From the NCBI GenBank assembly GCA_965225945.1, contig CBDDBZ010000006.1:1-33223 (forward strand): a stretch of DNA of 33,223 bases. Reading direction: 5' to 3'. Position numbers and translations under genes: made by a program. Below, one piece after another: positions 1 to 33,223 of the stretch (the stretch's first letter is position 1; every line of letters begins with the position of its first letter). This DNA is from Alphaproteobacteria bacterium (GTDB lineage: Bacteria; Pseudomonadota; Alphaproteobacteria; GCA-2731375). Under the pieces are notes generated by a model, which searched no databases, was not told the DNA's origin, and worked only from the letters and a program-made list of their open reading frames with translations.

Positions 1-126
1 GACAAGGCGGGCTTCGATTATCGCGGCCTCGCCGGCCGGCGGATCCGCGTCCGGGGCTGGCTCAAGCGCTGGAACGGCCCGATGATCGAGGCGACGCACG
101 CCGGACAGATCGAGATCCTGGAATAG
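1..126 (+). CDS. 3' end of a gene, probably a thermonuclease (SNase-like) family protein C-terminus
   Basis: Frame 1 reads DKAGFDYRGLAGRRIRVRGWLKRWNGPMIEATHAGQIEILE* and stops at TAG 124-126. It resembles the C-terminal 'GRRIRVRGW...GP.I...HP.QIE' segment of alphaproteobacterial SNase-like proteins. Truncated by the window edge. Confidence 0.55.
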   Translation, partial: DKAGFDYRGLAGRRIRVRGWLKRWNGPMIEATHAGQIEILE

Positions 127-148
127 AGCATGATCGGATCATGCTCTA
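124..148. repeat. 25-bp palindrome TAGAGCATGATC-G-GATCATGCTCTA (collapsed form of palindromic element family B)
   Basis: Perfect 12-bp arms that match the ends of the 18602-18778 element. It overlaps the TAG stop of the upstream gene and lies between convergent genes. Confidence 0.85.
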
Positions 149-156
149 GCGCCTCG

Positions 157-2268
157 CTACGCCGTCTTCGGCACCACCAGCGCGTCGAGGGCGACGACGC
201 GATCGGGGCCGGCGAGCACGGGGTTGAGGTCGACGCTCTCCACCGTCTCGCGATTGTTCGCCGCGAAGACCGAAAGCCGCGCCAGCGCCTCGGCGAGCGC
301 CTCGGTATCGGCCGCCGCCTGACCGCGCGCGCCCTCCAGCAACGGGTAACCCTCGACCTCGCGGATCATGCGGCGCGCCTCGTCCAGCCCGAAGGGTGCC
401 ACCCGGAAGGTGACGTCGCGCAGGACCTCGACGAAGATCCCGCCGAGACCGAAGGCCACCACCGGCCCGAACACCGGATCGGTGCTGGTGCCGAGGATGC
501 ACTCGACGCCGCCCGCGACCATCGGCGCCACCATGACGCCGTCGATCCGCGCGCCGGGCGCCATCCGCGCCGCCGAGGCCAGAATGGCGTCGTGCGCCGC
601 GCCGACTTCCTCCGCGCCCGCCAGGGCGACGCGGACCCCGCCGACCTCGGACTTGTGCTGGATCTCGCCCGAGACGATCTTGAGCACGACTTGCCCACCG
701 AGCGCCGCCGCCGCCACCACGGCCGCCTCGCGCGAGGCCACCAGCCGGCTCTCGACCACCGGCAAGCCGGCGTCGCGCAGCAATGCCGCCGCGTCGACCT
801 CGTTCACTACCTCGCCCGGCGCGGCGCGGGCCGTCGCCGGCGGGGCTGGTGGCGCCTCGGCGGCGGGCCGCTCGAAGGCCTCGCGTAGGCGGGCCAGCAC
901 GCCGATCAGCGCCACCGCCCGGCTCGGATCCTCGATGTGGAGGACCCGGTGCGCCTCCAGCAGCGCCTTGTCGGCCGCCGTCACCATCACGGAGGCGACC
1001 AGCAGGGCTTCGGCGTGTTTGTCCAGGATCTCGATCAGGACCTCGCGAATCTGCGCCATCATCCGCTCGTTGAAGCCGATCGAGCTCAGGAACAGCAAGG
1101 TCGCGTCGACGTCGCCGGCCTCCAGCATCACCTCCAGGTTGCGCCTCAGCAGATCGACGTCGTTCAGCACTTGGGCGGTGGTGTCGACGGGATTGCGCAC
1201 CGCGGCGAAGGGCATCAAGGCCTTCAGTTCCCGCTGCGCTGCCTCGGGCAGCGCGGGCACTTCGAGTCCGGCGGCGGCCGCCGCGTCGCACGCCATGACG
1301 CCCGCGCCGCCCGACACCGTGACGATGCCGAGCCTGCGCCCCTTGGGAAAGCGCCCGGCCGAGCAAGCGGCCGAGACTTCCAGCAGCTCGGCCAGCGAGT
1401 GCACGCGATGGGCGCCGTACTGGCGATAGACGGCATCGAAAATCTTGTCCGCGCCGGCGAGCGAGGCGGTGTGCGAAGTGGCGGCGACGGCACCCGCCGC
1501 CGAGGCGCCGACCTTCATCACCACGACCGGCTTTTCCTTGCGCCGCGCCCTCTCCAGCGCCTCGACCAGGCGGTCGGGGTTCCGGCACCCCTCCATGTAG
1601 ATCGCCAGCACCCGGGTATCCGGGTCCTCGGCCGCGAACCCCATGCAGTCGGCGACGTCGACGTCGCACTCGTTGCCGGTGGTCATCCAGCCGCGCACGC
1701 CCAGTCCCCGCTCGCGCGCCAACACCAGGGTGTGCGAGCCGACGGCGCCCGACTGGCTCAGAATCGTGATGTTGCCGGGGCGCGGCCAGCCGTGGTCGAA
1801 CATGGAGGAAAATGTGCCGATGGCGCGGTCCTTGACGTTCAGCATGCCCATGCAGTTGGGGCCCACGAGGCGGATGCCGCTCTCCGCCGCGATCTCGGAA
1901 AGTCGGCGTTGCCAGGCCTCGCCCTCCTCGTCCGTTTCGGCGAATCCGGAGCTGAAGATCACCGCGCCCTTGACGCCCGCCTCGGCGCAGGCGGCGATTT
2001 GATCGACGACACCCTTGGCCGGGACCGAGATCACGGCCAGGTCCACCGGTCGGCCGATCTCGCGCACGTCGGCATAGGCCTCGAGGCCCTGGATCTCGCC
2101 GCCCTTCGGGTTGACCGGATAGATCGGCCCCTGGAAGCCCGCCTGCTTCATGTAGAAGATCGGCCGGCCGCCGAACTTGTAGATGCTGTCGGAGGCGCCG
2201 ACGATCGCGATGCTGGTCGGATCGAAGAGCGGCTTCAGGGATTCGTAGCTCGAACGGGACACCACCAT
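157..2268 (-). CDS. Acetate--CoA ligase family (NDP-forming acyl-CoA synthetase, fused CoA-binding/ligase/ATP-grasp domains)
   Basis: Motifs: SIAIVGAS, YPVNP, GPNCMG, SQSGAVG, SHTASLAG (phospho-His), HKSEVGGV, DPVFGPVVAFGLGG, DLNP, ALDAL. ATG at 2268 is preceded by a GAGGGAGG RBS. Confidence 0.92.
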   Translation of the reverse strand: MVVSRSSYESLKPLFDPTSIAIVGASDSIYKFGGRPIFYMKQAGFQGPIYPVNPKGGEIQGLEAYADVREIGRPVDLAVISVPAKGVVDQIAACAEAGVKGAVIFSSGFAETDEEGEAWQRRLSEIAAESGIRLVGPNCMGMLNVKDRAIGTFSSMFDHGWPRPGNITILSQSGAVGSHTLVLARERGLGVRGWMTTGNECDVDVADCMGFAAEDPDTRVLAIYMEGCRNPDRLVEALERARRKEKPVVVMKVGASAAGAVAATSHTASLAGADKIFDAVYRQYGAHRVHSLAELLEVSAACSAGRFPKGRRLGIVTVSGGAGVMACDAAAAAGLEVPALPEAAQRELKALMPFAAVRNPVDTTAQVLNDVDLLRRNLEVMLEAGDVDATLLFLSSIGFNERMMAQIREVLIEILDKHAEALLVASVMVTAADKALLEAHRVLHIEDPSRAVALIGVLARLREAFERPAAEAPPAPPATARAAPGEVVNEVDAAALLRDAGLPVVESRLVASREAAVVAAAALGGQVVLKIVSGEIQHKSEVGGVRVALAGAEEVGAAHDAILASAARMAPGARIDGVMVAPMVAGGVECILGTSTDPVFGPVVAFGLGGIFVEVLRDVTFRVAPFGLDEARRMIREVEGYPLLEGARGQAAADTEALAEALARLSVFAANNRETVESVDLNPVLAGPDRVVALDALVVPKTA

Positions 2269-2291
2269 CCTCCCTCGTCTCGTTGCCGCCG

Positions 2292-2561
2292 CTACGCCAT
2301 TTCGGCCCGCGCGCCCCGATCGAAGACGCGCGCGAGCAGCACCATCGGCGCCGCCACAATCACGGCCACGGCGTTCAGCACGCCGCGGATCGGCCACCGC
2401 GATCCGGCGTTGGTGGCCAGCGAGCCGAGGTCATGAAGGGCGGAGAATAGTCGAGCCACCGCACCCGCGAAAGCCCCGATGGGGCCGATGGTGGCGCGGC
2501 GGCCTTGGAGGCCCGAGGGGGTCGGAAGCGTGGTGCCGCGCGCGCCGAGCCCGCTCGCCAT
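2292..2561 (-). CDS. Possible small hypothetical membrane protein
   Basis: ORF of about 89 aa with a hydrophobic C-terminal segment (VLNAVAVIVAAPMVLLARVF), co-oriented just upstream of the ligase. No RBS or family recognised. Confidence 0.3.
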   Translation of the reverse strand: MASGLGARGTTLPTPSGLQGRRATIGPIGAFAGAVARLFSALHDLGSLATNAGSRWPIRGVLNAVAVIVAAPMVLLARVFDRGARAEMA

Positions 2562-2799
2562 GGCGGCTGGAATCAGCGGCAATTCGGGGAATCACGACCC
2601 GCACAACCCCTAAACGCTCGTCAACCCGAGTCGGGGCCCTGGGGCCGCAAGGCCCCACCATTGGCCAAATGGGATGCTATCGGCTAGATTGGACCCGATC
2701 TGTTTTTGCCAATGCGTCCCAACTCGCCGAGGGAGGTACGCGCCACGTTGCCTGGCAGCGTTCGCGGCGCTGGGTCGTCGTCGCCATGAGCGGTCGCTG

Positions 2800-3069
2800 C
2801 TAGTGGATGAAATCCAACATATGGTACCCCTACGACGGTTTCCCGAGCTCGTCCGGAAAGGCGCCTGGTGCGCCGTGATGCTGGCGCATCACAAGCGCCG
2901 GGCAACGCGTCCGGCGGGCTCGGGAAGCCGCCCTTCGGGTCCCATATCCTGGCTTCTCGGGGCGTCGGGCACCCTTGACGATGTGCCAGCATCGCCGGCG
3001 GGCGCCCTCCTGCCGAGAAACCAGGATATGGGATCGTAGGGGTACCATATGTTGGATTTCATCCACTAG
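2800..3069. mobile_element. 270-bp non-autonomous palindromic element (MITE-like, family A)
   Basis: Perfect 36-bp terminal inverted repeats CTAGTGGATGAAATCCAACATATGGTACCCCTACGA (2800-2835 and 3034-3069) with CTAG at both ends. Two internal hairpins (~2836-2930 and ~2940-3033). No transposase. Confidence 0.88.
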
Positions 3070-3082
3070 GGGGGTATGGCGT

Positions 3083-3895
3083 ATGAAGGCGGTTATGTTG
3101 GCGGCCGGAATCGGTGCCCGGCTCGGACTTTCGGCCACGGAACATCCACCGAAGGTCTTGCTGCGCTTCGGCGGCAAATCGTTGCTGCAATTCCATATCG
3201 AAATCCTCCGGCGACACGGCATCGACGAGTTGGTACTCGGCGTCGGCTATCGCCACCTCGAGATCGAGCGGGAGATCGCTGCCCTGGGCGCTCAGGATTA
3301 CGTGCGAACCGTGTTCAACGAGGATTATGGCGAGGGCAACATCGTCACCTTGTGGGCCCTGCGCGACGAATTGTGTTGCGCTGGCCCGGTCCTCCTGATG
3401 GACGCCGACGTTCTCTATGACGAAGGGCTGGTGGAGCGTCTCGTCACCTCACGCCACCAGAACTGCCTGCTCCTCGATCGCGCCTTCGAGCCGGGCGATG
3501 AGCCTGTCAAGGTATGTGTCCGCGCTGGCGAGATCGTCGAATTTCGCAAATGGCTGAGCGCCACGTTCGATTTTTGCGGTGAATCGGTGGGCTTGTTCAA
3601 GCTGTCGGGCGAGGTGGCCGAGAAGATCATCGCTCAGAGCGAGCTCTATCTACGTCAAGGCCGCCGCAACGAGCCTTACGAGGAGGTGATCCGCGATGTT
3701 CTGTTGACCTCGCCACCCGGCACCTTCGCTTTCGAGGACATCACCGGCATGGCTTGGATCGAGATCGATTTCGCCGCCGACATCGAGCGCGCCAATGCCG
3801 AGGTCCTGCCGCGCATTCTGAAAGCGGAGGGCGAGCGCCGCGCCGCGATGGTGATCGAGGGCGAGATGAACCGAGGCGTGGCACAAGGGCGATGA
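3083..3895 (+). CDS. Phosphocholine cytidylyltransferase-like NTP transferase (LicC family)
   Basis: MKAVMLAAGIGARLG..PPKVLLRFGGKSLL nucleotide-binding motif, MDADVLY, WIEIDFAADIERA. AGGGGG RBS before ATG 3083. Its stop overlaps the next start (ATGA). Confidence 0.85.
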   Translation: MKAVMLAAGIGARLGLSATEHPPKVLLRFGGKSLLQFHIEILRRHGIDELVLGVGYRHLEIEREIAALGAQDYVRTVFNEDYGEGNIVTLWALRDELCCAGPVLLMDADVLYDEGLVERLVTSRHQNCLLLDRAFEPGDEPVKVCVRAGEIVEFRKWLSATFDFCGESVGLFKLSGEVAEKIIAQSELYLRQGRRNEPYEEVIRDVLLTSPPGTFAFEDITGMAWIEIDFAADIERANAEVLPRILKAEGERRAAMVIEGEMNRGVAQGR

Positions 3896-5199
3896 CCGGG
3901 ATCGATGCTTCACCGACCACCCAGGTGATCGCCGCGCTGATCGCCGCCGCGCTTTATGCGGCGACCTATCTATCCTTCGTCCGCCTCTTGCGATTTCCCC
4001 GGAACTGGCATACGCCCAGTGTGCTGGAAGCCCTGGTGACGGGGCTTCTGGCTGCCCTCATGGTGGCGCAGGTGTCGCTGTCGTCCCATGGCCTCGACCG
4101 CCCCGCCCTGGCCGTCTCGGCCGGTTTCCTCGTCGTCTTGCTTTACATCGTCGCGGCCCCCGCGCTCGCCTTCCGACCGGGCTCGCGGCCGGTCGAATTC
4201 TTGGCCAAGCACGGCGACTATGCCGGGCTGTGGTTGCTCGGCCCCGCCCTCGTTGCCGCCTTGGCCATCCCGAACAGCAAGCTCCAGGCGGTCCTGGCGA
4301 CCGCCATGGCGATCGAGGCGACGTGGTTCCTTCGCCTGCGGTGGGCTGGCCGGCGGCGTCGGCTCCAGCGCTTGAACGAGCACGACCTGTCGGTCCTGAA
4401 GACCCAGGCGAAGGGCGATCTCGAGGCTTTCCGACGGTGCCACGCCATCCGCGAACTGGTGCTCTCGGAGGGCGCCGTCGGCTGGAGAGGTTGTGGCAAA
4501 ACGACGCCGCCCTGCCCGTTCAATCTCTACGTCAACCGTCTCGGCCTCAACACCGCGCCGTGCTGCCGCGAGCATATGAAGGAAGTGAGCCATTACGTCG
4601 CCGCCTGCCTGACCGATATGGGGGTCGTGCACTGGCTGGAGGGGGGCAGTCTGCTCGGGGCCGTGCGGGAGGGGGGGACGCTGCTCGATTGGGAGGACGA
4701 CATCGACATGTCGGTTCTGCTCGACGGCGAGGTGACCTGGGAGCGCTTGGCGGCCGGGCTCGCCGAACGCGGCGCGCGGGATGGTTACGTCGTCGACCTT
4801 TTCGAGAAACAAGGCTTCGTCTCGATCTCCTTCGATCCACCGCAGCGATGGCCCTTCCGGTGGGAGCGCAATCGCCTGCGCGGCGAAATTCGGGTCGACC
4901 TCGCGATTTACCGCCGCGCGATCAGCCACGGTCGAGCCGTGCTCGAAAGGCGGAGCTACAAGGGCGCCATGCCGCGCACCGAGAGCGGTGGTTATGGCCT
5001 GGCGCGGGAGATCGTCCTGCCAACCTCGACGGTCCCTTTCCTCGGCCGCGATTTTGCCTGCCCGAACCAAACCGAGGCGTATTTGGCCGTGTTGTACGGC
5101 GACTTCAAGAAGATCAAGTATACCTATGTCGATAAGGGGCCAGCGAAAGCGCGCGCCCGCATCGATACCGTCGGGAATCCGTCGGTACCGATCCGGTGA
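3892..5199 (+). CDS. LicD/fukutin-family phosphotransferase with N-terminal multi-TM domain and FKRP-like Cys4 motif
   Basis: WLEGGSLLGAVR...DWEDDID LicD/FKRP signature; GC-x6-C...PCC cysteine cluster; C-terminal F.G..F.CPNQTEAYLAVLYG; about five hydrophobic segments in the first ~145 aa. Confidence 0.85.
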   Translation: MTGIDASPTTQVIAALIAAALYAATYLSFVRLLRFPRNWHTPSVLEALVTGLLAALMVAQVSLSSHGLDRPALAVSAGFLVVLLYIVAAPALAFRPGSRPVEFLAKHGDYAGLWLLGPALVAALAIPNSKLQAVLATAMAIEATWFLRLRWAGRRRRLQRLNEHDLSVLKTQAKGDLEAFRRCHAIRELVLSEGAVGWRGCGKTTPPCPFNLYVNRLGLNTAPCCREHMKEVSHYVAACLTDMGVVHWLEGGSLLGAVREGGTLLDWEDDIDMSVLLDGEVTWERLAAGLAERGARDGYVVDLFEKQGFVSISFDPPQRWPFRWERNRLRGEIRVDLAIYRRAISHGRAVLERRSYKGAMPRTESGGYGLAREIVLPTSTVPFLGRDFACPNQTEAYLAVLYGDFKKIKYTYVDKGPAKARARIDTVGNPSVPIR

Positions 5200-5498
5200 G
5201 GGCTGGTTTGAGATTTTTGCCGTGAGTTCGGAATTCGGCGATCCTCGACGTGGACGCCTCGATGCTGTCCACGAAGCCGACTCGGGGCAGGATCGCCGAT
5301 ACTGCCCGAAGGAAATCCGGACGCGAGGGAAGGCGGAGGCCCGCGCCGCCCTCGAGACCTGCCTTTATATTAGATGATCGTAACTGGAGTTTCGCGACCC
5401 CTTCGAGACGTTGAGTGGCTGCACCAAGGGCCCGCGCGAGCCTGCCCATGCCACCCGCGCGGAGGCATTCCGCCGCGTGCGCATTTCCGCCGAGCTTG

Positions 5499-5533
5499 AA
5501 AAAGAAAGCCCCAGAAACCAAAGTTTCCGGGGC
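5499..5533 (-). terminator. Rho-independent terminator of the putative sRNA
   Basis: Minus strand GCCCCGGAAAC-TTTG-GTTTCTGGGGC followed by TTTCTTTTT. Confidence 0.8.
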
Positions 5534-5612
5534 AAGTCTAACAGGGAGGCTAAACGTCTCGATGACGTTTTCGACCGGGTCGAGCAACTTGGGGGGCGTG
5601 CATCGACCCGAT
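5499..5612 (-). ncRNA. Probable trans-acting sRNA, suhB/MmgR (alpha-r8)-like
   Basis: On the minus strand: stem-loop 5576-5610 with a C-rich loop, stem-loop 5552-5570, unpaired anti-SD CCUCCCUGUUAGACUU, then terminator hairpin 5508-5533 and a U-tract. The 5' end is uncertain. Confidence 0.55.
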
Positions 5613-5654
5613 CCGAGCGGACCCGGCTGGCGCCAGGCGCCGCAAAAAACGGAA

Positions 5655-5669
5655 TATTGCAGTGCAACA
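5655..5669 (-). promoter_or_regulatory. Possible PhaR/AniA-type operator (TGTTGCACTGCAATA)
   Basis: Palindromic TTGCA-C-TGCAA fits the TGC-N3-GCA motif described for alphaproteobacterial PhaR/AniA. It lies upstream of the sRNA-like structure. Confidence 0.45.
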
Positions 5670-5728
5670 CCCGTTCACCCCCTATTTATGCCGCCGCGGG
5701 CTTCGGAACCACCCACGAAAAGGCAAGG

Positions 5729-5753
5729 GAGCCATGCGTCAGACGCATGGCTC
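5729..5753 (-). terminator. Hairpin downstream of the LysR gene, likely terminator
   Basis: GAGCCATGCGTC-A-GACGCATGGCTC inverted repeat just past the stop; the minus strand continues CCTTGCCTTTT. Confidence 0.5.
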
Positions 5754-5759
5754 ACGTCA

Positions 5760-6650
5760 TCAAAACCGCCAATTTCGCCCTTCCGCGACAATAAATTCTC
5801 GAAATACGGCGATACGCTTCATGTTGCGCAATTCCTCCGGGTAACAGAAGAAGGCGTCGAAGCTCGGGCCCTGAATTTCGGGGAGGACGCGGACGATCCT
5901 CTCGTCGCCATGCACCATGTAGTCGGGCAGCGCGGCGATGCCGAGGCCCGACTCGGTGGCCAGCAACAGCCCGTAGATGTTGTTGACCTGCAACTTGGGC
6001 TTGCGCCGGTCCTGTCCGTTCAGATCCATGAACAGCGGCCAATTGACGTTTTTGAGCGTCGGCGGCGCCAGATCGCCATAGACGATCAGATCGTGCCTGT
6101 CGATCTCGGAAAATTGCTCGGGCGTGCCGCGCTGGGCGAGATAGTCGGGCGAGGCATAGAGGTGCGTGTGCACCGTGAAGAGGCGGAGTTTGATCAAGTC
6201 CGGCTGCGTCGGCATGCTCATGCGGATGGCGACGTCCGCTTCCCGCATGCCGAGGTCGAGCTCCCGGTCCTTGCAGATGATCGAGAGCTCGATTCCGGGA
6301 AACTTTTCGATGAAGCGGGCGATTCGCGGCGTCAGCCAGGTCGAGCCGAAGCCGACCGTGGTGGTCACGCGCAACGCGCCGCTCGGCCTGGCCTTGGTGT
6401 CGCTCAGGACGGTCTCGACGGTGGCGAGCTGGCCGAACACGTCGTGCACCGTCCTGAACAGGAGGTCGCCCTGCTCCGTCAGCAGCAGGCCGCGGGCATG
6501 GCGGTGGAAGAGCTGCGTCTTCAGATCCTCCTCCAGCCCGTGGATCTGCCGGCTGACCGCCGACTGGCTCAAATGAAGCTCGTCGCCGGCATGCGTGAAG
6601 CTCCCGGCCTGTGCGACCGCGTGGAAGGTTCTGAGCTTGTCCCAATCCAT
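5760..6650 (-). CDS. LysR-family regulator, LsrB/VtlR-like
   Basis: MDWDKLRTFHAVAQAGSFTHAGDELHLSQSAVSRQI HTH and the C-terminus YPEELRNMKRIAVFREF. Position directly downstream of trxB is as known for lsrB/vtlR. Confidence 0.9.
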   Translation of the reverse strand: MDWDKLRTFHAVAQAGSFTHAGDELHLSQSAVSRQIHGLEEDLKTQLFHRHARGLLLTEQGDLLFRTVHDVFGQLATVETVLSDTKARPSGALRVTTTVGFGSTWLTPRIARFIEKFPGIELSIICKDRELDLGMREADVAIRMSMPTQPDLIKLRLFTVHTHLYASPDYLAQRGTPEQFSEIDRHDLIVYGDLAPPTLKNVNWPLFMDLNGQDRRKPKLQVNNIYGLLLATESGLGIAALPDYMVHGDERIVRVLPEIQGPSFDAFFCYPEELRNMKRIAVFREFIVAEGRNWRF

Positions 6651-6715
6651 GATGTCACCATCCCCGCGGGCCCGGCGGCGCCGTCGCGTCGCCGCTCGCC
6701 CATTCCGTTTCCATT

Positions 6716-6730
6716 TAGAGCATGATCCGA
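6716..6730 (+). repeat. Solo end of palindromic element family B (TAGAGCATGATCCGA)
   Basis: 15/15 match to the reverse complement of the right end of the 18602-18778 element plus its flanking base. Confidence 0.6.
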
Positions 6731-6745
6731 GCGGCGCGCTCGTGG

Positions 6746-7711
6746 TTACTCCGCGGCCTCGGCCTCGACCGCCTGCTCGGCCAAAAAGCGCTCAGCCTCC
6801 AGCGCCGCCATGCAGCCGGTGCCGGCGGCGGTGACCGCTTGGCGGTAAATGTGGTCTTGAACGTCGCCGGCGGCGAAGACGCCGGGAATGGCCGTCGCCG
6901 TCGAATCGGCCGCCGTCGCCAGATAGCCTTCGCCGTCCATCTCCAACTGGCCCCGGAACAGCCCGGTCTCGGGACGGTGGCCGATGGCGATGAAGACGCC
7001 ATCTACGCTGAGCTCGCGACGCTCCCCCGTCTTGACGCCTTGCAGCCGCACGCCCGTCACCGCGGCCGGCGCGCCCTCGCCCAGCACCTCGTCCAGCACG
7101 TGATCCCAGAGGATCTCAACCTTCTCGTTCACAAACAGGCGCTTTTGCAGGATGTCCTCGGCCCTGAGCCGGTCGCGGCGGTGGACGAGCGTCACCTTGG
7201 AGGCGAAGTTGGTGAGATAGAGCGCCTCCTCGGCCGCGGTGTTGCCGCCGCCGATCACGGCGACGGGTTTGTCGCGATAGAAGAAGCCGTCGCAGGTGGC
7301 GCAGGCCGAAACGCCGAAGCCCTGCAGCCTCTGCTCCGATTCCAGGCCCAGCCACTTGGCCTGAGCGCCGGTGGAGATGATCAGCGCTTCGCCCGTATAG
7401 CCCTCGCCGGTGTCGCCGAGGCAGCGGAAGGGACGCTTCGAGAGATCGACCTCGACGATGATATCTTGATGGAATCGGGTGCCGACGTTCTCGGCCTGCC
7501 GCTCCATCTGTTCCATCAACCACGGGCCCTGCACCACGTCGGCGAAGCCGGGATAGTTCTCGACGTCGGTGGTGATGGTCATCTGCCCGCCCGGCTGCAG
7601 GCCGTGCACCAGCATCGGCTCCAGGCCGGCGCGCGCGGCGTAGATCGCCGCCGTCAACCCGGCCGGTCCGGAGCCCAGGATCAATACGCGGGAATGATGA
7701 TGCTGGGCCAT
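6746..7711 (-). CDS. trxB: Thioredoxin-disulfide reductase
   Basis: ILGSGPAGLTAAIYAARA, VENYPGF, GVSACATCDGFF (CxxC), GGGNTA, GVFAAGDV, RQAVTAAGTGCMAAL. GGGGAGG RBS before ATG 7711. Confidence 0.97.
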   Translation of the reverse strand: MAQHHHSRVLILGSGPAGLTAAIYAARAGLEPMLVHGLQPGGQMTITTDVENYPGFADVVQGPWLMEQMERQAENVGTRFHQDIIVEVDLSKRPFRCLGDTGEGYTGEALIISTGAQAKWLGLESEQRLQGFGVSACATCDGFFYRDKPVAVIGGGNTAAEEALYLTNFASKVTLVHRRDRLRAEDILQKRLFVNEKVEILWDHVLDEVLGEGAPAAVTGVRLQGVKTGERRELSVDGVFIAIGHRPETGLFRGQLEMDGEGYLATAADSTATAIPGVFAAGDVQDHIYRQAVTAAGTGCMAALEAERFLAEQAVEAEAAE

Positions 7712-7831
7712 GCTGCCTCCCCTGGTCGATCGCGAAGGAAAAAACGATTGCGCCGCCGACCTGCCGTCTGGCGTGGTGGCATCCCCGTTATTTAGAATTG
7801 CCACGCCGGCGCCGCAAGGGGATGTTGTCCG

Positions 7832-7852
7832 CTAGTGGATTTCATCCACTAG
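7832..7852. repeat. 21-bp palindrome CTAGTGGAT-TTC-ATCCACTAG (collapsed family A)
   Basis: Equals the fused outer ends of the 2800-3069 element. Lies in the divergent trxB/dehydratase intergenic region. Confidence 0.85.
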
Positions 7853-7884
7853 TCACCCGCGAGCGGGCCGAGGGAGGAAACGAG

Positions 7885-9609
<1,725 letters not shown>

Positions 9610-9644
9610 GACATGACGCGATCGGCTGGCCGCCGGGAGGCAGG

Positions 9645-10394
9645 ATGCGCGCGGTACTGGTGACGGGCGCCGGGCGCCGGATCGGGCGCGCCATCGCGCT
9701 CGCGCTGGCGGAGGACGGCTGGGCGGTCGCGCTGCATTACAACCGCTCAGGCAACGCCGCGCGTGATGGCGTGGGCGAGATCGAGGCCGCCGGCGGCCGG
9801 GCCGTGGCGCTGTCCGCCGATCTGGCCGATGTCGAGGCCACCGAGACCCTGGTGCCGGCGGCGCGGGCGGCCTTCGGCCGCCTCGATGCCGTGGTCAACA
9901 ACGCCTCGCTGTTTGAACAGGACAAGGCGACGGATTTCGATCCCATGCTTTTCGACCTGCACATGGCGATCAACGCCCGGGCGCCCGCGCTGCTCACCCG
10001 CGATCTCGCCAACGCGCTACCCGGCGACGGCACCGGTTGCGTGGTCAACGTCCTCGACCAGAAGCTCTGGAACATGAACCCGGACTTCCTCTCCTATACG
10101 ATCTCCAAGGTGGCCCTTCTGGGCTTCACCCGGACCATGGCGATGGCCCTCGACCCGAGGCTCCGGGTCTGCGGCGTGGCGCCCGGCCTGACGCTGCCCA
10201 GCGGCGGTCAGACGCAAGCCCACTTCGAGGCGATCCACGAGCGGACGCCGCTCGGGCGCGGCAGCACGCCCGCCGACGTCGCGGCGGCGGTGCGCTTCGT
10301 CCTCGCCTCGCCCGCCCTCAACGGCGTCACGGTGATGGTCGACGGCGGTCAGCACTTGGACGCCAGCCCGTTCGACGTTCTGTTTCCGCCCTAG
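9645..10394 (+). CDS. SDR oxidoreductase, pteridine reductase/FolM-like
   Basis: TGAGRRIG (Arg-containing pteridine-reductase variant), NNAS, YTISK, VDGG. Directly upstream of folB. Confidence 0.85.
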   Translation: MRAVLVTGAGRRIGRAIALALAEDGWAVALHYNRSGNAARDGVGEIEAAGGRAVALSADLADVEATETLVPAARAAFGRLDAVVNNASLFEQDKATDFDPMLFDLHMAINARAPALLTRDLANALPGDGTGCVVNVLDQKLWNMNPDFLSYTISKVALLGFTRTMAMALDPRLRVCGVAPGLTLPSGGQTQAHFEAIHERTPLGRGSTPADVAAAVRFVLASPALNGVTVMVDGGQHLDASPFDVLFPP

Positions 10395-10420
10395 GGGATG
10401 AAATACAACATATGGTACCC
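10391..10420 (+). repeat. Solo terminal repeat of family A element
   Basis: CTAGGGGATGAAATACAACATATGGTACCC is 28/30 identical to 2800-2829. Its TAG is the SDR stop codon. Confidence 0.85.
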
Positions 10421-10421
10421 G

Positions 10422-10841
10422 ATGAACGAGAATGATCTTCATGCCCGCCTGCTGGCTCCCGGTCTCGTCGGCGACGTGCTCGAAAGCCGCCGCATCTTCA
10501 TTCGCGGCCTGGTGCTCGACCTGCAAATCGGCGTCCATGCGCACGAGCAGGTGCGCGCCCAGAAAGTCGCGATCGACGTCGAGCTCTATCTGGAGCCGGG
10601 CCCACCGCCGGTCCGCGACGCCTTGGTGGAGGTGCTGGACTACGACCAGGTCCGCGAGCGGGTCCGGGAAGTGGCCCTGGCCGAGCGCGTCAAGCTGCAG
10701 GAGACGCTGGTCGAGAGGATCGCCGAGGTCTGCCTCGCGATGGACGGCGTCCGGGGTGTGCGGATCGCCACGGAAAAACTGGAGGTCTTCGAGGACGCGC
10801 GCGGCGTCGGCTACGAGCTGGTTCGGCTGAAGGCCGAATAG
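10422..10841 (+). CDS. folB: Dihydroneopterin aldolase
   Basis: RIFIRGL...IGVHAHE...Q.V.IDV.L, VLDY, LQETLVERIA, EKLEVF, GVG motifs. Alternative in-frame ATG at 10398 inside the repeat. Confidence 0.88.
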   Translation: MNENDLHARLLAPGLVGDVLESRRIFIRGLVLDLQIGVHAHEQVRAQKVAIDVELYLEPGPPPVRDALVEVLDYDQVRERVREVALAERVKLQETLVERIAEVCLAMDGVRGVRIATEKLEVFEDARGVGYELVRLKAE

Positions 10842-10963
10842 TCGACCGGCGCCACCGGCCAGTAGCCGTCCCCGGTTGCGTGCCCGGGGAACGTCTGGCA
10901 GAAGGGACCGCGCACCGGCGCCGGCGCGGCATTTCGGTAATTTCCACGGATCGAGGGAAAGCG

Positions 10964-11866
10964 ATGGCGACGATCGTGCGTAAGGCGGTGTTTCCCGTCG
11001 GCGGTCTCGGCACCCGTTTTCTGCCGGCGACCAAGGCGATCCCGAAGGAGATGCTACCGGTCGTCGACAAGCCGCTGATCCAATACGCGGTGGAGGAAGC
11101 GGCGGCGGCCGGAATCGAGCAGTTCATCTTCGTCACCGGCCGGGGCAAGACCGCGATCGAGGACCATTTCGATCACTCACATTTGCTGATGGCGACGCTG
11201 GCGGAGCAAAATCGCAACGACCTGATCGAACTCGCCGAGGGTTGGCTCCCGGGGCCGGGGCAGGTGGCCTACGCGCGGCAGATGTCGCCGCTCGGCCTCG
11301 GCCATGCGGTCTGGTGCGCCCGAAACCTCGTGGGCGACGAGCCCTTCGCGGTGATTCTGGCCGACGATCTGGTGCTGGCGGAGACGCCGGTGATGTCGCA
11401 GATGATGGCGGCGCATGGCGAAGTCGGCGGTAACTTGGTCGCGGTCATGGACGTCGCGCGCGAGGAGACTCGGCGTTATGGCATCTTGGCTGTCGGCCGT
11501 GACGACGGCAGGCTCGTCGAGGTCGAGGGGCTGGTCGAGAAGCCGGCGCCGGAGGTAGCGCCCTCGACCCTCTCGATCATCGGGCGCTATATCCTGGCGC
11601 CCGAGGTCTTCGTCGAGCTCGAGAGGATGGAACGGGGCGCCGGCGGCGAAATCCAGTTGACCGACGCGATGGCCCGCCTGATCGGGCGCATGCCGTTCCA
11701 TGGGCTCCGCTACGAGGGGCGGCGGTTCGACTGCGGCGACAAGCTCGGCTATCTGGAAGCGACGGTGGCGTTCGCCCTGGCGAGAGACGATCTGGGGCCC
11801 GGCCTGGCGGCCTATCTCGACGCCCTGCCGAGCGCTTCCGGCGGGAAGGCCAGCGGGAGGGAATGA
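10964..11866 (+). CDS. galU: UTP--glucose-1-phosphate uridylyltransferase
   Basis: KAVFPVGGLGTRFLPATKAIPKEMLPVVDKPLIQY, LGLGHAVWCA, VEKP, GEIQLTDA, FDCG.K.G. Confidence 0.96.
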   Translation: MATIVRKAVFPVGGLGTRFLPATKAIPKEMLPVVDKPLIQYAVEEAAAAGIEQFIFVTGRGKTAIEDHFDHSHLLMATLAEQNRNDLIELAEGWLPGPGQVAYARQMSPLGLGHAVWCARNLVGDEPFAVILADDLVLAETPVMSQMMAAHGEVGGNLVAVMDVAREETRRYGILAVGRDDGRLVEVEGLVEKPAPEVAPSTLSIIGRYILAPEVFVELERMERGAGGEIQLTDAMARLIGRMPFHGLRYEGRRFDCGDKLGYLEATVAFALARDDLGPGLAAYLDALPSASGGKASGRE

Positions 11867-11870
11867 GTCT

Positions 11871-13205
11871 ATGCGTGTGGCGATGATCGGCAGCGGCTAT
11901 ATCGGCCTCGTCTCCGGCGTCTGCTTCTCGGAATTTGGCCATCACGTCACCTGCGTCGACAAGGACGCAAACCGCATCGCCCAACTGCAAGCCGGCCAGG
12001 TGCCGATTTACGAGCCTGGTCTAGAGCTGTTGTTGGCGAAGAACGTCAAGGCGGGGCGGCTCGAATTCAGCACGGATTTGACCGCCGCGGTGGCGGCGGC
12101 CGAGGCCGTGTTCATTGCCGTCGGCACGCCGAGCCGGCGGGGCGACGGCCAGGCCGACCTGAGCTATGTGATGGCGGCGGCGGAGGAGATCGCGCTCGCG
12201 CTCGACGGCCCGACGGTGGTGCTGACCAAGTCGACCGTGCCCGTCGGCACCGGGGCCGAGATCGAGCGGCGCATCCGCGCGGCCCGCCCCGAGGCGGCGG
12301 TCGAGGTCGCCTCCAACCCGGAATTCCTGCGCGAGGGCGCGGCGATCGAGGATTTTCTGCGTCCCGATCGGATCGTCGTCGGCGCCGAGAGCGAACGGGC
12401 CCGGGAGGTCGCGCGGGAACTCTATCGCCCGCTGTTCCTGAACGAGACGCCGGTTCTCTTCACCAGCCGCGAGACGGCGGAAATGACCAAATACGCGGCC
12501 AACGCCTTCCTCGCGACCAAGATCAGCTTCATCAACGAGATCGCCGATCTGTGCGAACGGATCGGCGGCAACGTACAGGAGGTCGCGCGCGGCATCGGCC
12601 TCGATGGGCGAATCGGGTCGAAGTTCCTGCACGCGGGGCCGGGCTACGGCGGTAGTTGCTTTCCCAAGGACACCCGCGCGTTGCTGCAAACCGCGCGCGA
12701 GGCCGGCGCGCCGCTCAGGATCGTCGCGGCGGTCGAGGCGGTCAACGAGGCGCGCAAGGCGGCGATGGCCGAAAGGGTGGCCGAGGCCGTTGGCGGCGAT
12801 CTCGCGGGCAAGACCGCGGCGGTGCTGGGCCTCACCTTCAAGCCCAACACCGATGACATGCGGGAGGCGCCGAGCCTGGAGATCGTGCCGGCATTGATCC
12901 GGGCGGGGGCGACGGTCCGGGCCTACGATCCCAGGGGAATGGCGCTGGCGCGTCAACTCCTCGCCGACGTGGCGTGGTGCGACGACGCCTACGCGGCCGC
13001 CGACGGCGCCGACGTCCTGATCATCATCACCGAGTGGAACGAGTTCCGCGCGCTCGATCTCGATCGGGTGAAGACCTTGTTGCGCGAGCCGGTGATCGTC
13101 GACCTGCGCAACATCTACCGGCCGGAGGACATGGCGGCGCGGGGTTTTCGTTACCTCTCCATCGGTCGCCGAGGGGACGGACATGCGAACACCAGGCACG
13201 GGTAG
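11871..13205 (+). CDS. ugd: UDP-glucose 6-dehydrogenase
   Basis: IGSGYIGLVSG, PIYEPGL, AVGTP, KSTVPVGT, SNPEFLREG, GYGGSCFPKD (catalytic Cys), GLTFKPNTDDMRE. Confidence 0.95.
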   Translation: MRVAMIGSGYIGLVSGVCFSEFGHHVTCVDKDANRIAQLQAGQVPIYEPGLELLLAKNVKAGRLEFSTDLTAAVAAAEAVFIAVGTPSRRGDGQADLSYVMAAAEEIALALDGPTVVLTKSTVPVGTGAEIERRIRAARPEAAVEVASNPEFLREGAAIEDFLRPDRIVVGAESERAREVARELYRPLFLNETPVLFTSRETAEMTKYAANAFLATKISFINEIADLCERIGGNVQEVARGIGLDGRIGSKFLHAGPGYGGSCFPKDTRALLQTAREAGAPLRIVAAVEAVNEARKAAMAERVAEAVGGDLAGKTAAVLGLTFKPNTDDMREAPSLEIVPALIRAGATVRAYDPRGMALARQLLADVAWCDDAYAAADGADVLIIITEWNEFRALDLDRVKTLLREPVIVDLRNIYRPEDMAARGFRYLSIGRRGDGHANTRHG

Positions 13206-13234
13206 GGCCGGCTCGCCCGCGTGCGCGAACTCGA

Positions 13235-13255
13235 CTAGTGGATGAAATCCACTAG
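13235..13255. repeat. 21-bp palindrome CTAGTGGAT-GAA-ATCCACTAG (collapsed family A)
   Basis: Exact reverse complement of 7832-7852. Its first 17 nt are identical to the left end of the 2800-3069 element. Confidence 0.85.
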
Positions 13256-13294
13256 GATCGGTTTTGAACGGGCAATCGAGGAAAGGGCACCCGC

Positions 13295-14995
13295 ATGGCT
13301 TACGACCTCGTGATCAAGAACGGCATGGTGATCGACGGCTCCGCCATGGCGCGCTATCGGGCCGACGTCGGCGTCAGGGGAGGCCGTATCGCGCGCATCG
13401 GGCGCATCGCCGAGCCGGCCAGCCGAGTGATCGACGCCGAGGGCCATATCGTGGCGCCCGGCTTCGTCGACGGGCACACCCACATGGATGCGCAGATCTT
13501 CTGGGACGAACTCGGCAGTTGCTCTTGCTATCACGGTGTCACCACGGTCGTGATGGGGAACTGCGGCTTCACCTTGGCGCCGTGTCGCGAAGCGGAGATC
13601 GACTTCGTCTTCCGCAACCTAGAGCGGGCGGAAGACATCTCGCGCGACGCGATGCTGGCCGGCATCGAGTGGCGCTGGGAGACCTATCCCGAGTTCATGG
13701 ACGTGCTCGACACGCTGCCCAAGGGCATCAACTACGCCGGCTACATCGGCCATTCGGCGCTCCGCACCCATGTGATGGGGGAGCGCGCCTTCGAGCAGGA
13801 GGCGAGCGAGGACGATCTCCGCGAGATGGCCCGCCAGGTGCGCGAAGCGGTGGCGGCCGGCGCCCTCGGTTTCTCGACCTCGCGCAGCCCCAGCCATCGG
13901 ACCTCCGACGACCGCCCGGTGGCGAGCCGTGTCGCGGCCTTCTGCGAAGTCCAGGCGATCGTGCGCGCTATGGGCGAGATGGGGGCCGGCATCTTCCAGC
14001 TCGCCATGGAGCGGGGCGATACGGAAAAAATGAAGCGGATTTACGGTGAACTGGTGGCGCTCTCCGCCGAGACCGGCCGCCCGATCACTTTCGGCAGCCT
14101 CGGCCGGCGGGACCACCCCGGCCAGTGGCGGGAGCTCTACGACATCATCGAGGAGGGCAATCGCTCGGGCGCCAACATCTTCACCCAGGTCCACAGCCGC
14201 GAGATCAACTCGATCCTCTCCTTCGAAACCTCGACCCCGTTCGACCGTTGGGACGTCTGGCGCGAGGTCCGGGCCTTGCCGCTGGAGGAGCAGAAGGCGG
14301 CGCTCCGAGATCCCGAGACCCGGGCCAAGCTGATCGAGGTGGCGAGCCGGCCTCACGAGGGTCCCGCCGCGGTCGGTGCCGAGGCCCGGCCGCCGGAGTG
14401 GGACATATTCTATGTCATGGACCAAGTGGCCCTGCCGCACCGGCCGCTGGCCGACATTGCCGCCGAGCGCGGCGTGGCGCCGGTCGAGGCGATGATCGAC
14501 CTGGCGTTGGAGCGCGACCTCAAGTGCTTCTTCCGCCAGCCGCTGGCGAACGAGAACCAGGAGGACGCGCTGGCGCTGATGCGCAATCCGTATTCCTGCG
14601 TCACCTTCTCGGATTCGGGCGCGCACGTCTCGCAGATCATGGACAGCTCGCTGCAGACCCATCTGCTGAGCCATTGGGTCCGCGACCGGGAGGCCTTTAC
14701 GCTGGAAGAGGCGATCCGCCTCATCACCTACGATACCGCGACCCGTTGGGGCTTCCACGATCGCGGCCTGCTGCGCGAGGGACTGGTCGCCGACATCGTG
14801 GTGCTGGACGGCGACGCCGTGGCGCCCCGGATGCCGGAGGTGGTGCACGACCTGCCGGCGGGCGCCCGGCGCCTGAAGCAGTATGCCGACGGCATCAAGG
14901 CGACGGTGGTCGCCGGCGAGATCGCCCTGGTGGACAACGAGCCGACCGGCGCGCGCGCCGGCAAGCTGCTGCGAGGCCCGCTCGCCGCCGCCTGA
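13295..14995 (+). CDS. N-acyl-D-amino-acid deacylase family amidohydrolase
   Basis: YDLVIKNGMVIDGS, VAPGFVDGHTHMD, HGVTTVVMGNCG, SDSGAH, DRGLLREG..ADIVV. Confidence 0.9.
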   Translation: MAYDLVIKNGMVIDGSAMARYRADVGVRGGRIARIGRIAEPASRVIDAEGHIVAPGFVDGHTHMDAQIFWDELGSCSCYHGVTTVVMGNCGFTLAPCREAEIDFVFRNLERAEDISRDAMLAGIEWRWETYPEFMDVLDTLPKGINYAGYIGHSALRTHVMGERAFEQEASEDDLREMARQVREAVAAGALGFSTSRSPSHRTSDDRPVASRVAAFCEVQAIVRAMGEMGAGIFQLAMERGDTEKMKRIYGELVALSAETGRPITFGSLGRRDHPGQWRELYDIIEEGNRSGANIFTQVHSREINSILSFETSTPFDRWDVWREVRALPLEEQKAALRDPETRAKLIEVASRPHEGPAAVGAEARPPEWDIFYVMDQVALPHRPLADIAAERGVAPVEAMIDLALERDLKCFFRQPLANENQEDALALMRNPYSCVTFSDSGAHVSQIMDSSLQTHLLSHWVRDREAFTLEEAIRLITYDTATRWGFHDRGLLREGLVADIVVLDGDAVAPRMPEVVHDLPAGARRLKQYADGIKATVVAGEIALVDNEPTGARAGKLLRGPLAAA

Positions 14996-15035
14996 GAGGC
15001 TGTCTCGAAAGTTCCCGATGCAAGCTTGAATCGCT

Positions 15036-15056
15036 TTAGTGGATTCTATCCACTGG
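15036..15056. repeat. Degenerate 21-bp family A palindrome (TTAGTGGAT-TCT-ATCCACTGG)
   Basis: Same AGTGGAT-N3-ATCCACT core as 7832 and 13235. Confidence 0.75.
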
Positions 15057-15111
15057 GCGCTCGGCGATTGCACACGTGCTATAAGGCGGGCGAATTTTCC
15101 GAGGAGGCTCC

Positions 15112-16320
15112 ATGTCCTGCATCCCCGGTGCCGACAAGGCGTTCCAGAATTTGATGAACTGGTCGTCCCGCGACGATTGGCGGGAACCGCGGCAACAAAT
15201 CTTCGACGCGCATATCGCAACAATCCTGGATCGGTTCGATCTCGACGACGACGAGCTCGCCGAATTCCTGGGCGACGAGAATTACACCGCGCTGTTGAAC
15301 TTCGCGATCGAGGATTTCGTCGCCGGCCGCTTCGGCGACGAAGATCGCAACATCATCGACGACTACCTGAAGCGCCGCGGCTGGCGCGAATCGGCCCCGG
15401 GAAAGCGCTATCTCCGGGCCTTGCGCGACGCCTGGCCCAGCCTCTACGAGGTGGTGGAGGTGAACCCCGGCCGGAACTTGGTGGTGAAGGATCTGATCGA
15501 CGGCGGCCCGACCCTGACCCTCGACGACAAGCTCGCCTCGAGTGCCGCCGCGCCCGGCGATCGCATCGCGACCCGGGTCGTCACCGTTAACAAGAAGCGC
15601 TACCTGAGCGACGTGGTGTTGACCTTCTCGCGCCAGGGCGCCGAGGAGGTTCTGGTCGAGCTCGCCGAGTCGAAGTCCGCGATCGGGGAAGGTTCGGAAG
15701 CGGAGGCCGAACGCGCCGCGGCGGACGAGGACTCGGGCGAGGACAAAAGGCGCAAGTTTCTCCTCTTCGCGCGCCCTTGTATTCTCACCCTTGCCTGGGT
15801 CGAAGATGTCGTCGACGGCACGACCTTCTCACCGTTCGAGGCCAGCGAGCCGGATGGCGGCGAATTCGGTCTCATCCAGGTCCGTTTCCCGTTGCGGGGA
15901 GACCTCGACGAGATCGAGGACCGTCTCGACGAATGCTTCGAACTCGATCGCGACAGCCTGGAAGACTTGAGCTGGACCTGGGTCCCCTGCGAGGAAGACG
16001 ATGACGATGACGAGGGCGTACTGACGGCGGAGGAATGGGAGCAAGCCGATAGAATCCTCGAGGCGGATTTGGACGGGGAAGACGATCTGGCGGACGAGGC
16101 ATGGGAGGACGAGGCGGCATGGGAGCCAGGAGAGCGCTTGCCGCTCGCCAACATCGTGCTGGAGGACGGTACGCTCTATCTGAACGTCAACTTCGAGCAG
16201 CTGGCGGAGCGCGGTCGCGACATGTTGGCGAAGCTCCTCGACGATCTCGTCGGACCGCCGGTGATCGACACCGTCTCGCTCGAACAGCTCTTGGCCAAGG
16301 CCGAAAGGAGATTGCACTGA
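15112..16320 (+). CDS. Hypothetical protein with highly acidic C-terminal half
   Basis: 402-aa ORF with GAGGAGG RBS and coding-like composition; Asp/Glu-rich tracts such as EEDDDDDE. No catalytic motif recognised. Confidence 0.8.
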   Translation: MSCIPGADKAFQNLMNWSSRDDWREPRQQIFDAHIATILDRFDLDDDELAEFLGDENYTALLNFAIEDFVAGRFGDEDRNIIDDYLKRRGWRESAPGKRYLRALRDAWPSLYEVVEVNPGRNLVVKDLIDGGPTLTLDDKLASSAAAPGDRIATRVVTVNKKRYLSDVVLTFSRQGAEEVLVELAESKSAIGEGSEAEAERAAADEDSGEDKRRKFLLFARPCILTLAWVEDVVDGTTFSPFEASEPDGGEFGLIQVRFPLRGDLDEIEDRLDECFELDRDSLEDLSWTWVPCEEDDDDDEGVLTAEEWEQADRILEADLDGEDDLADEAWEDEAAWEPGERLPLANIVLEDGTLYLNVNFEQLAERGRDMLAKLLDDLVGPPVIDTVSLEQLLAKAERRLH

Positions 16321-16419
16321 TCTTACCGAGTCACGAATTCCGGTGAAAATTTCGGAAATAGAGCGCTTCAGGTTTGAAGCGAATCGCCGGGCCACCTGCT
16401 CCCGACAAGGGTTGGACGC

Positions 16420-17637
16420 ATGAGCCTGTTTCGCTACCGCGCCATCGCCGCCAACGGCGACGCCGTCCAGGGTGAGATGGAAGCGGCGAGCCAAGGCGCG
16501 GTGATCGAGCGGCTGCGCGCCATGGGCCACACGCCCGTGGCCGCCGACGAGGTCGCCGGCGCTGGCGGGAGCTGGCTGACGCGCGACCTGCTGGCCGGCG
16601 GACGCGTCAAGGCGAACGACATCGCGCTGCTGACGGGCGAGCTCGCGACCCTGCTCAGGGCCGGCCTGCCGCTGGCCCAGGGGCTCCAGATCCTGATCGA
16701 GGTCAGCGACAAGCCGCGCGTCGCCAAGCTGCTGCGCGACCTCCTGGCGCGGGTCCGCGACGGCGCCTCGCTGGCCGACGCGATGGCCGCCTCGGGCGAC
16801 CGGATTCCGCGCATGCACGTCAGCATCGTCCGCGCCGGGGAGGCCGGCGGCACCCTCGATGTCGTGCTCGATCGTCTGGCCGGCTACATGGAGAAGGCGC
16901 GCGCGCTTCGCGAAGGCGTCAAGTCGGCGCTGATCTATCCGCTGATCCTGCTGGTCCTGGCGGCGGCGACGATCATCTTGCTGGTGACTTTCGTGGTTCC
17001 GGAATTCCAGCCGCTGTTCGAGGAGGCGGGACAGGACCTGCCGCTGGCGACGCGGGTCGTGGTCGCTCTCGCCGACCTGGTCGGGAACTATTGGTGGGCG
17101 ATCTTGTTGCTGGGCCTCCTTGCCTTCCTGGCCTTCCGCCTCAACCATGCCAGCGCCGCCGGCCGGATGCGCTGGGACGCACTCCTCCTCCGCCTGCCGC
17201 TCGCGGGCACCTTGGTCACGCGGCTGGAGGTCGCGCGCTTCTGCCGCACCCTCTCGGCCCTACTCGCCAGCGGCGTGCCACTGTTGTCGGCGCTGGGAAT
17301 CGTCAAGGACACGTTGGAAAACGCGGTGATGGTCGCCGCCCTCGACGAGGTCGTCTCCGGCGCCCCGGAGGGTCGGGGACTGTCGGAACCGCTGCTCGCG
17401 ACCGGCGTCTTTCCCTCGATGGCAATCCAGCTCATCCGGGTCGGCGAGGAGACCGGCGCCCTCGACGACATGCTCTCCAAGGTCGCCGACATCTACGACG
17501 AGGAGGTCCGCCGCGCCGTCGAGCGGATGATGCGGCTGCTGACGCCGCTGTTGACGATTGCTCTCGGCCTCTTGATCGCCGGCATCATCGGATCGATCCT
17601 GGTGGCCATACTAGGCATCAGCCAGCTGGTGATCTAG
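16420..17637 (+). CDS. gspF: Type II secretion inner-membrane platform protein F
   Basis: FRYRA...G.MEA, ELATLLRAGLPL, AGEAGG.L..VL.RLA, SALIYP, VVPEF, LLASGVPLL.AL, VGEETG.LD.ML; three TM segments. Confidence 0.95.
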   Translation: MSLFRYRAIAANGDAVQGEMEAASQGAVIERLRAMGHTPVAADEVAGAGGSWLTRDLLAGGRVKANDIALLTGELATLLRAGLPLAQGLQILIEVSDKPRVAKLLRDLLARVRDGASLADAMAASGDRIPRMHVSIVRAGEAGGTLDVVLDRLAGYMEKARALREGVKSALIYPLILLVLAAATIILLVTFVVPEFQPLFEEAGQDLPLATRVVVALADLVGNYWWAILLLGLLAFLAFRLNHASAAGRMRWDALLLRLPLAGTLVTRLEVARFCRTLSALLASGVPLLSALGIVKDTLENAVMVAALDEVVSGAPEGRGLSEPLLATGVFPSMAIQLIRVGEETGALDDMLSKVADIYDEEVRRAVERMMRLLTPLLTIALGLLIAGIIGSILVAILGISQLVI

Positions 17638-17654
17638 GGGATAGAATCCACTGG
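17634..17654. repeat. Degenerate 21-bp family A palindrome (CTAGGGGAT-AGA-ATCCACTGG)
   Basis: Same core as the other copies. Its TAG is the gspF stop codon. Confidence 0.75.
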
Positions 17655-17669
17655 CCGGAGAGGGAAACC

Positions 17670-18125
17670 ATGTCGCTCGAGCGAGCTTGCGGAACGCCGA
17701 GAGCCAGGCGATCGCCCCGAAAGCGGAACGGCTTCACCCCGGTCGAGGTCCTGGTGGTGCTCGGCATCCTGACCTTCCTGGCGCTGATCGTGGTGCCGCA
17801 GGTGATCGGCTATCTAGGTCGGGCGAAGACCGACACGGCACGGCTGGAAATCGAAAATATCGCCGCCGCGCTCGATTTCTATCGCCTCGACGTCGGCGTC
17901 TATCCGAGCCAGGAACAAGGCCTGGCGGCGCTGATCGAGGCGCCGGCCGACGCACCGGGATGGCGCGGGCCCTACATCAAGAAGGCCGCGGCGATCGACG
18001 ATCCTTGGCAGCGCGCCTATCGCTATCGAATTCCGGGGGAACATGGCGAATTCGATCTCTTCACTCTGGGCGCGGACGATGCGCCCGGCGGCGAGGACGA
18101 GGACCAGGACGTCGGCGACCGGTAG
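17670..18125 (+). CDS. gspG: Type II secretion major pseudopilin G
   Basis: NG|FTPVEVLVV prepilin site, ALDFYRLDVG.YPS.EQGL.AL, W.GPY, DPW...Y.Y..PGEHG.FDLF.LGAD..PGGE. ATG 17670 follows GGAGAGGG. Confidence 0.93.
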   Translation: MSLERACGTPRARRSPRKRNGFTPVEVLVVLGILTFLALIVVPQVIGYLGRAKTDTARLEIENIAAALDFYRLDVGVYPSQEQGLAALIEAPADAPGWRGPYIKKAAAIDDPWQRAYRYRIPGEHGEFDLFTLGADDAPGGEDEDQDVGDR

Positions 18126-18129
18126 GGCG

Positions 18130-18588
18130 ATGCGGCGCAACGGCTTCACGCTCGTCGAGCTGCTGGTGGTCCTGGCGATCGCCGGGCTGATCGTCGGCCT
18201 CGCCTCGCCGCTGGTCACGCGCGGCTTTCCGGGCGTGAAGCTCGACACCGCCGCCAGCACCGTGGCGCAAGCCCTCCGCCAGGCCCGGAGCGCCGCCATC
18301 ACCCGGAACGCCGAGGTCGTCTTCCACCTCGACGTGGAGGCGCGCGCGCTTCGGGTCGGGACAAGCGGGCGGGCGAAGACGCTGCCGGAGGACATCGGCC
18401 TGCGCTTCCTCGTCGGCGACCAGGAAGTGGTCGGCGAGACGACGGGCGGCATCCGCTTCTATCCCGACGGCAGCTCGACCGGCGGCCGGGTCCACCTGGC
18501 GCTTGGCGGACGGGCCTATCGCGTCGAGGTCGATTGGCTGACTGGCCGGATCAGGGTCGAAGGACCGGAAGACGACGATGCGTCGTAA
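18130..18588 (+). CDS. gspH: Minor pseudopilin H
   Basis: MRRNG|FTLVELLVVLAI, AR..AI, IRFYPDGSSTGG, V.VDWLTGRI. Confidence 0.92.
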   Translation: MRRNGFTLVELLVVLAIAGLIVGLASPLVTRGFPGVKLDTAASTVAQALRQARSAAITRNAEVVFHLDVEARALRVGTSGRAKTLPEDIGLRFLVGDQEVVGETTGGIRFYPDGSSTGGRVHLALGGRAYRVEVDWLTGRIRVEGPEDDDAS

Positions 18589-19156
18589 ACCCGAGGGACA
18601 AAGAGCACGATCCGACCATATGGAATCGTTTTATGGCGGCAAATAGGCCTCTGGGGCAGGCGCGCCGCGCCGCGCGATGCGGGCCATCGGGCAAGCGGCG
18701 CAACGCACCCCAGAGGCCGATTTGCCCCACCGAAGGCCGGTCCCGGTCAAACGTTCCCATATGGTCGGATCATGCTCTAAGTCTCGGCCGGGCGGCTTCA
18801 CCTTGATCGAGGTGCTGGTCGCTTTCGCCATCGCCGCCCTCTCGCTCGCCACGCTGATGCGGATCTTCGGCACCGGGCTCGAATCGGCGCGGATCTCGGA
18901 AGCACAGTCCCGGGCCACGATGGTGGCCGAATCCAGGCTCGCGGCGATCGGCGTCGAGCGACCGCTCGTCGTCGGCGAAAGCGCGGGCGAGACCGAGGAC
19001 GGCTATCGCTGGCGCGTCGTGGCGAGCCCGCTGGCGGATGACGCCGCCGCCCCGGTGATCCGCTATGAGGTCACGGTGGTTGTCGCCTGGGGTCCCGAGG
19101 GCGAGCGGGAGCGCGACGTCGCGTTGCACACTCTCCGCCTCGCGGCGCGGCCGTAG
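18578..19156 (+). CDS. gspI: Minor pseudopilin I, 5' end interrupted by a MITE (translatable only from ATG 18677 or 18761)
   Basis: GG|FTLIEVLVAFAIAALSL, A...AES.LA, G.RW, V.V.W. The natural ATG 18578 overlaps the gspH end and is in frame, but meets TAG 18644 inside the element. Confidence 0.8.
18602..18778. mobile_element. 177-bp palindromic MITE-like element (family B) in the gspI leader region
   Basis: 30-bp TIRs, AGAGCACGATCCGACCATATGGAATCGTTT versus rc AGAGCATGATCCGACCATATGGGAACGTTT (27/30). Internal inverted repeat GGCAAATAGGCCTCTGGGG...CCCCAGAGGCCGATTTGCC. Confidence 0.85.
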
Positions 19157-19192
19157 CATGAGGCGCGCGCGTCGCCGGGCTGGCCGCTCCGC

Positions 19193-19324
19193 TCTTTTGT
19201 CGATCGCCGCTCGCGCGGCGTGCCGGCCTCCCGCTCCCGGTCTTCTCCCCTGGCCAAACCACCCAGAAGCGGGAGGCCCGGCACGCCCCATGGGCCATGC
19301 GACGCGAACGCGTCGCGACAAAGA
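19193..19324. repeat. Nested palindromic insertion in the gspJ leader region
   Basis: Outer IR TCTTTTGTCG/CGACAAAGA; inner IR GGCGTGCCGGCCTCCCGCT (19217-19235) / AGCGGGAGGCCCGGCACGCC (19268-19287); small hairpin GCGACGCG-AA-CGCGTCGC. Confidence 0.6.
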
Positions 19325-19963
19325 ATCCGCCGGTCGGGCGCCGGCTTCACCCTCGTCGAACTGCTGGTGGCGCTCACGCTGCTCGGCCTCCTCTCGGGCC
19401 TGGTGTTCGGTGGCTTCCGCTTCGGCGTCCGAGCCTGGGAACGGGTCGACGCCCATGTCGACCACGCCAGCGAGATTCAATGGGCGCAGGCCTTTCTCCG
19501 CCGCCGCTTGAGCGAGGCGGCACCCGTCCGCCCGGCGACGAAGCAGCGTAACCGGCCGGTGCTGTTTGAGGGGACGTCGACCACACTCGCCTTCGTCACC
19601 GTCCTGGCGGTCCACGGCGAGGTCGGCGGCCATTCCGTCCTGAAGCTCGACCTGCGGCGGCGAGACGGCGCGGGCGCGTTGATCCTGGGCTGGGCCCCGC
19701 ATCGTTTCGACGCCGAGGACTTGGGCGTCCAAGAGCTCGACGAACGGGTGTTGATCGACGGCGTCGAACGGGTCGAGTTCGCCTATTTCGGCCGCGCCGA
19801 CCCGGAGCAGGCGAGGCCCGACTGGCGTGACGAATGGCGGGATGCGGAGCGCCTGCCGAGACTGGTCCGGATCCGGCTCGAGTTCACAAAAGCGAGCCGC
19901 CGCCACTGGCCGGAACTCGTGGTGGCGCCGATGGTGATCGAGCGCGCTCGCCGCCGTCGATGA
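19220..19963 (+). CDS. gspJ: Minor pseudopilin J (start uncertain)
   Basis: AG|FTLVELLVALTLLGLL, F.G....L.F, F.YFG, W.DEW....RLP.LVRI, WPELVV. The ATG at 19158 next to the gspI stop is out of frame. Confidence 0.85.
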   Translation: MPASRSRSSPLAKPPRSGRPGTPHGPCDANASRQRIRRSGAGFTLVELLVALTLLGLLSGLVFGGFRFGVRAWERVDAHVDHASEIQWAQAFLRRRLSEAAPVRPATKQRNRPVLFEGTSTTLAFVTVLAVHGEVGGHSVLKLDLRRRDGAGALILGWAPHRFDAEDLGVQELDERVLIDGVERVEFAYFGRADPEQARPDWRDEWRDAERLPRLVRIRLEFTKASRRHWPELVVAPMVIERARRRR

Positions 19964-20018
19964 CGGCCCGCGCCCGAACATCGTTGAGCGACCCGCCGCG
20001 TTTTGCTACGACCGGGGA

Positions 20019-21116
20019 ATGAATACCGCGACGACGACCGGCCGGCCGGGTCCATCCGCCTTCCTCGCCTGGTGGTTCGAGGAGTTGGCCGGACTGTTGC
20101 CGGAGGGAGTGAGGCGCGCCTTTCGGCGGCCGACGCGGATCGTCGTGCTCGATCTCGCGGGACCCGAGGTGGTGATGGCGCGCTACATCGGCGCGCGCGC
20201 GCGCGTCATCGGCCGAATCGATCCCCGCCAGGCCGGCGCCACCGCGATGCGGCGCTTCGGCGCTCGCCTGGCCCGCGCGTGCCGGCGCGCCGACGCGGTC
20301 ATGCTTCGTCTCCCCGATGAAAAGGCCCTCAGGCGCCGGATCGAGATGCCGCTCGTGCCCGATGCCGACCTCCGGCGCGCGCTCTTTTTCGAGATCGATC
20401 GCCAGACCCCCTTCCAACGCGACCACGTCTTTTTCGACCACGCCGTGGTCGGCCGAAAGGAGGAAGAGAAGCGCCTCGTCGTCGACCTTTGGATCGTGCC
20501 GCGTCAGGTGATCGAACAGGCGTTGAGCCCGTTCTCCGACGGCGCCACTCGACCCGCCTTCGCCGAGATCATCGGTGAGGCCGGTGACGTCGTGGCCCGC
20601 CTCGACCTGCGCGATCCCGCCGACCGACGCCGCGCCGGGCGCTTGTGGCGGCTGCTCAATCGAGGTCTGGTGCTCCTCGCCCTGGGTTTGATGGGCGTCG
20701 CGCTCCACCTTCCCCTCGACGCCCGCCGGCAATTGGACGAGAGCTTGGCGGTAGACGTCGCGAAGTCCCGGGCGCGGGCCGAGGCGACCATGGCGACGCG
20801 CCGCGAGCTCGATCGCTTGAGCGAGATCGACCGTCGGCTGCGGCTGCGCAAGCTCCAGGCGCCGCGCGTGGTCGTCCTCGACGAGTTGACGCGGCGCCTC
20901 CCGGACGAGACTTGGCTCGCCTCGCTGCAGATCGACGGTCATGACGTCCGCCTTACCGGCTACGCGCCCGTCGCCGCCTCTCTAATCGGCCTGCTGGACG
21001 CCTCGGAATATTTCGGCACGCCGAGTTTCCAGTCTCCGGTGACGCAGGATGCCCGTAGCGGCAAGGAACGCTTCACGCTCGCCTTCGAGCTCGAGTCGCG
21101 CGAGGTGGCGCCATGA
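20019..21116 (+). CDS. gspL: Type II secretion protein L (XpsL/PilN-domain type)
   Basis: FLAWWFEELAGLLP, FEIDRQTPF, single TM, LDELTRRLPDETWL..L, V.LTGY...A..LI..L..S.YF, ERF.L. Confidence 0.88.
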   Translation: MNTATTTGRPGPSAFLAWWFEELAGLLPEGVRRAFRRPTRIVVLDLAGPEVVMARYIGARARVIGRIDPRQAGATAMRRFGARLARACRRADAVMLRLPDEKALRRRIEMPLVPDADLRRALFFEIDRQTPFQRDHVFFDHAVVGRKEEEKRLVVDLWIVPRQVIEQALSPFSDGATRPAFAEIIGEAGDVVARLDLRDPADRRRAGRLWRLLNRGLVLLALGLMGVALHLPLDARRQLDESLAVDVAKSRARAEATMATRRELDRLSEIDRRLRLRKLQAPRVVVLDELTRRLPDETWLASLQIDGHDVRLTGYAPVAASLIGLLDASEYFGTPSFQSPVTQDARSGKERFTLAFELESREVAP

Positions 21117-21715
21117 ACTCGATGCATCCGCTGATCCGCAAGGCGCTGGCGCTGACCCTGCTGTTGGGCCTGGTGGCGGCGCTATGGTACGGCGGAGCGC
21201 AACCGATTTACGCGCACTATGTGGCGCAGGAGGAATCGATCGACCGCTCCCAGCGCCTGCTCGCGCGCTACCAGGCGACCAACGCCGCCGCGCAGACGCT
21301 GGACGACGCGCTCGCCCGCGTTCGGGCCGAGCGACGGGCCGCCGGATACTTCCTCGAGGGCGCAAGCGTCGAGCTCGCCGGCGCCGAAATCCAAGAGCGG
21401 ATCAAGACCGTCGTCGAGGGCGGCGGCGGCCGGCTCAGAAGCACGCAGATGCTGACCGCCACCGAGGAGGAGGATACCCGCCGCCTGGGCCTCCGCGTGC
21501 ACATGGCCGGCGACATCGAGGTCTTGCAGCAGGTGCTCCACGACCTCGAGGGGATGACGCCCTATCTCTTCATCCACAAGCTCAACGTCCAGGCCTCGCG
21601 CGCCGCCGTCCGCCCGTCGCGCCGCAAACGCCGTCGGCGCGGCCGGCGGAGCGACCCCAACGAGTTGCAGATACGCTTCGATCTCCATGTCTACATGAGC
21701 GCGGAGAGCTCCTGA
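21113..21715 (+). CDS. gspM: Type II secretion protein M (XpsM type)
   Basis: N-terminal TM, A.A.IQERIK.VV...GG, LHDLEG.TPYLFI..LNV, L.IRFDL..Y. ATGA overlap with gspL. Confidence 0.85.
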   Translation: MNSMHPLIRKALALTLLLGLVAALWYGGAQPIYAHYVAQEESIDRSQRLLARYQATNAAAQTLDDALARVRAERRAAGYFLEGASVELAGAEIQERIKTVVEGGGGRLRSTQMLTATEEEDTRRLGLRVHMAGDIEVLQQVLHDLEGMTPYLFIHKLNVQASRAAVRPSRRKRRRRGRRSDPNELQIRFDLHVYMSAESS

Positions 21716-21717
21716 GC

Positions 21718-22329
21718 ATGCTCCCGCGCCCCCGCTCTCGCCCGTCTCTGCTGCTGCTGCTGCTCTGCGCGGGGCTCGGCTGGTTGATCAGCGAGGAGCT
21801 CGGGAGCGAGCGGTGGCGCGCGCGTCCCGAAATTCCCCCGGCCACCGGCGCGCCGAAGGTCGCGTTGCCGGCGCCGTTGCCGACGTTCGTTCTGCCGGCG
21901 GTGGCGCGGCTGACCGAGAGCATAGACCGACCTCTGTTCCTGCCGGCGCGGCGTCCGGTGGAAGCGGAAAAACCGCCGCCGCCCGCCGAGACGCCGAAGG
22001 CGGATACGCCGCTCGAGGTGGTCGTTTCCGGCGTGATCATGGCGGAGAACCGACAGTTCGCCCTGGTCCGCCGACAGGCCGGGGGCGAAACGCTCCGCCT
22101 CGCCGCGGGCGATACCATCGACGGTTGGACGGTGACGTCGGTGCTGCCCGATCGGGTCCTGTTTTTAAGGGACGAGACGACCAAGGAAATCGAACTCAAG
22201 GATCTTACGCCGAGCAAGCCCAAGCCCAAGCCCAGGCGGGGGCGGAGCCGTCGGCGGACGACTCCCTCGCAGCCGGCGCCCGCCACCGGCGCCAATCCTC
22301 GAGAGGGAAGCGGCACGCGGCAACAATAG
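21718..22329 (+). CDS. Type II secretion protein C/XpsN-like
   Basis: N-terminal hydrophobic anchor, Pro-rich linker, RPLFLPARRP, V.SGVIM....FALV, G.TIDGWTV..V.PDRV. Lies between gspM and gspD as XpsN does. Confidence 0.75.
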   Translation: MLPRPRSRPSLLLLLLCAGLGWLISEELGSERWRARPEIPPATGAPKVALPAPLPTFVLPAVARLTESIDRPLFLPARRPVEAEKPPPPAETPKADTPLEVVVSGVIMAENRQFALVRRQAGGETLRLAAGDTIDGWTVTSVLPDRVLFLRDETTKEIELKDLTPSKPKPKPRRGRSRRRTTPSQPAPATGANPREGSGTRQQ

Positions 22330-23546
22330 CGTCGCGACGGCGAGCCCATCCCAACTTTGGCGTTGGCGCGGCCTTTTCGCACGTTTGCACCGATGCTAAC
22401 CAGGGTATCGCGAGCTTGGCTCACGGAGATTTTTAGGTAAATTAGGATCTAACGTGGGTTTCATCAGATGGCGCATCAGAATTCGGACGATGATTTCACA
22501 ACCACAAATTAGGCACGCGGTTCGAATCGCGGCGGCGATCGTGGCCTGCGCGTACCTCACCAGTTGCACCGAGATCTTCGACGAATTTTCGACCTGGCCC
22601 GAATTACCGCCACCGACTCCGGTATCGAGCGAGGAAGAGGCCACCGCTCCCGGCAAGGGCCCCCGCGATAGCGCCGCCGTCGCCGCGGTCCCGCTCGAGC
22701 AGCCCGCCTCGGCGGAGATTCACCAGGGCACGGGCAAGTTCGTCAAGCCGCCGAGACCACGCGCCGTCACCTCGGACGACGGCGACATCACCTTGAATTT
22801 CGCCGATGCCAACATCCGCGAGGTCGTGCGCGTCGTTCTCGGCGACATCCTGGGCCTGAACTACGTCATCGATCCGGCGGTTCAGGGCACGATCACGATC
22901 CAGACCAGCCGGCCGCTGAGCGAGGAGGATCTGCTGCCGACGCTGGAAAGCTTGCTCGCGCTCACCGGCGCGGCGCTGGTGAGCGAGGGACCGGACTTCA
23001 AGGTGGTGCCGCTCGCCAACGCGCCCCGCGAAACGCGCGATTTCGGCCTTGGTACGCAGCGATTGCCGCGAGGGCGTGGCTACGGCGTGCAAGTGGTGCC
23101 ACTGGAGTATGTTTCGGCGGTCGAAATGCAAAAGGTGCTGGCGCCGGTGGCCTCCGACAGCAACATCCTGAGCGTGGATTCGCGCCGCAACCTCCTCATC
23201 CTCGGCGGCTCGCACGCGGAACTCGATAACCTGCTCGAGCTGATCTACATGTTCGACGTCGATTGGCTGGAAGGCATGTCGTTCGGTTATTTCCCGCTCG
23301 CCCACGCCGAGGTCAAGACCCTGGTCGACGAGTTGCGCCAGATCGTGGTCCAGGGCGAGGACAAGGCCGCGGCCGGACTCCTGCGTTTCGTGCCGATCGA
23401 GCGGCTGAACGCGCTGATCGCGATTTCGCCGCGGCCGGGGCAAATCGAGCGGGTCCGGACCTGGATCGAGCGGCTCGATCGCAGCGGCGATCAGGACACC
23501 AGCCGTCTCTTCGTCTATCGGAATTTTCTAGTTTAAGGTCGGCCTT

Positions 23547-23765
23547 TCATCGATTCTCGTAGGCGTCCTTTATGCGGCGGGCCTTATCTTTGACCGCATC
23601 TTCGACACCTTCCCGCATGTCCCCTAACCATTCCTTGGTATCCCCTACGGGATTGCCAACAAGGAAAGCTATGAGATCCACTCCGATCCAGAATTCAACG
23701 ATCAGCAACGCGACGACAAGCAGAACAATTATCCAGAAAAGGCACCCCAAGAAATTATCAGCCAC
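23547..23765 (-). CDS. Small hypothetical membrane protein (72 aa), IS passenger
   Basis: GTG start with GGAG RBS; MADNFLGCLFWIIVLLVVALLIVEFWIGVDLIAFLVG followed by a charged helical tail. Overlaps the stop of the upstream ORF and ends just inside the TIR. Confidence 0.6.
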   Translation of the reverse strand: MADNFLGCLFWIIVLLVVALLIVEFWIGVDLIAFLVGNPVGDTKEWLGDMREGVEDAVKDKARRIKDAYENR

Positions 23766-23937
23766 GTCGGCGTCTCCGTAAATCGATCCAGCAGCACCAG
23801 ACGAAGCTGCCGACAATCATGGCTCCTATCACACGCCCTGGATCGTCCATTCCAAGAACCAGAGCACCGCCAACTCCCATGAAGCTGCCGACGACAGCAT
23901 GGCAACCCCATACAAAGAGCTTCTTAACGGTGCTCAT
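23758..23937 (-). CDS. Small hypothetical two-TM protein (59 aa), IS passenger; absent from the ORF track
   Basis: Manual translation: MSTVKKLFVWGCHAVVGSFMGVGGALVLGMDDPGRVIGAMIVGSFVWCCWIDLRRRRRG*. AGGAAAG RBS. Confidence 0.6.
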   Translation of the reverse strand: MSTVKKLFVWGCHAVVGSFMGVGGALVLGMDDPGRVIGAMIVGSFVWCCWIDLRRRRRG

Positions 23938-24662
23938 GGCCGCTTTCCTGTCCGACAGAGTCGCTCACTCATCGTCTCCCAGCGCTAGGGGAATCTGTTC
24001 ACGCATCTTCGGGTACGCGCGTTGCAGGCTACGGTAGAAGGAAGTCCAGTTCGGCGCCGCGCGCATCAGCGCCATGACGCCTGCCAAGTGCTCCTTGAGC
24101 CTTAGGTCGCCAAAGTCGGGAGTGAACCATTGATGGTGCCGACTCTTTCGGTATCCGGCTGGCAGCTTCGGGTTTTTGCGTCGCAGTTCAGCAAGCACGC
24201 CAGGGGCGAGCCGAGCATAAACGAAGTCGTTGGTGTAGTGGCCGATAACGGATGGACGCTTCACGCCGTCCGGTCCAGGCCATCCCTTGAGCCTGAATAT
24301 CTGATCGTAGAACTCGTAGGGGAATGTCCTGGTCCAGGGTTGGAGTTCCTTTGCGATGAAGTTTTCAAGGATCGTCGCGAGTGCGCGGAGTGCTCGGATT
24401 TTCTGATACCCGGTCGCTTCATCGACCAAGCCGATGATTCCGACCCGCCGTAGGCCACGATTGAGGGCATGTGCCCTCTGAACGATATTGGCGTTCCGTA
24501 CTGGCAGCGCCCCTGCTTGTTGGGCATCGATGATAACGTCGATAATCCCTTCCAATATCTCTGCGGGATATCCGTAGGCGGTTCTTCCCCCTCTAGGTGG
24601 TTGGAACTCGATAGGCGATGTGAGGCGCGCCGTTAAGTTCTTGGTATCTATACCCCTTTTCT

Positions 24663-26113
24663 GGGGATGTCCCGGGCTCTGTTGAAAAGCTGAAGTAGGC
24701 GTCGTCCGCCTGGAGCCGCTAGGCTCTGGGTGCTGATTCCATCAAGGAGAACGACGCCATGACCAAGACTACACGCAACGACCGTTCCTCGGAACCATCC
24801 TGTCGGCTCTTGCCATCGATGCCGGAGGCCTTCGACGATCTGCGCATGAGCGTCGATCGCTTCTGCCTTTTGGCGGGCCTCGAGTCTTTGAACGAGATGA
24901 TGTCGGCGGACGCGGAAGCCTTGTGCGGTTCGCGCCACGCCCGCTCGGGCGAGCGCAAGGGCCATCGATGGGGCACGACCCGGAGCGAGATCGCCTACCA
25001 CGGCGGCAAAGTGAAGGTCGAGCGCCCTCGGGTGCGGGACTTCGCGGGTCGGGAGATGAGCCTGCCGAGTTGGGAGCTGCTGTCGGAACCCGAACTCTTG
25101 CAAGCCTGGGCGATGAATCTGATGGTGATCAACGTCTCGACCCGCAAGTATGCCCGCGCGGTGCGCCTGCCGGACGATGCGGGCGGCGATCTGCCGGCGG
25201 CATCGGGTGACGCAACCTCGAAGTCGGCGGTCTCGCGCCGTTTCGTGGCGTTGACGCGAAGCAAGCTGAAGGCCTGGCTGGCGAGCCCGCTCGACGATCT
25301 CGATCTCGTGGTGCTCCAGATCGACGGGCTCCATGTCGGCGATCACCTGATGGTGGCGGCGATCGGCATCGACACCGGCGGCGCGAAGCACGTGCTGGGC
25401 CTGGCCGAGGGCGCGACGGAGAACGCGGCCACGGTGCAAGCCATGCTCGACAACCTGATCGAGCGCGGTCTCGATCCCGAACGGCCTCGGCTCTACATCG
25501 TCGACGGCGCCAAGGCGCTCTCGAAGGCGATCCGGCGGACCTTCGGGCGGGCGGCGGCCCTCCAGCGCTGCCAGGTGCACAAGGGGCGCAACATCACGGA
25601 CCGGCTGGACGAGAGCCTCCATGCCGGCGTCAGGAAGGTCTTGCGGCAGGCCTGGCAGCAGGACGACGCGGCCAAGGCCGAACGGCTCTTGCGCAACCTC
25701 GCCCGCCGTCTGGAGCATGACGCACCCGGCGTCTCGGGCTCGATCCTGGAGGGCCTGGACGAGATCCTGACCGTGATCCGGCTCGGCCTCCCGCCGCAAC
25801 TTCGACGCTCGCTGGCTTGCACCAACGCCATCGAGAACGCGATCGGCACCGTCCGGACGGTGCAGCGGAACGTCAAGCGCTGGCGCAACGCCGAGATGGC
25901 GCTGCGTTGGACCGCCGCCGGCCTCTTGGAGGCGCAAAAGACCTTCCGCCGCCTCAAGGCCTACCGCCAGCTCCCCGTCCTTGACGCCGCCCTGCGGGAG
26001 GCGGTGAGAAAGGCCGGAGCAAAGTCCGTCATTGAAGACATCGAGGTGGCCGCGTAGCCTCTCGATCAGACGATGCCTATCTCGCACTTTTCAACATTGG
26101 GCGGGACATCGCC
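24663..26113 (+). mobile_element. IS256-family insertion sequence nested in the IS1595 element
   Basis: Imperfect TIRs GGGGATGTCCCGGGCTCTGTTGAAAAG and rc GGCGATGTCCCGCCCAATGTTGAAAAG flank a single transposase. No target duplication is visible. Confidence 0.9.
24759..26057 (+). CDS. IS256-family (Mutator-type) DDE transposase
   Basis: RPRVR, VSTRKY, SKSAVSR, LQIDG, G.K.VLGL.EGATEN, IVDGAKAL.KAI, QRCQVHK.RN, CTNAIEN. AAGGAG RBS. Confidence 0.93.
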   Translation: MTKTTRNDRSSEPSCRLLPSMPEAFDDLRMSVDRFCLLAGLESLNEMMSADAEALCGSRHARSGERKGHRWGTTRSEIAYHGGKVKVERPRVRDFAGREMSLPSWELLSEPELLQAWAMNLMVINVSTRKYARAVRLPDDAGGDLPAASGDATSKSAVSRRFVALTRSKLKAWLASPLDDLDLVVLQIDGLHVGDHLMVAAIGIDTGGAKHVLGLAEGATENAATVQAMLDNLIERGLDPERPRLYIVDGAKALSKAIRRTFGRAAALQRCQVHKGRNITDRLDESLHAGVRKVLRQAWQQDDAAKAERLLRNLARRLEHDAPGVSGSILEGLDEILTVIRLGLPPQLRRSLACTNAIENAIGTVRTVQRNVKRWRNAEMALRWTAAGLLEAQKTFRRLKAYRQLPVLDAALREAVRKAGAKSVIEDIEVAA

Positions 26114-26200
26114 CTCCTTCCAGCACATAGCAGTCAATCTCGATATCGCCGATGACCAAGGGCTTATCGGATGCGCCTGCGATGACCTTGAGTGGTTCAC

Positions 26201-27100
26201 TCATTTGGCAACTCCCAATCCACGGTTGATAGTTAGTGCGAAGGCGTCGAAGGGATCGGCCTTGCGGAGGTTGTAGCGGTAGCAGAACTCATCGACATAC
26301 CGTTGCAGGTGGCGGCGGCTGACGCTGTGGAACTGGCCGAACATGCCGCGCTTCAACAGAGCCCAAAACCCCTCGATGGTGTTTGTGTGAATGTCGCCGT
26401 CCACGTACCAGTCAGCGTGCTTGATGACGGCGTGCGGCAGCACCTTCGCCATGCCGAGGTATGCTTTGTACTCGTCCGTTATCAGGCTCGCCTTTGATGT
26501 GTCGATGCGATCCCGCACAAAGGCACGCATGTGCCTGCCCTTCATCTTGTCCTTAGCAACGGCCTTTGCCGTGACATTGCCGCCACGTTCGACCGCGCCA
26601 ATCACTGGAGCCTTCTTGGTGCCGCGTCCAGGCTTGTGCTTGCCGCCATCGCCATCGCCATCGCCATCGCCCTTAGTGCCCTTGCGCGGCTTTCCGCCGA
26701 CATAGGTTTCGTCCATCTCGATGATGCCGGTAAGCAGGCTTCGCTGTTCGGCTTGGGTCATAGCCTTACGAATCTGCATCGTGATCCTCCAAGCCGTGTT
26801 CTTATTGACGGAGAGATCACGGGATAGTTGAAGCGCTGACAGGCCCTTCTTGGCGTTCAGCATCAACATGACCGCTAGGAACCACTTTTGCAGCGGCATA
26901 TGCGTGTGGTGAAAGATCGTGCCTACCGTAACGCTAAACGAGGTCTTGCAGTCGTAGCAGCGATGACGGTGCTGGTTGCGTGCGGTATTGAGCGACCCGC
27001 AGTATGGGCAACTCGGCTTGTCGCCCCAGCGAGCCGCCTCAAGATGAGCGATGCAATCTTGTTGTGTGGGGAACCGCTCGAAAACCTGTATGATGTTCAT
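26201..27100 (-). CDS. IS1595-family transposase
   Basis: Zn ribbon CPYCG...RCYDC, FSVTVGTIF, KKGLSALQL, EMDETYVGG, LITDEYKAY, HTNTIEGFWALLKRG..G.FH.VS..HLQRYVDEF..RYN. Confidence 0.95.
   Translation of the reverse strand: MNIIQVFERFPTQQDCIAHLEAARWGDKPSCPYCGSLNTARNQHRHRCYDCKTSFSVTVGTIFHHTHMPLQKWFLAVMLMLNAKKGLSALQLSRDLSVNKNTAWRITMQIRKAMTQAEQRSLLTGIIEMDETYVGGKPRKGTKGDGDGDGDGGKHKPGRGTKKAPVIGAVERGGNVTAKAVAKDKMKGRHMRAFVRDRIDTSKASLITDEYKAYLGMAKVLPHAVIKHADWYVDGDIHTNTIEGFWALLKRGMFGQFHSVSRRHLQRYVDEFCYRYNLRKADPFDAFALTINRGLGVAK
26645..26671 (+). repeat. (GCCATC)4 hexamer repeat inside the transposase (Gly-Asp run)
   Basis: gccatc x4 plus gcc; encodes GDGDGDGDG on the minus strand. Confidence 0.85.
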
Positions 27101-27145
27101 GGCATTCCGCTTCCGTTCGAGCCGTATCAATCTCTAGACAAGATC

Positions 27146-27174
27146 AATATGGCCCAGACAGGGCGGAATGTCAA
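27146..27174 (-). promoter_or_regulatory. Sigma70-type promoter for the transposase and passenger operon
   Basis: Minus strand TTGACA (27174-27169), 17-nt spacer, CATATT (27151-27146). Abuts the TIR and lies about 45 nt upstream of the ATG. Confidence 0.75.
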
Positions 27175-27375
27175 GACCTTAAACTAGGAAATTCCGTCGT
27201 CTATTACGTACAGAACAAGCGCGCGGTCGACCTGGCCGATACGCTGACCAAGATCTTCGTCGATTCCGGTGCCGCGCGGAGCAAACCCGAGACCAGCCTC
27301 CGCCCCGGCCAACGCCCGGTGGAGCTGACTTCCGCCGGGGCCCGGCGCGAGCCACGTCCGGCGCCCGAGAGACGA

Positions 27376-27519
27376 CGGCGGACCGCCCAACCCGCCGCCG
27401 GCGGGCCCCAGGCGGGGCGCGAGGCGGGTCGGCCGCCCGCGAGATCACGGCAGACCGCGCAACCCGCCGCCCGCGGGGCCCAGGCGGGGCGCGAGACGGG
27501 GCCGGCGCCCGAACGGCCC
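27376..27519 (+). repeat. 72-bp imperfect tandem duplication within gspD
   Basis: RRTAQPAAGGPQAGREAGRPPARS / RQTAQPAARGAQAGRETGPAPERP, with a partial third unit upstream. Confidence 0.8.
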
Positions 27520-28566
27520 CCAAGAGATGCTTCCGTGCCCCGGACCGCGAGCGCGGGCGAGGCCCAGATCTTCACCATCGCCGAAGGCCGCGAGGTTCGC
27601 ATCATCGCCGACGATTCCAACAACGCGTTGATCGTCCTGGCGACGCCGGTGGACTACCGCATGATCGAGCAGACGCTCCGCAAGCTCGACCTGGTACCGC
27701 TCCAGGTGTTGATCGAGGGCACCGTCGCCGAGGTGGCGCTCAGGGGCGAACTGCGCTACGGCCTGCAATGGTTCTTCAACTCGGGCAACAGCTCGGCCAC
27801 CTTGAGCGCCGTGCCGCTGGCCACGCCGGCGCAATTCTTCCCCGGGTTCTCCTATCTCTTCGCCACGAACGACGTACGCGTGGTGCTGAACGCGCTCGAC
27901 GACATCTCCGACCTCAACATGATCTCCTCGCCGACGCTCATGGTCCTGGACAACCAGACCGCCTCGCTCCAGGTCGGCGACACGGTGCCGATACTCACCG
28001 AGCAAGCGACGACGGACGCAGGCATCATCGTCAATAGCATCCAGCAGCAGGACACGGGCGTCACGCTGACGGTGACGCCCCGGGTCAACGCCGGTGGTCT
28101 GGTGAACCTGGAGATTACCCTGGAGGTGAGCGACGCGGTGCCGACCGTGACCTCCGGCCTCAATTCGCCGACCATCCGGCAGCGCAAGATCCAGACCACC
28201 GTCGCCGTGCAGTCGGGCGAGACGGTGGCACTGGGCGGACTGATCCGCGACGACAAGGCAAAGACCAAGTCCGGCATTCCGATTCTGCACGAATTGCCGA
28301 TCCTCGGCAGCCTGTTCGGCGAGACGGTCGATTCCAAGGAGCGCACCGAGCTGCTGGTCGTGCTGACGCCGCGCGTCATTCGTGGCATGCAGCAGGCCCG
28401 CAATGTGACCCGGGAGCTGCGCAAGCGGCTCCGCTCGGTGAGCCCGATCGACCGCCGAATCGGCAGATGATCCCAACCGCCCCGGCGGACGGGGTATGAT
28501 CCTCGAAGCGGCCGGTTGGGGGCGAAGTGGGTTCGCCCGCGAACGCCGGCAGGGGTGAAAGGCGCC

Positions 28567-29592
28567 ATGTGGCGAGCCTCGAGATCCGCACAATCGACAG
28601 CCGCGCGATCGACACCGCCCACGGCGCGCGCGCGCCAGCGCGGCATCGCGCTGATCGCCGTGCTCTGGGTGCTGGTGTTGCTCTCGCTGCTGGCCGCCAA
28701 CCTCACCCAGACCTCTCGCACCAGCCGGCATCTGGCGCGAAACCTGGCGAGCACGGCCGAAGCCCGCGCGCTCGCCGACGGCGGCGTCTATTTCGCCATC
28801 GCCGGCCTCTTGGAGCCCTCGCCGGAACGCCGGCTGGCGCTCGACGGCACAACCTACGGCCTGACCCTGGGCGCGGGGCGGGTCCTCCTGAGGCTGCGCG
28901 ACGAGCGCGGCAAGATCGATCTCAATCGAGCCCCCCGGGCCGTCCTCGCCGGCCTGTTCGCGGCGATCGGTCATGGCGAGGAGGGCGAGAGCTCGATCGT
29001 CGACGCGATCCTGGACTACCGGGACGCGGACCAGAACCGCCGCCCCAAGGGCGCCGAGGACGACGATTACCTGGCGGCGGGCCATGCGTACGGCGCCCGC
29101 GACGGACGGTTCGCGACGGTGGAGGAGTTGCGCCGGGTGCTGGGCATGACGGAGGCGCTCTACGCCCGCGTCGCCGAGGCCGTCACGGTTCATGGCGCCC
29201 GGCGGGTCAACCGGGCGACGGCCTCGGCCCTGGTGCTGCGCGCGCTGCCGGGCCGGGCCGGCCAGGGCGAGGCCGAGGATAGCGATACCGAGGCGAGCGA
29301 GAGCGGCGAGGAGAGCGTGGTCGAGATCGGCGCCGACGGTGACGCCACGCTCGCGCCGCAGGCCAGCGCGGGCGACGCCCGGGCGGGCCGACCTCGCGCG
29401 CGGCGTCGCCGGGCGCGGGGCGCCGCCGTCTCCGTCCGCGCCGAGGCGCAGACCGCGCTCGGCGCCGTCTTTGTCCGCGAGGCCATCGTCCGAATCGGCA
29501 CCCGGCGCCGCTCGAGGAGCGGCGAGGACGCGCTTCCCTACGAGATCCTGTCCTGGCGCCAGGGTCGCGCCGAGGAGCCAGCCGGCGAATGA
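28567..29592 (+). CDS. gspK: Minor pseudopilin K
   Basis: QRG|IALIAVLWVLVLLSLLA, A.ALADGG, DERGKIDLN.A, DAILDYRD.D...R..GAE...Y, F.TVEEL..VLGM, VN.ATAS..VL. Confidence 0.92.
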   Translation: MWRASRSAQSTAARSTPPTARARQRGIALIAVLWVLVLLSLLAANLTQTSRTSRHLARNLASTAEARALADGGVYFAIAGLLEPSPERRLALDGTTYGLTLGAGRVLLRLRDERGKIDLNRAPRAVLAGLFAAIGHGEEGESSIVDAILDYRDADQNRRPKGAEDDDYLAAGHAYGARDGRFATVEELRRVLGMTEALYARVAEAVTVHGARRVNRATASALVLRALPGRAGQGEAEDSDTEASESGEESVVEIGADGDATLAPQASAGDARAGRPRARRRRARGAAVSVRAEAQTALGAVFVREAIVRIGTRRRSRSGEDALPYEILSWRQGRAEEPAGE

Positions 29593-29772
29593 GGCGGCGT
29601 CGTTCGGCGGATGGAAACGCCGACGCCCCGAACGATCCGGAAAGTCGAAGATGATGGGTCGCGGTTGGGCCTCGATGCCGAGGCGCGCCATGCCGAGGTT
29701 CGCGAGATCGCGCCGACGCTGATCGCCCGCGCCGATGCCGCGACCGAAGTAGCGCTGGGGAAGCGTCGGAAT

Positions 29773-30957
29773 TCAGCTCGAGGCTCGCGCTTGGCTCGCG
29801 TTCGGTCGCGGGATCGCGAAAGTGAGCGCGAGTGCCGCCAGCACCACGACGAGGCCGATCGTCTCCGAGGCCTCGTAGCCGCCCGAGAGGTCGTAGAGCC
29901 GCCCGGCGAGCCACGGGCCGGTGAGGCCGGCGACGCCCCAGGCGGTGATCAGGAAGCCGAGATAGCGGCCGTAGCGGGCGAGGCCGAAATAGATCCCGAT
30001 CGCGGCCGGATAGCCGCCGGAGGCCAGACCGTAGGCGAGTCCCTGGAGCCCCAGCGCCACCACCGCCGTGGTCGGCCCGGGTGCCGTCAGAATGAGCGCG
30101 AAGCCGGCGGCCGCCGAGAGATGGGAGGCCGCGGCGACGCGGGGCGGCGCTATGTGGTCGGCGAGCCAGCCCGAGACGATGCGGCCACCGGCGTTGCCGA
30201 TGTTGATCACGATGGTGCCGAGAAGCGCCAGCTCGGCCCCGCCGCCGTGACTGGCGACAATGCCCGTCGCGTGCCCGATCGACATCACCCCGGCGAAGGC
30301 GCCGAGAAAGAAGCCGAGCCACAGCAAGGGAAACACCCGGCCGAAGGACGCCCCCGTCGCCGCCGCGCCCACCGCGCCCCGACCGCTCGGCAACTCGAGG
30401 CCCGAGGCGCGGGCCAGGCTCGCCGCCCCCACCGCCACGATTGCCATCAACGCCGCCATCAGGGCGAAACTCTGGAACGGTCCGATCGCCGCGACGGTCC
30501 GGGAAAAGACGACGGCGAGCAGGATCGAACCAGCGGCGAAGCTCCCGACCCCGAGGCCGGTCGCCAGGCCCGCGCGGGGCGCCAGCGCGAGCACGATCAG
30601 TTGCAACGTGATGGAGTAGCCATATCCGGCGCCCAGGCCGAAGATGACGCCATAGCCCAGCAGCAACACCGGCACGCTCTCGGCGGCGGCCGCGATCAGC
30701 AGGCCGAGGCAGGCGACGGCGCCACAGCCGAGAAGGTGCCCCGCCGCGCTAGCCCGGCGATAGACGAAGGGTGCCGCCACCATGGCGCAGGTAAAGCCGA
30801 CGACGGCGACGGCGAAGATCGCGCTGATGTCGGCGCGGGGCGCCTGCAGCGCAATTTCGAGCGGGGGCACGAAGACGCTCCAGGCATAGAGCGATCCGAG
30901 CGCCGGATTGAAGACCAACGCCGCGACCGCGCCGAGCCCGGGGCGGCCCGCCGTCAC
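29773..30957 (-). CDS. MFS transporter, OFA (oxalate/formate antiporter)-like
   Basis: GSLYAWSVFV.PL, GYGVIFGLGAG.GY, GLATG....F, NAGGRIVSGWLADHI, YFG...YG...G; about 12 TM. GTGA overlap with the paiB stop. Confidence 0.85.
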   Translation of the reverse strand: MTAGRPGLGAVAALVFNPALGSLYAWSVFVPPLEIALQAPRADISAIFAVAVVGFTCAMVAAPFVYRRASAAGHLLGCGAVACLGLLIAAAAESVPVLLLGYGVIFGLGAGYGYSITLQLIVLALAPRAGLATGLGVGSFAAGSILLAVVFSRTVAAIGPFQSFALMAALMAIVAVGAASLARASGLELPSGRGAVGAAATGASFGRVFPLLWLGFFLGAFAGVMSIGHATGIVASHGGGAELALLGTIVINIGNAGGRIVSGWLADHIAPPRVAAASHLSAAAGFALILTAPGPTTAVVALGLQGLAYGLASGGYPAAIGIYFGLARYGRYLGFLITAWGVAGLTGPWLAGRLYDLSGGYEASETIGLVVVLAALALTFAIPRPNASQARASS

Positions 30958-31580
30958 CCGGCCCGTTCGCGTGCGCGCATCAGCCGGGCAACGCCGCGCG
31001 CATCCTCGGAGCTCTCGCGCTCCAGCTGCTCGGCGACCCTTCGGCGGTCGGTCTCGTCGCGATTCTGGCTGAGCTTGGCCTTGCCCTCCAGCCGGCTCAC
31101 CTCGATCTCGAAGGCGACGATGGCGCGGATCATCACGGCCTCGTAGTCGTCGGGCAGGTCCATGGTCCAGGGCGTCTCGCGCGCGGCTTCCTGGACCGCC
31201 AACAGGCGTTCGAGCAGGGCCCGGCAGGCGACCCGGTCCTCGAGCAGGCGCGGCCGACCGTAGGCGTGGACGGCGACGTAGTTCCAGGTCGGCACGCTCG
31301 GGTGGGTTTCGTACCAACTCGGCGAGACGTAGGCATGCGGCCCGGAGAACACCGCCAGGACCTCGGCGCCGTCGGCGAAGTGGCGCCATTGCGGGTTGGC
31401 GCGGGCCATGTGGGCCGACAAGACCAGCCCCTCGCCGCGGCGCTCGGCCAGGATCGGCAGGTGCGAGGCGAAGGGCAAACCGGCCTCGTCGGTGGTCACC
31501 AACAGGGCGAAATCATGCCGCGCCATCAGCTCGACGAGCACCGCCTCGTCGGCTTCCGCGAAATGGCCGGGAACATACAT
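30954..31580 (-). CDS. FMN-binding negative transcriptional regulator family protein (PaiB-like)
   Basis: MYVP.HF, ASHLP, HMARANPQW, F.GPHAYVSPSWY, VPTWNY.AVHAYG, GKAKLSQNR. GGGAGG RBS. Confidence 0.92.
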   Translation of the reverse strand: MYVPGHFAEADEAVLVELMARHDFALLVTTDEAGLPFASHLPILAERRGEGLVLSAHMARANPQWRHFADGAEVLAVFSGPHAYVSPSWYETHPSVPTWNYVAVHAYGRPRLLEDRVACRALLERLLAVQEAARETPWTMDLPDDYEAVMIRAIVAFEIEVSRLEGKAKLSQNRDETDRRRVAEQLERESSEDARGVARLMRARERAG

Positions 31581-31710
31581 TGAGAGCCTCCCTCGTCGGA
31601 TAACCCGAGGCAGGCTGTCATGGATCGAGGGTCCGTGTCAGAATCGAATTTCATCGCGCCGCAATTTCGCCGCACTCGGACCCCGAGTCCGGCGGCCAGG
31701 GGACCTCGCC

Positions 31711-33223
31711 ATGCCGCCCGCGCATCACCGATGGATCCGCTCGCCGAAGCTCGGATTTCTGCTGTTCGGCCTCGTCCAGGGCTTGGCGATCGTCGGCACC
31801 GACGCGCTCGACGGCATCGCCTGGCCCTGGGGCGTCGTCGATTTGGAGGCCAGCGCCTCGACCATTTCGCGCCCCATCGAGAGGGGGCTGACCCTGGCGC
31901 TCTGCCTCTCGCCGTGGTTCGCCCTGCTCGCCTGGGCGCCGGGGCGGCGGCGAAGGACGGTGGCGGTCGCCTCGGGCCTGCTGATCGTCACCGCCGGGCT
32001 GGTGATCCATGCCATGGCCAGCTTCGGCGGCCGGGCCTCGGACGTCATCGGGGCCGCGACCACCGTCTCGGTGCTGCTTCACATCGCGGCGCTGGGTCTC
32101 TGCCTGACACCACCCGGGCCGGCCGCGTGGTTTCCGGGCGAGGCCTCGAAGAGCCAGCTCCGCGCCGGCTTGACGCTGGCGCTCGGCTGGCTCTTCGCCG
32201 CGGTGGTGCTGCTGACGCTCTGGCTCTGGGGCGGCCTGTTCGAGCTGATCGGCATCGGCTTCTTCAGCGAACTCTTCGGCCAAAAGGAGGTAATAATCCC
32301 GGTCGGCATGGCCACCACCGCCCTCGGCGTGGCCATCGTGCGCGACCGCGAGGGGCTCGCGGATATGCTGGCCGGGCTCTTCGTCGTCGGCGCCCGCTAC
32401 CTCGGCGTCGTCGTCGCGGCGGCGATCATTCTCTTCGTCACCACACTGCCCTATACCGGGTTGGAGGCGCTCTGGGCGACCAATCAGGCGACCATGCTGC
32501 TGGTGGTGGTGACGCTGGCGATGCTGGTCGCCGCCTTCCTGAACGCGAAGAGCGGGGGCGAGGGGGAGGGTTTCCCCAAGCCGTTGCTCTGGGTCTACGC
32601 GGTGGCGCTGATCCTGCTGCCGGTGCTGGCGGGATTGGCGAACTACGCGGTCTGGCTCCGCGTCGATCAGTACGGCTTGACGCCGGAGCGGGTGTTGGCC
32701 ACGGTCCTCGCCCAGGTCGTCTTGGTGAAGGCGGTCTGGGCCGCCGCCACGGTGGCCTTGGGTCTGGGCGACTGGCGGGCGCGGTCCCCCGGGGGACCGC
32801 GCCGCTGTTGACGCTCGCGGCGCTGGCCTGTCTCGCCGTGCTGTCGCCGCTGGCCGATCCCTGGGCGCTCAGCGCCCGCTCCCAGGCGGGACGGCTGATC
32901 TCCGGCGCCGCCGACGCCGAGGCCTTCGATTACGGCCATCTGAAGTTCCAACTCGGCCACCACGGCAAGGCGGCACTCGAACGCCTGGCGGCGACGCCGG
33001 ACATTCCCGAGGGCGACATCGTCGCCAAGCGGCTGAAGAATTTGGCCGAGACCAAGTCCTATTACGCCTGGCGGATCGAGCTGAAGGCCATCGAGTACAG
33101 GGATGAGCTGAAGGGCGACCTGACGCGGACCATCACGCCCTGGCCGGAGGGCGCGAGGCTGCCGGACGGCTTGCTCGACCATCTCCGCCGCAAGCACGCG
33201 AGCAACCTGCTTTGGTGCGTCAA
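31711..33223 (+). pseudogene. DUF4153-like polytopic membrane protein with a frameshift near 32790; runs off the window
   Basis: LW.GLFELIGIGFF.ELF, TGLE.LW.T, YAVWLRVDQYGLTPERV, with the frame ending at 32811. A second frame from ~32796 gives SPLADPWALSARSQ.GRL..G......FDYGHLKFQLG..G..AL, open to the window end. Confidence 0.75.

Follow-up and report, generated by a model that had tools for sequence, protein, structure and literature searches.

A 33,223-nucleotide stretch of alphaproteobacterial DNA, referred to here as the window, carries a pair of overlapping genes that we interpret, with a probability of about one half, as a mobile, translationally coupled module for the activation and transfer of a head group, most likely aminoethylphosphonate (AEP), onto a membrane-bound acceptor. 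The first gene encodes a proposed CMP-aminoethylphosphonate synthase, and the second a polytopic transferase whose catalytic domain closely resembles that of human FKRP. The initial annotation had suggested that the pair may be a module for the synthesis and transfer of a CDP-alcohol. The coupling of activation to transfer, by a LicC-type NTP transferase and a LicD transferase, is supported by our analysis, but as donor a CMP-phosphonate is likelier than a CDP-alcohol; aminoethylphosphonate was among the candidates named at that time.

Organization and distribution of the gene pair

Gene 1 (3083..3895, + strand; ATG at 3083, TGA at 3893-3895) encodes P0001, a LicC/PntC-type cytidylyltransferase of 270 aa, and gene 2 (3892..5199, + strand; ATG at 3892, TGA at 5197-5199) encodes P0002, a membrane-anchored LicD transferase of 435 aa with an FKRP-type zinc finger. 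The sequence ATGA (3892..3895, + strand) contains both the start codon of gene 2 and the stop codon of gene 1, and the gene coordinates and Pfam matches agree with the coupled pair of a LicC-type NTP transferase and a 435-aa LicD protein that had been described from the letters; the strings quoted in that description, AIRELVLSEGAVGWRGCGKTTPPC, NTAPCCREHMKEVSHYVAACLTDMGVVHWLEGGSLLGAVR and DWEDDID, are all present in the P0002 translation as written. Of the 28 related loci in which the two genes could both be located, 26 keep the 4-base overlap; in L015 no start codon stands at the predicted start position. A P0001 homologue lies directly upstream of the transferase gene in 35 of 55 loci. A 250-nt contig from an RNA library spans the overlap (3857-4106) with zero differences, and contigs from this library cover parts of both genes only; we treat this as weak evidence because such a library may contain DNA. 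Between 2300 and 5800 a sigma-70 promoter scan returned 0 sites, and the number of terminator-like sites was not above chance expectation.

Members of the family form a rare and mobile module that occurs in uncultured marine Alpha- and Gammaproteobacteria, and its relatives are MAGs labelled as coming from seawater, sediment, vents and sponges. The pair itself looks horizontally acquired, as had been suggested: its GC3 lies below that of its flanks, the flanking genes are not conserved, the family is found in only 1 of 300 other genomes of the class, and a MITE-like element adjoins it. This element (2800..3069, no strand assigned) is 270 bp long, with 13 bp between its end and the ATG of gene 1, and its perfect 36-nt terminal inverted repeats (2800-2835 and 3034-3069) are 100% complementary. 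The 36-mer has 34 copies in the genome when up to 3 mismatches are allowed, 17 per strand and mostly in inverted pairs with a spacing of about 235-385 bp; with the sequence reversed as a control, the count was 0. Host mimicry had also been raised as an explanation, and we found nothing in its favor; we reject it because any host-associated pathogen context is lacking, the relatives coming from the environments and sponges listed above.

The FKRP-type transferase

P0002 is the sole LicD-family match in the genome, and its match to Pfam LicD (PF04991; 37.6 bits, cut-off 22.6) is confined to residues 244-275, aligned with profile positions 5-35 of 227. When P0002 was compared with all PDB chains by phmmer, FKRP (6kaj) was returned with an E-value of 5.3e-13 in an alignment that covers the W-GC-x6-C...PCC, WLEGGSLLGA-R and DxD motifs, and every other match had an E-value of at least 0.021. 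FKRP is the only convincing sequence match in the PDB, and the resemblance first noted is thereby borne out far beyond chance. The AlphaFold model of P0002 (pLDDT 92.7, pTM 0.90) gave the same ranking, with FKRP the top match both by Foldseek (E 6.4e-12; next 6.3e-5) and by VIA (Z 21.2, rmsd 2.8 Å over 194 residues; next Z 12.9), and with the structural match starting at about residue 162-165; the fold also matches LnuA and ANT(2''). The reference structures of FKRP were PDB 6KAJ-6KAN (Kuwabara et al. 2020, PMC6965139).

Alignment to the zinc cysteines of FKRP places the zinc-finger loop at W198-x2-C201-x6-C208-x15-C224-C225 (4483..4566, + strand), where C201, C208, C224 and C225 correspond to FKRP Cys289, Cys296, Cys317 and Cys318, the residues that ligate zinc according to the available text of PMC6965139. 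The four cysteines are invariant in 50/50 aligned sequences, and the motif is found in 120/120 close relatives among the matches listed. The FKRP-type four-cysteine loop that had been proposed is thus real, being invariant in relatives and situated within the domain that superposes on FKRP. The catalytic core, identified by the same alignment, consists of GGSLLGAVR, which contains the hG[GS] motif, and W-E268-D-D270-I-D272 (4642..4707, + strand). E268, D270 and D272 align to FKRP Asp360, Asp362 and Asp364, and D270 and D272 are invariant in 50/50 aligned sequences. The hG[GS] motif (GGSLLG, residues 251-256) and the DxD pair are invariant or nearly so, as is Asp336 (4897..4899, + strand), the putative third catalytic acid, which aligns to FKRP Asp416 and is Asp in 32/32 bacterial, 9/9 protist and 8/9 animal rows, with 1 gap. 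Sequence and model together place P0002 in the LicD family as an NTase-fold protein and a predicted zinc-finger transferase that closely resembles human FKRP.

Where FKRP has a type II anchor and a stem domain, P0002 has a membrane domain of five predicted helices (residues 1-155; 3892..4356, + strand), assigned from the AlphaFold model, hydropathy and loop charges. The five or so N-terminal TM helices of the initial annotation correspond to AlphaFold helices 8-32, 44-62, 70-92, 111-125 and 129-153, modeled in a block with pLDDT mostly 90-98; 4/5 lie above the Kyte-Doolittle threshold of 1.4, and helix 129-153 lies below it. Given that positive charges occur in alternate loops and that an RRRR stretch follows the last helix, the catalytic domain is predicted to face the cytoplasm, the compartment in which CMP and CDP donors occur. 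The membrane domain is conserved throughout the family, and some protist homologues have it too; two sequences that group with the protists, P0175 and P0194, align to P0002 from this domain onward, beginning at query residues 14 and 19. Queried with residues 1-160, which cover the membrane domain, the ESM Atlas returned no usable match, and PDB matches of proteorhodopsin to residues 4-53 (E 0.02-0.3) were taken as chance matches between TM helices.

The likeness to FKRP does not extend to a bacterial FKRP in the functional sense. To judge from alignment and model, P0002 is not an FKRP orthologue: it lacks both the acceptor-binding Arg295 and the ribitol loop, has no stem domain and is not paired with an ISPD-type enzyme. 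Arg295, which in FKRP binds the phosphate of the ribitol-phosphate acceptor, is Pro207 in P0002, and the position is Pro in 29/32 bacterial and 8/9 protist rows and Arg in 9/9 animal rows. The ribitol-interacting His435 and Gln437 of FKRP are Glu364 and Gly366 in P0002, and the bacterial rows have Glu in 26/32 and Gly in 29/32 at these positions. The stem domain, which in FKRP mediates dimerization and acceptor recognition, has no counterpart beyond the membrane domain that stands in its place. The zinc loop is also 5 residues shorter, its second Cys and its CC pair being separated by 15 residues compared with 20 in FKRP; the partner enzyme is PntC/LicC-like, whereas the donor enzyme of FKRP is ISPD-like; and in the tree animal FKRP falls outside the clade of bacterial and protist sequences.

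These differences bear on whether the pair might be an analogue of the FKRP or teichoic-acid systems, making CDP-ribitol, CDP-glycerol or CDP-inositol and moving a polyol phosphate to a glycan or lipid. That the closest solved structure of P0002 is a ribitol-5-phosphate transferase speaks for this reading, as does the LicD-family protein CpsC, which polymerizes polyol phosphate according to the accessible part of PMC11666461. However, nearly all bacterial and protist members carry the Glu/Gly pair in the ribitol loop and Pro at the Arg295 site, and taken with the evidence from P0001 and the gene neighborhoods given below we consider a polyol donor improbable.

The cytidylyltransferase and the probable identity of the head group

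P0001 matches Pfam NTP_transf_3 (44.8 bits, cut-off 27) and also NTP_transferase. Neither P0001 nor P0002 has an NCBIfam match above the curated cut-off, and the best for P0001 is to the IPCT/DIPPS model, in its inositol-1-phosphate cytidylyltransferase half (E 5e-19, 68.6 bits). This match would suit a polyol donor, but it is far below its cut-off of 580 bits, the IPCT matches of P0001 in the PDB (E 4.7e-6 and 2.6e-5) are much weaker than that to PntC, and the IspD model matches only residues 3-54 (E 0.002). Similarly, a TagD-like cytidylyltransferase and a second, small LicD lie near the pair in L036, but no polyol-phosphate dehydrogenase or synthase is found among the families recurring beside the 55 loci, nor in the 12 loci scanned with Pfam.

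The top PDB match of P0001 is instead Treponema PntC (Tde1415, 6pd1; E 3.9e-17), a crystallized AEP-specific cytidylyltransferase, which aligns over 255 residues (query 2-256, chain 4-247), and the second is LicC (1jyk; E 3.4e-11), which aligns to the N-terminal 109 residues only. Both Tde-PntC and Ari-PntC favor AEP by orders of magnitude over phosphocholine and phosphoethanolamine. In the available text of PMC6697681, Glu104 and Glu196 of Tde-PntC contact the amine of AEP, and a smaller Asp at the Glu104 site, as in LicC, is proposed to make room for choline. P0001 has Glu (E200) aligned with Glu196 and Asp (D107), the LicC-like state, aligned with Glu104. We counted the full-length match to PntC and the retention of E200 in favor of an AEP donor, and Asp107 against it; on sequence, P0001 is a proposed CMP-AEP synthase.

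No phosphonate genes lie within the window, and it is in related loci that the pair is found beside them. In 4 of the 55 loci (L027, L029, L031 and L054) it neighbors ppm and AEP biosynthesis genes: on the same strand after the pair come a homologue of phosphonate monoester hydrolase (PMH; 2vqr, E 3e-149), an AEP-pyruvate transaminase (522.8 bits, cut-off 296) and a PepM::NTP-transferase fusion, and then, in the two loci that reach that far (L027 and L029), phosphonopyruvate decarboxylase (Ppd; 441 bits, cut-off 312.5). AEP clusters that hold two PntCs, of which one is a fusion with Ppm, are already described in the part of PMC8942020 available. The AEP-cluster adjacency is limited to one 11-row clade of the family and may therefore reflect one or two events; a PMH homologue adjoins in 9/55 loci, which are spread over three or more distinct branches in the tree of the family. 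The genome studied here encodes a PepM::NTP fusion (contig C5; 395 bits, cut-off 319.55), Ppd (419.8 bits, cut-off 312.5), an AEP-transaminase homologue (64% identity) and a PMH orthologue (80% identity), with its AEP genes on three other contigs; the transaminase could be catabolic. PMH enzymes are listed as multifunctional in the PDB. They cleave phosphodiesters as well, so that their adjacency would also be compatible with a phosphate head group.

In a search for PepM and PMH that covered 50 loci in 48 genomes (L051-L055 left out), PepM was found above its cut-off in 13/48 family-holding genomes, compared with 26/299 class-sample genomes without the family, and is thus about three times more frequent where the family occurs. 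PepM is present in 8/15 loci without a full adjacent NTP gene (upstream sequence being present) and in 5/33 with one. The other 35/48 genomes have no PepM above the cut-off, although four of these score 268-280 bits and MAG completeness is not given. Therefore phosphocholine or phosphoethanolamine is a serious rival, if a less likely one. In the manner of LicC/LicD and Mycoplasma Mf1, P0001 would make CDP-choline or CDP-ethanolamine, from which the LicD protein would move the phospho-base onto either a lipid or a lipid-linked glycan. The LicC match and Asp107 are consistent with this possibility, as are the match of P0002 to Pfam LicD and its weak match to the Mf1 cholinephosphotransferase model (E 0.0019, far below cut-off). 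A gene for a dioxygenase like TmpA or gamma-butyrobetaine dioxygenase (GBBH) stands beside the transferase gene in L049, and two methyltransferase genes each occur in L001 and L049; the combination in L049 points to trimethylammonium chemistry. The genome also has one choline-kinase-family match (contig C26, 54.4 bits), but this counts as weak because the Choline_kinase Pfam model also matches 7/14 control genomes. Further, as the initial annotation had stated for the immediate surroundings, neither licA nor licB is among the 25 window ORFs scanned, and both are likewise absent from the gene families recurring beside the 55 loci. The brevity of the LicC alignment, the AEP genes in the pair's own gene string in four loci and the enrichment of PepM in family-holding genomes also argue against a phospho-base.

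Given that P0001 best matches PntC, that AEP and PMH genes adjoin related pairs, and that the genome encodes PepM, Ppd and a transaminase, the donor is most likely CMP-2-aminoethylphosphonate. In the mechanism that we propose, by homology, P0001 would act in the cytoplasm to condense CTP with a small amino-alkyl phosphorus compound, most likely AEP supplied by the genome's own PepM, Ppd and AEP transaminase, giving CMP-AEP. P0002, presumably held in the inner membrane by its five helices with the catalytic domain in the cytoplasm, would then employ E268, D270, D272 and D336, together with a divalent metal, to release CMP from CMP-AEP and attach the phosphonyl head group to a hydroxyl of a membrane-embedded molecule (a lipid, glycolipid or polyprenyl-linked glycan). 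As in FKRP, the active site would be covered by the C4 zinc-finger loop.

A broader proposal, which we think unlikely as it stands but worth stating, is that the family is the missing phosphonyl transferase for AEP, or for N-methylated or hydroxylated AEP, on the membrane lipids or lipid-linked glycans of marine Proteobacteria, and that its zinc-finger architecture is ancestral to, or was exchanged with, the eukaryotic FKRP lineage. Were this so, protist phosphonolipids and phosphonoglycans would be built by the TM-anchored homologues of Thecamonas, Pygsuia, Lenisia and Diplonema. The FKRP of animals would then be derived, having changed its donor to CDP-ribitol through the acquisition of Arg295, a ribitol loop and a stem domain.

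Relation to known systems

Phosphonates make up a large share of marine dissolved organic phosphorus, and with the pair, whose transferase has a confident model and readily recognized catalytic and zinc residues, the transfer step gains a defined candidate of two genes and becomes directly testable. The recurrent adjacency of PMH homologues suggests a physiological setting for PMH enzymes, which are known for their promiscuity. That the zinc loop is invariant in the bacterial family and its protist homologues, while the ribitol loop is not, suggests that the loop is a structural module distinct from Arg295 and the ribitol loop, which determine the substrate, and FKRP, a muscular-dystrophy enzyme, gains microbial relatives that may be easier to study.

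The initial description of the pair as an undescribed system was too strong. The tailoring steps that follow C-P bond formation "remain enigmatic" in the words of Rice et al. 2019 (PMC6697681), but the same source, in its available text, already proposes the logic of a PntC cytidylyltransferase with a LicD-like transferase for phosphonate decoration, the transferase itself being uncharacterized. The pair resembles this Pnt pathway (Tde1415, Ari1348) in that a LicC-like cytidylyltransferase adjoins a LicD-family transferase, and in that related loci hold ppm, ppd, an AEP transaminase and a second PntC fused to Ppm. It differs in that the pair stands apart from ppm in this window and P0001 has Asp rather than Glu at the Glu104 site; the LicD-like genes of the Pnt pathway are mentioned once in that text and are uncharacterized, whereas P0002 is polytopic with a predicted FKRP-type zinc finger. 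In the literature within our scope, which excluded subscription journals and supplements, we found no zinc-finger bacterial LicD and no characterized LicD-type phosphonate transferase.

In the Lic1 system (LicA, LicB, LicC, LicD) and with Mf1 of Mycoplasma fermentans, as proposed for the pair, a small zwitterionic head group is activated by cytidylylation, and a LicD-family protein then passes it to a glycan or glycolipid at the surface. Unlike Lic1, the pair has no adjacent kinase or permease, and P0002 matches only 31/227 positions of the Pfam LicD profile; the multi-domain LicD representatives P0246, P0251 and P0270 are without the Cys motif, whereas P0002 has a predicted zinc finger and a 5-TM domain. 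With FKRP, P0002 shares the NTase-fold catalytic domain with its C4 zinc-finger loop, hG[GS] motif and acids. A further comparison is with the FKRP-like proteins of protists (Thecamonas trahens AMSG_04464 and transcripts of Pygsuia, Lenisia and Diplonema): the bacterial family is sister to TM-anchored protist homologues in the tree, and they have in common with P0002 the length of the zinc loop, the LG-x-NTPPCC motif and Pro at the Arg295 position. These uncharacterized eukaryotic proteins show 25-38% identity, and differ from P0002 in having no operon partner.

The gene pair and its distribution

P0001, a 270-aa LicC/PntC-type NTP transferase, is encoded on the + strand from the ATG at 3083 to the TGA at 3895, and P0002, a 435-aa LicD-type membrane protein, follows on the + strand from the ATG at 3892 to the TGA at 5199. 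The four bases ATGA are common to the stop of the first gene and the start of the second, which bears out the overlapping two-gene pair described in the initial annotation. The start of P0002 was assigned to 3892 rather than to the upstream TTG at 3754 because homologues align from residue 1, and because, of 28 loci where both genes could be positioned, 26 have the 4-base overlap. Pfam recognized NTP_transf_3 and NTP_transferase in P0001 and, by way of only a 31-position stretch around GGSLLGAVR, LicD in P0002; neither protein passed any NCBIfam model.

A word-indexed search returned 746 relatives, which among the matches listed were 70-100% identical and annotated as 'LicD family protein' or 'hypothetical protein'. 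The genome collection yielded 55 loci with the family, all from MAGs or uncultured 'Bacterium' assemblies labelled mostly Alpha- or Gammaproteobacteria; their origins are seawater, deep water, sediment or vents. Among 300 other genomes sampled evenly from the window's class, one carried the gene, and both members of the window's own taxonomic family lacked it.

The genes flanking the pair in the window are not kept beside P0002 homologues at other loci, GC3 is lower in the pair (0.75-0.79) than in its neighbours (0.84-0.91), and a 270-bp MITE-like element (2800-3069), whose 36-nt terminal inverted repeats are perfect, lies 13 bp upstream of gene 1; these sequence features mark the pair as a putative mobile accessory module. 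Genome-wide, the 36-mer of the element has 34 copies, most of them paired in inverted orientation at a spacing of 235-385 bp; a lone 23-nt stretch matching the repeat end with one mismatch occupies 10397-10419 and overlaps the start (10398) of a folB-like ORF.

Elsewhere in the window the type II secretion secretin seems to be split into an N0/Secretin_N part (22454-23536) and a Secretin domain (27319-28470), with a Mutator-family transposase (24759-26057, + strand) and an IS1595-type transposase (26201-27130, - strand) between them; in this region (22454-28470) the stretch between the parts is of lower GC (0.57-0.59).

Contigs from two metatranscriptome-labelled runs matched both genes with zero differences, and one 250-nt contig from such a run (3857-4106) crossed the gene junction, a weak indication of transcription of the pair, as such libraries can contain DNA. 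Runs X9-X13, labelled sponge metagenome (DNA), contain exact pieces of the region 2700-5400, and because several 100-325-nt contigs of X9 were identical to it, the organism or a near-identical strain occurs in sponge-associated samples.

Resemblance of P0002 to FKRP

When all PDB chains were searched with phmmer, the sole convincing match to P0002 was human FKRP (E 5.3e-13), the alignment spanning the W-GC-x6-C, PCC, WLEGGSLLGA-R and DxD motifs. A confident AlphaFold2 model built from a 50-sequence alignment (pLDDT 92.7, pTM 0.90) also matched FKRP best, both by Foldseek (E 6.4e-12, with LnuA second at 6.3e-5) and by VIA-align, which superposed model residues 165-422 on FKRP 177-491 with Z 21.2 and an rmsd of 2.8 Å over 194 residues (LnuA second, Z 12.9). 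The FKRP likeness proposed at the outset thus held in sequence and in fold.

With human FKRP numbering transferred to the alignment by way of lizard FKRP, C201, C208, C224 and C225 of P0002 correspond to Cys289, Cys296, Cys317 and Cys318, the zinc ligands of FKRP (PMC6965139), and E268, D270, D272 and D336 to Asp360, Asp362, Asp364 and Asp416. The four cysteines, D270 and D272 were invariant in 50/50 aligned sequences, a set whose distant members were picked from sequences showing the Cys motif; W-x2-C-x6-C-x15-CC and the catalytic motif were kept in all 120 close relatives listed from a search of 5.8 billion proteins, a set free of that choice.

An exhaustive representative search with P0002 gave 787 matches at E up to 0.001, in which the nearest relatives after the bacterial clade were eukaryotic (Lenisia, Pygsuia, Diplonema, Thecamonas), the protist homologues sharing the zinc-loop length and LG-x-NTPPCC motif of the bacterial family. 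In a catalytic-domain tree of 40 rows the bacterial clade (SH-aLRT 98) neighboured a clade of protist and unnamed sequences within a set supported at 99; on the other side lay animal FKRP, algal-like sequences and a bacterial NTP-transferase::LicD fusion group. Because the root is undefined, no direction of transfer between bacteria and eukaryotes can be stated. Read by eye, P0235, P0244 and P0262 are single polypeptides of 553-576 aa with an N-terminal NTP-transferase-like region and a LicD domain carrying the C-x6-C...PPCC motif, so that the two-gene module may occur here in fused form; one member of their cluster is labelled a Terriglobales MAG.

Phosphonate neighbourhoods and the predicted reaction

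The best solved relative of P0001 in the PDB, aligned over its full length, was Tde1415 (6pd1, E 3.9e-17), the PntC from Rice et al. 2019 (PMC6697681) that forms CMP-AEP and has been crystallised; LicC came second, aligned only over the N-terminal 109 residues. The data favour a reading in which P0001 would make CMP-AEP and P0002 would then pass the phosphonyl head group on to an acceptor embedded in the membrane and reached at the cytoplasmic face.

To compare neighbourhoods, the ORFs of the full set of 55 loci were clustered, and 114 ORFs belonging to 12 of these loci were then scanned with Pfam. Nine of the 55 (L009, L014, L017, L024, L027, L029, L031, L036 and L054; for example L027:7320-8888) have a close phosphonate monoester hydrolase (PMH) homologue (2vqr, E 3e-149; 2w8s, 3e-144) directly downstream of the transferase, with a Cys-x-Pro-x-Arg motif visible in the L036 sequence, and this recurrent adjacency suggests in what natural context these promiscuous enzymes may work. 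Further along the gene string, L027, L029, L031 and L054 encode an AEP-pyruvate transaminase plus a PepM::NTP-transferase fusion; phosphonopyruvate decarboxylase follows in the two that reach far enough, L027 and L029. In L029, the tested locus, transaminase and decarboxylase both scored above NCBIfam cut-offs. On the family tree AEP-cluster adjacency is limited to one 11-row clade, and PepM-positive genomes are spread over several separate branches.

On contigs other than the window's, the genome itself carries a PepM::NTP fusion on contig C5 (395 bits, cut-off 319.55), apart from Ppd (above cut-off) and an AEP-transaminase homologue (64% identity) on contigs C38 and C29, together with a PMH orthologue (C39:173250-174803, 80% identity); it has no LicD besides P0002. 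On C5 (L064, G000:C5:4547-24000) the fusion occupies 9953-11614; the ORF that comes after it, at 12269-13006 on the opposite strand, encodes 245 aa and looks transposase-like by eye. PepM scored above cut-off in 13/48 family-holding genomes vs 26/299 class-sample genomes without the family, frequencies given without a test statistic as related genomes are not independent; both class-sample genomes with the family also have PepM.

A PepM::NTP fusion was commoner in the genomes of loci that lack an adjacent NTP gene (8/15 PepM-positive, vs 5/33 of loci with an adjacent NTP gene; 48 searched genomes). At five of the loci without a full NTP gene only the C-terminal 37-84 residues of an NTP gene are recognisable 5' of the transferase (L006:363-479, L007:3467-3589, L010:3123-3263, L036:5744-5989, L037:181-291); these remnants look like decayed genes, and in three of the five the genome has a PepM::NTP fusion elsewhere.

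On the other hand, PepM was not seen in most family-holding genomes, phosphonate genes are absent from the window itself, Asp107 of P0001 is the LicC-like state, and a TmpA/GBBH-like oxygenase with methyltransferases in L049 hints at trimethylammonium head groups. Because of these points we place AEP as the head group at a probability of about 0.5, regard phosphocholine or phosphoethanolamine as a less likely but serious alternative, and hold a polyol phosphate to be improbable. The donor predicted for the P0002 reaction is probable. A membrane-embedded acceptor is what we infer, because the conserved polytopic domain packs on the catalytic domain (pTM 0.90) and because no glycosyltransferase family recurs among the neighbours (ORF clusters of 55 loci, Pfam in 12).

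L001 (2564-4290) has two SAM methyltransferases near the transferase, and L049 (1406-3309 and 4387-5775) has two as well, together with a TauD/GBBH-type dioxygenase directly upstream of the transferase. On the model for TmpA, 2-trimethylaminoethylphosphonate dioxygenase, this enzyme scored 303 bits, under the cut-off of 400; these lineages may N-methylate the head group. Just 3' of the transferase in L019 (2836-4269), L022 and L023, on the - strand, is a group II PLP-dependent decarboxylase whose best match, the diaminobutyrate decarboxylase model, is far under cut-off. It may point to a different route to an amino-alkyl head group; no PepM was seen in these three genomes.

Comparison with known systems

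The acceptor-phosphate-binding Arg295, essential in FKRP, is Pro207 in P0002, and proline occupies this site in 29/32 bacterial and 8/9 protist rows of the alignment. Ribitol-loop residues His435 and Gln437 are replaced by Glu364 and Gly366, the stem domain by five membrane helices (residues 1-155), and the cytidylyltransferase partner is not IspD-like. Since all of these depart, P0002 is an FKRP-type zinc-finger LicD and not an FKRP orthologue. Loop charges, with RRRR after the last helix, would place its catalytic domain in the cytoplasm.

In the relevant passages of Kuwabara et al. 2020 (PMC6965139) the zinc-finger and ribitol loops are described as conserved in FKRP orthologues only, and a search of the full-text literature found neither a description of a bacterial zinc-finger LicD nor a characterised LicD-type phosphonate transferase. 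The corresponding passages of Rice et al. 2019 (PMC6697681) propose the Pnt pathway by analogy with Lic and hold a single mention of LicD-like genes near ppm, and those of Li and Horsman 2022 (PMC8942020) describe AEP clusters with two PntCs, one fused to Ppm. The pair described here is a real, conserved and well-defined module, in which Lic/Pnt logic is joined to an FKRP-type membrane-anchored transferase.
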